Below, piece after piece: positions 1 to 64,000 of a stretch of 64,000 bases of DNA. Both the position numbers and the translations under genes were made by a program. The notes beneath the pieces were generated by a model. It was not told the origin of the DNA, did not search any database, and worked only from the letters and a program-made list of their open reading frames with translations. Source of the DNA: Rubripirellula sp. (GTDB lineage: Bacteria > Planctomycetota > Planctomycetia > Pirellulales > Pirellulaceae). Positions within the stretch are counted from its first letter, which is position 1, and each line of letters starts with the position of its first letter. The stretch covers positions 8,096,001-8,160,000 of the forward strand of contig OZ244207.1 of assembly GCA_965216875.1 (NCBI GenBank). The letters are read 5' to 3'.

Positions 1-146
1 ATGCGATTGAAGCGACCGCCACACCGATTGACCAAGTGATTCGCAAAACCGAGCTGGAAGCAAGTCGCGTCTTGGCAACGATCAGCGTTCTGGAAATGCG
101 TCGCTTGTTGCGACGCCAAGGTGGTCAATACGTATCGCGAATCTAA
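1..146 (+). CDS. dprA: 3' end of DNA-processing protein DprA (C-terminal winged-helix), partial
   Basis: Frame from position 3 reads AIEATATPIDQVIRKTELEASRVLATISVLEMRRLLRRQGGQYVSRI*, resembling the DprA C-terminal wHTH (ID.....L....V...L..LE..G.Y). Only the last 47 codons are visible. Confidence 0.7.
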   Translation, partial: AIEATATPIDQVIRKTELEASRVLATISVLEMRRLLRRQGGQYVSRI

Positions 147-147
147 C

Positions 148-1083
148 TCAAACGTCCGTCACGCGGCGACGAACTTTCTTGACCGGCTTGCGGTCAAAGT
201 GCGGCGCGGGAATGACCTGATGGGGTGGGCTTGGCACTTCTCGCGACGCCGGCAACGCCTTGCTCGGCGATTCCGAATCGTAGTCCTCATCAAGTCCCGA
301 TGTGGCATCGGCTGATGATCCCATGTCACCCAGATACTCTTCGCGTACTTTGGGATGTTGTTTGACTTCTTCCGGACTGCCGTCGATTAGCACCTGACCT
401 TGGTAGATCACATAGCACCGGTCAACGGTATCAAGGATTTCGCGAGCCGCATGGTCAGTGATCAAGACACTGATGCCACTTTCTCGCAACTGTGCGATGA
501 CCGATTGAATCGACTGGACGGTCACGGGATCGATACCGGCAAACGGTTCGTCGAGCATGACGATTTTGGGATCCGATACCAGACAACGTGCGATTTCAAG
601 TCGTCGCCGTTCACCCCCACTGAGTCCCGCCGCCTTGCTCTTGCGGATGTGTGTGATGTTGAACTCTTCCAGCAACTGGTCGGTGCGCTCGTTGCGCCGT
701 TTGCGGTCGAAGCCGAGCAGCTCGAGCAGCGACGAGATGTTCTGTTCGACGGTCAGCTTCTTGAAGACGCTCGGCTCTTGGGGCAAATATCCCATGTGAC
801 CATCGCGGGCGCGGCGAAACATCGGCCAACTGGTGACGTCTTGCCCGTCAAGGTAGACGCGGCCGCGATCGGGTTCGACCATCCCGCAAATCATACGAAA
901 GCTTGTCGATTTTCCCGCGCCATTGGGGCCCAGCAAGCCGACGATTTCAGATTCGTGGACGTGCAGGTTCACGCCGTCGACTACGCGCCGGCGTCCATAG
1001 GTCTTTTGAAGATCAACGGCCTGCAGGATCGGTCGATCGGTTTCGACTTGGTGATCAAAGGCGATGTTCGTTTGGGCATCCAT
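148..1083 (-). CDS. lptB: LPS export ABC transporter ATP-binding protein
   Basis: Walker A GPNGAGKST, YLPQEPSVF, signature LSGGERRRLEIAR, DEPFAGIDP, ITDH. Start taken at the ATG of MDAQTN (1083); low-complexity C-terminal tail. Confidence 0.93.
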   Translation of the reverse strand: MDAQTNIAFDHQVETDRPILQAVDLQKTYGRRRVVDGVNLHVHESEIVGLLGPNGAGKSTSFRMICGMVEPDRGRVYLDGQDVTSWPMFRRARDGHMGYLPQEPSVFKKLTVEQNISSLLELLGFDRKRRNERTDQLLEEFNITHIRKSKAAGLSGGERRRLEIARCLVSDPKIVMLDEPFAGIDPVTVQSIQSVIAQLRESGISVLITDHAAREILDTVDRCYVIYQGQVLIDGSPEEVKQHPKVREEYLGDMGSSADATSGLDEDYDSESPSKALPASREVPSPPHQVIPAPHFDRKPVKKVRRRVTDV

Positions 1084-1109
1084 GCCTGGCTTCTCATTCA
1101 AACGGGAGG

Positions 1110-3182
1110 TTAGTGAATGACCTTCATGCGTTTCACATTGGGTGTGAACGGAACAGGCCGCCACCACGAGTGAGGCCAAAAGACGACAAGCGCTTTGCCG
1201 ACCATCAGTTCTCGCGGCACATAAGACGCATCATTCCATTGATAGGCGAGCTTGTTGACTTCACGCGGAAGATACAGCGGAAGTTTGACGTTGGCCCAAC
1301 ACCGTGCGTCGAGGCTCTCTGGGGAATTGTCGCCCATCGGGAAATACTGCTGGTCCTGCAATGTGAACTCGACCGTTCGCCGTGCTTGCCAGCCTGTTTC
1401 GGGCCACAGTTCGGGCGAGCCGAACAGCTGCTGAATCATTGCGGGCGAACCGCTCGTGCCGGTGAGTCGACGCCACTTGGCGAAGTCGTAATCCGAAAGC
1501 GGGTTCAAGCCGCTCGTCTTGACGGCGATGTAGTACTTGTCGCGGTCGATTTGCAATCGGCGAATGGTTGCTTTCCCACCGCGAACGGCAACGCCGACGG
1601 GGGCGGCATCAAGCGGATGGTTGAGGTCGAATCGCGGTGTGTTTTCGTCATCGGGTCGAAAGACACGCGAGTCGAATGTGGTGGGCGAATCGAATTCGAC
1701 CAAGTCACCGTCGACCCAAAGCAACAACTGGTCATCGCAATTGCTGAATCGGATCTCATGACGGCTGCCGGCGCGAAGAGAGGTCGATGCCTTGGCTTCG
1801 GTTTTGCCGCCGTCAAACGCTCGCGCTTCTGTGTCAACCAACTGAAGTGTCGCGGTCCCGTCACTCAGGTCGACGCGGCACTGGTACATCACGCCCGACT
1901 CGACGAGTTCAAAAACGGCCTCTTTACATGCCGAGTCCGTTTCGACGTCGGCTTCAAGGATGAGGTCGCCGACCCAGTGAAGTCCGTCATTGGCGACGTT
2001 GTAACGTCCGTATTTCCAGCGGCCTGCGAACTGATCAAGTGAGCCGCCCGATTCGTAGCTCGGGTTGAACGTTCCGCCCGTGTCGCGTGAGAGCCCAGGG
2101 ATGCTTATCCCCAATCCGCCAACGGCAACAGGCGCGTCGTCGTACACGTTTGGCCAACCCACTTTGATGTAGGCGTTGTAAGAATAGAAGTCGCTGATCA
2201 ATCGACTGCTGTAAGGATTCACATGAGCCAAGGACATTCCTTGGTCGGCCGCTTCCCACTGCTCGGGGTTTGGCCAGCGGTGGTAATACCGAAGCCACTT
2301 CAATTCGTCGTCGCTCGTATCGACCGACGCGCTCAGGCCATCGGTTGATCTTTGGATCGACCACGAGCTTGGTGGAGGCTCGGTTGCGCCGGGACGCCAC
2401 GGTTGCCACCGACAGGGAAAGCCTGAGCTGATAAGCGTTTCGGATTGCTGGTCGCTGTTGTAAACCAGATGCCGCATTGCCAGCAGTGTGTCGGCGGGCT
2501 TGCGAAGGATTTGACTTGTGTTGGCGTCTTGTCCTGTCGGCCGCGCAAAAACATCACCATGCCGAATCGTAAGCGTTTCGTTTGGTAGGCCGACCAACCG
2601 CTTGATGTAGTTCTGTTTCGGATTGCCTGGGTACTTGAAGACAATCACATCCCAACGCTGTGGGTCTTTGAACGCGTAGCTGAACTTACTGACCAGAATC
2701 CGATCGCCATTGAACGTTTCGTGATCAGGATGACCTGCTAGATCAAGGTTGTTGATGTGCCGACAGTTTGGGCAAATCGTTGCGACGACGGTGTCGACAA
2801 CACCATCCTCGGATCGCTCGATGCTTGCACCACACTGAAAGCGTTGGTTGCATCGATCGCAGAAGACATCCTTGTGAGCCCCCATCAACGTCGGTGCCAT
2901 CGATCCCGTGGGGATCACAAAGGCTTCCGCCAAAAAGGCGCGAAAGAGTAGGGCCAAGATAAAGGCGACCACAAACGCCTCGACCGTTTCTCGCATGCCC
3001 TCGATGCGGTACTTCTCTGCACGGACTTCGGCCGGATCGCGTTTCTCCTCGGGTTTGTCATTTTCAGCTGCCTCCGAGGACGAATCCGATTTGCCTCGCT
3101 GGTCTTTGGCTCGCTTCTTGGCGTTCTTTTTTGATGGCTGGTTCACGTCAAATCTGCTCGGTAGCCTGGGAAATGCTGGCAA
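1110..3182 (-). CDS. lepB: Signal peptidase I, long planctomycete form
   Basis: TM segment then IPTGSMAPTL (catalytic Ser), GDRILVSKF, YIKRLVG (catalytic Lys), MGDN..S.DAR. Start uncertain (3182 or GTG ~3146). Confidence 0.92.
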   Translation of the reverse strand: MPAFPRLPSRFDVNQPSKKNAKKRAKDQRGKSDSSSEAAENDKPEEKRDPAEVRAEKYRIEGMRETVEAFVVAFILALLFRAFLAEAFVIPTGSMAPTLMGAHKDVFCDRCNQRFQCGASIERSEDGVVDTVVATICPNCRHINNLDLAGHPDHETFNGDRILVSKFSYAFKDPQRWDVIVFKYPGNPKQNYIKRLVGLPNETLTIRHGDVFARPTGQDANTSQILRKPADTLLAMRHLVYNSDQQSETLISSGFPCRWQPWRPGATEPPPSSWSIQRSTDGLSASVDTSDDELKWLRYYHRWPNPEQWEAADQGMSLAHVNPYSSRLISDFYSYNAYIKVGWPNVYDDAPVAVGGLGISIPGLSRDTGGTFNPSYESGGSLDQFAGRWKYGRYNVANDGLHWVGDLILEADVETDSACKEAVFELVESGVMYQCRVDLSDGTATLQLVDTEARAFDGGKTEAKASTSLRAGSRHEIRFSNCDDQLLLWVDGDLVEFDSPTTFDSRVFRPDDENTPRFDLNHPLDAAPVGVAVRGGKATIRRLQIDRDKYYIAVKTSGLNPLSDYDFAKWRRLTGTSGSPAMIQQLFGSPELWPETGWQARRTVEFTLQDQQYFPMGDNSPESLDARCWANVKLPLYLPREVNKLAYQWNDASYVPRELMVGKALVVFWPHSWWRPVPFTPNVKRMKVIH

Positions 3183-3634
3183 AGCGGGGCGAAGCGGAAA
3201 TCGGACTGCATCCTAGCTGTTTTGCCCAGCCCCCGAAACTTTGATTCTGAAGGCATTGGAATCGCGGTTTGCTGCTGTATTTGCCACGGTCGGACGAAAG
3301 TTCAACCTGGCGGGAAGGGACCGATTCGGTGCGTGACTGCCGCAAATCGGTCTTTTCAGCTCTCATTTCGGATTTGGTGGGCGTTTCTTGGCCGCATCGG
3401 GGCTGCGATTGTGCGAAACACGCCCGCGCGGGCGCCACGCGAGGATTCTGGGCAGATTGCCACACTTCCCTGTCGTGAAGGGCTCTGCTCAGGTTACGAT
3501 TTTGGAAGGTTGTCTACAGGTTTTCACCCGGCCTCCGACGGCTCTCCTCACCAAATCGGCCGTCTTCGATCCCAATCGGTGGCGGCGATCAACCATCCGA
3601 AATATTTCGTTTCCAATCATTGCGAGTTTGGTCG

Positions 3635-5563
3635 ATGCATCGCGCGGAAAAGCGTCTCCATTGCTCAGTGTGGTTTGCCTGTCTTTTGATGGCAGCATTC
3701 TGCGCGGCAGGGTTTGTTCCTTCATCCCCTGTTTGGGCGGAGGATTCGGAGACGGAAGTCGATCCGCTTGAGGCTGAGCTTGAGAAGCTGATCGAGGGGT
3801 TAGGAAGTCCGAGCTATGCGACTCGGGTTCGTTGTCGCGAAAAGCTCGAACGCATGGGCCTTGCTGCCTTTGACGCACTGCATGATGCCCAAAATCACGT
3901 CGACCATGAAATTGTCATGGCGGCACACCAATTGGTAAGCAGTCTGTCGGTGAGTTGGGCCAAGGACACCGACCCGCCTGAAGTTCGCGCGGCACTCGAT
4001 GAATATGGTTCGCTTTCGGACGACGATCGTAGCAGCCGAATTGCGATGCTGGCTGAGTTCAAAGATCGAGTTGGCTTGACGGCGCTTGTGCGTGTCGCCC
4101 GTTACGAACGTCAGCCTTGGTTGAGCCGCAGTGCTGCGCTTGCGGTGATGCAGCAACCGATGTCCGACGACGAAGCCCTGCGGAAAAAACGTGCCGAGGG
4201 AGTGCGCGAGATTCTGGGCACCAATCGCCGACAGGCCTCCCAGTGGTTGCGAGTCTACGCGAGCGATTTGGCACTTGGTGGGTATTCCGCTTCGGAATGG
4301 AAGGAACTGATTCAGAGTCAACGAAAACAAATTGATTCAGGATCAGCGCAGGAGACGACTCGTCCTTCGGTTTTGGAACTCGTTCGGATCTGTGCCGTTC
4401 GCGCGGCGGAAACTGGACAGCACACCGCGGCGATGACGTTGGCACAAAACAACATCGATCTGATTCCGCCAACCACTCGTGATTTGATTGATGCCTCCAA
4501 TTGGTCCATCGACAACGACCTTCACCCCTTCGTGTTGGTGCTTAAGAAACATCATCAGCGGATGTTCCGACGACATCCGGAGTTGCTTTACGGAGCGGCC
4601 GAGGCAGCGAAGGTGGGCGGCGACGGCCAACGGGCGGACGAACTTGCGAAACAGGCAACGTCCGTGAACCCGTTGCCAACGGACGAGACGCAACGTGAGT
4701 CGATGTCGCCCAAGCGGCTTGAAGAGGCTGCGGATGCACATCGCGAGATTGGTCAAAAGCTACAAGAACGTGGATTGCTCTCCTGGGCCGAACGCGAGTA
4801 CCGATTGGTGATCGACACGATGGGGATCGATTCGACACCGGGCGCTTCGGCTCGCAACAATCTGGCGGTGATGCTCGGCGAATTGGAACGCTACGAAGAG
4901 GCGGTCGAAGTCTTGGAGCCGCTCGTCGATCGCATCACGAAGGATGACAAATTCAAAGCGAGGCTCGCCGAAATCTTGTATCCCTACGGAAATGTTCAAA
5001 GTCGCCAGGCCTACTACATCGGCCTTCTCAAGGTCAAACAAGGCGAAACGGAAGCGGCAAAAAGCGAATTGCAAAAAGCGTTTCGGATCAATCCTCGCAA
5101 CATCGATATCCTGATTGAAATGTATCGACTGGAAAGCGATGACGATTGGAACAAAACGGTGCGGTCAACGTTGCGACGCGCTATCCAAAGCAGCAAGTTG
5201 GAGGTCAAGTCGGCCGAGTTTCAGTATCGCCAGGCTGGGGCTGACGAGCGATCAACAAGAGAGTTGGCTGGGAGATTGAATCAGTACGCTTGGTTGGTTA
5301 GCAATACCGAAGGCGACTACCAGTTGGCGCTGGCGTACAGCAAGCGGTCGCTTGAGCTCTACACCGATGCTGCAAAATTGGACACCTGTGCTCGTTGCTA
5401 TTTCGCAGTCGGTGATTTCGAGAACGCTGTCCTCATGCAACGGCGTGCCCTAAAGATGGAACCGCACTCCCCGCCGATGAAGCGACAGCTCGCCCAGTTC
5501 AAAGCGAGTTTGGACAAGCAGAACGCTGAACAAGAGTCAGCGCTCAATAATGACTCGCCGTGA
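3635..5563 (+). CDS. Secreted HEAT/TPR-repeat protein
   Basis: Signal-peptide-like N-terminus, HEAT-like LGSPSYATRVRCREKL, C-terminal TPR motifs (LNQYAWLVS, LDTCARCYFAVGDFENAV). Start uncertain. Confidence 0.75.
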   Translation: MHRAEKRLHCSVWFACLLMAAFCAAGFVPSSPVWAEDSETEVDPLEAELEKLIEGLGSPSYATRVRCREKLERMGLAAFDALHDAQNHVDHEIVMAAHQLVSSLSVSWAKDTDPPEVRAALDEYGSLSDDDRSSRIAMLAEFKDRVGLTALVRVARYERQPWLSRSAALAVMQQPMSDDEALRKKRAEGVREILGTNRRQASQWLRVYASDLALGGYSASEWKELIQSQRKQIDSGSAQETTRPSVLELVRICAVRAAETGQHTAAMTLAQNNIDLIPPTTRDLIDASNWSIDNDLHPFVLVLKKHHQRMFRRHPELLYGAAEAAKVGGDGQRADELAKQATSVNPLPTDETQRESMSPKRLEEAADAHREIGQKLQERGLLSWAEREYRLVIDTMGIDSTPGASARNNLAVMLGELERYEEAVEVLEPLVDRITKDDKFKARLAEILYPYGNVQSRQAYYIGLLKVKQGETEAAKSELQKAFRINPRNIDILIEMYRLESDDDWNKTVRSTLRRAIQSSKLEVKSAEFQYRQAGADERSTRELAGRLNQYAWLVSNTEGDYQLALAYSKRSLELYTDAAKLDTCARCYFAVGDFENAVLMQRRALKMEPHSPPMKRQLAQFKASLDKQNAEQESALNNDSP

Positions 5564-5789
5564 GCCGTACACGCTAGCGTCGGGCCTTACACACAACGTC
5601 GCTACGCTCGCCAGAGCGTGGTGATCTTGCAAAGCGGTCTACCGATGGAAACCACCTTCTGGCGAAGGTAGCTACGGGATGCGGTGAGGACGCGGAGCGT
5701 CCGAAGAATGCGTTACCACGCGGAGCGGGGTAACGAGGGCTGGCAGTTCTTAGTACCGAACTTTAGCCGGAATCTCCTCGCAAGCCGCC
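5561..5789. repeat. Composite REP-like cluster (families A, B/B', C, D)
   Basis: A TGAGCCGTACACGCTAGCGTCGGGCC 5561; B GTCGCTACGCTCGCCAGAGCGTGG 5598-5621 with inverted CCACCTTCTGGCGAAGGTAGCTAC 5652-5675; C GGACGCGGAGCGTCC..CGTTACCACGCGGAGCGGGGTAACGAGGGC 5688-5740; D TAGTACCGAACTTTAGCCGGAATCT ~5751-5775. All recur elsewhere in the window. Confidence 0.85.
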
Positions 5790-5929
5790 CAATGGTGACC
5801 AGCGGTAGAAAAACATGGTCAATATGTACCGAAATCGCGATGCATCGTACGACGATGCTGCGTCGCGGCGAGAAACGAGTACCATAGGGGAAGCTGCGGG
5901 TCACCCCTCCCTCCCTACCCCACTCTGTC

Positions 5930-7306
5930 ATGCTGAATTTGACGTCGCGCGGTTCGGCGCACACCTGTGATGGAACCACCCGCCGAGATTTCTTGCAAGT
6001 TGGAACGCTCGGTGCCATCGGTCTAGGCCTTCCTCAACTCCTCGCTGCGCGTGAACTCGGAACGGCCGATCCCGAGAAAGACAAACGCTCGTGCATCATG
6101 ATTTTTAATCTTGGTGCGCCCAGCCAACTCGATACGTTCGACATGAAGCCGAACGCACCGGCCGAGGTTCGTGGTCCATTCAAAGCGATTTCGACCAAAG
6201 GCGATTTTCAACTCTCTGAAATCTTGCCCAAGCATGCGGAGATCGCTGACAAGTTTTCGATTGTCCGCTCGTGCTATCACACGGCAGCTGCTGTCCACGA
6301 TGCAGGGTGGCAGATGTTGCAGACCGGGCGTCAATTCACTGGCGGAGTGAATTACCCACACGCGGGGGCAGTTTTGGAATACATGCGTGGCCGACGCAGC
6401 GACCTCCCGGCACACGTTGTGTTGCCCGAGACGATGGGCCGCGGTGGCGGTAACCTGCCCAACGGCCAAGCGGGCGGATTCCTCGGCAAATCGTACGATC
6501 CGTTTGCGCTGATGGCAGACCCCAGCAAAGAGAACTTCAAAGTCCCCGACTTGTTGCCACCGCCAACGTTGGGCGACGTTCGGATTGATCGCCGTCGACG
6601 CATGCGAGCGGCCATCGAAGGCCGAATGAAAGAGCTCGAGACGACCGAGTCGGCAAAGATGCTGGACAAGAATTTTGACGCTGCTTATCGCTTGATGAAC
6701 AGTGACCAAGCTCGTCAAGCATTCGATCTGTCCAAAGAACCCAAGTCCGTTCGTGAACGGTACGGGATGAACCGATTCGGGCAATGCTGTTTGCTTGCTC
6801 GTCGACTCATCGAAGCTGGCGTCCGCTTCGTCACGATCAATACGTTCTTGACCGTCTTCAACGAAGTGACCTGGGACATCCATGGCAGCAAGCCGTTCAC
6901 AACAATCGAAGGCATGAAGAACATTGTCGCACCGATGTATGACCAAGCCTATGCTGCGTTGATCGCTGACCTGCACGATCGCGGGATGCTCGACGACACG
7001 ATGGTTTGTGGATTGGCAGAATTCGGAAGAACACCCAAAGTCAATCCAGCGGGCGGCCGTGATCACTGGCCACAGTGTTTCTCGTGCACGTTTGCTGGCG
7101 GTGGTGTGCAGGGCGGACGAGCGATCGGCGCGAGTGATCCGATCGGCGCTGTACCGGCCGATCGACCAGCCAATCCCGGCGAAATCGTTGCCTCGATTTT
7201 CAAGAGTCTCGGGCTCGATTTGCATGCCGAATTGCCTGGCCCAGCGGGACGCCCCTTCCCGCTGGTTGATTTTGGTGTTCGCGAGATCAAAGAACTCTTC
7301 GCGTAG
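5930..7306 (+). CDS. DUF1501 domain protein (Tat-like N-terminus)
   Basis: RRDFLQVG, GAPSQLDTFDMKP, FGQCCLLARRLIEAGVRFV, WDIH, EFGRTP, GRDHWP motifs. Confidence 0.9.
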   Translation: MLNLTSRGSAHTCDGTTRRDFLQVGTLGAIGLGLPQLLAARELGTADPEKDKRSCIMIFNLGAPSQLDTFDMKPNAPAEVRGPFKAISTKGDFQLSEILPKHAEIADKFSIVRSCYHTAAAVHDAGWQMLQTGRQFTGGVNYPHAGAVLEYMRGRRSDLPAHVVLPETMGRGGGNLPNGQAGGFLGKSYDPFALMADPSKENFKVPDLLPPPTLGDVRIDRRRRMRAAIEGRMKELETTESAKMLDKNFDAAYRLMNSDQARQAFDLSKEPKSVRERYGMNRFGQCCLLARRLIEAGVRFVTINTFLTVFNEVTWDIHGSKPFTTIEGMKNIVAPMYDQAYAALIADLHDRGMLDDTMVCGLAEFGRTPKVNPAGGRDHWPQCFSCTFAGGGVQGGRAIGASDPIGAVPADRPANPGEIVASIFKSLGLDLHAELPGPAGRPFPLVDFGVREIKELFA

Positions 7307-7417
7307 CCGATTGGATTTCCAATTCCCTCTGCGGGCTTAAGACCCGACTCTCCCCGACGGAGAGCGTCATGCTGTGCGCAGCAACCTACAAAACACTGTC
7401 TTTCGATTGATCGTGAT

Positions 7418-9892
7418 ATGATTCGAGCGTTTTCTGTATTCGTCTTTTCGCTTGTCGCGTCTCTTGGCTGGGCGGAATCGATTCGTGTCTTGCCAACCAA
7501 ATTCACGCTGCATGGATCGCATGGTCGCCAGCAGCTTTCGGTTGTCGAGCTCGATGGTGATATGGCGTCATCTGGAATCGATGACGATTCGGTTGAGTGG
7601 GCGTCGAGTGACCCAGGAGTGGTCTCGGTAAGCGATGGTGTCGCCGTCGCCGTTTCGGATGGCGAAGCAACGATTACCGCAACAGACCACTCTGGCAACA
7701 AAGCCTCCGCCAGTGTTCGTGTCGTCATTGGTGACGAGCCACATCGCTGGAGTTTCCGCAACGACGTTCAATCGGTGTTGTCCAAAGTAGGGTGCAACCA
7801 GGGCGCGTGTCATGGTGCCCTTGCGGGTAAGGGTGGTTTTCGTCTGTCGCTTCGCGGCTACGACAGCGAAGCGGATTACGTAACGATCACACGTGAAGCT
7901 CGCGGTCGGCGCATTGAACTTGGGGATCCGGGCCGCAGTCTGTTGATTGCCAAACCGACCGGGGCACTGCCGCACAAAGGTGGGCTCAAGCTTGATGTGA
8001 ATTCTCGCAACTACAGCATCATCGCCGAGTGGATTGCTGAAGGGGCCGCGCCGCCGACCCAAGACGATGCAAAGTTAACTCACATCTCCGTTCTGCCTGA
8101 AAACTCACTCTTGGCAACTAAGGACGCATCACAGATTCTCGTCAACGCACATTATGACGATGGACGCGTGGTGGATGTCACGCATTGGTCGCGTTTTTCG
8201 GCGACCGACGAAGCGGTGGCGAGTGTTGATGAACAAGGCCGCGTTAGCGTTCGCGGTAGCGGCGAAGGTGCTGTGCTGGTTTGGTTTGGCAGCAAGGTCG
8301 CGCTCGCTCGCATGACCGTTCCCTTTTCCAATCAGGTGTCGGAAGAGGTCTACGCAAAGAGCCCACGCCGAAACTTTATCGATGACCTTAACCTCGCTCA
8401 GCTCAAAACACTGAATCTGTTGCCCTCGCCACGTTGTGATGACGAGGCGTTTCTCAGACGTGCAACACTCGACACGATCGGCCGACTGCCGACACCGGAT
8501 GAACGCAGTGCTTACCTTGCCGATTCCGAAACGCAGCGCCGCGATCGGCTGGTCGAACGACTGCTGGCATGCGAAGAATTTGTCGATTACTGGACGTATC
8601 GTTGGTGCGATATGTTGCTAATCAATGGGACACGTTTGCGTCCTGTGGCTGTGAAAACGTATTACCAATGGGTTCATGACAACGTTCGCGAAAACAAGCC
8701 CTGGGATCAATTTGTTCGCGAGATCCTGACGGCGACTGGTGAAAGCAACAAGAACGGTGCAACCAACTTCTATGCGTTGCATCAGAGTCCCGAGGATATG
8801 ACCGAAAACGCCTGTCAAGCGTTCTTGGGATTGTCGATTGGGTGTGCCAAGTGCCACAACCATCCGCTCGAAAAATGGACCAACGACCAGTACTACTCGA
8901 TGGCGAACCTCTTCGCTCGAGTTCGGGCGAAAGGTTGGGGAGGTGACGGACGCAACGGTGACGGCCTGCGCACCGTCTTTGTGTCATCCTCTGGTGATCT
9001 TGTCCAACCGAGTCGCGGCAAACCACAGCCTCCCGCACCGCTCGATTCAAAGCCTTTGGCAATCGATGATCCCGGCGACCGGCGACTTGCATTGGCCGAC
9101 TGGATGACCAACCCCGACAATCCCTATTTTGCTCGAGCCATCACCAACCGCGTTTGGGCCAACTTCTTTGGTCGCGGTCTGGTTGAACAAGTCGATGATC
9201 TTCGCTTGAGCAATCCTGCGTCCTGCGAACCGTTGCTGTCAGCTGCCGCACAGCACGTCGTCGATTCGAAGTTCGATCTCAAGCAACTGATGCGGACGAT
9301 CTTGCAAAGCGAAACCTATCAACGCAGCAGCATCTCCTTGCCCGAAAATCGCGACGAATCAAAATACCTCAGCCGCTACTATCCGCGCCGGTTGATGGCC
9401 GAAGTGTTGCTTGATTCGATCGATCAAGTGCTTGGGACAACGACCAAGTTTGATCAGATCGCCTTTCCCGGTGCCGATTTTCAAAAGACCGAGTTCTACG
9501 AAGAAGGTACGCGAGCGATCGAATTGTACGATTCGTCCGTCCGTTCGTATTTCCTGAAGACCTTCGGCCGCAATCCTCGCGAAATCACTTGTGAATGCGA
9601 ACGCAGTGACCAGCCGAGCATGGTGCAAGTGTTGCACTTAAGCAATGGTGACACGCTGAACCCCAAACTTGCGGCCAAGGACAACTTGCTCGCGCGGCTT
9701 GTCGAAGAGAAACAGGATGACGCTGCGATTGTCGATGCATTGTTCGTTGCGGCACTTGCACGTATGCCCAGTGACGACGAACGAAAGAATATGTTGGAAA
9801 TCATTGCCGAATACGGCGACGATCGAACAACCGCATTGCAAGACGCCGCCTGGAGCGTCTTGACCAGCACTGAATTCACATTCAATCACTGA
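7418..9892 (+). CDS. DUF1549/DUF1553 planctomycete cytochrome-like protein with Ig-like domains
   Basis: Signal peptide, Ig-like WASSDPGVVSV, CNQGACHG, FLRRATLDTIGRLPT, CAKCHNHP, NPYFARAITNRVWANFFGRGLVE, CECER, EFTFNH end. Confidence 0.9.
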   Translation: MIRAFSVFVFSLVASLGWAESIRVLPTKFTLHGSHGRQQLSVVELDGDMASSGIDDDSVEWASSDPGVVSVSDGVAVAVSDGEATITATDHSGNKASASVRVVIGDEPHRWSFRNDVQSVLSKVGCNQGACHGALAGKGGFRLSLRGYDSEADYVTITREARGRRIELGDPGRSLLIAKPTGALPHKGGLKLDVNSRNYSIIAEWIAEGAAPPTQDDAKLTHISVLPENSLLATKDASQILVNAHYDDGRVVDVTHWSRFSATDEAVASVDEQGRVSVRGSGEGAVLVWFGSKVALARMTVPFSNQVSEEVYAKSPRRNFIDDLNLAQLKTLNLLPSPRCDDEAFLRRATLDTIGRLPTPDERSAYLADSETQRRDRLVERLLACEEFVDYWTYRWCDMLLINGTRLRPVAVKTYYQWVHDNVRENKPWDQFVREILTATGESNKNGATNFYALHQSPEDMTENACQAFLGLSIGCAKCHNHPLEKWTNDQYYSMANLFARVRAKGWGGDGRNGDGLRTVFVSSSGDLVQPSRGKPQPPAPLDSKPLAIDDPGDRRLALADWMTNPDNPYFARAITNRVWANFFGRGLVEQVDDLRLSNPASCEPLLSAAAQHVVDSKFDLKQLMRTILQSETYQRSSISLPENRDESKYLSRYYPRRLMAEVLLDSIDQVLGTTTKFDQIAFPGADFQKTEFYEEGTRAIELYDSSVRSYFLKTFGRNPREITCECERSDQPSMVQVLHLSNGDTLNPKLAAKDNLLARLVEEKQDDAAIVDALFVAALARMPSDDERKNMLEIIAEYGDDRTTALQDAAWSVLTSTEFTFNH

Positions 9893-9906
9893 GAAGAAAA
9901 GACCCC

Positions 9907-12654
9907 ATGCGTTTCCTCTTGATCTGCATTGCCTGCTGGTTTGCACCCGTGGTCGCGGTCGCTGCCGAACAGGTCGACTTTCAAAGCGATGTGTTTCCGA
10001 TTCTGCAAAAGTACTGCGTCGGCTGTCATACCGAAGATGATACCGGTGGCGATCTTAATCTTGATAATCATGCCGCCATGATGAGCGGTGGTGAAAACGG
10101 ATTGGCCATCACCGCTGGTGTTCCCGACAGTAGTCGCTTGTTCCTTATGGCGAGCGGCAAGATGGAACCGGTGATGCCACCTGATGGCGAACCCGGCCCG
10201 ACCCAAGATGAACTTGACGTCTTGTCGGCTTGGATCGAACAGGGGGCAAAGGGACCAAGCGGTGACGCGCCAGTGCGCATGAAGCTGCGGACGCCAGAGA
10301 TTCCGGTCCGCGAGGGTGTGTCGACACCGATCACCGCGATGGCTGCGTCGGCCAGCGGAAAGGTGACGGCATTCGCAAGGTTTCGCTCGGTAGAACTTGT
10401 CGATCGAAATGGCGCCGTCCTCAAAACGATTGGCGACCAGCCTGGCAAAGTCAACTCGCTTGAATTCAGTAAAGATGGCAAGCGGTTGCTCGTCGCATCC
10501 GGAGTCACGGGCGCTTACGGCCGCGCTGTCGTCGTGAACGTTGAAAACGGCGAACAGGTTCAAGAGTTCGTGGGGCATCGCGACACACTCTACTCGGCGG
10601 TCTTTTCACCCGATGGAACGCGAGTCGCGACAGCCGGTTACGATCGTGACATTATTCTTTGGGATGTCGATTCCGGCGAAGCCGTTCGTAACTTTGCCGG
10701 ACACAACGGCGCGATCTTCGACTTGGCGTTTTCGCCGGACGGATCGCTGCTGGCCAGCGCTTGTGCAGATGAGACGGTCAAGATTTGGAATGTGGCCGAA
10801 GGGTTACGGCTCGACACATTGAATCAACCCGAAGGCGAAGTTTTTGCGGTCGAGATCACGGCCGATGGCAAGCACGTGATCGCGGCAAGTTCTGACAACC
10901 GGCTCCGTGTCTGGAAGCTCATCTCGACCGACAAGCCGAGGATCAACCCCATCGTTGCAACGCGATTCGTCGATGAATCGGCGCTGGTCGATTTTGCAAT
11001 GACCCAATCTGGCGATGCGGTGGTCGTCTTAAGCCAAAGTGGAAATCTGAAAGTCCTTTCTGCGAGCGACTGGAACCAATACGCAACGCTCGATCCACTT
11101 GGCGAGACGGGCACGGACCTTGTTGTCCTCGATAAGGATCACTCGGTTGCGGTATCGATGATGAATGGCAAGGTTGCACGGCGTGATTTACCGGCGCGCA
11201 CGAGCGATACGGGAAGTCACGTTCGCATCGCCGAGCCGGTCTACCTTGATCTCGATGAGCTCGCCAGTGTCAACGAAGACGATTTGCGCAAGGCATCCGG
11301 CGGAACCGGTTCGGTTGACGTCCCGCGTGGTGTGACAGTTCGCGGCGTGATCGGTGTGCCGGGCGAGGCAGACAAATTCAATTGGACAGCGCGTGCGGGT
11401 GAAATGTGGGCCATCGACGTCGATGCGGTCGACAAAAGTTCGATCGATCCGATCGTGGTCATTTTGGATTCCCAAGGCGCGCCCGTGCTGAAGACGCGTT
11501 TGCAGGCGGTTCGCGATTCCTATTTCACGTTTCGTGGAAAAGACAGCAAGCAGGTGAACGACTTTCGTGTCTTCAACTGGCAAGAGATGAACTTGTCAGA
11601 GTATCTCTATTCGGCCGGCGAAGTCACTCGGCTCTGGTTGCATCCACGCGGTCCCGACTCAGGATTCAATGTTTATCCGGGCGAAGGCCAGCGGTGGACG
11701 TACTTTGGAACCACGCCGACGACGCACGCTTTGGGCGAACCGGCCTACATCGTCCGCGAACTTTCCGACGGCGAGTCGCCAACTGCAAACGGCTTGCCCG
11801 TCTTTGACATCTTCTACGAAAACGATGACGATCCAATGCGTTTGGCGGGTAAGAATAGCCGCCTTCTGTTCAAGGCGCCCAATGACGGAACCTTTACCGT
11901 TTGTGTTTCCGACACGACGGGTGCTGGAAGCGAATCAATGGCATACAAATTGGCGATTCGCCCCGCTGCTCCTGCGTTCAAAGCCAAGATCCAGGCGGCA
12001 AACGGTACGCTCCGCAAAGGTGCTGGCCGCGAGTTTGTTGTACGAGTCGATCGGGTCGATGGCTTTGATGGACCGGTGACATTTGAACTGCCTGATCTTC
12101 CGTCGGGTCTACGGTCCAACGCGCCTGTCACCATTGAAGCGGGCCAACGTTTTGCGGTTGGCATGATCTGGGCCGACGAGAACGCGGTCGAATGGGAAGG
12201 CAAAGTCAAACCCGAAATCGTCGCTCACGCGACCGTTGCGGGGCGGCGAGTTGAACGAAAGGTCGGCGTTGCCGGTGAGTTCACGCTGGGAGACCGACCA
12301 AGCGTGATTCCCTCGATGCAACCGATCGATCATGACGTTGCCGAGAACGAAGAATGGACTCTTCAAGTTCGCCGCGGCGAAACGGTCTCGGCACGTGTCG
12401 TGCTTCGCCGCAAAGAAGGGTTCAACAATGAAGTGAGTTTTGGCAAAGAAGACTCCGGCAGAAACACGTCACAGGGTGTCTACGTCGACAACATTGGGTT
12501 GAATGGTTTGCTGATTCGAGCCAACCAGAATGAACGCGAGTTTTTCTTGACCGCCGATCCGACAACTCTGCCGGGCAAACGCCGGATGCACTTGAAAGCC
12601 AACGTTGATGGTGGTGTGACGACGCATCCGATCACCGTCGAGGTTTTGCCTTAG
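9907..12654 (+). CDS. Planctomycete cytochrome c domain + WD40 repeats + PPC-like domains
   Basis: CVGCH and MPP..WIEQGA (PSCyt1-like); WD40 repeats GHRDTLYSAVFSPDG..WD and GHNGAIFDLAFSPDG; beta-rich C-terminus. Confidence 0.85.
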   Translation: MRFLLICIACWFAPVVAVAAEQVDFQSDVFPILQKYCVGCHTEDDTGGDLNLDNHAAMMSGGENGLAITAGVPDSSRLFLMASGKMEPVMPPDGEPGPTQDELDVLSAWIEQGAKGPSGDAPVRMKLRTPEIPVREGVSTPITAMAASASGKVTAFARFRSVELVDRNGAVLKTIGDQPGKVNSLEFSKDGKRLLVASGVTGAYGRAVVVNVENGEQVQEFVGHRDTLYSAVFSPDGTRVATAGYDRDIILWDVDSGEAVRNFAGHNGAIFDLAFSPDGSLLASACADETVKIWNVAEGLRLDTLNQPEGEVFAVEITADGKHVIAASSDNRLRVWKLISTDKPRINPIVATRFVDESALVDFAMTQSGDAVVVLSQSGNLKVLSASDWNQYATLDPLGETGTDLVVLDKDHSVAVSMMNGKVARRDLPARTSDTGSHVRIAEPVYLDLDELASVNEDDLRKASGGTGSVDVPRGVTVRGVIGVPGEADKFNWTARAGEMWAIDVDAVDKSSIDPIVVILDSQGAPVLKTRLQAVRDSYFTFRGKDSKQVNDFRVFNWQEMNLSEYLYSAGEVTRLWLHPRGPDSGFNVYPGEGQRWTYFGTTPTTHALGEPAYIVRELSDGESPTANGLPVFDIFYENDDDPMRLAGKNSRLLFKAPNDGTFTVCVSDTTGAGSESMAYKLAIRPAAPAFKAKIQAANGTLRKGAGREFVVRVDRVDGFDGPVTFELPDLPSGLRSNAPVTIEAGQRFAVGMIWADENAVEWEGKVKPEIVAHATVAGRRVERKVGVAGEFTLGDRPSVIPSMQPIDHDVAENEEWTLQVRRGETVSARVVLRRKEGFNNEVSFGKEDSGRNTSQGVYVDNIGLNGLLIRANQNEREFFLTADPTTLPGKRRMHLKANVDGGVTTHPITVEVLP

Positions 12655-12740
12655 ATCCGATTTCGTCGTTTGCGGGTTGAATGAACAAGAACGCTGGAGC
12701 TGCGACCGCGTTTCGTCCCACCTACCCAAGTTCCAACGCC

Positions 12741-14702
12741 ATGCTGCTCCGCTTCGTTTTTCTCTTGGCAATTGCTGCCACGTTCACCATCGATGCGTCC
12801 ATTGGATGGACCAACGACCGACCCAATTTGATTTGGATCAATGCCGAAGACATGAGCCCGCATCTGGGGTGCTACGGGCATCCCGACGCGGTCACTCCGA
12901 ACATTGACGCGCTCGCGAAACAAGGTGTTGTCTTTGACAACGCTTTTGCGACGGCCCCGATTTGCTCGCCCGCGCGATCCTGTTTGGCGACCGGCCTTTA
13001 TGCGACCAGCTTGGGGACTCAGCACCTGCGTTGTGAGGTGTCGATTCCCGATCGGGTTGTGCCGCTTGCCACCCGCATGCGCGAGCTCGCCTACTTTTGC
13101 ACCAACACGGGCAAGTCGGATTACAACTTTGATCCCACCGGGATTTGGGACGTTTGGAACAACGATCTCGCACCCTGGAAACAACGCGAAAAGGACCAGC
13201 CCTTTTTTGCCTTTATCACGGTCGGCGAGACACATGAAGGCCGAATCAACACCGCCGAAAAGTACTTACAGGCGACAAAGGACTTGCCCAAGTCTTTGCT
13301 GCACGATCCTGCGAAGGTGACGATTCCGCCGTTTTACCCCGACACGCCCGAGATTCGCCGGATCTTTGCAGGCATGCATGACTTGGCGACTGTCTTTGAT
13401 CGCAAGATCGGACGGTTGGTTGCCCAGCTGGAAGCGGACGGAGATCTCGACAACACGATTATCTTCATTTTCGGAGATCACGGAAACGGATTGCCTCGTT
13501 ACAAACGTTGGCTCACCGACTCGGGATTGCGCGTGCCGTTGGTCGTCTATGTACCCGACCAGCACCGATCGCTCGTTCCCGCGACCCTTGGTTCGCACAC
13601 CGAGCGTCTGGTTAGCTTTGTCGATTTTCCGGCAACCGCGATGGCGCTGGCGGGCGCCGACGTGCCGGAGATCTTTCAAGGCATTCCGTTCATGGGTGAG
13701 GCAATCGCGGATCCGCGAGAATACGTGTTTGGGGCTCGTAGCCGAGCCGACGACATGTACGATGTGGCACGGAGCGTGTCGGATGGGCGTTACATCTACA
13801 TACGGCATTTCATGCCGCACTTGCCCTATATGCAAAAGTCGGTGATCAACGGCGATCGCAAGGATGCAACAAAGGAGCTCCGCCGACTTCACCACGCGGG
13901 CAAACTTGAGGGGGCCGCAGCCTTGGTGTGGGCTCCGCGAAAACCTGTCGAAGAGTTCTATGATCTCAAGACCGATCCGAACGAATTGGTGAACCTTGCT
14001 GATTCGCCCGCACACGCTCAGCGCAAAGGCGAGCTTGCGGAACGTCTTCGTGATTGGATTCTCAAGCACCGCGATTCCGGACTGTTGCCCGAAGCGGAAT
14101 ACCATCGCCAAGCACAGCTGACAGACACAACGCCATTCGATGTCGTGCAAGAGGAAGCTCACTTCGACTTGTCCGCAACGTTGGACGCGGCCTGGAACGT
14201 TGGCGACAACGAAGTCGCGATTGGCGAGATCGCCAAAGGTCTCGAACATCAAGAAGTCGGTGTGCGTTATTGGTCGGCAGTTGCGTTGTTGGATCGATTT
14301 CGTACGGAAGAAACGGCTTCATCCTCAGCCTTATCACCATTGCATCAGGCACTCGAAGACGAGAGCCCGAGTGTCCGTATTGCGGCTGCCGAAGCGATCC
14401 TCGAAGTCTCGACCGAAGGCGATTCGCTGACGACCGACGCGTTGGATTGTCTCGGTGAGAGCTTGAAGAGTGAATCACCGACGGTCGCACTGCAAGCGGC
14501 GCGAGCGATCGCACTGCAAGGTGTTCGCGCGAAAGCGTTGGTCCCAACAATGAAGCAGGTCGTTGGCAGCAACCTGTCAGCGCCCGGTTCGAGACGAACC
14601 TACAAAGACTTCAACTACGCTTCGTTCACAGGTTGGGCATTGGAAACGGCATTGACCGAATGCGGCGAGGCCGAGTTTGTGACGCAAATCAACAACAGAT
14701 GA
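12741..14702 (+). CDS. Formylglycine-dependent sulfatase with C-terminal HEAT repeats
   Basis: RPNLIWINAEDM, TPNIDALA, CSPARSCLATG (CxPxR), GDHG, YDLKTDPNELVNLA, HEAT-like tail; signal peptide MLLRFVFLLAIAA. Confidence 0.9.
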   Translation: MLLRFVFLLAIAATFTIDASIGWTNDRPNLIWINAEDMSPHLGCYGHPDAVTPNIDALAKQGVVFDNAFATAPICSPARSCLATGLYATSLGTQHLRCEVSIPDRVVPLATRMRELAYFCTNTGKSDYNFDPTGIWDVWNNDLAPWKQREKDQPFFAFITVGETHEGRINTAEKYLQATKDLPKSLLHDPAKVTIPPFYPDTPEIRRIFAGMHDLATVFDRKIGRLVAQLEADGDLDNTIIFIFGDHGNGLPRYKRWLTDSGLRVPLVVYVPDQHRSLVPATLGSHTERLVSFVDFPATAMALAGADVPEIFQGIPFMGEAIADPREYVFGARSRADDMYDVARSVSDGRYIYIRHFMPHLPYMQKSVINGDRKDATKELRRLHHAGKLEGAAALVWAPRKPVEEFYDLKTDPNELVNLADSPAHAQRKGELAERLRDWILKHRDSGLLPEAEYHRQAQLTDTTPFDVVQEEAHFDLSATLDAAWNVGDNEVAIGEIAKGLEHQEVGVRYWSAVALLDRFRTEETASSSALSPLHQALEDESPSVRIAAAEAILEVSTEGDSLTTDALDCLGESLKSESPTVALQAARAIALQGVRAKALVPTMKQVVGSNLSAPGSRRTYKDFNYASFTGWALETALTECGEAEFVTQINNR

Positions 14703-14708
14703 GTTGAC

Positions 14709-15063
14709 GCCCTCGTTACCACGCTCCGCGTGATAACGCACTCTTGGAAGCTCCGCGTCCTCTTGGGACCGATTTTGAGAAGATTCCGGCTAAAGCTCGG
14801 TACTACGAACTGCCGGCTAAAAAACACAGGCCTCTCCGGGGCCTCTTGTCCTGAGCCGCACGCGCTAGCGTCGGGCCCCTTCAGAGAGGCATCGGACGAG
14901 TGCGAGGCCCGACGCTAGCGCGTTCGGCTCACGCCCGTAGCTACCTTCGCTAGAAGGTGGTTTCATCCGCGACTGCTTTTTTGCGGTCCAGCTACTAGGC
15001 CGATTGTGAGAAGATTCCGGCTAAAGCCCGGTACTACGAACTGTCGGCTCAAACAACACAGGC
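14709..15063. repeat. Composite REP-like cluster (C', D', A/A' pair, B, D') between convergent genes
   Basis: Reverse C 14709-14761; reverse D GAGAAGATTCCGGCTAAAGCTCGGTACTAC at 14777 and again ~15008; inverted A pair 14852-14931; B GTAGCTACCTTCGCTAGAAGGTGG 14937-14960. Confidence 0.85.
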
Positions 15064-15085
15064 TTCTCAATCCCCGCCGCCCACA

Positions 15086-15877
15086 TCAGGGCAGCTTTTT
15101 GACTCGGACGTTCTTCCAAACCACCGTGCCCTTGGCACCTTTGTGGATCTGAAGACTGAAAAAGCCGCGCGGGTAACTTCCATCATCAACCCAGTGTGCA
15201 GCCGGCACTCCGTTGACCCAGGTTTGAACGTTGTTGCCATTGGCTTTGATCGTGAGGCGATTCCACTGATCTTTTTTCAGGGCCTTGCGAGCGTCGGCGT
15301 GTTCCTTCAACCAAAGCGGGTAAAAGAAACCACCGCAACTTTGACCATAGATTCCGCCCGACCAACCTCGGTCTTTGGAAAAGCCTTCCATTTCCGCTTG
15401 AGGTCCAAAGACGGTCTCATTGTCTCCGTTCTGACGAACTTGAGCGCGAAACATGACTCCGGAGTTGCCGTCTTCGATCCATTTCATGTCACAGGTGAAT
15501 ACAAAATTGGCGTAGTCCGACTTGGTGGTCGATAGATACGTGCTTGGCGAACCCGGCACACACGTTCCGACGATGCCGTCATCCTTGGCTTCAAACTTGC
15601 AGTCACCTCCGCGTGGTGTCCAGCCTTCAAGGTCCTTGCCGTTGAAGAGCGGTTCGAATCCTTCGGTGAGTTCTGGTTCGGCATCTTGATTGAGCAACAT
15701 CGCTGCTGGATCAGGTGCGTTTTGTTGCTTCTTGTACTTTGCGATCCATTCGTTTTGGCTCGGGTCGAGTTCGCCTGCGACCATTGGGGTGACCAGTAAC
15801 GCGACAAGCAGACTGGCGACGAGGCTGACGCGGGAACGACTCGATTCGACGTTGTGGATGGAGAGATGACGGGGCAT
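15086..15877 (-). CDS. DUF1080 (3-keto-disaccharide hydrolase-like) secreted protein
   Basis: GFEPLFNGKDLEGW, GNSGVMFR, QWNRLTI, WVNG, LQIH..G...WKNVRVK. Confidence 0.88.
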   Translation of the reverse strand: MPRHLSIHNVESSRSRVSLVASLLVALLVTPMVAGELDPSQNEWIAKYKKQQNAPDPAAMLLNQDAEPELTEGFEPLFNGKDLEGWTPRGGDCKFEAKDDGIVGTCVPGSPSTYLSTTKSDYANFVFTCDMKWIEDGNSGVMFRAQVRQNGDNETVFGPQAEMEGFSKDRGWSGGIYGQSCGGFFYPLWLKEHADARKALKKDQWNRLTIKANGNNVQTWVNGVPAAHWVDDGSYPRGFFSLQIHKGAKGTVVWKNVRVKKLP

Positions 15878-16146
15878 GGTGTGGTTCTTGTGGCAGGTGG
15901 GACGGTGGCGGCAGCACGAACATTCGTTGAATCACACTCTAATGGTTGATTTGATGGATCGGAATGCACTCGGAGAAAAAATCGAAATCGCTTCGAATTG
16001 CTGGCCGTAGGACCCATAAACTCCGCCAACGTCGCCGGGTTGGTCCCATGTGTCATGATTGACGGCGAATTCGACTAAGATGACACCTCCCACCTGCGAC
16101 CATGTGATTTCCCCTCCCACCTTCTCCACCACTGGCAACGTCGCAA

Positions 16147-17553
16147 ATGCAAACCCTAAAAAGACTGTTCCTGGTCCTCTCGGCATGCGCCGCTATTACC
16201 TCGCCTGCGGCCTTCGCAAAGACGGTATCGACATCGGACGAGTTGGTTGCCGCAGTAACCGATGGTCGTCCCGGCGATGTGATCGAGATTTCGGCTGGCA
16301 CTTATCGCCTCGAAAGCTCGCTAAAGCCCAAGCCAGGCATGTCGCTTGTCGGCGCGGGAATGGACCGAACGATCATCACCCACGTCGAAGCTTGGAAGCC
16401 GTCAACGCGCTCGTTGCCCGATCCGGAAATGAAGACCAACGGCCTCGATACAAGTGCCTATGTCATTGAGTTACCGTCCAAGGCCGCGGACGTCACGATT
16501 GCGAACCTCACATTGAAAGGACCGCAATTGCACGGTGCGATCTACGGATGGGGACCCGTCAATCTGCATCTGCACCATCTTCGAATTCAAGACACGTTGT
16601 GGTCTGGCGTTCGCACCTTTTCGATGCGCGGCGCGAAGATACATGACTGCGAGTTTGTCGACGCCGGTGGGCGTTGGAAACGCGGAGGCAAGCCGGGAAT
16701 TGACGGCGGAATCACGGGCGGAGCGATCTTTGCCATTTGGATGAAAGACAGCGAGATCGCCCACAATCGATTCACCCGAACGCAGCCAGACAAACGGGAC
16801 GAGTTTTACGGAATCAAATGTCGCCAAGGAAAACGGAGCCGGATTCACCACAATACGATCGATGTGAATTTCTCAATCGAAATGCCCTTCGAAAATGATG
16901 AGGATGTTGAGATTGATCACAACATTTGCCGAGGCACGATTTCCATTCCAAAGCATGGTGGTGGTCCAGTTCCTGAAAGCGGGCGGACGTTCCATATCCA
17001 CCACAACTACTTCACCCAAAGCTACGCGATCGAGTTTGTTCGCAACGGCGTTGAGATCGATCACAATCTTTTCGATTTCGATGTCGACCGAGACGGCGGC
17101 AATCTGATCTCAGGTTTTGGCAAGGCACCCGCGAAAGGGCCTGCCTTGTTTCACAATAACTTGGTCAAGAATCCAGGACGTGGCGTGCTGTGGATCAATG
17201 AGCCGTACAGCAATCTCGAAATCAGAAACAACCACATCGTGACTCGCACAACGGCGACGCCTCGCAAAGAAGGTTTGTTTGGGTTTCATCGCGAGTGCGA
17301 TTTCGACACGATCACGATCAAGGACAACATTGTCGAGTGCATCGGCTTGAGCCGGCCGTTGCTTCGCACCAAGGAAAGCTACGGCGCGAACGTCTCCGGC
17401 AACCATTTGACCAACGTTGCAGATGCCCAGCGGTTCGATGAGGCGATCGGCAAGACGGACCTGTCAGGGCTTGAGGCTTCGTTGAGTTTTCAATGCGGCG
17501 TTCATGGAGAACTGGTTGTCGATGGCTGGGAAGCTCGGGCCAACGGTGATTGA
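16147..17553 (+). CDS. Secreted right-handed parallel beta-helix protein (pectin-lyase-like fold)
   Basis: Signal peptide, PGDVIEISAGTY, repeated IHHN/IDHN/IRNN strands. Confidence 0.72.
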   Translation: MQTLKRLFLVLSACAAITSPAAFAKTVSTSDELVAAVTDGRPGDVIEISAGTYRLESSLKPKPGMSLVGAGMDRTIITHVEAWKPSTRSLPDPEMKTNGLDTSAYVIELPSKAADVTIANLTLKGPQLHGAIYGWGPVNLHLHHLRIQDTLWSGVRTFSMRGAKIHDCEFVDAGGRWKRGGKPGIDGGITGGAIFAIWMKDSEIAHNRFTRTQPDKRDEFYGIKCRQGKRSRIHHNTIDVNFSIEMPFENDEDVEIDHNICRGTISIPKHGGGPVPESGRTFHIHHNYFTQSYAIEFVRNGVEIDHNLFDFDVDRDGGNLISGFGKAPAKGPALFHNNLVKNPGRGVLWINEPYSNLEIRNNHIVTRTTATPRKEGLFGFHRECDFDTITIKDNIVECIGLSRPLLRTKESYGANVSGNHLTNVADAQRFDEAIGKTDLSGLEASLSFQCGVHGELVVDGWEARANGD

Positions 17554-17579
17554 CTGGATGGTCCGTGCAAGCACACACT

Positions 17580-18530
17580 CTACGGAAAGACGTCTTTTGA
17601 ATTCGGATGGAAATTCGACCATGCGATCTCGAAAGACATGATGCCAACTCGTTGCTCCAGTAGTTTGCCTTTGAGCGGGCCCGATAGGGCTTGACCGGTT
17701 TTCAGGTTCCAGGTGCTTTCCGTTTCAGCGTCTTTCATCGTTTTCTCGTCGATTGCGGCAAACGTGAGGTGTTGCTCGTCAACCATTGGGTCAAAGAGGT
17801 GCGTCGCGGTAGCTTCGGCGTTGTAGGTTGCAAGTAGCTTTTCGCCCTCGACCTCAAAGTTGTGAACAGGATTGGCGGCGAGTTTGTCGAGTCGCAATGC
17901 GTACGCGTTTCCTTTAACGACAAAGCCAAAGACGAAATTCTTGAGGCTTCCATAAAAGTCGCTTCGGAATTCTCTGGCCGTACGGGACATGTCCAAAACG
18001 GTCGTGTTAGGAAACTCTTCTCGCCACGCTCCCCAAGTGACCATGTCGGTGATGAGCGGTTTAAGCGTCTTGCCTTTAAGTTCACCCTTCATCGCTTGCC
18101 CCAGCAGGTGAGCCCACTCGGTGTTGGTTTCCAAATCGCTCATCACAAGCGATCGCATCCAGAGTTTCCCCGACACGCGAAGGGTCAAGACTTGATCGTC
18201 GACTTTGCGGACGTACACGACGCCGTTGTGGCAAAGGTGTCACCAAGTTGCGGCAATGGCTGTTCCGCCCAATTCGTCGTTAATGATTTCGCGTCGAGGG
18301 CCGGTGAGTTGGTTGATCGGATAGGCTCTCGCCTGCCCGGCGATTTCAACCCCGAGAACCAATTCGTTATCCGAAAGGTTCGTCTCGGATGCTTTGACGA
18401 TCGGCGGGTCGGTGATCGCTCGAATCGGTTTTCGAAGCACCGTGTGAGGTTGGTAGTGTTCTACGGACTGGGCTGATAACGTTGATGCCCACAGCGCTAC
18501 AGCGATGACGCTAGGCAGGTTTCGAAGCAT
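17580..18530 (-). CDS. DUF3179-family protein, probable selenoprotein (in-frame TGA 18240-18242, UxxC)
   Basis: ORFs 18240..18593 and 17580..18218 are in the same frame; the junction reads IAATW-TGA-HLCHNGVVY. DUF3179-like motifs lie on both sides (VLGVEIAGQARAYP, EIIND; SGKLWMRSLVMSD..T.TEW, TWGAW...P.T.VL, DAETESTWN.TGQA.SGPLKG). Signal peptide from ATG 18530. Confidence 0.8.
18203..18239 (-). promoter_or_regulatory. Putative bacterial SECIS hairpin immediately 3' of the UGA
   Basis: UGA CAC CUUUGC CACAAC GGC GUCGUG UACGUCC GCAAAG: lower stem CUUUGC/GCAAAG, upper stem CACAAC/GUCGUG (one mismatch), G-containing loop starting 16 nt after the UGA. Folded by eye only. Confidence 0.55.
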
Positions 18531-19323
18531 GAGAAGTTCCGATGCGATAGAGGCCCAGAACGCCAAGCACGATGACGTTTTGCAAGACCGCATAGTCTAT
18601 CACCAGTTCCCGACACAGTTGAGAGTCAACGCTGGTTGCCCATGCGATGATATGTGGCGCAGCCAACACGAGGCAAGCCGATGCAGCAGTCAGCGCGTAC
18701 AGCTTGGCGACCAATCCCACTTCCGTTGATTCGCGAAACAGAAACCAAGTCACCAGTGCGGTGAGCGTCGCGCTTGATACGGCGGTGAGTGCGAGGGCGA
18801 TGAAGTAGATCGATTGAAACGCGGCGGCGGACCAGCCCCAACCGACTTGTCCGACTCGAATGAAGGTGAAACCAATGGCGAAAGTCGCTGTCCAAACCAT
18901 GAGTGTTCGCAACCCAAAGGTGAACGACGAGTGAACTCGCTGCGAACGCCAGAAGAGTTGGTGTTGTCCGATCAGCAAGACGATCCCAAAGGTTTGGACG
19001 AAGATCGCAGCGGCCCATACCGACGAAGCCGGATCACCAAAACCCCACGGCAAGATTTGGCTGATCACCGTCCAGGCCGACACGCATCCAGTGATCGCGA
19101 CGAGGCAGCGCAACGACACATCCCAGGTTCGTTGTGTAGCCGCCCAGATGGCAGCAAGCGAGCTGTGGGAAAGTGGTACCGAGACAGCTAGCCAAGATTG
19201 ATCTTCGGACAACAAGCCGGTCGACGAGATAATCAAGATGGCTTCAACGACGATGTAGGCGACCAGAATCGTCGGCAACATCGGGATTGCATGTTTGCCG
19301 CGGCTGGCGACTTGGCCTGTCAT
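18511..19323 (-). CDS. Integral membrane protein (about 8 TM), unknown function
   Basis: Multiple hydrophobic segments; start overlaps the stop of the upstream VWA gene (ATGA, 19320-19323). Confidence 0.65.
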   Translation of the reverse strand: MTGQVASRGKHAIPMLPTILVAYIVVEAILIISSTGLLSEDQSWLAVSVPLSHSSLAAIWAATQRTWDVSLRCLVAITGCVSAWTVISQILPWGFGDPASSVWAAAIFVQTFGIVLLIGQHQLFWRSQRVHSSFTFGLRTLMVWTATFAIGFTFIRVGQVGWGWSAAAFQSIYFIALALTAVSSATLTALVTWFLFRESTEVGLVAKLYALTAASACLVLAAPHIIAWATSVDSQLCRELVIDYAVLQNVIVLGVLGLYRIGTSHASKPA

Positions 19324-21632
19324 TGGGCTTGTAGAAGCATCTGCTCAAGCATTGCCTCTTCCGCCGACATGTCGTCGTTTTCGGGCGTCAATTCCTCGAT
19401 CTTGATCGCAGCCTTTTGCGCTGCAAGCGTGTCAGGGAATTGTTCGACGATTCGTTGGTATTGCTTGATGGCGTTTTCCTCGCCTCGTTTGTCGGCGGCG
19501 CGCCGTCGGATAGCGTCCGCCTGCTTTAACATGCGTCCAGCTTGGACCTCCGCCGCTGCAAACTCGCGTCGAACCGAGGTGAGAAAACTGTCGTTGCCAA
19601 AGGCGGCGTCGAGTTTGTCGCTCGCTTCGCGTCTTGCTCGAGCGTCTTTGTGGACCGTGGCATCCCGCAGTTCGGCCAACAGTTGTCGGGCGATCGTCTC
19701 TCGTTTGGCTCTCGCCTGTTGGCCGACACCGACACCATCGAAATTCTCGGCAACCTTGCGAAGGTTGATCGAGGCAGCGACAACGTCGCCTGATTCATAC
19801 ATCTGCTCCGCTTCGGCAAGAACCTTTTCGTTGATGCGTTTTTTGATGTCGCGGGCATGGAGGTTCGCCTGCGTGTGTGGGTACATCAGGTCGAGCCGGT
19901 CGAGCGTACTGATCGCCGCGACGAGATCGTCTTTGTCAACAAAACTCTCCGCCTGTTCAAGCAACGGTTCGGCGAGCGGTTCGAGTGCGCGTTGGGTGAG
20001 TTCGCTGCGCGGAGCATTGCTTTGGAGTGCTTTGGCGAGTTTCCTGTATTCCGCATCTCGCTCTGGCGGATCGAGCCCTTCGAGAGCGGCAACATAATCG
20101 TCGAAGCAAACTCGTTGAATAGCGTCGGTAGCGTTTCCGTTTCGGTCATGATTGGTTAGTTCGATCAACGTGTCGCGGGCACCGGCCAAGTCACCGCGGC
20201 CTAGTTGCTTGCTGATGCGATCTGAAAGGAGTTGGCCAAGAGTATGGAGCGCCTTTTGCCCCGCTTCGGTTTGGTCGTGAAGTTCGACAACGTCTTTTAA
20301 AAGTTCCGTCGCGGCCTCTGTCCCGCCACGCTCGAGGATGGCCATCGCGGTATCAAGCAATTCTCCCGCTTCGGCCGCATCTTGGAATTGTGCAAAGTGA
20401 TATTCACCGCCGGTCATGTCGGCGATCTTCTGCATGTTCTTGCAGCTTCGTGGGTCTTCGAATGCAATCGCGTGGATCGGCATCTTATCCTTAGCCATTT
20501 CGACAATCGAAAAGGTGTCGGTGTTGCCTCCGAGTACGTTGGGTTGTTTGCGTTTGCGACCTTGCTTTTGTTCGTCAAACTCACCATCGGAGAGAATGAA
20601 GATTGCACTCGGGTCCATTTTGATTGCAGTGCGCAGCGATGAACGCGGGTCCGTACTTCCGCCAGCATGCTTTTTGGCCAGCCAAGCCGATAGTCGTTCC
20701 TTGTTCTCTTTGGTCGCTGCGATTGGTTGAGGACGCACGGAATCGCCGTCAAACATTTGTGTCGCATTGCCGTTGAACAACAGCACGTAGAAGTTCTGTG
20801 TGTCGTCGAGTTCGCCGACCGAGCGAATCAGTTCAGAGGATGCGCGAAGAAAACGCCGTCCTTCCATGCTGCCGGACATGTCCAAGATGTAAACGAACTC
20901 ATGCCCTACCGCATCGATGCCGAAAAAGGACCCACGTGCGCCACCGCCAGCGTTCTGATTCTTGTTGGCCTCTTCGCCGTTGGCTGCTCCATTGCCCGCA
21001 CCTTGGACGTTCGGAACGACTGGGATTAATTGCGGATTAGGATCGGGCTTGGGGGGATCCGGTGGCTTCGCTTCTTCGTCCTCAGGTTCTTTCGTGTCGG
21101 GAGCCTGAGTTGGCGCGACTTCCTTTGCAAACTTGATCGTGTCCTCGAGCTGTGGTTGTTCCTTGTCTGCCAAAGACATGAGCAACGTAAGCGTGTTCGC
21201 TCCGCCAAGGTCGGCAGGGGCGAGAACAAAGAACAGCAGTAGGAGAAGCAGTCCGTGTACTGCGACAGAGGCACCCCAACCGGTCGATTGTTGGTGGCTG
21301 TGATGTTCGGCGTCGTGGAGATGGATTCCCAAGACATCATTCACAGCCTGCGGAGCTGCGTTTGGGGAATCAGCGATGGGAGGGGCAGTTGTATGGACCG
21401 CATCGTCTCCGTCGACGCGGTACTGCAAAGGGACCGGTGGCGGAGAGGAAGGATCGGGCGGCGGGTTTGACCGCTTCACCTTTTCCGTTGACGGAACTGG
21501 CCCGTCTTTTGGCCCGTCGGTTGGTTGAGCTGGCCCGTTCGATTGCGGACCGGTGGCGCCACGCCATCGCTGGGGTTTTTGAGAATCCGTCTTATCCACA
21601 ACCACTGCCTCGTCGATCATCGTCGAGGACAC
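19320..21632 (-). CDS. Membrane-anchored VWA-domain protein with Pro-rich linker and helical C-terminus
   Basis: Pro-rich N-terminus, TM SVAVHGLLLLLLFFVL, FFGI, YILDMSGSM (MIDAS DxSxS), GGST, IFILSDG, TGGEY, then TPR-like helices. Confidence 0.8.
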   Translation of the reverse strand: MSSTMIDEAVVVDKTDSQKPQRWRGATGPQSNGPAQPTDGPKDGPVPSTEKVKRSNPPPDPSSPPPVPLQYRVDGDDAVHTTAPPIADSPNAAPQAVNDVLGIHLHDAEHHSHQQSTGWGASVAVHGLLLLLLFFVLAPADLGGANTLTLLMSLADKEQPQLEDTIKFAKEVAPTQAPDTKEPEDEEAKPPDPPKPDPNPQLIPVVPNVQGAGNGAANGEEANKNQNAGGGARGSFFGIDAVGHEFVYILDMSGSMEGRRFLRASSELIRSVGELDDTQNFYVLLFNGNATQMFDGDSVRPQPIAATKENKERLSAWLAKKHAGGSTDPRSSLRTAIKMDPSAIFILSDGEFDEQKQGRKRKQPNVLGGNTDTFSIVEMAKDKMPIHAIAFEDPRSCKNMQKIADMTGGEYHFAQFQDAAEAGELLDTAMAILERGGTEAATELLKDVVELHDQTEAGQKALHTLGQLLSDRISKQLGRGDLAGARDTLIELTNHDRNGNATDAIQRVCFDDYVAALEGLDPPERDAEYRKLAKALQSNAPRSELTQRALEPLAEPLLEQAESFVDKDDLVAAISTLDRLDLMYPHTQANLHARDIKKRINEKVLAEAEQMYESGDVVAASINLRKVAENFDGVGVGQQARAKRETIARQLLAELRDATVHKDARARREASDKLDAAFGNDSFLTSVRREFAAAEVQAGRMLKQADAIRRRAADKRGEENAIKQYQRIVEQFPDTLAAQKAAIKIEELTPENDDMSAEEAMLEQMLLQAQ

Positions 21633-21908
21633 GCTACGGACAAAGTAACGTGTCGCGTTGAAGTTGCAATTGGGAGGCTACCGAGCGGTTTTGGCAGGGA
21701 AAAGTAAATGAAAAGATCGCCGCACCAGCTGGGATCACTTCAAGGTCGCAAATGCGGAAACGGAAGTCAAGCGAAATGGTCTTTTTCGCTCGTTTGATGC
21801 ATGTTCCGCTCGCCGCCCGGTCTCAGCAGGATGCAGGCAAGGATGCGGCGATGGCTTAGGTGCGAATTGGGCGTGACAGCGTGTCACGGCAAGCATCGTC
21901 GTCGACGT

Positions 21909-21939
21909 CAGCCGCGGTTGGCGATATCAACCGCGGCTG
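21909..21939. other. Perfect 12-bp GC-rich hairpin (possible terminator or REP)
   Basis: CAGCCGCGGTTG-gcgatat-CAACCGCGGCTG, about 35 bp downstream of the gene ending at 21975; no clear U-tract. Confidence 0.45.
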
Positions 21940-21974
21940 GCGCCAAGCGACTAAGGGAGGCGGGTGTGCTGAGG

Positions 21975-22388
21975 CTAGGCAGCAAACAGGCGACGACGGA
22001 GGGCACCGAGTGTGGCGTTTTCCGAGCGGCCATAGCGAATGTGTTTGCCGGCTTTCTCGACGGCCTGTTCAAATTGCGCGACGCCCAAGAAGACGACGGC
22101 GGGGTGTTTCAATTCGGCTTCTTCGCTGATCCGCTCGAGCAGCTTACGACCAGCAGAATTGACTCCATGGACCTTGCACAGTTCGTGCAGCATGCCTTGC
22201 GGCGTGTTCACGATCGGCGGTGGTCGGTCAACAATTTTGTAGATCACAACGCCGATGGCGACCAACGCGACTGGGATCAACAAATACCACAGTCCGGATG
22301 CTCCGCCGGTCGCAACATCCTCGCGGTATTGCATGCTGACTTCGGCCATGTGAGTTTCGGCCAGCAGGTTGCAAAGGTTTCCGATCAT
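21975..22388 (-). CDS. Small single-TM hypothetical protein
   Basis: TM LWYLLIPVALVAIGVVIY; follows the HEAT gene by 20 bp. Confidence 0.7.
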   Translation of the reverse strand: MIGNLCNLLAETHMAEVSMQYREDVATGGASGLWYLLIPVALVAIGVVIYKIVDRPPPIVNTPQGMLHELCKVHGVNSAGRKLLERISEEAELKHPAVVFLGVAQFEQAVEKAGKHIRYGRSENATLGALRRRLFAA

Positions 22389-22408
22389 GATTTTGCTTCC
22401 AGGTTGAC

Positions 22409-23968
22409 TTAGCTGGCCGATGAACTTTCGCGAGCTTCAAGCGCTGCGACCGCTGCATCGCGAACGGGGCTCTCAGGTAGCTCAACCATCTCACGGAGAA
22501 GTTCGAGCGTTTCGTCGCTGGTAGCGCTCGACATCGCTTCGGCTGCTCGCATGCGGGCCTCCTGATGATCTTCGCGCGAGATGTGCTTGAAGGAGTCTGA
22601 AAGCAGGTCAACGACGGCAAAGGCGTCGGCGGTTGCGATCGCAGCAAGGCGATTGTTCAGCACGGGATGACGCAACGCGTCTCGCACACGATCGATTGCG
22701 TCGGGATCTATGTTCATGACGATCCGACCCAGCTTGCGACGAGTGCGTGGCCGCAACGTATCGAACTTATGCAACATCTCTTCGGTGTGCAAAGGTCCGA
22801 GGATCTTGCGGACGCCCTTGACCACACTTGGTTCAGGGTGATCAAGTAAATCGATGAGACGCTGCAATAACCGAGCGTTGTCGTTCTCGGCGATCGCTTC
22901 CTGATTACCGTCTGCGACAGGCACCGCGGCTCGCATCCAGATTTTGACGTCGGGAACATCCGATCGCGAAAAGCAAAGGGCTGCTGTCGAATCACATCCG
23001 GGGCCACCGCATTCGACGGCAGTGCAAATGGTGTGCAGGTTATCAAGCGGCTCGGTTGCCGTGGCCGTTGAAATGTGCGCGAGAGCCGCACGGTATTCAG
23101 GAGGCAGTTCTCTCATCAGTGTCTCGCCGCCACGGCAACAAACGGGCATTCCGATGTCGCCAAGATTGCGAAGCGCTGTGCCGGTCGGCTCGTTGCCGAC
23201 ATTTCGCAGCAGCGAATCGCGAAACTCCTCGCCGTCGCGGTTTTGGATGATTCTTGCGATCGATTCAGGAAGGTTGCGGCGACGAACAAAGCCGGCAAGC
23301 AAGTCATTGATGCCGACGTGTTTACTTTCGCTCAGTCGCTTGCAAATCAATTCGAGTTGCGGCGATCGTTCCCCCATCAGATTGCGGAAATCGGCATCGC
23401 CCCAGGTGACGATCAACAAGAACGCATCAATGAGTTTTTCGTTGCGGTGCATCGAGAACCGACGCACTGAATCGGCAAGACGGGCCAAGACGGGTCCGCG
23501 GACCGTCTGTTGGTCGCGGTCTCGGCGCGCTTCGCGTCCAAGTGGTGTGACCATGTCGATCACGCAGTCCGACGCAAAGGACCGAGTCACTCGCGATGCG
23601 CTCGATTCGGCGAGCATAACGATTTGCGGGATGACCGCCGTCAATCCAAGCGCCTTGGCTGCCTCAATCGCACGCGAGACATCGTCGCCCCCCTTTTCCA
23701 GGGCGGCAGCGATCGCCGGTTCCATCCAATTCTTTTTCTGCTGCAAAACACGCAAGTCATCAGCCTGCAGCAGGTCCCAGTTTTCGAGGACGAGTTCGCT
23801 CGATCGCTGTTCATTGCGCGACAGCATCGCTGACAGAGCCCGGCGGCGGACCGCCGGATCATCATCCGAAAACGCGGCAAGCAACACATCAATCGCAGCT
23901 TCGTTGCGAGTGTTGGCAAGCGTTTCGTAAGTCAGTGAAAGACCGTGCATCGTGCTTTGCTGGTGCAT
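22409..23968 (-). CDS. HEAT-repeat protein
   Basis: DDDPAVRRRAL, LLDHPEPSVV, EDHQEARMRAAEAM, ESPVRDAAVAAL. Start uncertain. Confidence 0.78.
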   Translation of the reverse strand: MHQQSTMHGLSLTYETLANTRNEAAIDVLLAAFSDDDPAVRRRALSAMLSRNEQRSSELVLENWDLLQADDLRVLQQKKNWMEPAIAAALEKGGDDVSRAIEAAKALGLTAVIPQIVMLAESSASRVTRSFASDCVIDMVTPLGREARRDRDQQTVRGPVLARLADSVRRFSMHRNEKLIDAFLLIVTWGDADFRNLMGERSPQLELICKRLSESKHVGINDLLAGFVRRRNLPESIARIIQNRDGEEFRDSLLRNVGNEPTGTALRNLGDIGMPVCCRGGETLMRELPPEYRAALAHISTATATEPLDNLHTICTAVECGGPGCDSTAALCFSRSDVPDVKIWMRAAVPVADGNQEAIAENDNARLLQRLIDLLDHPEPSVVKGVRKILGPLHTEEMLHKFDTLRPRTRRKLGRIVMNIDPDAIDRVRDALRHPVLNNRLAAIATADAFAVVDLLSDSFKHISREDHQEARMRAAEAMSSATSDETLELLREMVELPESPVRDAAVAALEARESSSAS

Positions 23969-24171
23969 TAGTGGATTGGGGCAGGTCACGAATCGTCGAA
24001 TTGAATGGACGAAACGGACAGGCCTTCAATCAAGGATTCGTTCAGCAAACCGTAGCTTTCCCAGCGAGCACATCACGATTTGATCCAGCCATTCGACGAG
24101 GCATTTCCTGAGTCAATGGTGGCTTAATCCAACCAACCGTTACCACTGAACTACGGTTTCCCCCACCTCGC

Positions 24172-24770
24172 GGGGACAGAGCACCAACCTCCGCAACCAT
24201 CCTCTCCATTCCACAGGGACAGAGCACTACCCGCAGAATCCGCGCGCATTCCACGGGGACAGCGCATTCCACGGGGACAGAGCACCAATCGGAGTCCATC
24301 CACGGGGACAGAGCACCAATCGAGCCACCGGAGTCCATCCACGGGGACAGAGCACCAATCGAGCCACCTGTTCGAGATTTAGTAGACCCACCATGGACAA
24401 TCGACAAAAAATGGGGGCATTCCGATATGGGGACCGACTGGTGGCCTGTCCCCAAGGAGTGTGGCCCTGTCCCCAAGGAGTGTGGCTCTGTCCCCAAGGA
24501 GTTTGGCTCTGTCCCCAAGGAGTTTGGCTGACTCACCGGACTGAGCACCGGGCGAACCGCAGATTGACACTGATAGACACAGATAACAACGCGCTGAATG
24601 CGTTCGCTGGCGTTCATCTGCGGTTTCCTAGCCTCCACATAAGATTCCGGCGACACAAAAGATTTCGAGATTGCGTTTCCATAACACAGCGAGAAAACCT
24701 GGGCGAGAGGCCTGGCAAGAGGCCTAGGGACAGAGCACGAGGCCTGGCAAGAGGCCTAGGGACAGAGCAC
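24172..24770. repeat. Left array of GGGGACAGAGCAC motifs with tandem micro-duplications
   Basis: Forward motifs at 24172, 24216, 24255, 24273, 24304, 24343, 24727, 24759; four reverse copies in 20-21 bp tandem units 24441-24523; exact duplications of 18, 39 and 32 bp. Confidence 0.9.
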
Positions 24771-24926
24771 GAACGATGTTTTAGCCACGGCAAGCGTTGC
24801 AATTGAAACTGACGAATGGCTCTGGGCGTGGCTCCAAACGCATGGTCCACGTTTGCGCTCTTTTTCATGCACGTGGCGCGCATCGATAGCGGTCGGATGC
24901 AGTTAGCCGACAAGGAGAAGGTGCAG

Positions 24927-25991
24927 CTATGCCGCTTGTTGAGATGGCAAGAGACGCCTTGCCGATGGCGTCAATCGAAAACGGCGACCGGTTTCGTTGC
25001 CTCGCATGCAGTCGACTCGATCGCAACGGCCAGCGACGATGCGGAACGTTTTGCTGAAAGTTTGCACCAGTTCGAGCCAACTACCCGATTCGATTCCGAG
25101 CCGCTGAAGAATTGGTGGTATCGACGTTGGCGTTCTACCGGGTTTGTCTTCGACCACCTGGCGAGCGGTCCAATCGAGCAATTCGATGTAGCTTGCCAGA
25201 TCGATCGCAAGGAACCCTTTGTCACTGCATCTCGAATCGGCTTGGCTTGGAACCGGGCCGGTTTCGCCCGAACGCTCGTCGAGCGTTAACGGTGCGAGGA
25301 AGTCTGCAAGCTGTTTACGTCTTGTTTCAGCGGGTAGTGTTGTCTGCTTGAGTTCCGCGTTGATCCGGCGTTGAATGGACGTGTGGTCACTTGCCTCGAG
25401 CGTTTCGGCGATCGCGGCACGAATCGGATTCAGCTCAACATACGCGGCGCAGGCGAGCAGTGACTCTTCATCGACGATGCGGATTGCTTTGAAACGATCT
25501 TGCCAAAACCGACCAGTCTCCTCTTCCTCACGATTGGCTCGCTGTGCGACACGCTGATTGAGCAGACGCATCCACCACGAGATGTCGGAAAGCCGCTTGC
25601 GAATCTCGGCGAGTTTGACCGGGCATTTACGAATCATGTTCAATTCCGATTCGCTTGGTCGAGCCGGTTTCCCGTCGACGTTTCGATGAGGACAGATCAT
25701 CAGCCACCGACGGGCTACTTCGGTGTCGTCCCATGTAGCGACTGCGTCGGGTCGCGTCCTCAGGATGAGGTGATAGTGATTCGAGAGGATCGAAAAGCAA
25801 AGCAGGTCAATTCCAAAGTGTGCTGCAAAATGTTCCAGCAGTTCTTCGATCCACACTTTCCGGTGGTCAAAATTCTTGCCGCTCAGTTCATCTTGGCCAA
25901 AGAGAAAGCACCTACGAACGGTGCGATTGATGACGTGCGCGACGTTGATATCGCTGGGATCAAACACGTCACGGCGAGAAGACCTAGCCAT
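24927..25991 (-). mobile_element. HUH/Y1 tyrosine transposase (RAYT/TnpA-REP-like, IS200/IS605 superfamily)
   Basis: MARSSRR, HVINRTVRRCFL, ILSNHYHLIL (HUH), GRFWQDRFKA, AYVELNPIRA (catalytic Tyr), SDHTSI. No tnpB adjacent. Confidence 0.9.
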
Positions 25992-26090
25992 CGAAGAGCC
26001 CCTAAGACAGACGTCGGCAACTGGAGCCGCGTCTTGAAGAGCCAGTTTGCAGAAGTCGATTCGATCGTTCTTCGATCTCGACAGGGTTTC

Positions 26091-26119
26091 ATTTGACGCC
26101 TGAACGAATCAAGTGTCAA
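26091..26119 (-). promoter_or_regulatory. Possible sigma70-type promoter of the transposase
   Basis: Minus strand TTGACA (26119-26114), 17-bp spacer, TCAAAT (weak -10), about 100 bp upstream of the ATG. Confidence 0.35.
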
Positions 26120-26137
26120 TAACATCATATAGAATGA

Positions 26138-26309
26138 GTGCTCTATCCCCGTTGTATTTCTCCCGTTGTATTTTGCGCCTTGTTGAAGGACGGGAGCTTG
26201 GGGACAGAGCACCAATACGAAGGCTCGGGAAGAGATGAAGGTTTTGCTGCTGCTCACATCATTATTCTCACCTGCTCTCTCCCCGTTGATTCGTGCTTGG
26301 TCTGTCCCC
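26138..26309. repeat. Middle cluster of the GGGGACAGAGCAC motif (inverted pair plus variants)
   Basis: GTGCTCTATCCCC 26138-26150, GGGGACAGAGCAC 26200-26212, TGCTCTCTCCCC ~26273, GGTCTGTCCCC 26299-26309; 14-bp-period duplication CCCGTTGTATTT 26148-26173. Confidence 0.8.
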
Positions 26310-26436
26310 AGTGACTTACAACCAGGAGACTCCCTTTGTATCGGATGTCTTGAAGCCGGAAAGTGAGGCGGATAGTCTGAAATGGACGAGGCGATGCAGG
26401 CACAACCGCATCTTCAGGGCGGGGGCAATCAGGGAA

Positions 26437-27288
26437 ATGAAAACGATGACAGTTGTTCGTTATCTCGCGTTGGTTTTGATGATATCGTTGGGCGCATTGG
26501 GGGTTGCCGACGACTCTTCCGCTAAGCCGCAGGCTGAGGAGGACAATGCCTCCGATGCACTCCGCATTACGACGGCAGCGGCCGAGCTTTACGAGTTTGA
26601 GCTTCCTGGCGAGCCCTTGCGAAAGCTCAAGTTGCATCCTCGATCGATCCTCCGGTGGTCCAATCCGGTTGCTGGCGAAATCTATGGAAACGTGTTCGTT
26701 TGGACGCTGGACGGGCGGCCGACCGTTGTCGGTTCCATCTATCAGTGGTACTCGCCAATGACGCACGGTTCTCATGAGTTCCATTCTCTCACCACGGAAA
26801 CGCTTGAAGGGGAGAGAGAAGGGGCTGTCGTTTGGTCGACAAGCGAGCCTGGAATTGAGTGGCGATCGGTTCCGGACCAGCCAATGGTGGCCGATTCTCA
26901 AGCCACCCGAACTCGACAACTCAGGGCGTTGTCTCGACGATTTCAAGTACGGAAGACTGACCGCGAGGAGGAGACGCGTGAGTTGCGGTTGCTTACTCAG
27001 CCGCTCTTCCGCTACGGCGACCCTGATTCGGAAGTCATCGACGGTTCGCTTTATGCATTTGTCCAGGGCACCGACCCAGAGGTGCTCCTGTTGGTCGAAG
27101 CCATCAAGACGGCTGAAGGCGTCGAATGGCGATACGCCCTGGCACGCATGAACAGTGTGAAGTTCGTGGCTCGCTATCAAGGGCAAGAAGTGTGGCGAAA
27201 GGAACGTAGCGTATGGAAAGACGTCAAGAGCGGTCGCCAACCATACACGTCGTTCGGCCCATTCCGAGGCAATCTGGCAAACCGTTAA
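26437..27288 (+). CDS. Secreted hypothetical protein (passenger inside the repeat island)
   Basis: AGGGA RBS-like site, signal peptide YLALVLMISLGALGVA, motifs LRWSNPV, ELRLLTQPLFRY, FVQGTDPEVLL. Confidence 0.75.
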   Translation: MKTMTVVRYLALVLMISLGALGVADDSSAKPQAEEDNASDALRITTAAAELYEFELPGEPLRKLKLHPRSILRWSNPVAGEIYGNVFVWTLDGRPTVVGSIYQWYSPMTHGSHEFHSLTTETLEGEREGAVVWSTSEPGIEWRSVPDQPMVADSQATRTRQLRALSRRFQVRKTDREEETRELRLLTQPLFRYGDPDSEVIDGSLYAFVQGTDPEVLLLVEAIKTAEGVEWRYALARMNSVKFVARYQGQEVWRKERSVWKDVKSGRQPYTSFGPFRGNLANR

Positions 27289-27297
27289 GTGGGCTCG

Positions 27298-28084
27298 GAG
27301 CTAACGCGGGGACGAGCTAACGCGGGGACGAGCTAACGCGGGGACAGAGCACGAACGTCTCCGTCTCGATTGCCCTCTAACATGAGCGACTGCATGGGAA
27401 GAATTGACAAAAAGATGGAGGGCAAAAAGATGAGGAAAAAGAGGAATGGGCGTAGCTCGTAAACTGTCGGTGCTCTGCCCCCGGATGGCGCGCCGTCGCG
27501 GGGACGGTTGGCGTCGCGGGAAAATGTGCTCTGTCCCCGTTGCAGGGAGAGGGGGCTCTGTTCCCGGATGGCACGTTCGAACGGTCGCTGGTTCGCGTCA
27601 AGAACCAAACTTGGGGACAGGAACCAAACTTGGGGACAGAGCACTTCAACCAAACTTGGGGACAGAGCACTTCCTAAGATTTGGCGTGATAGCAATCGTG
27701 GTGCTTCGAGGATACCTCCTACTTCGGTGCGCGTCTTGGACGACAGGTTGGCCGAGAAAAACACGACAAGACGCAAAGAGCTACCGAGAGAACTCGCGAG
27801 CGTTCGTGCTCTGTCCCCGTCTCGATTGCCAAAAGATGAGGAAAAAGAGGAATGGGGATAGCTCGTCAACTGTCGGTGCTCTGTCCCCGTTGCAGGGAGA
27901 TGGGTGCTCTGGCCCCGGATGGCGCGCTGAATAATTGCTGTCTATCTGCGTCTATCCGTGTTTATTGGCGGTCTATTTTGCCCGCTTCGAACTAGAGAAA
28001 TCAAATATCTCGGAGTACCTACACCGCAGGTTAGCCACGGACAGTGCTCTGTCCCCGTCGCAGGGAGATGGGAGCTCTGTCCCC
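27298..28084. repeat. Right array of GGGGACAGAGCAC motifs with duplicated modules
   Basis: GAGCTAACGCGGGGAC x3 (27298-27345); AACCAAACTTGGGGACAG x3 (27603-27665); reverse motifs at 27526, 27806, 27876, 27904, 28044, 28072. Confidence 0.9.
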
Positions 28085-28169
28085 GAATGGCGCGGATGGT
28101 GTCAGTGATCCATGGGGACTCGTTGCCTCGTCCACTACCAAAGAGACGCCATGAAAAACACGATAGCGT

Positions 28170-30038
28170 CTACAATCGCTCGACGTAGACGTAGTACGCA
28201 CCGCAAATTGGGGTTCCTTGATGGTCGAGGAAGGTTGCTTGGAGTTCGATGTCTTGCGGCGCTAGGGCTGCAACCGTTGAAAACGACTGCATGTCTTGGT
28301 TTGGCAAAAGCTCTATGCTCGTTTCTGCGATGGTCAGCGTTGCCGACGAGATGGGCAGCGATTTGCCTTGGACATAAACGCCGTCAGTCACTTTCGTCGC
28401 TGGAAGACTGGCGGTTAAGGTGAGTTGCGATTCACGGGGCCAACGACGTAGTTCAAATCGATAGCGTCCGGCTTGGGCGACTCGCACATGGAAGACACCA
28501 ATTTTGCGCTCGCCACGACGCACTTGGAGTTGCTGGTCGACAAAAACGTCGAGCCACTCACATGCAGTCAGCAGCATTGGGTTTTCGGCATCATCGCCAA
28601 TGACCACACGTTGCGGCGTCATGACGTCGGTTCTCACACCCTCCCACCAACGGTCAAGATGTGCACGCATCTTGGCAACGATTTCAGGATGCATGGTGGC
28701 GACGTCGTGGTCTTGGTGTGGGTCCGATGCGATGTTGTAAAGTCTGCGATTCTCGAGCAGTCGCCAGTTCTTCCATAACACGCCCGCACCATCTTTTTGT
28801 GGGATTGCCGGATTGCCAGCGGTGTAACTCACTTTGAACTGTGGCATTCGGCTGTAGTTGACCACGAGCATGCGATCATCAAGTGAATCGCGGTGGCCAC
28901 GAAAGATGGGTGCGAGGCTTTCGCCATCCAATTGGTCGGGAACGGAGGCGATACCGCAAAGGTCCGACAACGTCGGCAGAAGGTCCTGCACGTGACTGAG
29001 TTGGGCAATCTCACGCGGCTTGCCAATAGGGCCGTTTGGCCATCGAATGAAACAGGGAACGCGATGTCCGCCTTCCCACAATTGTGTTTTCTTTCCTCGC
29101 ATCCCTGCGTTGAAATAGTCTTGCCCCATGGTGCTGCCGTTGTCGGTAAGAAACACAACGATGGTGTTTTCGAACAATGCCGACTCTTTCAGAAACGCAT
29201 CGAGTCGGCCCACATTGGCGTCGATGTTGGCTCCCATTGCGAGAAAACTGACCAGGGATTCGATCTTCCCTTTCGACAAGTGCTTCACGACATCGGGATG
29301 TGCTTTGATCGATTCGCGGATTGGCGCACGGTAGTGGTTGGGAACGAACCAGGGCCAGTGGGCGGCATTAAGCGCGATGTACGTAAAAAACGGTTGGTCA
29401 GCGTCTTGTCCCATCCACTTGTTGGCTTCTTCGAAAAAGACATCGGTGCAATAGCCGTCGTACCGTTGTCGAGTTCCATTGTGAATGTACGTGTCGTCGA
29501 AGTAATCGTTGTCCCAGAAGTCGGGTACGCTATTGATGTGCGAGGTAGGAAACCAAAGCGTTTCATCGAACCCGCGGTCGCTGGGCCGAAAGGGATAGTT
29601 GTCACCTAAGTGCCACTTTCCAAAAATCCCGGTCCGATACCCCGCCTCTTGGAAAACGTTGGCAAGCGTTTTCAAATCGTGTTTGAGAAGTGTGCGTCCG
29701 CTGCTGACGTTGATCGCCGCATTTCGAAACGCGTCGACGCCGGTCAGCAGTTGACCACGGGTCGGCGTGCACATCGGAGCGACATGGAAGTCGGTCAGCC
29801 GAATCGATTGGGACGCCAAGTGGTCGATGTTGGGCGTCTGTGCGATCGGATTGCCATTGCACGAGAACTCACCATAACCTTGGTCGTCGGTCATGACGAC
29901 AATCACATTGGGACGCGGACCACTCGCATCCAGCTTCACTTGATGTTGAGGTAGCGGCTGTTGGGAGGGCAACTGTTGGCAAACAAACGAACTCGCGCAG
30001 AAACACACCAGCGCAATAATGTGTCGAAGGATTTGCAT
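28170..30038 (-). CDS. Arylsulfatase (secreted)
   Basis: RPNVIVVMTDDQGYG, APMCTPTRGQLLTG (CxPxR), GKWHLG, TDNG, WEGGHRVP; signal peptide MQILRHIIALVCF. Confidence 0.92.
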   Translation of the reverse strand: MQILRHIIALVCFCASSFVCQQLPSQQPLPQHQVKLDASGPRPNVIVVMTDDQGYGEFSCNGNPIAQTPNIDHLASQSIRLTDFHVAPMCTPTRGQLLTGVDAFRNAAINVSSGRTLLKHDLKTLANVFQEAGYRTGIFGKWHLGDNYPFRPSDRGFDETLWFPTSHINSVPDFWDNDYFDDTYIHNGTRQRYDGYCTDVFFEEANKWMGQDADQPFFTYIALNAAHWPWFVPNHYRAPIRESIKAHPDVVKHLSKGKIESLVSFLAMGANIDANVGRLDAFLKESALFENTIVVFLTDNGSTMGQDYFNAGMRGKKTQLWEGGHRVPCFIRWPNGPIGKPREIAQLSHVQDLLPTLSDLCGIASVPDQLDGESLAPIFRGHRDSLDDRMLVVNYSRMPQFKVSYTAGNPAIPQKDGAGVLWKNWRLLENRRLYNIASDPHQDHDVATMHPEIVAKMRAHLDRWWEGVRTDVMTPQRVVIGDDAENPMLLTACEWLDVFVDQQLQVRRGERKIGVFHVRVAQAGRYRFELRRWPRESQLTLTASLPATKVTDGVYVQGKSLPISSATLTIAETSIELLPNQDMQSFSTVAALAPQDIELQATFLDHQGTPICGAYYVYVERL

Positions 30039-30116
30039 GACATTCGCTCCAATCAATGCGCTCACGCCAGCGTGGGATGTATACCCGCTCGGCATGCTGA
30101 CGTGACGCGTGTTTTG

Positions 30117-31166
30117 CTAAGTACGAGGTGGTTGGCTGACGAGTGATCTTTGAGCTTCAATGACACGAATCGCTTGTTCGTCACTCATCTTCAGGTAGCG
30201 ATCACGTCCATTGGAATCGGGGTGGAACTGCGTGAAGCCGTCTTCGTCGACGGTAACGGTGCCTCGTGGTGAGAGGTCGAAATACGAATCATTGGGGCGG
30301 ACCGCATAGAGAACACTCGTCAAATCCCAAGTGGGGCGATCGTGGTTCGGGCCGCTGTGCAGCAGGTAGGATTCGCGGACGATGTGATGGTGGCGATATC
30401 GAAAATCGCGGGCGATGCTCTCGCGCGGATAGGGGGCTGCGATTCCAATAAGAAAGTCGCTCCAAATCACCGGCACGTCAGCAGGCCAGTTGGAGGCGAA
30501 CCGTTGCATCGACCCGATGCCGTTGCGCACGTTGGCTTCAAGGTAATGGTCGTTCTCTCCAACTGGGCGAAACGCTCCCGCCATCACACTGACAAGTCGT
30601 ACCTTTTGACGAACCAATTCGATTCCCGATAGCGGGCTGAGGTCGTCGGGTTCCGATGCGATCAGGCTGGCAAGGTTTGCCGCCAGTCCGACCTGAATCA
30701 CCGTGATCGAACGGTCATCGGCTGACGCAAGGACGGACCGAAGCAGTCGGGTCGCCTCGGGGGCGGCACCGGTTTTCAAATCATGTGGATAACGCCATTG
30801 GTCGCCATCTTTGTGTTCGACCAGCTTGAGGTATTTGCTTTGGCGGCGCTGGGCATCTTTGGTCACACCGATTGGTATATCGGGGCGGCCGTAAAAGGTG
30901 TTGACCGCATCGACAAAGGGAGCCGCCAGCGGATTGATTTTCGACACCGTCACCGCCTCGATCACACACTCCCCGCGGTCGGCCAATGTGTGCAGCATTG
31001 CCAACGCGAGTACATCATCAACATCACCCGTGATGTCGGTGTCGAAAACGACGCGGACAGGGGACACGACTGCATCCTCGGCGACCGCAAGGTTTCCAAT
31101 TAAGGCGAATGACAGTAGCAAACTGAGCCACGTCACAAATGAACGATCATGTTGATGGTCAAACAT
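30117..31166 (-). CDS. Nucleoside hydrolase family protein with signal peptide (paralog 2)
   Basis: VVFDTDITGDVDDVLAL (Asp-rich Ca-binding motif), VMAGAF, EANV, RPTWDLTSVLYAV. Confidence 0.85.
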   Translation of the reverse strand: MFDHQHDRSFVTWLSLLLSFALIGNLAVAEDAVVSPVRVVFDTDITGDVDDVLALAMLHTLADRGECVIEAVTVSKINPLAAPFVDAVNTFYGRPDIPIGVTKDAQRRQSKYLKLVEHKDGDQWRYPHDLKTGAAPEATRLLRSVLASADDRSITVIQVGLAANLASLIASEPDDLSPLSGIELVRQKVRLVSVMAGAFRPVGENDHYLEANVRNGIGSMQRFASNWPADVPVIWSDFLIGIAAPYPRESIARDFRYRHHHIVRESYLLHSGPNHDRPTWDLTSVLYAVRPNDSYFDLSPRGTVTVDEDGFTQFHPDSNGRDRYLKMSDEQAIRVIEAQRSLVSQPPRT

Positions 31167-32118
31167 TGTCTCTTCTCCAGCGGCTTCTTAGGGCGTCGAG
31201 CAGTACGGCAACGACGATGACGGCTCCGGTGATGATTTGCTTGTTTGCATCGGAGACGCCGATCTGGGCGAGCCCGGTTTGCAGCACTGCAATGATCAGG
31301 ACACCAATGAACGAACTGATCACATTGCCGCGGCCGCCCATCAGACTTGTGCCACCGATCACGCAGGCGGCGATCGCTGAGAGTTCAATTCCAATCGCGG
31401 CATTCGGATCGGCCGACGACAGTCGCGAAGTTTGGGCCAGCCCCGCCAATCCGCAAAGCAATCCGCTGATTGCGAACACCGTGATCGAGTAAGGAGCGGT
31501 TCGGATGCCCGACATGCGAACCGCTTCTGCGTTGGTGCCGATCGCGACGCAGTACCTTCCGAAGATCGTTCGCGTCAGAAGGAATTGACCAGCAAGCACG
31601 GCTGCAATGGCCAACACAAACGCTGGTGAAACCATGATGCCAGGCAGCGGCTGGCCGATCGGTTCCACTGCCGATCCTATGTACTTTGTCTGAGAATCGG
31701 TGACGAGCTTTGTCGCGCCACGCGCCATCTCGAGCATGCCGAGTGTCACGATGAACGAAGGAATCCGAAAAGCGATCGACACACAACCACTTGCGAGACC
31801 ACAGAGGGCACCGGTCATCAAACAAAACGGAATCGCGAGTCCGAGCGACCAACCTCGATCGACCATCAGCGATCCAAGGACGGCCGAAGACAAGGCGAGA
31901 ACTGAGCCGACTGACAAATCGATTCCGCCCACGATCAAGACCAGGGTCATGCCGACGGCGATGAAGGTGAGGTCGGGGATCTGGTTCGCGATCGAAACGA
32001 GCGTCGATTGTTGAAAGAAATTCTCGCTCTTCAAACTGAAAACAGTGACCATTCCTGCAAGCACAAGCAGCAACGCACCGTAGTCGGTCGCGAGGTTCAT
32101 GAGTTTCTGGCGATTCAT
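31159..32118 (-). CDS. rbsC: Ribose-type sugar ABC transporter permease
   Basis: GGIDLSVGS, IPSFIVTLG, AIGTNAEAVRMSGI, IELSAIAACVIGGTSLMGGRG. Confidence 0.88.
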   Translation of the reverse strand: MNRQKLMNLATDYGALLLVLAGMVTVFSLKSENFFQQSTLVSIANQIPDLTFIAVGMTLVLIVGGIDLSVGSVLALSSAVLGSLMVDRGWSLGLAIPFCLMTGALCGLASGCVSIAFRIPSFIVTLGMLEMARGATKLVTDSQTKYIGSAVEPIGQPLPGIMVSPAFVLAIAAVLAGQFLLTRTIFGRYCVAIGTNAEAVRMSGIRTAPYSITVFAISGLLCGLAGLAQTSRLSSADPNAAIGIELSAIAACVIGGTSLMGGRGNVISSFIGVLIIAVLQTGLAQIGVSDANKQIITGAVIVVAVLLDALRSRWRRDNV

Positions 32119-33659
32119 GCCGGCCTCCGATCAAGGTAGCCGGAAAACGCCGCTTCCATCATTCGTTTTTGCGACCAATTGTCGCGCGTAAAGGTCTCGA
32201 CGATCCGACCATCGGACATGACGGCGATGCGATCGCATACCTCGAGAAGTTCATCGAGATCGCTGCTGACCAAGAGGATGCCTTGGCCCTGTTCGGCCAG
32301 CCCGTCGATGAGTTGGTAGATTCGACGTCGCGCCGCAACATCAATGCCGCGTGTTGGTTCATCCATTAGGAAGACTTGTGCGTCGCGAACCAGCCATTTC
32401 GCGATGGCGACCTTTTGCTGGTTTCCGCCACTGAGCGTTCCGATGCTTTGTTCAATGTTCTCGCAGCGGACTTCGAGCGAGTCGCATTGCTCGCGTGTTG
32501 TTTCGGACTCGGCGTTCTGGCGCGCGATTCCGAACGCAGAAAACCTCTGCCACATCGATGCGATGGTGGTGTTGAAACGAATCGGTTTTGAAAGGAGCAA
32601 GCCGTTCTGTTTGCGATCTTCGGTGACCATCGCAAGCCCAGCAGAAACAGCTTGGTTGGGATGACGAAACCTTCTTGGAGACTCATCACGTTGAAAGGAG
32701 ACGCCGCCTGCGCTTGCGGCGTCAGCACCAAAGATCAAACGTAGCAACTCGGTTCGCCCGGAACCAACCAGTCCGGCGATCCCGAGTTTCTCTCCACGAT
32801 GCAGATCAAAAGAAACGTCATGGACTTGGCATCCACTCGAGCGAGCGTCCCCGCAGAGCCCTTCGACGCGAAAGATGACATCGTCGCGTCGGCAATACGA
32901 TGTGTGCTTGGCGTGCGTAGCGGCCGATTCACCGCTCATCAATTCGACCATGCGCTGCGTCGAACAATCACCGGGATCAAAAGTGCCAACGAGTTGTCCA
33001 TCACGCAACACGGAAATCTGATCCGCAATGCGGGCCACTTCATCCAATCGGTGGCTGATATAGATGATGCCGACGCCGTCGTCTCGCAAATGATCCAACC
33101 ATTGAAAGAGCGATTCCGATTCAGCTGGGCTGAGTGCAGCGGTCGGTTCATCCAGAATCAACAAACGACATTGGCGCATCAGCGCGGCGCAGATTTCGAT
33201 CATCTGCTGCTGGCCAACGCCGAGTGATGCGACCTTGGACAGGGTTGAAATGTGAGTCAGCCCGAACCGGTCCAAGGCATCACGTGCTCGATCGTGAAGC
33301 CGCTTGGTGCTGAGGATGCCGGCTGTGTTGGGCAGGCTCGTCAGCAGCAAGTTCTCGGCAACCGTCAGCGTGTTGATGAGGTTTAACTCTTGCTGGACAA
33401 TTTCGACGCCGACCGACTCGGCATCACGTTTGCTCGCAGGTTGATAGACCCGATCGTCGAGCAGCATGCAACCTGACGAGGGTGCAACGAGCCCGGCGAT
33501 CATGCGGACAAGTGTGCTCTTCCCGGCACCGTTGGCACCCAGCAATGCATGCACTTTGCCTGGCTGAAAGCCAAGGCTGCATTGATCGACGACGGTCGCC
33601 GCGCCGTAACGTTTTGAAAGCCCCTGCAATTCAAGCAAGTTGGAACTTGTTGCGCTCAC
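32115..33659 (-). CDS. rbsA: Sugar ABC transporter ATP-binding protein (two NBDs)
   Basis: GANGAGKST, LDEPTAAL, ISHRLDEV, GLVGSGRTE, LSGGNQQK, DEPTRGIDV. Confidence 0.9.
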   Translation of the reverse strand: MSATSSNLLELQGLSKRYGAATVVDQCSLGFQPGKVHALLGANGAGKSTLVRMIAGLVAPSSGCMLLDDRVYQPASKRDAESVGVEIVQQELNLINTLTVAENLLLTSLPNTAGILSTKRLHDRARDALDRFGLTHISTLSKVASLGVGQQQMIEICAALMRQCRLLILDEPTAALSPAESESLFQWLDHLRDDGVGIIYISHRLDEVARIADQISVLRDGQLVGTFDPGDCSTQRMVELMSGESAATHAKHTSYCRRDDVIFRVEGLCGDARSSGCQVHDVSFDLHRGEKLGIAGLVGSGRTELLRLIFGADAASAGGVSFQRDESPRRFRHPNQAVSAGLAMVTEDRKQNGLLLSKPIRFNTTIASMWQRFSAFGIARQNAESETTREQCDSLEVRCENIEQSIGTLSGGNQQKVAIAKWLVRDAQVFLMDEPTRGIDVAARRRIYQLIDGLAEQGQGILLVSSDLDELLEVCDRIAVMSDGRIVETFTRDNWSQKRMMEAAFSGYLDRRPA

Positions 33660-34630
33660 TGCTGTAGCGTCTCCGCAGTGATCAAGTCGACGGGAGTTTC
33701 TACGTCTGCAGGAGCTGAGCCCGGTTCCGCGAGCATCTTGAGTGCCGCCTCGATTCCGAACACTGCAAGTTGGTCGCCGTGTTGGTCTGCTGTCGCGAGG
33801 ACTTTGCCTTCCTTGATTGCCGTTTGCACGGCTGAGATGTTGTCAAATCCGACGATCATCACGCTGTCGCTTTTTCCCGCACTCTTGACCGCTGCGACAG
33901 CCCCTAAGGCCATTGAGTCGTTGGCGGCAAGGATTGCTTTGGCTTGTGGGTGTTCGCTCAGCATCGAGGCAGCGATCGTGTTCGCTTTGCTCATCTCCCA
34001 TTCGGCCGATTGGCTGTCGGCGATCGTCACTCCCGCGTCATTCATTGCGACCTCGAATCCCTCACGCCGCTGCTGGCCGTTGAACGAAGTGCGGATCCCT
34101 TCCAGCACGAGGACCGAGTCGCCTTTGTTGAGCTGGTCGGCTAAGTGATCACCAACCTTTTTTGCGCCGGCTTTGTTGTCAGGGCCGACGAAGGGAATCG
34201 AAATGCCTTCCTGACTTAGCACACTGGCATCGAGTCGATTGTCGATGTTGACTACGACGACGCCCGCATTTTGAGCCTTGCGTAGTGCTGGGACGAGTGC
34301 TTTCGAATCAGCCGGTGCAATCACAATGGCGTCGACGCCACTGGCGACCATTTCGTCGACCAACGCGACTTGGCGGCTCAAGTCGCGTTCGTCCTTGATC
34401 CCATTGATTACGAGATCGTACTCGCCTGCGTTTTCCGCTTGATGCGAACGCGCTCCTTCAGCCATGGTCGAGAAAAACTCGTTAGCCAACGACTTCATGA
34501 TCAACGCAACTCGCGGCTTTGTGTCCGACGAGTCCGCGGTTTGGTTCGGCTTGTCACCGGGAGTGCTTGAGTTGCTGTTGCAGCCGACCAGGCACAGAGC
34601 AACGAACAGTAGGGATAAGTTTCGGTTCAT
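33656..34630 (-). CDS. rbsB: Sugar ABC substrate-binding lipoprotein
   Basis: Lipobox LVGC, KSLANEFF, IAPADS, FVGPDN, AANDSMALGA, VGFD. Confidence 0.85.
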   Translation of the reverse strand: MNRNLSLLFVALCLVGCNSNSSTPGDKPNQTADSSDTKPRVALIMKSLANEFFSTMAEGARSHQAENAGEYDLVINGIKDERDLSRQVALVDEMVASGVDAIVIAPADSKALVPALRKAQNAGVVVVNIDNRLDASVLSQEGISIPFVGPDNKAGAKKVGDHLADQLNKGDSVLVLEGIRTSFNGQQRREGFEVAMNDAGVTIADSQSAEWEMSKANTIAASMLSEHPQAKAILAANDSMALGAVAAVKSAGKSDSVMIVGFDNISAVQTAIKEGKVLATADQHGDQLAVFGIEAALKMLAEPGSAPADVETPVDLITAETLQQ

Positions 34631-34642
34631 TCTTTCTCTCGC

Positions 34643-35590
34643 TTAATTCGCACCTTCATTGTGCGTGCATTGGGCTATGATTTCGGAGCGTGTCGGAAGA
34701 CTATGCTGGGCGCCACTGCGCGATGCGGCGATAGAACCGGCCGCGTTACCAAAGCGGATCGCCGCTGACAAATCGTTGGCCTGAGCCCAGTGGACGGCCA
34801 GTGCTCCCACGAACGCATCCCCAGCGGCCGTTGCATCGATGGCATCGACGGGGAACGGTTGGACCATTTCCAACTGGTCGCCGTCAAACAGCAATGTGCC
34901 CTCGGCCCCCAAGGTGATGGCGACTGCAGCAGCGCCGCGCGCGTGCAGCTTGCGTGCAGCCGCTTCGATTTGGCTTCGAGTTTCGACGGGCTCGCCAATC
35001 AATGCTGCGGCTTCCGTCTCATTGGGACAAATCAAGTCAACGTGCAATAGCTGTTCGGGCCATTGGGGAACCGCGGGGGCCGGATCAAGGATCACGCGCG
35101 TGTCGTTAGCTTTGGCAACCTCGATGGCGAGCAGAACGGAGTCGATGGGAACTTCCAATTGCAGCAGCAAGACATCGGCAGCGGCGATCAACGATTCGTG
35201 TTGCACGACATCGCTTGGCTTCATGCAGCCGTTGGCTCCAGGGACAACAATGATCTGATTCTCGCCATCGTCAGCGACAGTAATCATTGCGACTCCCGAC
35301 GGTCCCGACGATGTCTGGATCGAATCGACACCGATGCCTTCGCGCTGTAGTCCATCGACAAGTTGACCGCCATAGAGGTCACTACCAACGCGGCCAATCA
35401 TCGAAACGGTTGCGCCCGCGCGGCTGGCAGCCACCGCTTGGTTGGCCCCTTTTCCGCCAGGGATTTCCGCAAACGAGGTTGCCGTCAGTGTTTGCCCGGG
35501 TAATGGCAAAGATTGACAACAGGCAACAAGATCGATGTTGATCGAACCAAGCACTACGATGTTGACGACTTCGTCCTGGTTCTCCATCAC
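34643..35590 (-). CDS. rbsK: Ribokinase
   Basis: GSINIDL, PGGKGANQAVA, LLQLEVP, PNETEA, DATAAGDAFVG. Confidence 0.93.
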   Translation of the reverse strand: MMENQDEVVNIVVLGSINIDLVACCQSLPLPGQTLTATSFAEIPGGKGANQAVAASRAGATVSMIGRVGSDLYGGQLVDGLQREGIGVDSIQTSSGPSGVAMITVADDGENQIIVVPGANGCMKPSDVVQHESLIAAADVLLLQLEVPIDSVLLAIEVAKANDTRVILDPAPAVPQWPEQLLHVDLICPNETEAAALIGEPVETRSQIEAAARKLHARGAAAVAITLGAEGTLLFDGDQLEMVQPFPVDAIDATAAGDAFVGALAVHWAQANDLSAAIRFGNAAGSIAASRSGAQHSLPTRSEIIAQCTHNEGAN

Positions 35591-36645
35591 TGCTCCGAAT
35601 TGGTGGCCAGGTTGGGCGGTTGGCTCGATAATTGAACCAGCGATTCGGTCGTTCTCGGTTTTTGTTCGTCTCGAATGATCAGGTATTGATCGCGTCCTTT
35701 GTCGATGGCTTCGAATGTGGTCAAGCCGTCATCGGCAACATGAACACGGCCGGGCGAGGAGAGGTCAAAGTAGGATCGGTCGGGGCGTATTGCGTACAAG
35801 ACCGATGTCAGGTCCCAGGTGGGGCGGTCGTGAGGCGGCGGGTTGTACAGCGTGTAGGCTTCGGCGAGTGGGTGATGTTCGACGTAGCGATAGTCTTTCA
35901 AAATGCTCTGGTGCGGGTAGGTCAAGTTCTTTCCGATTTCAAACCCGCTCCAAACGATCGGCGTCGGCCAGTTTGCAGTGATGTACTTTGCGGACGGAAT
36001 GTCCTTGATGATGTTGTATTCCTTGTGGTCGTAGAGATGCCCCGTGTCCCCGCGGATCTGACGAAAGGCACCCGCCATGATGGAAAGGAGTCGCACCTTC
36101 TTTTTGACCAACGCCGCTCCGCTCAGGGGACTGTGATCGTCACCGCCCGACTTCAAGAGGTTTGCGAGGTTGGTTGAAAAACCAACCTGTGCAATCACCA
36201 CCGCGCCGTCGTCGGCCGCAGCAAGTGTTTGTCGGAGCACGTCAACGGCGTCGGGAGCATCCTCGCCCGATTTCAAATCGTGTGGGTAGCGGAGTTCGCC
36301 TTGGTCTTGTTTGATTGCAAGTCCGTTGAATTTTCCCTCGTGCGGAGTCACCCCACTACGACACACGCCGACGGGAATGGATCCGCGTCCGTAAAACGTG
36401 TTCACCGCATCGGCAAAGGGCGCGGCATATTCGTGATCTTTGGTAATCGTCACCGCCAACAGTTCACATTCGCCTCGAGATTGCAATGCGTGAATCATGC
36501 CAAGGGCTAAGACGTCGTCACAATCATTGCCAATGTCGGTGTCGAAAATGATCGGAACCGGCGCGCCGTCTTCGGCCATGGTCGGCGGTGCATTGAAAGC
36601 CATGAGCAACAACGCGACGAGGGAAAGCCAGTGGTGCGTTTTCAT
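35587..36645 (-). CDS. Nucleoside hydrolase family protein with signal peptide (paralog 1)
   Basis: IIFDTDIGNDCDDVLAL, IMAGAF, KEYNI, RPTWDLTSVLYAI; clear similarity to 30117..31166. Confidence 0.87.
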   Translation of the reverse strand: MKTHHWLSLVALLLMAFNAPPTMAEDGAPVPIIFDTDIGNDCDDVLALGMIHALQSRGECELLAVTITKDHEYAAPFADAVNTFYGRGSIPVGVCRSGVTPHEGKFNGLAIKQDQGELRYPHDLKSGEDAPDAVDVLRQTLAAADDGAVVIAQVGFSTNLANLLKSGGDDHSPLSGAALVKKKVRLLSIMAGAFRQIRGDTGHLYDHKEYNIIKDIPSAKYITANWPTPIVWSGFEIGKNLTYPHQSILKDYRYVEHHPLAEAYTLYNPPPHDRPTWDLTSVLYAIRPDRSYFDLSSPGRVHVADDGLTTFEAIDKGRDQYLIIRDEQKPRTTESLVQLSSQPPNLATNSEQ

Positions 36646-36678
36646 CGATGGTGATCTCCTGGTGCCAGTCCAATCCGG

Positions 36679-37710
36679 CTAGCGTGGTGGTTTGCCAATC
36701 GAATCTCGGTGTCGTACATCGACACCGATCTCGTGAAGGCGTTTACGTGAGGCTCGGCCGCCCTGCAGCTGTTTGAGAATGAGTTCGGCGGCGCGTTGCC
36801 CGAGCGATTCGACGTCTTGGGCGACGGTCGAAATCGGAACCTGCATCAAGTCGGCGAATGGTGAATCGTCAAATGCGACAATGGATAGATCGTCGGGCAC
36901 ACTCCGCCCCGCTTCGGTTGCGGCTCGCAACGCGCCGAATGCGTTGGGCATGCTAAACGCAAAGAGAGCGGTCAGTTCGGGATGCTCATCAAGCAGTTGT
37001 GAGGCCGAGGCGTAGCCTGATTCAGCGGTGAAGTTGTCGCCACGAATGAAATCAGGATTCAGTGACTCGCCGACACGTTCCAGCGCATCGCGAACACCGC
37101 AGAGCCTCGCTTCGTTGGGGAGCGTTCCGGGGAGTCCCTGCAGCACACCGATCTGGCGATGCCCTTGAGCCGTCAACAATCGCATCGCTTTTTGTGCGCC
37201 TGCCTCATGCTTTGACGTCACCTGCAAGAAATCGGATGACGGAAATGTTCGATCAACCAGCACCATCGTGGCACCTGATTGTTCGGCCTGTTTGAGGTGT
37301 TCCTGTTCGACTCCGACAGGACAGATGACGATCGCTTCCACTTCGCGAGCAATCAACTCGGAAAGCAACTTTGCCTCGCGCTGCGTTTCCTCTCGACTGT
37401 CAGCCAGCAGTACTGAATAGCCCGCAGCCTCCGTCGCCAAGGTGACTTCGCGCGCGATTGCGGAAAAGAAGGGGTTCGAAACATCGGGGACAACGATCCC
37501 GATCAAACCGGTCTTCTGCAGCCGAAGTGATCGGGCCACCCGACTTGGCCGAAATCCAAGTCGCTCCGCCGCAGCCCGGACGGTGGTGGCGGTTTCCTCG
37601 CTAATTCGGTACGCCTCGGCTTGGCCATTGAGTGAACGCGAGGCGGTTGAAACGCTCACGCCGGCGGCTGTAGCGACGTCGTTTAAGGTGACTCGGGTGG
37701 CTGCGGTCAT
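36679..37710 (-). CDS. LacI-family transcriptional regulator
   Basis: VTLNDVATAAGVSVSTASRSLN HTH, ARSLR, NPFFSAI, VPDDLSIVAFDD. Start at ATG 37710. Confidence 0.93.
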   Translation of the reverse strand: MTAATRVTLNDVATAAGVSVSTASRSLNGQAEAYRISEETATTVRAAAERLGFRPSRVARSLRLQKTGLIGIVVPDVSNPFFSAIAREVTLATEAAGYSVLLADSREETQREAKLLSELIAREVEAIVICPVGVEQEHLKQAEQSGATMVLVDRTFPSSDFLQVTSKHEAGAQKAMRLLTAQGHRQIGVLQGLPGTLPNEARLCGVRDALERVGESLNPDFIRGDNFTAESGYASASQLLDEHPELTALFAFSMPNAFGALRAATEAGRSVPDDLSIVAFDDSPFADLMQVPISTVAQDVESLGQRAAELILKQLQGGRASRKRLHEIGVDVRHRDSIGKPPR

Positions 37711-37733
37711 CGCTTGTTCAGTAAAAAACACGT

Positions 37734-37751
37734 TGCACAATCGTTTGTGCA
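37734..37751. promoter_or_regulatory. LacI-type operator
   Basis: TGCACAATCGTTTGTGCA, near-perfect palindrome with central CG, about 24 bp upstream of the LacI start. Confidence 0.75.
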
Positions 37752-38072
37752 TCGTATTCGACGGAGGTTTGGCTTTCAACCCTGCTGCCGATCGCTAGGC
37801 GGCCGAGAGGACGTTTTGCTTCCTGAAATGCATTTGCGGCAACGGAAACGGCTCGCTTCGATCGTCAAGGACGTTACAAACAATCAACGCGGAAAAAACA
37901 GTGAAGGCAATCGTTGCGACGCCTCAGATCGGGTACTGAAACAGAGCCAAACAAGCTCTATAATGAACGTCTGTCGACAAGTCTCGAAGACGAATGGCCG
38001 CTCTTGGTTTTTGAGCGGGTATCTCGCCGGGTTCGAGCGCAGAAGAGCCTCCCGCCTTTAGAAACACGGCCA

Positions 38073-38345
38073 ATGTCCACTTCCCAACGCTGTGCGAACC
38101 TGATCTTGGACGAAACCTTTTTGGAGGTGCGTGCCAAACTCTTGGAGGTTGCTGCGACACTCGATCGGATTGACCGGTCATCCGATGAGGGCCAGCCGCT
38201 CGACGATGCATCGGGCAAACGCCGCGCGAAGCTGGACGATGCGATTCGGATTCTGCTTAGTGAAGGACCCGACCGAGCGGAACGACTGCAAAAACTCTTC
38301 TCGCGAGAGTATGAGCCCGAGTGGCGAACAACGATGAACCTTTAG
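38073..38345 (+). CDS. Small helical hypothetical protein
   Basis: ILDETFLEVRAKLLEVAATLDRIDR..DRAERLQKLFSREYEPEW; directly precedes the TatD-like gene. Confidence 0.7.
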   Translation: MSTSQRCANLILDETFLEVRAKLLEVAATLDRIDRSSDEGQPLDDASGKRRAKLDDAIRILLSEGPDRAERLQKLFSREYEPEWRTTMNL

Positions 38346-38400
38346 TCATCACCCGTCGAATTTTTAGACCACCAAACCTTGCGCCACCGATTGAGCTGTC

Positions 38401-39234
38401 ATGGACTACATCGATCCCCACATTCACATGGTTTCTCGAATCACGGACGACTATGCGACGCTTGCTCGCATGGGGTGCGTTGCGATGAGCGAGCCAGCGT
38501 TCTGGGCAGGTTTTGATCGCGGGAGCGTTGACGGGTTTCGTGACTACTTCCACCAGTTGACTGATGTCGAACCCAAACGTGCCGCTCAGTACGGCATTCA
38601 GCACTTCACTTGGCTTTGCATCAACGCCAAGGAAGCTGAAAACGTGTCGCTGTCGCGCGAAGTGATCGCGATGATTCCTGAGTTTCTCGATAAGCCCAAT
38701 GTGTTGGGTATCGGTGAGATCGGTCTGAACAAGAATACGAAGAACGAAGCGACGGTCTTTCTCGAGCACGTCGATCTTGCGGTCAAGTACGACCAATCAA
38801 TCTTGATTCATACTCCGCATCTCGAAGACAAGTTCCAGGGGACGAAGATGATCCTGGACATGTTGTGTGACGACTCGCGGATCGATCGTGGCCGCGTGCT
38901 TGTCGATCACGTCGAAGAACACACGATCGCCGAAGTGCTTGATCGCGGTTTCTGGGCCGGAATGACTCTTTATCCGGTCACCAAGTGCACGCCCGAAAGA
39001 GCTGTCGACATGATCGAAGCCACCAATGGGGAGAGATTGCTCGCCAATTCGGCCGGGGATTGGGGGCCAAGCAAGCCGACAGCCGTGCCGGATTTGATTT
39101 TCGAAATGCGTCGTCGCGGCCACAGCGAATCGCTGATCCGGAAAGTGGTCTACGAGAATCCGATCGAATTCTTCTCGCAGAGCAAGAATTTTCATTTCAC
39201 GCCAAGAGATGCGGGGCTGGAACCAGCAAACTAG
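38401..39234 (+). CDS. TatD-related metallohydrolase (EboB-like)
   Basis: IDPHIHMVSRITDDY, EPAFW, GIGEIGL, IHTPH, VDHVEE, NSAGDWG.S.P.AVP. Confidence 0.85.
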   Translation: MDYIDPHIHMVSRITDDYATLARMGCVAMSEPAFWAGFDRGSVDGFRDYFHQLTDVEPKRAAQYGIQHFTWLCINAKEAENVSLSREVIAMIPEFLDKPNVLGIGEIGLNKNTKNEATVFLEHVDLAVKYDQSILIHTPHLEDKFQGTKMILDMLCDDSRIDRGRVLVDHVEEHTIAEVLDRGFWAGMTLYPVTKCTPERAVDMIEATNGERLLANSAGDWGPSKPTAVPDLIFEMRRRGHSESLIRKVVYENPIEFFSQSKNFHFTPRDAGLEPAN

Positions 39235-39245
39235 CAAAAACTCTA

Positions 39246-39317
39246 TGAGCCGTACGCGCTAGCGTCGGGCCTTGCACTCCTTTTCATCTCGTAGGGCCCG
39301 ACGCTAGCGCGTTCGGC
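39246..39317. repeat. Inverted pair of family A REP-like repeats
   Basis: TGAGCCGTACGCGCTAGCGTCGGGCC ... GGCCCGACGCTAGCGCGTTCGGC. Confidence 0.85.
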
Positions 39318-39470
39318 AAGACACAGCCTGGAAAAAAGGTGCGTGCAAGCGCACACACTACCTGTTTGCATCTCCGGGGCTTCTCTGAACTTCGACTTCG
39401 GTCGATTCGCCGCGTTTGCTAGACTGCGGGCCAATGTGGGCAGCCCAATTGGCCATGATGGCACGGATTA

Positions 39471-41660
39471 ATGAGTCAAGACTCCGACCAAGGAAATCGC
39501 TTCGGAACCTTTGCCGGGGTCTTCACGCCATGCGTGTTGACGATCCTCGGCGTGATCATGTTCTTGAGGTTTGGGTACGTCGTCGGTCAGGCTGGCGTGA
39601 TGGCAACGATCTTGATCGTGCTTGCCAGTAAGATCATCACCACGCTCACCTCATTATCACTCTCGGCGATCGCAACCAACACACGCGTCGAAGGTGGTGG
39701 TGCCTACTTTCTGATCAGCCGAAGTCTGGGGCCGGAGTTTGGCGGTGCGATTGGGTTGCTGTTCTTTGCTGCTCAAGCGTTATCGGTCGCACTTTACGTG
39801 ATCGGTTTTACTGAGGCGCTTGTCCAATACTTGCCTGACGGAACATCGCCCGTTCTCGTCGCGACGCTGACCAACATTGCGGTCTTTGCATGTGTCGCCG
39901 TGGGAGCCGGTTGGACGATCAAGATTCAATTTGTCATCTTGGCAACGGTCATCGTTTCGTTGGTGTCGTTTTACCTTGGCGCAATCCAATCGTTCGACTT
40001 CAACTTGCTTGCCGTCAATATGGAGTCGGGATATCGCGAAGGTGTCGACTTCTGGATGATGTTCGCGCTCTTTTTCCCTGCGGTGACGGGCATCATGGCG
40101 GGGGCAAATATGTCAGGCGATCTCAAAGAACCGGCACGTGCGATTCCGACCGGCACGCTGATGGCCGTTTTTGTGACCGGGATCGTTTACCTCAGCCAGG
40201 CGGTGATGTTGGGTGGATCGCGGACGCGCAGCGATCTGATCGATGACTCGTTGATCATCGAAGACATCGCATTGCTCCCGGCGTTGATTGTTGCAGGTGT
40301 TTTTGCCGCGACCCTTTCATCCGCGCTCGGCAGCATGATGGGCGCTCCGCGTATTCTGCAGTCGCTAGCACGCGATCGCCTGTTCAAATCGCTCACGTTG
40401 TTTGGTGCCCAGTCGGGTCGAAACCGCGAACCGCGTCGTGCGATCCTCGCGACCTTTATGATTTCGCAAGCCGGTATCTTTCTAGCGGACCTGAACACGA
40501 TCGCCCCTCTGATCACGATGGCCTTCCTGGTCACGTATGGTCTTCTCAATCTTGCGACATTCTACGAAGCGATCACAAAAAACCCGAGTTATCGGCCGCA
40601 ATTCAAGTTTTGTCATTGGTCCACCTCGCTCGCCGGTGCGATCGGGTGTGGCATCGTGATGATGTTGATCGATTGGCGTTGGGCGCTGGCTGCATCAGGA
40701 ATTGTCGGCGCGATGCACTGGTACCTTTCGCGGATCAAGTTGTCGGCCGGATGGGGCAATTTGCAAAGTGGCTACCTGTTCGAAAAGACACGCCGCAATC
40801 TGTTGCGGCTTGAGGACGAACTGTACCACCCCAAGAATTGGCGTCCTTTTGTTCTGGCGCTGAGCGGCACGGGATTCAGTCGTCTTTACCTGGTTGTGTT
40901 CGGAAGCTGGTTAACGTCCGACACTGGGATTCTGGCTCTGGGGCAAGTCATTCCTGGCGAACTTGATGATCGCAACGAGCGACGCGTGTCGCAGGAAAAG
41001 ATTTTGCACAACATGATCAAAGAGCGATCGCTCAGTGCCTTTCCCGCGGTGGTCGTTTCGTCGGATTATGTGACGGGCGTCGAAGCGCTTGTGCAGTGTC
41101 AGGGACTGGGACGTTTGCGTCCCAATATTGTGCTGTTGGGATGCCCGCTTTCGGCCGATCGAATGCGCGTCTTTGCAAAACTGCTCCGCAACCTCGATGG
41201 GCTTGGCCGCAGTGTTGTGATCCTCCGACGCAATGACGATCCCGACGACGAGTGGTCGGCGCCAAGCGGGACGGTCGATGTTTGGTGGCGCGGTCGTGCC
41301 AACGGCGAACTCATGGTGTTGCTCGCCCATTTGGTTCTCAATCATCCGCAGTGGCAAGGGCGTCGTTTGCGACTGTTGCGCGTCGTTGACAACGAAGCCG
41401 GAATGGATGAGGTGAACGCCCACCTGCAAAACCTCTTGAAGGAAGCTCGCATCAAAGGGACGACCAAAGTGGTGGTGTCCAACGATCCAGCGACCGCGAT
41501 TCAGACAACCAGTCGCGATGCTGCCTTCGTTTTTCTCGGTTACCAAACGCCGGCACCTAATCAGGAAGACGAGTTCTTTGAACGAACCGAACGTCTGATT
41601 GGAGGCCTGCCACGCGTTGCACTGGTCCGAAGCGCGGGTGGAATGCGTTTGGAATCGTAG
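39471..41660 (+). CDS. Cation-chloride cotransporter (SLC12/CCC-like) APC-family permease
   Basis: GVFTPCVLTILGVIMFLR, LSAIATN, GGGAYFLISRSLGPEFGGAIG, FFPAVTGIMAGANMSGDLK, KNWRP, LRPN, DVWW. Confidence 0.88.
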   Translation: MSQDSDQGNRFGTFAGVFTPCVLTILGVIMFLRFGYVVGQAGVMATILIVLASKIITTLTSLSLSAIATNTRVEGGGAYFLISRSLGPEFGGAIGLLFFAAQALSVALYVIGFTEALVQYLPDGTSPVLVATLTNIAVFACVAVGAGWTIKIQFVILATVIVSLVSFYLGAIQSFDFNLLAVNMESGYREGVDFWMMFALFFPAVTGIMAGANMSGDLKEPARAIPTGTLMAVFVTGIVYLSQAVMLGGSRTRSDLIDDSLIIEDIALLPALIVAGVFAATLSSALGSMMGAPRILQSLARDRLFKSLTLFGAQSGRNREPRRAILATFMISQAGIFLADLNTIAPLITMAFLVTYGLLNLATFYEAITKNPSYRPQFKFCHWSTSLAGAIGCGIVMMLIDWRWALAASGIVGAMHWYLSRIKLSAGWGNLQSGYLFEKTRRNLLRLEDELYHPKNWRPFVLALSGTGFSRLYLVVFGSWLTSDTGILALGQVIPGELDDRNERRVSQEKILHNMIKERSLSAFPAVVVSSDYVTGVEALVQCQGLGRLRPNIVLLGCPLSADRMRVFAKLLRNLDGLGRSVVILRRNDDPDDEWSAPSGTVDVWWRGRANGELMVLLAHLVLNHPQWQGRRLRLLRVVDNEAGMDEVNAHLQNLLKEARIKGTTKVVVSNDPATAIQTTSRDAAFVFLGYQTPAPNQEDEFFERTERLIGGLPRVALVRSAGGMRLES

Positions 41661-41682
41661 AGGGGAGCGAGGGCGTTCAAAA

Positions 41683-41900
41683 GTCGCCTTTCGCTCCTAC
41701 GTTAGGATTTTTGAATGTCGCCTTTCGCTCCGCGAAAGTTGCGTTTGCGTGCGCTACTTTCGCGGAGCGAAAGGCGACGATGTTGAAGCTCGGATGACGC
41801 GAAACCACAAATGCTCTATGTGAGCCGAACGCGCTTGTAGCGTCGGGCCTTGCACTCTTTTTCGCGCAAGGAGCCCGATCGCTCACGCGATCACGGCTCA
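41683..41900. repeat. Family E palindrome plus degenerate family A pair between convergent genes
   Basis: GTCGCCTTTCGCTCCGCGAAAG..CTTTCGCGGAGCGAAAGGCGAC 41717-41778, partial copy at 41683; A-like pair 41821-41900. Confidence 0.82.
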
Positions 41901-41915
41901 GCGCAGGCGTCTGGT

Positions 41916-43259
41916 CTAGACCTTTAGCACACCGTTGCTGTCGCCAAATTTGTTGGTCTTGGCGCCCATCTGTTGCATCATCCAAGTGTAGAGGTTGCAC
42001 AGCGGAGTGCCGTTCTTGTAGCGGATGTGGCGGCCTGTACGAATTCGCTTGCCAGCTGAACCGGCAAGGATGATCGGCAAGTTGTCGTGATTGTGCCGAT
42101 CGCCATCACTGATGCCACTGCCGTAGACAATCATGCTGTTGTCCAACAGAGTGCCGTTGGCTTCAGAGACTTGTTTCAAACGCGACAAAAGGTATTCGAA
42201 ACGGTCGATTTGGAAACGATTGATCTTGGCGATGTTCTCTTGCTTGTGAGGACTCTTGCCATGGTGAGATGATTCATGATGCCCTTCGCTGACGCCGATT
42301 TCGGGATAGCTGCGGTTGCTACCTGCGTTGGTGAACATGAAGGAGATGATTCGCGTGCTGTCGGTTTGCATCGCAAGCGTGATCATGTCCATCATCAATT
42401 CACTGTGCTTGGTCAGTTCACGTGGGACACCACTGGGGCGTGGATAGTCGGGGACGCCCTCTTCGGTCATCGTCAATCGATCGGCACCCGCGAGTCGCTT
42501 CTCGACGTCGCGGACAGCGTACAGGTATTCATCCAACTTGCGGCGATCGATCTCAGGCAATTCCTTGTGCAAACGTTTTGCGTCGTCGAGGACAAAATCG
42601 AGCACACTCTTGCGGTACTTTTCGCGAACGCTTTTTGCACGCCGCGTTTCTTTGACGGTTTGCCCGGCGAACAGCCGATCGAACAAGGCTCCTGGATCGG
42701 TTTCTTTTGCAACAGGATTGGTTGGTCCGCGCCACGACATGTTCGACGCGTAGGCACAGCTGTAACCGCTGTCGCAGTTGCCGGCTTGGGCGCTTGCTTC
42801 GAGACCAAGTTCAAGCGACGCGAAACGAGTCGCATCGCCGACGTACTGGGCTGTCGCCTGGTCGACGGAGATGCCGTTTTGAATGTCGGCGCCGTTCGTT
42901 TTGCGCGGATGAGCACCAGTCAAGAACGCGGCCACACTTCTCGCATGATCCCCACCGCCATCGCCATGGGCGCGAGCTCCATCGAGCGTCAAACCGGTAA
43001 GCACATTGAAGTCATCTTTGTGTTTGGCCAGGCGTTGTAGCGTTGGCGGCAGATCGAATCGCGTCCCGTCCTTTGCGGGCGTCCAATCGGGCATGTGCAT
43101 CCCGTTGGGCACGTAGAAGAAGGCCATCCGTACCGGTGGACGACCCGCCGGGCCAGCAGCGGAAAGCAAGCGTGTCGGCGACATGACCTCCAACATCGGC
43201 AGTGCCATCGCTGTGCCCATTCCTCGCAACACCGTTCGGCGTGACAGACTTTTTGGCAT
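41916..43259 (-). CDS. DUF1552 domain protein
   Basis: LSRRTVLRG, FFYVPNG, GISVDQ, CDSGYSCAY, TDSTRI, HESSHH, HNHDNLP. Confidence 0.92.
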   Translation of the reverse strand: MPKSLSRRTVLRGMGTAMALPMLEVMSPTRLLSAAGPAGRPPVRMAFFYVPNGMHMPDWTPAKDGTRFDLPPTLQRLAKHKDDFNVLTGLTLDGARAHGDGGGDHARSVAAFLTGAHPRKTNGADIQNGISVDQATAQYVGDATRFASLELGLEASAQAGNCDSGYSCAYASNMSWRGPTNPVAKETDPGALFDRLFAGQTVKETRRAKSVREKYRKSVLDFVLDDAKRLHKELPEIDRRKLDEYLYAVRDVEKRLAGADRLTMTEEGVPDYPRPSGVPRELTKHSELMMDMITLAMQTDSTRIISFMFTNAGSNRSYPEIGVSEGHHESSHHGKSPHKQENIAKINRFQIDRFEYLLSRLKQVSEANGTLLDNSMIVYGSGISDGDRHNHDNLPIILAGSAGKRIRTGRHIRYKNGTPLCNLYTWMMQQMGAKTNKFGDSNGVLKV

Positions 43260-43263
43260 CGTT

Positions 43264-45582
43264 CTAATCTCGCTGGCCCTGTTTTTGGAAAGGATCGCTG
43301 GAGACAATTCCGGCGATCAGATAGGCAAACTTGTAGTCGTGATCATTTGCGTAAGCGACAATTTCGTCGATCGCGCATTTGTCGTAGTACTCGGTCCCGC
43401 GCCCGATCGCGTAGGTCATCATCTTTTCGGTGACGCAACGAACGAATTGTTCGCCCCTTTGTTCGGCAAGCAACTTGCGTAGGTCACCAACGCCTGCGAA
43501 TTGGGTTCCGTCCGGGAGTTTTCCGGAAGCGTCGACCGGTCGACCACCTTCTTTGGAACGCCAGCGACCAACCGCATCAAAGTTCTCGAGTGCAAACCCG
43601 AGTGGGTCCATCATGTTGTGGCAGGCCGCGCAGGCTGGGTTCTCGCGGTGCTGTTCCATCCGCTCACGTAGCGTTCCCACCAAGCGACTCTTTTCGAGTT
43701 CCGGAACGTTCGGTGGGGCTGGTGGCGGCGGAGTGTTGAGCAGGTTGTCCAAAATCCACTTGCCGCGTTTAACAGGACTTGTTCGCGTGGGGTTGCTTGT
43801 TACCGTCAGGACGCTGGCATGGGTCAGCAGGCCGCCTCGCTGGGTCCCTTCGAGCGAAACCGCGCGGAAGTTGTCTCCCGTGACACCTTGGATTCCGTAA
43901 AAACGTGCGAGGTCTTCGTTGAGGTAGGTGAAGTTTGCATCGATCAGCGTCGTGACCGGCATGTTTCGACGCATGACCGCGGCAAAGAAGGTCAACGTTT
44001 CTTCACGCATCAGGTCGCGAATGTTGTCGTTGTAGCCTCGGAAGATCTTTGTGTCGGGTTTGACGTTGTCGAGGTTACGAAGTTGCAGCCATTGGCCCGC
44101 AAAATTTTCGATGAACTGGTTGGCACGTCGATCTTGCATCATGCGACCGATTTTGTCCAACAGACGTTTTTGGTCCCGCAGTTGTTTGTTGTGCGCTAGT
44201 AGCAGCAGCTCGTCGTCCGGCATGCTGCTCCAAAGAAAATAAGAAATCCGAGTGGCGAGTTCGTAGTCGTTGATCGGCGGCATCTCGCCGTCCGGGCCGA
44301 GCTTGCGCGGCTGTTCGACTTTGAAGAGGAAGTGGGGCGAAACCAGGATCGCCTGCATCGCGACCTGAATGCTCTCTTCAAACGATCCGCCGTCTTGGCG
44401 CACTTGCGATGCGAGTGCAACCAAGCGTTGGGTTTCGGAAGGTGTTGCGGGGCGGCGAAACGCGCGACTCGCAAAACGACCAAGGACTTGAGCTGCTGCC
44501 TGATCAGGCGTCGTGTTTTGATCGGGCGTCTTGAAGATGATTTTCCGATGACTCAGGGGCAAGTCGTGGTCGGAAACGATCGACAACCGTTCTTGTTGAC
44601 CGCGAATGTTGACGTGATGAATGTGGAGGTTGCGGTCCGCTTTTCCAGCGACATAGTAGTCGTTGATAAAGCTCATCTCGATCTTGCGTTGTCCACGGCC
44701 AAGACGAAAGCGAACTTCGTATTGTTCGGCGGTTTTCTTAGGAACGTTGATGATCCGTTTTGTCTTGCCGTACTTCACCTCCATCTTGACCGGCTCGTCA
44801 CCACCTTGATCACCGCTGGCCGTGATGGTGAATGTGTACAAACCGGCAAATGGAAAATCGGTTTGTACTGCGACGGTGCCCTGGCTAGCGAGACTGGCTC
44901 GACTTCCACGAAGGAACTTTTCGACGCCAATGAAAGACGATGGCGCTTTGTCGAGTTCAAAGATCTCGGGTGGCGGCGGTGTGTAAATTGCTTTGCCCGA
45001 AATGTATTCAGCAGCGTCGAGGTACTTTTCCATCAACAAAGGTGGCAAGGAAAGAACATCGCCAATGTTATCGAAACCGTACCCGACATCATCTCCGGGA
45101 AAGCCTTTGGCAGGTTTGTAGTCGACGCCGGTCAGGTCGCGAATGGTGTTGCGATACTCGGCGCGGTTTAATCGACGCATCGCAACCTTGCCGGCGTTTG
45201 GGTTGCGAACGCAGTTGACCGAATTGGCAAGATCGTCAATCAGGTCGCCAAGCCGCTTGCGAGTTTCGGGATCGATCGCGTCGCCATCTTCAGGTGGCAT
45301 CGTTCCCAGCCGAACTTGCGCAGCAGCGCGGACCCAGATCTTTCGATGCGACAGGATGGCGTCGGCTGAATCATCCTCCGAAAGCGCGATCTCCGACCCG
45401 GCGTCGTGACAGTCGTAGCAATAGGTGCGAAGCAGCGGCAGCAGTTGGTCGCGGAAAACCTGCTCGTGACCGGCATCGCCATAAGACCGACTCGCGCACA
45501 CTGATAGCGAGACGACCGCTGTGATCAGCAAACCGATTCGTGTTTTGCGGGAAGTGAGGCGGGGGATGGCGGGGATTCGCAT
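43264..45582 (-). CDS. DUF1587/1595/1592/1588/1585 planctomycete cytochrome protein
   Basis: CYDCH, RRLNRAEYRNTIRDL, GFDNIG, RAFRRP, ELATRISYFLWSSMPD, TSPVKRGKW, CAACH, FALENFDAVG. Confidence 0.92.
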   Translation of the reverse strand: MRIPAIPRLTSRKTRIGLLITAVVSLSVCASRSYGDAGHEQVFRDQLLPLLRTYCYDCHDAGSEIALSEDDSADAILSHRKIWVRAAAQVRLGTMPPEDGDAIDPETRKRLGDLIDDLANSVNCVRNPNAGKVAMRRLNRAEYRNTIRDLTGVDYKPAKGFPGDDVGYGFDNIGDVLSLPPLLMEKYLDAAEYISGKAIYTPPPPEIFELDKAPSSFIGVEKFLRGSRASLASQGTVAVQTDFPFAGLYTFTITASGDQGGDEPVKMEVKYGKTKRIINVPKKTAEQYEVRFRLGRGQRKIEMSFINDYYVAGKADRNLHIHHVNIRGQQERLSIVSDHDLPLSHRKIIFKTPDQNTTPDQAAAQVLGRFASRAFRRPATPSETQRLVALASQVRQDGGSFEESIQVAMQAILVSPHFLFKVEQPRKLGPDGEMPPINDYELATRISYFLWSSMPDDELLLLAHNKQLRDQKRLLDKIGRMMQDRRANQFIENFAGQWLQLRNLDNVKPDTKIFRGYNDNIRDLMREETLTFFAAVMRRNMPVTTLIDANFTYLNEDLARFYGIQGVTGDNFRAVSLEGTQRGGLLTHASVLTVTSNPTRTSPVKRGKWILDNLLNTPPPPAPPNVPELEKSRLVGTLRERMEQHRENPACAACHNMMDPLGFALENFDAVGRWRSKEGGRPVDASGKLPDGTQFAGVGDLRKLLAEQRGEQFVRCVTEKMMTYAIGRGTEYYDKCAIDEIVAYANDHDYKFAYLIAGIVSSDPFQKQGQRD

Positions 45583-45791
45583 CGTGGCTAGATGTTACTG
45601 TACATAGGTCATGGATGCATGACGGCGAACAGGGATGGGCTGCTCTGTTAACTTCAGTCGCACGACCTACATTTTGACGCAATCAGACCGATTTCATCTC
45701 TCCGTTTCGCTTTGCCCGGTCGATTCCGTCCGTGTGAACGTGCGAACCTAACGATCGCAGCGAAAAACGGCTCCCCATGTGGGTGGGTTGT

Positions 45792-46277
45792 TTACTGTTT
45801 TTGGCGGACCGATTCGGCGTCCACGGTGTAGCCCGCACCACTTTGGGCGGTTTCGCGGTAAGCCGACTGGTCGCCAAAATCACCCGGTTGCGGCCCCATC
45901 GAACCGATCTGAACGTTGAACCGCTGAGCATAACGCGACAGAACGAGGCGTCGCATCAACTCGCGTCCTGGTGGGATCAGCAAAAGGAAGCCAAAGGCGT
46001 CGGTCAGGAGCCCCGGCGTCAGAAGAAGTGCGGCAGCAAAAACGATCATCAGCCCGTCTTGGATTTCGCGTCCGGGCATACGTCCCTCAGCCAGCGCGGC
46101 GTGAAAACGGGACCATGCATTGAGGCCTTCGCGGCGTGCCAGGGCCGAGCCGATGATGCCTGTAATGATCACGACGGCAAACGTCGTCAACGCGCTGGTC
46201 GCTTCAGCCAATTGCAGCAGTAGGTACAATTCAACCAGCGGAATAACGATGAAGGCCGCAAGAAGTCGAATCAGCAT
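45792..46277 (-). CDS. fxsA: FxsA family membrane protein
   Basis: FIVIPLVELYLL, ARREG, LLLTPGLLTDAFGFLLLIP. Confidence 0.88.
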   Translation of the reverse strand: MLIRLLAAFIVIPLVELYLLLQLAEATSALTTFAVVIITGIIGSALARREGLNAWSRFHAALAEGRMPGREIQDGLMIVFAAALLLTPGLLTDAFGFLLLIPPGRELMRRLVLSRYAQRFNVQIGSMGPQPGDFGDQSAYRETAQSGAGYTVDAESVRQKQ

Positions 46278-46518
46278 GAGTTCATCTTTGAATGTGACGG
46301 TTTCTATTGAGTATTCGATCAGGGCCAAGTGATCTTGGCCAAGCCATCTTGGCAGGTGGCTGGATCGGATGGTTTCAAAAGAGCACGATTCGTACCAAAC
46401 CCCTTCTCGAGTACCCGATTCCGCCGCCTCAACCTTGGTTTAGGTCGTTTGAAGCTCCGAATGGGGCGCCACCACCCTTCCCTCCTGCCGGTTTTTCCGC
46501 TTTTCAAGAGCCCACCCC

Positions 46519-47319
46519 ATGACGTCCAAGACGCTTTTTTCCCTCATCGCTGCACTTCTACTCCTATCGGCACCCGGGTTTGTCACATCAGCCAAAGGGC
46601 AAGAGTCGGGATCGTCGGACGCGAAATCGGGTTCCAAGATCAACGCATTGATGATCTGTGGTGGCTGTTGCCACGACTACAACAACCAAAAGCGAATCAT
46701 CAGTGAAGGACTCAACCAGCGAATCGATCGGCCGATCGATTGGACGATCTTGGAGTACGGCAGCAAACGCGACGTCAAAGCGGACATCTACCAAAAGGCT
46801 GATTGGATCAAAGGCTTTGACATTGTTGTTCACAACGAGTGTTTTGGTGGCATCACCGATGGTGATTTTGTAGAAGGCATCGTCAAAGGGCATGTCGACC
46901 AAGGCGTGCCAGCAATCGTCGTTCACTGCTCGATGCATTCGTATCGCAACGCTCCGACCGCGGACACTTGGCGCGCGTTCCTTGGTGTGACCAGCAAGCG
47001 TCACGAAAAGTCAAAGCACCCGTTGGTCGTGAAGACAACCGAGGCCGGCGCCGACCATGCGATCATGAAATCGGTTGATGGCCAATGGACAACCCCCAAC
47101 GGTGAACTTTACATCATCGAAAAAGTCTGGCCCGAAACGACTGTCTTGGCGAAAGTGTTTAGTGAAGAAACGGAGAAAGAGGAGCCGGTGATCTGGACGA
47201 ACACGTACAAAGGCGTCAAGGTTTTTGGAATCTCATTGGGTCATCACAACGAAACGATGGAAGACCCAACTTGGCAATCCATCGTTGCCCAAGGGTGGCG
47301 ATGGTCGCTCAACAAGTAG
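46519..47319 (+). CDS. ThuA-like (trehalose utilisation) domain protein, secreted
   Basis: Signal peptide, GGCCHDY, VHCSMHSY, ELY, PVIWTN, SLGH. Confidence 0.85.
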   Translation: MTSKTLFSLIAALLLLSAPGFVTSAKGQESGSSDAKSGSKINALMICGGCCHDYNNQKRIISEGLNQRIDRPIDWTILEYGSKRDVKADIYQKADWIKGFDIVVHNECFGGITDGDFVEGIVKGHVDQGVPAIVVHCSMHSYRNAPTADTWRAFLGVTSKRHEKSKHPLVVKTTEAGADHAIMKSVDGQWTTPNGELYIIEKVWPETTVLAKVFSEETEKEEPVIWTNTYKGVKVFGISLGHHNETMEDPTWQSIVAQGWRWSLNK

Positions 47320-47350
47320 TTGACCTACCCAATCGGTTGTAAGCTCGTCA

Positions 47351-48193
47351 GTGTCGGTTGAATACATCTCACTTGTTTCTCGGTCAGCCGGCGAGTTGCA
47401 TGCGCGATTGTGGCATGCATCGGGTGATGCACGTGGCGCCGTCGTTTTCATTCATGGGCTCGGTGACCACATCGGCAGGTACAGCGAGCTTGCCGAGCGG
47501 CTAGCAGACGCGGGCTACTATGTGCTCGCGTTTGACTTGCCCGGTCATGGCAAGTCGCCGGGCGTTCAAGGACGAATCGACAGCTATGACGACATCTTGA
47601 AAGTCATCGCGAAGGCTTCCGTGCAACTTGCTGAATGGTTTCCCGAATTGCCGCAAGTGGTTATCGGTCACAGCATGGGGGGCAACTTCGCGCTCAATTA
47701 TGCGTTGCGACACCATCAATTCGATGGCGTGAAGCCGTCGGCGTTGGTGTTGGTCGGACCGATGCTCCAACCAGACAAGCCACTGCCGAGACCACAGATC
47801 TTTGCCGCATGGTTGACGGGGCGTGTCCTGCCTGGCTTACGCGTTGGCAAACCGGTTGCCATCGAGCAGTTGACGCGTGATGAAGCACTTGGGCAAGCGT
47901 CGCGTGAGGACCCGTTGACCCATTCCAAGATCTCGCTTTACCTGGCCACGCAGCTTGTCGCACAGGGGCGTTTTGCGATTGATCATGCACGCGAACTTGA
48001 CGTCAAAACGATGATCACGTTTGGGGAAGAAGACGAGTTGATCGACCGCGGTGCCTGCGAAAACGTCGCTGTGCGAATTGGCGACAACGCGACGACGCGT
48101 TGTTGGCCCGCGGCAAAGCATGATCTGATTCACGAGATTAATCGCGATGAAATCATCGATTCGTTGATCGCATGGATTGACCGCGCGATTTAA
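47351..48193 (+). CDS. Alpha/beta hydrolase (lysophospholipase-like)
   Basis: IHGLGDHIGRY, DLPGHGKS, GHSMGG nucleophile elbow, C-terminal KHDL. Confidence 0.88.
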   Translation: MSVEYISLVSRSAGELHARLWHASGDARGAVVFIHGLGDHIGRYSELAERLADAGYYVLAFDLPGHGKSPGVQGRIDSYDDILKVIAKASVQLAEWFPELPQVVIGHSMGGNFALNYALRHHQFDGVKPSALVLVGPMLQPDKPLPRPQIFAAWLTGRVLPGLRVGKPVAIEQLTRDEALGQASREDPLTHSKISLYLATQLVAQGRFAIDHARELDVKTMITFGEEDELIDRGACENVAVRIGDNATTRCWPAAKHDLIHEINRDEIIDSLIAWIDRAI

Positions 48194-48205
48194 AATGCCC
48201 TTCCC

Positions 48206-48446
48206 TGAGCCGAACGCGCTAGCGTCGGGCCTTACACTCTATTTCACGTTAGGCAAGCGTTTGTCACGCGGAGCATGGACCTACGGAGAGGACGCGGAGC
48301 GTCCGAAGACCCGTTACCACGCGGAGCGGGGTAACGAGGGCCGAACGGCCGTGAGCCGAACGCGCTAGCGTCGGGCGTTACACAATTGCCTGCCGTCGCC
48401 ACGCTCGCCCGAACGCGGTGGTCCACCTTCTGGCGAAGGTAGCTAC
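48206..48446. repeat. Composite REP-like cluster (A, C, A, B/B') between convergent genes
   Basis: A at 48206 and 48352; C 48290-48341; degenerate B at 48395 and inverted CCACCTTCTGGCGAAGGTAGCTAC 48423-48446. Confidence 0.85.
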
Positions 48447-48466
48447 GGGGCAGAGCCAGCCCTCTC

Positions 48467-51400
48467 CTACTTCTTCGCTTTGCGTTTGGCTTCGAGCAAG
48501 CGTTCGGTGTAGGTCTTGCTGTCGGCTTCGCTCGAAGGTTTCTCTTCCGCCTTTGGTTTCGGCTTGGACGTTGGAGCCGAGACGTTTTCGAGATCGACAG
48601 GTTCGTCGCCTGCATCGACCGCAGTGGGTTCAAAGCGAACACTTGCGCGACGCTTTTCGAGCGACTCATCAATCGCATCTTTGTTCTTCTTCAATGCGTC
48701 CAAGCGTGCTGTGACCGCCGATTCCTTGTCATCGTTGCCACGCATGCGGTCGAGTGTGCGACCGACCCAATCGAAGTTGATCGCGACTCGACGAACGAAG
48801 ACATCACCTAGGAAGAGACAGCAGCCGCCGAGGACAAACCAGGGCCAAGCGTCGCGAATGCTGCGAGCCAAAGACAGACCGCCGCGAAACGCGTTGGTTT
48901 CGATCAGTTCGGCGCTCGGCTGGTTCTCGAGCGGCACGGTCACCTGTCCCGCTTCACCATCGCGCGGGGTCACACCGGCGAGCGCTTCGATCAGGGCACG
49001 GTTGGTGTCGCGAACTCGGAATTCGTCGCTATAGGGCACCGTGACGCCAGTGGTCAGTGGTGCCGAGCCTGGTCCGGGAATGACATTCACAAAGAAACTG
49101 CCAGCGCGGTCGGCCGGGAACGAGCCCATGTAACGTCCAGGAGCGACCTGCTTCATTCGCAACGGGATCGGATTCAACTCGGGGTCGAGGGCCGAGGCGT
49201 TCATGTCCAAGAAGTTCAAGAACGCGTCGTCTTTGGTGAGCGCGTTGACGATCACTTGGACTTCGCCATCTTTGACCTGGGTGGCCATCGTGAACTTGCC
49301 CGTGTCGCCCGTCGGACGCATGAGCCAGCGAACGAGTTGACTGTGGAATTTGTCGTAACCTTCCCACTGTGTCCAATCGGCAGCCCACCGTGCACCGCCA
49401 TCGGTCGTGAGCACTGCGGTGCGTCCGAGCCCATAGGTCCAAACGGCGAGGACTGTCGCATTCTCAGGCGAATAGGGCTCAGGCGTTTTGGGGGACCGAA
49501 TCAAGACTTGAGCGAGCGGGCTCTCTTTGGCTTGTGTTAAGACAAACCCTGAGATGTTGGGCAGGGTGCGATCGATTCCGTCGAGCAGCGCGTGCGGGAA
49601 AATGACCTCGGGGCGTGCGCCGCCTGGTGGTTCATAGACCAGCGGTTTGGAAACACGGCGCGCTTCGCGTTGAAAGATTCGCGGCAACGCTTTGCCGTTT
49701 GCGACGGCGTAGTATTTGCCGCCAGTGGTTTGGGCGATCTGCTGCAGTCGGCGACTTTCGGTCAAACCGTGCGAGGCGACCGCCACCGTGCTGATCGTGA
49801 TGTTGTTGTCTTTGAACGCCTTGAGCGTCGAAGGTGCGGGGTCACTGGGGTCACCATCACTGATGATGATGCAGTGTTTGACCGAGGCGGGCGTTCGTGC
49901 CAAGCCTGTGACCGCCATCTTCATTGCCGGGTCAAACTGGGGCATGTCGCCCGGTGTCATACGTCCGATCGCGGCCAACATCGCCTTTCGGTTCGGTCCG
50001 ACTTCGAGCAGTCCATTCTTGCCGCCCCATAACCAAGCGTCGCCACGCATCGTCCAATGCAAGACGCCACCAAAGTCGGCCGGTCCAAGTTGCTCGATCG
50101 CTGCGCGTGCGATGACTTTTTGCCAATGGTTGCCGTCCGCCATCTCGCTGGCGTGCATGATGCAGGCCAACGCCCCGACGGCTTGGATCTTGGTGTTCTT
50201 GATCTTAAAGTCGACCGGCATCGCCTTTTCGATTTTCGTTCCCGTCCAACCACCGGCGCCGAATGCTTCAGGACCGCCGATCATCAGCAAACCCGCGCCG
50301 AGCTGCTGTGTGTTGCTGACGAGCATGTCGATCTGTTCGTCCGAGAAGGACGTGATCTGATCACTTGATTCGCCCGAGACGCGGGGCACGCCGGCGAGGA
50401 TAACGGCGTCGTAGGCTTGCAGTTCCGCGAGCGAACTGAACAGCTGGTTGCTCGGCTGCATGACCACTTCGATATTGGCGTCACGAAGCGATTCAACAAG
50501 CAGATCGAAGTCGCCGAGACGTTTGGGATCTTCGATCAACAACACTCGGCCTTTGCCGCGAACGTACGTGTAGGCGGTGGCCGCATTGTTTTGCCTGAGG
50601 CCATCGCTCTCTTTGGTCGAAGGTATCCACTCGGCGTGATACTGATAAGGAGCTGGCTGTTCGATCTGGTGACGAAGCGGAATGACATTCTTGCCCGGAT
50701 CGAGCGTGATGTCTTCCTCCAACAACAGCGAGTCTTCGCCGGCAACCGTTTGCGTCAGCCGCAGTTTGCCTTTGCTCGGCGCGGTGACTTCGCCATCGCC
50801 AAAGTTGTTGACGACGATCCGCATTTCGAAAGGTTGACCTTTGCGAATGTTCGTCGGCAGGTCGAGTTTTTCGACGAGCACTTCGTTGCTGGTATCAAGT
50901 TGGACCGGCACAACATCGATACCGATCCCCGATTCGGCCAATCGACGCGCGAGGCGGCGGGCTTGTCCTAGGTTCTCGTTTCCATCGGTCACAATCACGA
51001 TGCGCCGTGATGTGTCCTCTTCCATCGAGGCTTGCGCGAGACTGAGTGCCGATTCGAGGTTGGTTGCATCCGACCTGCCGAGCGTGGACTCGAGTCGATT
51101 CAGCGGAATCGCATCATCGTACGGTGGGATTTCGATGGTCGCGTCACGCCCAAAGACAATGATGCCCGCACGGTCTTCACGCGCCTCATCGCGATGTTTC
51201 AGAACATTGTTCTTGACGTACTTGAGCATCACCTGGCGTTTGGCCAACGGAATGCTCTCGGATTGGTCAAGCAGGTACATCACCGTGACGCGGTCGTTGA
51301 TCCAAACCAATTGGACGCCCGCCATTGCAAAGACAATCGCAATCCAAACCGACGAACGAAACAACAACGCAAGGGCGCGTCGGAAACGTCCCAAAGCGGC

Positions 51401-51490
51401 AAGCGACGAGAAACCAATCCACCACAGCAGTGGAAGCGCAGCCAGGAGCCACAAGTAAGTTGGATGATCGAAACTCAGTCGAAATGGCAT
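48467..51490 (-). CDS. Membrane protein with two VWA domains and a GATase-like domain
   Basis: BatA-like N-terminal TMs, LLDQSES, VTDGNEN, GGPEAFGAGGW, IISDGDP, WTYGLGR, C-terminal TM. Confidence 0.82.
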   Translation of the reverse strand: MPFRLSFDHPTYLWLLAALPLLWWIGFSSLAALGRFRRALALLFRSSVWIAIVFAMAGVQLVWINDRVTVMYLLDQSESIPLAKRQVMLKYVKNNVLKHRDEAREDRAGIIVFGRDATIEIPPYDDAIPLNRLESTLGRSDATNLESALSLAQASMEEDTSRRIVIVTDGNENLGQARRLARRLAESGIGIDVVPVQLDTSNEVLVEKLDLPTNIRKGQPFEMRIVVNNFGDGEVTAPSKGKLRLTQTVAGEDSLLLEEDITLDPGKNVIPLRHQIEQPAPYQYHAEWIPSTKESDGLRQNNAATAYTYVRGKGRVLLIEDPKRLGDFDLLVESLRDANIEVVMQPSNQLFSSLAELQAYDAVILAGVPRVSGESSDQITSFSDEQIDMLVSNTQQLGAGLLMIGGPEAFGAGGWTGTKIEKAMPVDFKIKNTKIQAVGALACIMHASEMADGNHWQKVIARAAIEQLGPADFGGVLHWTMRGDAWLWGGKNGLLEVGPNRKAMLAAIGRMTPGDMPQFDPAMKMAVTGLARTPASVKHCIIISDGDPSDPAPSTLKAFKDNNITISTVAVASHGLTESRRLQQIAQTTGGKYYAVANGKALPRIFQREARRVSKPLVYEPPGGARPEVIFPHALLDGIDRTLPNISGFVLTQAKESPLAQVLIRSPKTPEPYSPENATVLAVWTYGLGRTAVLTTDGGARWAADWTQWEGYDKFHSQLVRWLMRPTGDTGKFTMATQVKDGEVQVIVNALTKDDAFLNFLDMNASALDPELNPIPLRMKQVAPGRYMGSFPADRAGSFFVNVIPGPGSAPLTTGVTVPYSDEFRVRDTNRALIEALAGVTPRDGEAGQVTVPLENQPSAELIETNAFRGGLSLARSIRDAWPWFVLGGCCLFLGDVFVRRVAINFDWVGRTLDRMRGNDDKESAVTARLDALKKNKDAIDESLEKRRASVRFEPTAVDAGDEPVDLENVSAPTSKPKPKAEEKPSSEADSKTYTERLLEAKRKAKK

Positions 51491-51517
51491 CGGCCTGACC
51501 CAGTGCGACGAAAAACG

Positions 51518-52525
51518 TTAGACGGCTGCGCAGCCGTCTGCGGGGCGCGGTGGGTAAAAGTAGGACGCCGCCAACGTTGCCAACATCCCTGTCGAGCCGG
51601 CAAAGATCACAAACAACGAAATTGCAATGATCGGCAACGCCAACACATCGGTTTGACCTTCTGGGGCAAACACCACAGCCACCACGCTTATCACATTATT
51701 AACGAAATGGGCGAGCATTGCAGGGAAGAGGGACCCGCTGCGCCAAGCGACGACGCCTAAAAAGAGCCCGAGCGGGAAGACAGCAATGACGTGCACCAGA
51801 TCCATGTGGAAAAGTGCGAAAAACAGCGAAGCGACCAAAACGCCAATCGCCGGACGAAATGCCCGTGTTAGACGCGTTTGGACGTAGCCACGGAACAGCA
51901 ATTCCTCGCAAATCGCGGGGGTCGCACCGATCATCAACGCAAGCGGGATCAGGAACCCGGATTGCCCATGGTCCCGGAAAATACCGGACATCTCCTTCAG
52001 CGTTTCGCTCTCGTCCAGAAAGAGACCCACGAAAACGCCCGAAACCATTCCGACCAGGGGCGTCGCGGCCGCGGCGCCAAACCACGCCCAGATCGGCCAA
52101 TTGCCACGCACCAACCCCAGTCGCTCGCGAAGCGGCACGGGGGACGCAAACGCCGCGGCGATCGGTGGAATGATCAAGCCAACCTGTGGGATCACGACCA
52201 AGATGAACAATCCGAGCCGCGACTTGGTGACTTCCTTGAATGAATCCGGGTTTCGCAATAGTTCGAGCGACACTTCGCCATGCACCACGCGAAAGGCGAT
52301 CAGCGACATCACACCGCTGAGAAACAGGAACAGAGCGAGAGAGCTCCCAATGACGGCAAACGGAGACCACCAACGCGGAGGTTTTTCCACTGTGCCAGCT
52401 GTTGTGGGCTGGCTAACCAATGCGGCATCCAAAACGCCGGGATCGCCGAGCGAATCAGGGTCCAGCTCGACGGGCGATTGAAATGGGTCGGGCGTTCCGC
52501 CAGAGAGAGGGTGGTTCGGTTCCAT
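51518..52525 (-). CDS. CPBP (Abi/CAAX) intramembrane glutamic endopeptidase
   Basis: EELLFRG, FALFH, AHFVNN. Confidence 0.9.
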   Translation of the reverse strand: MEPNHPLSGGTPDPFQSPVELDPDSLGDPGVLDAALVSQPTTAGTVEKPPRWWSPFAVIGSSLALFLFLSGVMSLIAFRVVHGEVSLELLRNPDSFKEVTKSRLGLFILVVIPQVGLIIPPIAAAFASPVPLRERLGLVRGNWPIWAWFGAAAATPLVGMVSGVFVGLFLDESETLKEMSGIFRDHGQSGFLIPLALMIGATPAICEELLFRGYVQTRLTRAFRPAIGVLVASLFFALFHMDLVHVIAVFPLGLFLGVVAWRSGSLFPAMLAHFVNNVISVVAVVFAPEGQTDVLALPIIAISLFVIFAGSTGMLATLAASYFYPPRPADGCAAV

Positions 52526-52736
52526 GTAGCTCGGCAAAGTGCGTCGTATGGCGGCAGAATAGGTCCGCGGCGAAACAGTTTAAGCGGTATCGACCTTCAA
52601 TACGCTCTCAAAAGGGCCGAAGTTGGGATGGGAAAGGGCGACCCTCCCCATTTTTTCCGAACTTTCCGAACCGAGCCGTGGTGGAGTGCAGGGCCCGACC
52701 GCTGACCGTTTGTCGTCCCGCCTTTAGGCGGTCTGT

Positions 52737-52772
52737 GAGAAGATTCCGGCTAAAGCTCGGTACTACGAACTG
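52737..52772 (-). repeat. Family D GTAG-type REP-like repeat
   Basis: GAGAAGATTCCGGCTAAAGCTCGGTACTACGAACTG, matching the copy at 14777. Confidence 0.85.
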
Positions 52773-52808
52773 CGTTCCAAGCCGGTCGGCTCACAAACCG
52801 ACGACGTC

Positions 52809-53819
52809 CTATAGACCGGTAGATTCGTCGAGTCCAAACATGACGTTCATGTTTTGGATCGCAGCGCCACTTGCCCCTTTGGCCAAATTGTCGATCGCAC
52901 AAACAAGAACGATGCGGCCACCATTTTGACGCGCGGTCATTTGAACGTAATTCGTTCCACTGACATGCTTCGTTGCTGGCAGATGATCGACCACTTTGAT
53001 GAATTCACATCCTTCGTAAGCCTTGCGCCATGTTTGCATGACGTCGTCGCACGACGACCCGCTGGTTGGACGCACGTAGATGGTCGACAAGATGCCTCGA
53101 TCCATCGGCGTCAAATGCGGCGTGAACAGCACTTCGACGTCGGTGCCACTGATGCGTTGGACGAGGTCCGCGATTTCGGGTTGATGACGATGCTGGCCAA
53201 CGGCATAGGCCGAAACCGACTCGTTCGTTTCGCAGTACAGCATCGCGACTTTCGCACCCCGGCCGCCACCACTGACGCCAGTCTTGCTGTCGACAATGAT
53301 ATCGCTCGGTTCGATCAGCCCCGCATCAACAAGAGGCGCGATCGGCAGAATGGCTGATGTTGGATAACAACCAGGATTAGCCACCACGTCAGCCTGGCGG
53401 ATTTGCTCGGCAAAGAACTCGGGCATCCCGTATGCCGTTTTTCCGATTCGCTCTGGCCACGGGTGTTTGACGCCGTACCACGATTCGTACGTCTCAAGGC
53501 TCGAGAGGCGAAAGTCGGCGCTAAAGTCGACGACGCGAAGGTTGTATTCAACAAGTTGTTTGACCGTTTCGGCTGATGCACCGTGCGGCAAACAGCACAT
53601 GGCCACATCACACTTGTCCGCAAACGTCTTGGCGTCAAACGTTTCGATGGTGACGTCGACTCGGCCAGCCAACGAGGGATGAACCTCGTGGATCGGTTTT
53701 CCGGCGTCACCACGGCTCGTTGCGGTGACAAGTTCAGCGTCCGGGTGATTGCATAGCAGTCGGGCGACTTCCAGAGCGGTGTAACCCGTTGCGCCTACGA
53801 TGCCGACACGAATCGTCAT
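52809..53819 (-). CDS. argC: N-acetyl-gamma-glutamyl-phosphate reductase
   Basis: GATGYT, LPHG, DFSADFRL, ANPGCYPT, GVSGGG, HRHQPEI, IDNLAKGASG. Confidence 0.97.
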   Translation of the reverse strand: MTIRVGIVGATGYTALEVARLLCNHPDAELVTATSRGDAGKPIHEVHPSLAGRVDVTIETFDAKTFADKCDVAMCCLPHGASAETVKQLVEYNLRVVDFSADFRLSSLETYESWYGVKHPWPERIGKTAYGMPEFFAEQIRQADVVANPGCYPTSAILPIAPLVDAGLIEPSDIIVDSKTGVSGGGRGAKVAMLYCETNESVSAYAVGQHRHQPEIADLVQRISGTDVEVLFTPHLTPMDRGILSTIYVRPTSGSSCDDVMQTWRKAYEGCEFIKVVDHLPATKHVSGTNYVQMTARQNGGRIVLVCAIDNLAKGASGAAIQNMNVMFGLDESTGL

Positions 53820-53857
53820 GAAAGTGTTGTGTTTGTTGAGGTTGATTCGGTTGTGTT

Positions 53858-55108
53858 TTAAAGCATGTCTTGATCGACCGCTTCACGTTCATCGGCACTC
53901 AGTTCATACATATCACGAATCAGTTGCCGGTCGCATTCTCGTTGTTCGACCTTGCGTCGCGAGAACATGCGTTGCTGCGTATTGATCATCACGTCAGGCG
54001 GCAGCAACGAAGTCTGGCCGAAAAGCCGAGCGTAGTTGACATAGCTGGGAACGTTTGACGTCACGAAGCCGTACATCATCGTACACACGCCGATGACTTT
54101 GCCAGTGAAAATGCTTGTGTTGATTGCGGTCTTGGAGTAATCGCCGATAAAGCACCCTAAGAACTGCATTCCGGTGGCAACTTTGCGATTGCCGTACGTG
54201 ATATTGATGCGTCCGTAAGTGTTTTTCAGGTCACTGTTGCAGGTGCCGGCGCCTAGATTGATCCAGCTGCCGAGATAACTGTGACCCAGAAAACCATGAT
54301 GCTGTTTGTTCGTAAAAGGTTCGATCACCGACGCTTCGACTTCGCCGCCGATCTTGACGGTGTGCCCAAGTGAGACGCCATCCTTGAGGGCGGCATGTTC
54401 AATCACACGCGTTCCAGCACCGGCATAGACGGGCCCTGACAGAAAACAGAACGGGCCAACTTGGACGTTTTCGTCAAGCAGGATGGGGCCATCGCTTGTG
54501 TCGACAACGGCGTAGTCGCCAATCTCGACCCCTTCTTTGACAAAGACTCCGTCTTCGCGCTGCGTGTAGTTGTCGTTGGCCAGTCGCCATTGCAGTGACG
54601 TGTCCATCTCATTCATGTGCCACTGAACGACATCATGCGGCCAGCCGAATGCGGCCAGAGAAACGTCCGAGGTCGCGGCGTCGCCGGCGATGCGGAGCAG
54701 AGTTTCGACGAGGCTATCTTGTTCGATCGGTTTGCCCGCCAAGTCTGCGGCGCAAATTTTCGCTGCGAGGAAACTGTCATCCTCCGCATCGCGAATGACG
54801 GTCGATTGGCCGCTGTTGGCAATGGCCGCAAGCGAGTCAAAGAGCTCGACACGAGGAACAAGCCTCGCATTGACCAACATGACATCGCCATCGGGAACGG
54901 TGGGTGAAGTCAGACCGTGATCGAGTTCCTGGATCGCACGCAGGTAGGGGCGGACTGCGCCGTGAGCAGTTCCACCCACTCGGTCGGCCAGCCGCTTGAC
55001 GGTATCGACTAAACGCAAACTTGCGCACGTGATCGCGTAGGCAGGGCGAGCTTGTGTGATCGGCCGAAGTTGTTCGACCTGAGCGTCCTCGAAACAAATG
55101 ATCTGCAT
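53858..55108 (-). CDS. Putative sugar nucleotidyl/acyl transferase (GlmU-related, hexapeptide repeats)
   Basis: IICFED..LRPITQARP, KIGGEVEASVI, NKQHHGFLGHSYLGSWINLGAGTCNSDLKNTY. Start at ATG 55108. Confidence 0.85.
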   Translation of the reverse strand: MQIICFEDAQVEQLRPITQARPAYAITCASLRLVDTVKRLADRVGGTAHGAVRPYLRAIQELDHGLTSPTVPDGDVMLVNARLVPRVELFDSLAAIANSGQSTVIRDAEDDSFLAAKICAADLAGKPIEQDSLVETLLRIAGDAATSDVSLAAFGWPHDVVQWHMNEMDTSLQWRLANDNYTQREDGVFVKEGVEIGDYAVVDTSDGPILLDENVQVGPFCFLSGPVYAGAGTRVIEHAALKDGVSLGHTVKIGGEVEASVIEPFTNKQHHGFLGHSYLGSWINLGAGTCNSDLKNTYGRINITYGNRKVATGMQFLGCFIGDYSKTAINTSIFTGKVIGVCTMMYGFVTSNVPSYVNYARLFGQTSLLPPDVMINTQQRMFSRRKVEQRECDRQLIRDMYELSADEREAVDQDML

Positions 55109-55428
55109 GGTGCCAAGGGTCCGTGCGAATGGCTTGAAGAGCGGCAGTAGCGTTGGGGAAAGCGTGCAGCGGTAACACGCGACGTTCCCGACGAAGACCG
55201 AAACGAGTGGGGCCAAAACGTGTATGGCCGTATTGTGTACGCCACCCACCGTTTCTTGGTAGGGAGGGCACCTGTTTGTTGTTTCATCGAATCGCCCGCG
55301 ATTGGGGATCTGCGGAATATGCGGGATGTATGGCAAAGGAGGAAGGCGGCGAATCGCCGACGACCGGTTTGATTGGGCGGCCATCGTCTCGGCTGGTTAG
55401 ACTCGGCAGTGCACGTGGATGGGAAATC

Positions 55429-55490
55429 GTCGCCTTTCGCTCCGCGAAAGTTGCGTCCTCAAACGCGTCTTTTGCCGAGCAAAAGGCGAC
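55429..55490. repeat. Family E palindromic repeat (degenerate right arm)
   Basis: GTCGCCTTTCGCTCCGCGAAAG..CTTTTGCCGAGCAAAAGGCGAC; same left arm as 41717. Confidence 0.8.
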
Positions 55491-55591
55491 TGTTGTTACG
55501 ATCGCCGCCGCATTGCCATCTCCGATCACGCCACGTGCCCCACATCTCTTGTCCTCCACTCGTCTCGGCATTCGGCACGCGCGTTGTCGCT

Positions 55592-56710
55592 ATGTTGCTA
55601 ATGCTCGGCTGCTCGCAAATCGCCACGGGACAATCGATAGCGGCTCGGGACGATGATTCGGGTGTTCATCGGTTGGCTGGCAAGCTTGCCAGTGAGAGTT
55701 TTCGAGAACGCGAAATCGCACAACGAAAGTTGCGTCGACTTGCCTCGCAAGATCTGACGATTCGGCAACAGGTGATGACGGCTCTTCAACAGGCCGCGAT
55801 TGAACCCGATCTCGAATGCCGGATCGCAGCGCAGCGGTTGCTCGAGGACATCGAACAAGACGCGTTCGACCACCAAGTTGCGTCGCTGGCAAATCTTGGC
55901 TTGAGTCCGCGGCAAATCGATTTGCCTGGCTGGGACGCCTTCATGCGACTTGCTGGCGACGACCATCATGCAAGGACGGTGTTCGCGACATTGGTGCGCC
56001 GGTTTCAAAAACTGCTTACCCATCCGGATCATCAAAGGCGAGTGGTGACGTCATTGGATCTCTATCAGATTGCGCCCGATGACAAAACGACTTGGATTCT
56101 GGTTCTTGGATCTGCGACTCAGGACGATTCACCTTTGTCGAAGGCCTTCACAGCCAAGCTCGCAAGTCTCTTGGCACACTCGACGATCGCTCCCACGGTT
56201 GCAAGCGACTCCAGTAGTGTTGTGTTGAAACGATTGATAGGGCGATGGATCGAGCGGAACAAAACCACGGTCGCTGCTCGCCAACGCTTGCGCATCGCGA
56301 TGCGATACAAATGTTTTGAAACGGCACGCATGGTGTGCAACGCAGTGTTCGAAAACATGGACGCGCCGGCGTCGTCTCACGTCGCCGCGTTGCTGTGCGG
56401 TTCGGCGGTTGATTTGGATTCGATCGACACACGGCTGCAACATGCCCTGACCGATGAACGCGTGTCGCACGTTTGGCAGATGGTTGTTTCGAGAGAGACG
56501 AAGATACGTACTCAAGTCCGCGACGTCGCATTGGCATTGTTGCTACACCGCGAAGGGATTGACCCTCGAAGCGTCGGTTTCAGAGACTTGCAAGCGGATC
56601 CGATCGTCGTTTACCGCGAGCACAGTTTGGGATTTGCCCTCGATGCCGATCGCGCGGAAGCCCTTCGCAAAGCAACTGCCCTGTTAAAGGCACGAGGGAT
56701 TTCGCTTTAA
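55592..56710 (+). CDS. Hypothetical HEAT-like helical protein
   Basis: LASESFREREIAQRKL, DLPGW, TQVRDVALA. Start uncertain. Confidence 0.7.
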   Translation: MLLMLGCSQIATGQSIAARDDDSGVHRLAGKLASESFREREIAQRKLRRLASQDLTIRQQVMTALQQAAIEPDLECRIAAQRLLEDIEQDAFDHQVASLANLGLSPRQIDLPGWDAFMRLAGDDHHARTVFATLVRRFQKLLTHPDHQRRVVTSLDLYQIAPDDKTTWILVLGSATQDDSPLSKAFTAKLASLLAHSTIAPTVASDSSSVVLKRLIGRWIERNKTTVAARQRLRIAMRYKCFETARMVCNAVFENMDAPASSHVAALLCGSAVDLDSIDTRLQHALTDERVSHVWQMVVSRETKIRTQVRDVALALLLHREGIDPRSVGFRDLQADPIVVYREHSLGFALDADRAEALRKATALLKARGISL

Positions 56711-56814
56711 GGTAGTGGACGAGGCAACGAGTCCCATTGGGGCAAACTCGAGAATGCGACTTGAAGATGAGCGGAAGGACACTCGCGGATCGTCATGCAC
56801 AGCATGACCTACGA

Positions 56815-58101
56815 TTACCGCCAATCGGCGGCCAACGCCGGGTTGCTGACCGGTTCCTCTGCTTCGCATTCGGGAACGGCAATGCCGAGGTCCGCGGCAA
56901 GTTGGTCGATCGTTTCCGAATTGAATCGACGGCTGAAAAGGAATTGCTGTTCCCTGTCGTCGATGGTCGCTTTCACGCGGTGGATCACCCAGCCTTTGCA
57001 AATCGATGGATTGCAATCGGCGGGAAGCGGGTGAGATTTTGACGGCATCCACCACAGGCCTTCGTGCAGCGTCCAACCGTCACCCGTATCGTCACGGCGC
57101 AACTTCAATTTGCTCTTGGCCTTAAACGGACCAATCGCCTCGCGTGAAAACACGACCAGCTCTTTGTGCTTGGGTATTCCGTAACTACCGAACACACTCG
57201 ACAAGACCGGATCGAGCACCATGGTGCGATAGAAACGAACTTGTCGGTTGATCCAGCGAAACACGATCGCCGCCATGACCAACAGACAGAGGTTGATGAT
57301 CGTGGCAAGTGTTGGGCTAAACGCATAAACGGCAAGCAACGCGGCGCACAGCGTTTTGTTGCAGATCTCGAAGATCCCGTCGAGCATCGGTACGGGGGTA
57401 AGCCAAACGAGAAACTCGAAGAAGAATTTCACGCTATTGATCACGACGATGTTGATCACCATCGCCAAGGCAAGCAGCGTGTCTGCCGTGAAGCTCATGA
57501 ATCCCATTTGAATCATCGCCACGTCGGTGTCTGCACTTGATGCTTCGAGCGAAGCGGTGACTTTGATTGCCAACAGGATCACGATCACCGAATAGGCTTC
57601 GAGTTGATCGACGGCTTGGGCGAAGGGTTTGCTGACTTTGGTAAATCGTGGCACGCTCGTGATCGTTGTCAGCACCGCAAACGCGATGAACAGCCATTCG
57701 TTTTTGAGCGGCCCCGTTGACCCGACAAGAGCGTTGTTGCTGAGCGATTCGGGGCCCCAAAGTGCGAGTGCGGACAAGCAAGTGACGCCAAAGAACGGAG
57801 AAATCGCGACCGGCGCAAGCGGGCCCATCCATTCCGCGACACCCGATGAGGCGAGCCAAGTGTTGGCCGCTGTGACCTTTTCAGCAGAAAAATCTTTGCC
57901 TTCCAATTCCGATTGCACCTTTTGCGCAATGTCAGAATCGGGGCTCAGGTCCAACGTGGCGGCATCGTCGGCCGCGGCCGCTTCTTCCTCGGTCGCCTGA
58001 GCAACCAGGCTCACTGCGGGTTGCGCCGTGAATTGCTCGTTCCAGCGGATGGTCGGAGCAACCGCAATCACGCAAGCGAAACAAAGAAGGAGAGGTCGCA
58101 T
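56815..58101 (-). CDS. Hypothetical multi-TM membrane protein
   Basis: Signal peptide plus several TM segments (AISPFFG, EFLVWLTPVPMLD). Confidence 0.72.
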   Translation of the reverse strand: MRPLLLCFACVIAVAPTIRWNEQFTAQPAVSLVAQATEEEAAAADDAATLDLSPDSDIAQKVQSELEGKDFSAEKVTAANTWLASSGVAEWMGPLAPVAISPFFGVTCLSALALWGPESLSNNALVGSTGPLKNEWLFIAFAVLTTITSVPRFTKVSKPFAQAVDQLEAYSVIVILLAIKVTASLEASSADTDVAMIQMGFMSFTADTLLALAMVINIVVINSVKFFFEFLVWLTPVPMLDGIFEICNKTLCAALLAVYAFSPTLATIINLCLLVMAAIVFRWINRQVRFYRTMVLDPVLSSVFGSYGIPKHKELVVFSREAIGPFKAKSKLKLRRDDTGDGWTLHEGLWWMPSKSHPLPADCNPSICKGWVIHRVKATIDDREQQFLFSRRFNSETIDQLAADLGIAVPECEAEEPVSNPALAADWR

Positions 58102-58241
58102 GGTCCACCTGGAGTGTATCGGGAAGTGACTCGCACGCGTATTCTATCGTCGGCCCGCGATCTTGGTTTCACCACGCCAGGAAGCCCCAATATTCCCGAC
58201 CGTGTAGGTCATGCTCCGCATGACACGTTCACCAAACGCCC

Positions 58242-58304
58242 GTTTGTAGTACCGAGCGTTAGCCGGAATCTTCACGTCTTCCGGCCAATGACGGTACTAC
58301 GAAC
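58242..58304. repeat. Inverted pair of family D repeats downstream of thiC
   Basis: GTAGTACCGAGCGTTAGCCGGAA ... TTCCGGCCAATGACGGTACTAC. Confidence 0.78.
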
Positions 58305-58352
58305 AAATACTGACGGCTCAACGTGTGAGCGTTTGATCCCAATCGACCTGGC

Positions 58353-60443
<2,091 letters not shown>

Positions 60444-60510
60444 TCAAAATGGAGACTGGGAAAGACTCGGAAAGAGAGAAAAAACGGCCACGGCACGATC
60501 GCAATCGCCT

Positions 60511-60605
60511 CCTCGCTCCCTTCGTCGGAATGATCCGTATCAGGTTCAAAGGGTCTTTTCGGCGGCGAGCCAAAAATCTCAGTCCAAACGGACTCCCCTG
60601 CGGAC
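60511..60605 (-). ncRNA. TPP riboswitch (THI element)
   Basis: Minus strand GGGGAGUCC..GGACUGAGA..GACCCUUUGAACCUGAUACGGAUCAUUCCGACGAAGGGAGC, upstream of thiC. Confidence 0.93.
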
Positions 60606-60701
60606 GGTTCAGGATAGCGATCACCCCGCTCAATTCAAGGGAGCAAGTCGTGGTCGCGGCGTGCGAGGATTCCCCCTCCGTGAGGTCGATCAATCATCAA
60701 C

Positions 60702-60744
60702 ACCCTCCTTTTCAAGGAGGGTCGGGCGCTAAAGCCCGGGGAGG
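60702..60744. repeat. Double-hairpin REP-like element, single copy in the window
   Basis: ACCCTCCTT-TTC-AAGGAGGGT followed by CGGGC-GCTAAA-GCCCG. Confidence 0.4.
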
Positions 60745-61026
60745 TTTCCCTACCGCCCTCGATTCGCCACCACCGCATAAGCGGCTCACTTGCGATTGCC
60801 TCCGTGCCCCCTGTGAACTCTGTGGCAACAACCGAGGCCACGAACGCGGCAATGCAGCTAACACCAAAGCTGACGGAATCGAATAAAGGCGCGCTCCCAA
60901 AGCACCCCGGTTGAGCCTATCAGCCAACGAGGCGGACTTTTCCTTTTTTGGCAACACCGTCGGCGGCACACTCGCCGACACCCTGGCGACCCGGTCGTCG
61001 GCCCACGAATCGAGAAACCAACCAGG

Positions 61027-62217
61027 ATGACACCACAAAGTCTGCCCGAAACTGGCGGCGAGTCCGTTCAGCCGATCAAGAACCGAATTGCGTTTCTGGA
61101 CGTGCTTCGAGCGTTCGCATTGCTCGGCATCTACATCTCGATCATCCACAGCTTCAACGGCTCGGCTTTGTACGGCAACGAAGCGGTCGCCAGCAGTTTG
61201 GATCATTGGGTCGGCAGACTTGAGTCGTTGCTGATCAACAAACGTTTCATCGGCATCCTGTCGTTGCTGTTCGGCGTCGGCATTGCCATCCAACAAAAGA
61301 ACTTTCAGCAGAAGAACACGCCGTTTACGGGTTACTTCCTCAAACGGATGGCGATTCTGGGCTGTTTCGGGCTCATCAACACAACGTTCTACTTCAACGG
61401 CGAGATTCTCTTGGTCTACGCGATCCTTGGTGTCGTGACATTGGCCATGTCGCGACTGGAGCCCAAGGCGATCGTGTTGTTCGCGGCATTCATCTATCTC
61501 ATTCCCGCCCAGATCTTTGAGGTGACCGCGCGCGACCGTCTGATCGATTGGTTCCAGTGGTTCCCCGACGCCTACTCCGCAGAACGCGTGAAGGAGATCT
61601 ACACCGGAACGGACTTCACCCAGATGGCTCGTCTTCGTTGGACGGAGTACGCCTACATCTACACTGACAACAACTTTCACTTGGCGATGTCGCTGGCCAT
61701 GATCCTGTGGGGATACGTGATCGGCACCAAAGGCAATTACATGAAGTTGATCGATGAACCGATGCGGTTCGCACTGCCGTTTGCGTTCGCCTTAGTTTAC
61801 ACCCTCTTCTTTACGCTCTTTGGCCTGTTCACGGGGCAGACCGACATCATCTTTGCCTACAACCCGATCGGGTATGTCTTCTATGCGATCTTCATGCTGA
61901 CATCGATGTTCGTGTACATCTACCTCGTCCTGCTCGCGTTTCTGTTGCTCGGAAAAGAGAACGCGGTGATGAAAGTGGCAGCCAACAACGGTCGTCTTTG
62001 TTTGACCGGCTATATGGGTGGTGCGTTGGTGTATTCGTTCATCTTTTACGGCATCGGCCTCGGCTGGTACATGAAGTACTCCACAACAACATTCGTCGGC
62101 ATCGCCCTCGTCACCTACCTGCTCTTCACGATCGCAGCACAACTCTGGACCAAGAGATTCACCCAGGGCCCAATGGAATGGCTCTTCCGAAGACTTTCCT
62201 ATGCGCGAATCAAGTGA
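61027..62217 (+). CDS. DUF418 (YeiB-like) membrane protein
   Basis: RIAFLDVLRAFALLGI, LSLLFGVG, GEILLVYA, GR..LT.Y, W.KRF.QGPMEWLFRRLSY. Confidence 0.88.
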   Translation: MTPQSLPETGGESVQPIKNRIAFLDVLRAFALLGIYISIIHSFNGSALYGNEAVASSLDHWVGRLESLLINKRFIGILSLLFGVGIAIQQKNFQQKNTPFTGYFLKRMAILGCFGLINTTFYFNGEILLVYAILGVVTLAMSRLEPKAIVLFAAFIYLIPAQIFEVTARDRLIDWFQWFPDAYSAERVKEIYTGTDFTQMARLRWTEYAYIYTDNNFHLAMSLAMILWGYVIGTKGNYMKLIDEPMRFALPFAFALVYTLFFTLFGLFTGQTDIIFAYNPIGYVFYAIFMLTSMFVYIYLVLLAFLLLGKENAVMKVAANNGRLCLTGYMGGALVYSFIFYGIGLGWYMKYSTTTFVGIALVTYLLFTIAAQLWTKRFTQGPMEWLFRRLSYARIK

Positions 62218-62315
62218 AGAAAACGGGGGCAGGTGAATGGCTGAGTCCACGAGTCGAGCGGTCGTCTCCGATGCAGGTGATGCCGCCATCCGTCAGCGAT
62301 CGTTTGACGCGATGA

Positions 62316-64000
62316 CTATTTGCCAAGGTTAAGTCGAAAGAAGGTGAAGTCATCGGGTCCGATCATTCCATCGTTGTCGGCATCAAGGCCTTCGACATAT
62401 CTGGGATCCATCTCGTTGCTTCCAAAGGCGTGTCGGAAGGCGGCGAAGTCATACAAGTCGACCATTCCGTTTCCGTCCTGGTCCCCATATTTTCGATAGA
62501 AACCGTCGACTGCGCCGAATAGATGATCGTCGCCAGCCACACCATCTGCGTTGCCATCCAAAGCCAGCGAAAAGGAGGAGATCTTCGAGGCATCGATCCG
62601 CAATTCGTAGTCGCCATCGAGCAACCCGCCACCAAGATTCACGCTGCCGCCCGGGAGGAAGGTGATGTCCACGACGGATATTCCACTGGAGTTGTCGATT
62701 ACCGGGATCGGTACAACGCCATCGCTACTTCCGATTCGTCGGAACAGAAACGCGTCACTTCCGATGTCGACGATGCGATTGAATTCAACTCGCACGCTCT
62801 TGATTCCGGAGCGTTGTGGATCGCCATCATTGATGATCACTTGGTCAACAACCGGGGGGCCGGGGGAAATCGTGACAAGCACATCTTCGACTTCGCCACT
62901 GATCGCCATCCCGCCCACCGACAGACCACCTTCGTTGCTAATACGGACCCGGGCAAAGGTATTACCCGTCACCACTGCGTCGGTCACCGTGAAATTCAGT
63001 GTTTGCCATCCTGCGATAACGGGGACGTTATCTAGGATCTTTTCACCGATGTCATCCCAATCTCCGTCTCCATTGAAATCCAACCAAGCATCCACTTTCG
63101 CGTTGGCGGCATTTTGCAGATTGATGTTGACCGCGGCTAGCGAGTCGCTATCCGTTAGTGGGCCGAACATCACGCCATCTTCGTTGCCTACGTCCGCACC
63201 TTCAATATCGTCTTGCAGCGCATCGTTGGATGGCTGGCCATCGACTTCTGTATCACGTGAGTCGCCGAGTCGCGGTCCAATCGCACCGTGCACGGCACCG
63301 CCCTGGTCCGCAGTGACAGGATACGATGCGGGCGCGTCACCGTAGTCGGAGAATTGTTGCGCCAAGCGAACAAGGTCGCTTTGGTAAATGGTCTCATGAA
63401 TGACTTGAGTCCCGACGGTGTGGCCATCAGTGACGGCGATCTCCAAGGCAATGGCGGCGTTACTGGCGTCACCGTTGGCAGGAACGACGCCAGCGCGATA
63501 GACAACGGGGTCGATTGGCGGCGAAGGTTGAATGGTGCTGTGCTCGCTTTGATCGGCATCCATCCGCAGCTCTCTGCCGAAATCGAAATCACGGATCTCG
63601 ACCTGTTCCGCAGTGAACTCATCGAGTCCACTTTCGCCGAACAACCGATCGAGATCTTCGCTACCTGTGATCCGGTCGTCGCCGTCACCGCCACGCAATT
63701 CGTCGCGGTCGCTGGCAGCGTGTGAAAACCCAGCCAGCGGTGGTAGTATCTCGATCCCGAATGGACGCATTGGATCGTCGGGAGTCACTTTTATTAGGAA
63801 TGTCCCGGCCGGCCAACGTCGTAGGTCGATCACCCGACTTGGCGGCGATAGTCGTTGCCCCAAATCGTCGAACAACTCGGCTGCCCCGCCGACCACCGTA
63901 ATCTTATTGCCCTCCTGACCATCGCCCAAAGTTGTGAAGCGGTACCACGGCTGCGGCACGACTACGGCAGTGGGCGCGGCATGCCTGATGGTGGCATGAA
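62316..64000 (-). CDS. C-terminal part of a large surface protein (RTX-like Ca-binding repeats, GEVED domain, dockerin-like end), partial
   Basis: DELRGGDGDDRITG..DRLFGESGLD, DYGDAPASY..GAVH..GPRLG, AWLDFNGDGDW, GEVED, YGDQDGNGMVDLYDFAAFR. The frame appears open to the window edge. Confidence 0.82.
   Translation of the reverse strand, partial: HATIRHAAPTAVVVPQPWYRFTTLGDGQEGNKITVVGGAAELFDDLGQRLSPPSRVIDLRRWPAGTFLIKVTPDDPMRPFGIEILPPLAGFSHAASDRDELRGGDGDDRITGSEDLDRLFGESGLDEFTAEQVEIRDFDFGRELRMDADQSEHSTIQPSPPIDPVVYRAGVVPANGDASNAAIALEIAVTDGHTVGTQVIHETIYQSDLVRLAQQFSDYGDAPASYPVTADQGGAVHGAIGPRLGDSRDTEVDGQPSNDALQDDIEGADVGNEDGVMFGPLTDSDSLAAVNINLQNAANAKVDAWLDFNGDGDWDDIGEKILDNVPVIAGWQTLNFTVTDAVVTGNTFARVRISNEGGLSVGGMAISGEVEDVLVTISPGPPVVDQVIINDGDPQRSGIKSVRVEFNRIVDIGSDAFLFRRIGSSDGVVPIPVIDNSSGISVVDITFLPGGSVNLGGGLLDGDYELRIDASKISSFSLALDGNADGVAGDDHLFGAVDGFYRKYGDQDGNGMVDLYDFAAFRHAFGSNEMDPRYVEGLDADNDGMIGPDDFTFFRLNLGK

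Follow-up and report, generated by a model that had tools for sequence, protein, structure and literature searches.

Does the transposase gene that lies among clustered copies of a 13-bp motif in this stretch of 64,000 nt (the window, to which all positions refer) belong to an insertion sequence (IS), or to a self-remodelling array built by the enzyme rather than a simple IS, as the initial annotation proposed? The locus is laid out in Table 1.

The transposase and its surroundings

The gene had been annotated as a RAYT-like HUH tyrosine transposase, and this identification holds, as the open reading frame is intact and carries the catalytic-type residues H72-Y73-H74 and Y184, the product matches Pfam Y1_Tnp (24.8 bits against a cut-off of 23) and its predicted fold is TnpA_REP-like. 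The AlphaFold model (pLDDT 94) finds its best structural match in E. coli TnpA_REP (4ER8; Z 12.8, rmsd 2.7, 160/165 residues), Y1 TnpA proteins of IS200/IS605 reach Z 7-8, and a PDB sequence search using the transposase alignment gave 0 matches. Judged by its sequence motifs (N71-H72-Y73-H74, WQ, YVELNP with Y184, T204-S205, a HuH-to-Y distance of 110) the enzyme fits TnpA-Y1 subclass 2.3. Subclass 2.1, which has a core of ~111 aa without the 55-aa insert and a C-terminal HTH, is ruled out by the helical insert at residues 81-134 of the model and by the lack of any HTH family match at E 0.1. The REPtrons (RAYT groups 2/3, with GTAG-footed palindromic REPs) were rejected on the missing hairpin and an NF047646 score of 43.8, under the cut-off of 80, and IS200/IS605 on the missing subterminal hairpins, the missing Y---Q and a TnpA that is not short. 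The gene leader has no match to the sigma-70 promoter consensus. The three paralogues in the genome are old (dS 0.9-2.4; copies 78-86% identical in amino acids), dN/dS is 0.06-0.08 against two paralogues, and two genome paralogues carry the same inward-pointing ends; the leader and left end are 82% and 74% identical to two paralogues as far as the motif and unrelated beyond it.

Table 1 Features of the locus, in window positions
Feature	Position	Strand	Description
14.4-kb block	23990..38400		Absent between HEAT gene and 277-aa gene in both congeners
Stack of six forward copies	24172..24355	+	Flank-plus-motif duplications starting ~10-14 nt outside
Stack of four reverse copies	24441..24516	-	21-nt unit, start 11-12 nt outside motif; skipped in strain X5
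Different dispersed repeat between arrays	24547..24639		80-87% matches at three other genome places
Right end	24700..24770	+	Two inward motif copies (24726, 24758), flank re-copied
HUH/Y1 transposase	24927..25991	-	Intact ORF, 354 aa; TnpA-Y1 subclass 2.3 type by motifs
5' leader and left end	25992..26150	-	Closed by inward motif GGGGATAGAGCAC (26150-26138)
Left-end stutter unit	26151..26175	-	Flank and first Gs of motif, 14 nt; missing in strain X5
Small gene-less unit	26200..26309		One forward and two reverse motif copies
Middle gene	26446..27288	+	Unnamed family, probably secreted product
Third array	27298..28084		16-nt unit x3 (start -10); 19- and 26-nt units (start -10/-11)

The middle gene had been taken for a passenger, a view that found no support and that we reject, since its family is not linked to the element: it is one of 15 paralogues in the genome and the sole one adjoining a motif, and its 4 closest homologues have neither motif nor transposase nearby. 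Both motif copies nearest to it point away from it, Pfam and NCBIfam give no match, and it is probably host DNA rather than cargo. The element occupies the left edge of the 14.4-kb block, and we rejected it as the bracket of that block because the window motif scan showed no motif at the right edge.

Motif arrays, relatives and strains

Scanned over the whole window at up to 2 mismatches, with the chance level taken from 100 shuffles, the 13-bp motif gave 27 matches, 26 of them within 24172-28084 and 12 exact, against an expectation of 1.67 (highest shuffle, 6), so that the lone outside match, at 13013, does not exceed chance. The roughly 25 copies annotated in three clusters and both orientations are thus 26. 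That the motif had not been noticed elsewhere is correct for the window and wrong for the genome, where 42 exact copies form 10 clusters, three with a transposase gene and seven gene-less, gene-less arrays being found distant from any transposase. The suggested tie between motif and transposase genes is seen directly on this scale: 20/42 exact copies are found no more than 2.5 kb from one of the three close transposase paralogues (expected 0.09). As first described, the nearest copies bracket the gene as inverted ends, both facing inward, at 24758 (+; not 24759) next to its 3' end and at 26138-26150 (-); at 47/68 loci the innermost motif faces inward on either side. The motif, GGGGACAG, conforms to the GGGGWSAS consensus, and the terminal motif class that the initial annotation mentioned is real, having been published for TIRtrons (PMC3733652, in its account of these elements). 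Its shared inverted stretch is ~13 nt here (the published TIRs are called "long"). No hairpin is found in it, and hairpin ends were rejected because folding gave z ~0 in 4/4 ends.

Among relatives, four families hold 5-9 copies each that are 98.6-99.9% identical, and the distal flanks were unrelated in 155/160 comparisons of copies. Such near-identical copies at unrelated sites, observed directly, mean that the family moves like an IS, which leaves the "rather than a simple IS" half of the original proposal unsupported; the element is IS-like, with stuttering ends, and we infer that the enzyme builds the arrays. Each relative copy has its own ragged array, and the motif sequence changes along with the transposase family. 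Copies at different sites have 5-10 nt just outside the motif in common. In one genome (G020), stretches of 239 and 269 nt in two copies derive from the site of a third; they take in the end of a PP2C gene, and a new motif closes them. Related proteins (TIRYTs/subclass 2.3) number 1,089 representatives at E<=1e-30, and the element is patchily present, in 24/40 relatives.

Strain X5 keeps all four genes of the locus, and its arrays differ, as had been anticipated for constant flanking genes and changing arrays. In this one-locus comparison of short-read contigs, in which gain and loss are not polarised, 13/14 length changes fall in 1436 nt of array (borders drawn by the analyst from motif positions) and the remaining one in the 830 nt of non-coding DNA outside the arrays; three neighbouring gaps of 1-2 nt at 27314-27328 probably reflect a single event, and the count would then be 11/12. 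None was retained in 5415 nt of coding DNA, three joints within the sulfatase gene, with sides of 21-32 nt and probably due to paralogues, being left uncounted. Four changes are flank-anchored units extending ~8-11 nt outside the motif. At the right end X5 has two additional units of 13 nt whose start lies 8 nt from the motif on its outer side; in the stack of six forward copies it has an additional unit from -8 to +8 and lacks 99 nt; and in the third array, which also holds shuffled motif-bounded modules, it skips 111 nt and differs further by a flank unit of 9 nt and by small gaps. This array change was seen directly; host slippage can gain or lose existing tandem units, and the differences therefore do not prove enzyme action. 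Both congeners lack the element at the syntenic site, and no empty site, circle junction or within-population array variant was seen.

Duplication geometry and its explanation

The segments between copies had been called unique, which does not hold, as many are re-copies of the flank and part of the motif. An earlier flank-repeat test by 6-mer recurrence was dropped in favour of a junction test, because REP controls scored equally high and 6-mers did not discriminate. We counted clean adjacent duplications, leaving outside the count junctions with extra bases or overlaps above 4 nt and, beforehand, 21/80 genome loci that were truncated or lay at a contig end, together with one duplicate; the loci include kin and the samples are not independent. 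Of these duplications, 51 were found directly, in 26/74 loci, and 45/51 begin at a distance of 6-12 nt outside G1 (20,000 null draws: mean 15.1, maximum 29). The start position is independent of unit length (slope 0.07) and the end position tracks it (slope 0.93), falling at variable points inside the motif-bearing element, with a peak at +7/+8 that partly reflects the detection limit of the method. Starts spread with an sd of 2.5 nt, a window rather than a single position, no clear dinucleotide preference appears at the 51 starts, and junction microhomology is 0-1 nt in 35/51. In a second set of 80 metagenome loci, 10/12 duplications (in 10 loci) start within 6-12 nt (null 2.6, maximum 8) and 11/12 lie on the inward strand; in the source genome 8/10 clean duplications at 1122 core sites do so, and 8 control cores, G-rich ones and five REP cores included, give 0-2 duplications each. 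The motif's proposed role as a re-used junction is thereby upheld by flank-plus-motif duplications.

The rule has its bounds. Only 105/288 adjacent pairs are clean duplications and only 11/48 in the source genome have at least 4 flank bases in common, which leaves the majority of local spacers as unexplained mosaics; 2/6 clean units in the window start outside 6-12 nt (13.5, 18), and direct-repeat families follow it more loosely (5/9). A CRISPR-like or capture origin of spacers was rejected for the source genome, where no unique genome DNA had been captured: 32/117 spacers match elsewhere at 16 nt or more, those of at least 19 nt all being multi-copy repeat families and the remaining matches of 16-17 nt near chance. 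We found no paper on stuttered ends of such elements in the open-access literature.

We consider it probable that this is an IS-like TIRtron with inward GGGGACAG ends, whose arrays arise from a nick 6-12 nt outside, host extension and resealing. TnpA would bind the motif and nick the GGGG strand 5' of it, ~9 nt outside, with Tyr184 keeping a link to the motif-bearing 5' end; a host polymerase could extend the 3'-OH into the element over a variable length, and the new 3'-OH would attack the tyrosine link, adding one unit. Repeated rounds would build a stack, rather like an aborted rolling-circle start. A productive round, or attack by the 3'-OH of another site, might then move the element, a few bases of old flank travelling along and sometimes hundreds, which would yield mosaics and gene-less arrays. 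The present copy is probably an old resident whose ends are still changing. Such nick-extend-reseal chemistry has been modelled for E. coli BIMEs (PMC3333891, Fig. 7B), and the assayed RAYTs treated in PMC8266576 cut C|T or C|A, whereas no clear dinucleotide is seen here.

The same unit geometry, with little need for microhomology, would follow if TnpA cut both strands (~-9 and a variable second position) and fill-in with end joining duplicated the overhang, much as in a target-site duplication that lacks an insert, and the inverted ends at 47/68 loci imply work on both strands. We regard this as unlikely, as the second nicks would have to range between +1 and hundreds of nt, stutter is also seen in direct-repeat families, and no Ku gene was found in the 99%-complete genome (a positive control was detected in B. 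subtilis). Tandem units are generally unstable, and a G-rich motif or a bound protein might stall forks and cause slippage or template switching without enzyme catalysis; junctions with 1-4 nt of microhomology (34/51) and gene-less arrays far from any transposase suit this. The near-empty control cores, starts that are strand-polar and fixed relative to the motif, and a motif that changes with the transposase family nevertheless make such host-made instability improbable. We give little credence to a domesticated, REPtron-like system in which a stationary enzyme diversifies arrays for the host, for example tuning neighbours, with the middle gene as cargo: in its favour are strong purifying selection (dN/dS ~0.07), the age of the paralogues, the presence of the locus in X5 as well, and the seven clusters of exact copies that lack a gene; against it stand the near-identical multi-copy spread in relatives, the patchy presence with element-free syntenic sites in both congeners, and the unlinked family of the middle gene. 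Short tandem repeats trouble assemblers, but mis-assembly of ragged repeats can be practically dismissed, as 0.98 of the region's words occur in four runs from two samples, pieces from run X6 (over 24170-24320 and 24361-24511) and run X8 (over 27647-27843) show zero differences, and dozens of independent assemblies show this geometry too.

The duplication geometry predicts on which strand and how far away the cut falls, and what it yields. If the nick-extend-reseal reading is right, the model put forward in 2012 for the amplification of REP/BIME would gain in vivo footprints, and HUH-Y1 enzymes would have a third way to move DNA, neighbouring host DNA included. More tentatively, we postulate a widespread HUH branch in which an 8-13 nt non-hairpin motif serves as a polar rolling-circle origin, with a cut set by distance (about one helical turn outside) and not by sequence, and the tyrosine-linked end joined to any 3'-OH. 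A single reaction could then account for the stutter at the ends, for both end layouts (inverted and direct), for mosaics lacking a gene and for flank capture. Read in order, the arrays would log successive nicks, and the enzyme would be a DNA ligation tool guided by the motif and indifferent to sequence. The portions of the TIRtron and subclass 2.3 literature that we drew on identify no ends, cut site or transposition route for subclass 2.3.

Comparison with known systems

IS91/ISCR elements have a polar origin and carry flanking DNA of variable length, with distinct oriIS and terIS; the origin and flank carriage proposed here resemble this, whereas our element has a predicted TnpA_REP-like fold and one motif at both ends. 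IS200/IS605 would share HUH-Y1 chemistry (predicted here) and the fold, and differ in their subterminal hairpins, tnpB, Y---Q rather than Y---NP, ~150 rather than 354 aa, and ends that are not ragged. The E. coli REPtron (TnpA_REP with BIMEs) offers the closest solved fold, a published model for tandem units and arrays that vary between strains (PMC3333891 and PMC8266576); unlike it, the present element has no GTAG foot or hairpin, its ragged units start at a set distance and not at C|T, and its family moves as a unit, which REPtrons, as treated there, do not. In the TIRtron account of Di Nocera, De Gregorio and Rocco (2013, PMC3733652), a Y1 gene (TIRYT) lies between inverted repeats with GGGGWSAS that recur elsewhere as dimers or clusters, and our locus likewise has a HUH tyrosine gene, inverted repeats in place of GTAG REP hairpins, GGGGWSAS and genomic clusters; the text of that account used here describes no stutter or flank capture, gives no cut position, and mentions neither multi-copy spread nor forms with direct repeats. 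The classification in Quentin et al. (2018, PMC6006769) places 26 TIRYTs in subclasses 2.1, 2.2 and 2.5 and none in 2.3, and its section on subclass 2.3 (NHYH, W[E], YV[DE]LNP, TS; HuH-to-Y ~110; length ~325; several copies per genome; main hosts Chromatiales and Alteromonadales) reports no REP-like flanks and names no end motif. Our enzyme shares these motifs, the distance of 110, the long protein and several genome copies; unlike the subclass 2.3 described there, it occurs in planctomycetes and is framed by GGGGWSAS-type ends with stutter arrays.

A transposase gene between inward-pointing motifs

Within the window, 27 matches to the 13-mer GGGGACAG are found (up to two mismatches), of which 26 fall in the array region (1.67 expected), and both innermost copies are directed into the transposase gene, i.e., the motif clusters around this gene and brackets it as inverted ends, as the initial annotation had proposed. 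None of four ends folded into a hairpin. The open reading frame is intact and its 354-aa product (H72-Y73-H74 and Y184) passes Pfam Y1_Tnp (24.8 bits, cut-off 23) and does not reach the NCBIfam RAYT model (43.8, cut-off 80). The structure nearest to the predicted model (pLDDT 94) is E. coli TnpA_REP (4ER8; Foldseek E 5e-4, Z 12.8, rmsd 2.7 over 160 residues).

Features of the window and related sites in this genome
Feature	Position	Strand	Remark
14.4-kb block	window 23990-38400		missing from the syntenic site in both congeners
Motif arrays (three)	window 24172-28084
Second dispersed repeat	window 24547-24639; also near genome 4936619, 5743217, 1597264		often in or beside motif arrays
Innermost motif copies	window 24758 and 26150		inward
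Transposase gene	window 24927-25991	-
Middle gene	window 26446-27288	+
GTAG-type REP	window 28114-28138		just beyond third array; ~130 genome copies
277-aa gene	window 38401
43% paralogue	genome 6116275-6120780		arrays of variant motif GGGGACAGGCA
3' remnant	genome 5624835-5625111		7 nt outer flank common to paralogue 2 (8048142)
Three shorter Y1 genes	genome 5390647, 4787954, 1539106		own repeats

In both congeners, the HEAT gene adjoins the 277-aa gene, and thus the 14.4-kb block lies between these two in this genome. The element sits at its left edge, and no motif was seen at the right edge. Besides the sulfatase, the block carries two nucleoside-hydrolase-like genes, a ribose-type ABC transporter, a ribokinase-like gene and a LacI-type regulator (names taken from translations). 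The middle gene, previously regarded as a passenger, probably loses that role: it is one of 15 paralogues in the genome and the only one with the motif beside it, and neither motif nor transposase is present within ~1.5 kb of its four closest homologues among 150 genomes. It shows no link to the element of the flank-capture kind seen in one relative (G020). Its unnamed family, probably secreted, also has 15 members in one congener, and 35 of the 40 relatives yielded no match to it; the gene itself had no hit in Pfam or NCBIfam.

Copies in this genome and in relatives

The 42 exact copies of the motif in the genome form 10 clusters, and 20 of them lie within 2.5 kb of three close paralogues of the transposase (100, 86, and 78% amino acid identity; 0.09 expected), supporting genome-wide the predicted association with transposase homologues. 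Every one of the three has inward-pointing motifs, and the 160-nt leader of the window copy recurs in both other paralogues as far as the motif. These paralogues are old and under purifying selection (dS 0.9-2.4, dN/dS 0.06-0.08). Further kin comprise one 43% paralogue and one 3' remnant; the variant motif of the former is also mixed into several arrays without a gene.

A match was recovered in 24 of 40 relatives. In four families retrieved in full (7, 7, 5, and 9 copies), gene identity is 98.6-99.9% and distal flanks have no common 16-mer in 155 of 160 comparisons, a sequence pattern indicating that the family moves like an IS, contrary to the initial annotation ("rather than a simple IS"). 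The motif varies from family to family, and the ragged arrays at the ends differ from copy to copy. Ends are inverted and inward-pointing in 47 of 68 loci; three of the four families have direct motif orientation at both ends (L031-L049 in genomes G020 and G002, with the same enzyme type) and stutter (tandem duplication of outer flank and part of the motif) nonetheless.

The 5-10 nt directly outside the motif are often common to copies at different sites, e.g., 5 nt are identical at 9/9 left ends in another relative (G001). In G020, the right ends of two copies bear 239 and 269 nt of host DNA adjoining a third (L033, L035, L036), including the 3' end of a PP2C gene, each stretch being closed by a new motif.

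Geometry and probable origin of the array duplications

For adjacent motif copies, we determined the outer and inner limits of the duplicated unit relative to the motif. Among 288 pairs, at least five flank positions (counting G1, the motif's first G) are repeated in 202, and clean duplications number 105. A strict filter, which kept only adjacent units with 0-4 nt of overlap and discarded duplicates, leaves 51 units, drawn from 26 of 74 loci. Of these, 45 begin 6-12 nt outside G1 (median 8.5; the null gives a mean of 15.1 and a maximum of 29). Starts do not depend on unit length (slope 0.07), and ends spread from +6 to +49; in 35 units the overlap at the junction is no more than 1 nt. Among 80 further loci, from metagenomes, 10 yielded a total of 12 units; 10 of these units start in the 6-12 nt range (null 2.6) and 11 are on the inward strand. 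In this genome, the motif core (1122 sites) shows 10 such duplications, eight within that range, vs. 0-2 for each of eight control cores. Clean units at the window locus start in this range in 4/6 cases, and those of the direct-repeat families in only 5/9. Most array spacers in this genome are not simple duplications: in 11 of 48 pairs the two copies have at least four flank bases in common, and spacers had no match to unique DNA elsewhere in the genome. Besides short stutters, terminal-region duplications of 100-300 nt occur at the right ends of L038, L039, L042, L046, L056, and L057.

A close strain in a sequencing run from another study (X5; 9 differences in the 1843 nt compared across the HEAT gene and the first array) bore out the expectation that arrays differ while flanking genes stay. 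Its pieces cover the HEAT gene, the transposase, the middle gene, and the sulfatase, but none of them runs from one end of this stretch to the other. Of 14 length changes, unpolarised (gain or loss) and from short-read contigs, 13 lie in 1436 nt of array, one in the remaining non-coding DNA (830 nt), and none was retained in the coding DNA (5415 nt), a count that leaves out three joints in the sulfatase gene and in which three small gaps may be a single event. Four of the 14 are flank-anchored: X5 has one extra -8 to +8 unit and two further -8 to +4 units, which count as a single insertion, and is without two flank units of the window (14 and 9 nt).

Cleavage by HUH enzymes leaves the 5' end linked to the tyrosine and a 3'-OH on the other side (PMC8266576). 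We consider it reasonably probable that the arrays arise by nicking, extension, and resealing at the tyrosine link: the enzyme would nick the DNA 6-12 nt 5' of the motif, the 3'-OH left there would be extended into the element, and the newly made end would attack the tyrosine link, adding one unit. Such a mechanism constrains the start, leaves the end free and needs no homology, matching the observed units. When a round runs to completion, or the attack comes from a different site, the element would be moved along with part of its flank, and mosaics would be built. A staggered double nick yields identical unit geometry; however, a Ku gene was looked for in this genome and none was found. Slippage by the host alone can change existing repeats, also between strains, but explains neither the polarity nor the clean control cores. 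A 21-nt unit that is repeated almost perfectly ~7 times at the 3' end of L090 was probably amplified further by slippage.

Relation to known elements

Searches of the open-access literature, supplements aside, found no report linking subclass 2.3 with GGGGWSAS ends, nor of the stutter geometry, direct-repeat forms, or flank capture. The class of element, the subclass of the enzyme, and the chemistry have all been published before. The motif of this locus fits GGGGWSAS, given as the TIRtron consensus in PMC3733652, and the 354-aa protein fits TnpA-Y1 subclass 2.3 by its motifs and HuH-to-Y distance (110), a subclass described in PMC6006769 as present in several copies within a genome and as having no REP-like flanks; the same account assigns the 26 known TIRYTs (TIRtron transposases) to other subclasses. 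The nick, extension, and resealing proposed here are close to the BIME amplification model as drawn in PMC3333891 (Fig. 7B), from which they differ in proceeding without a second cut.
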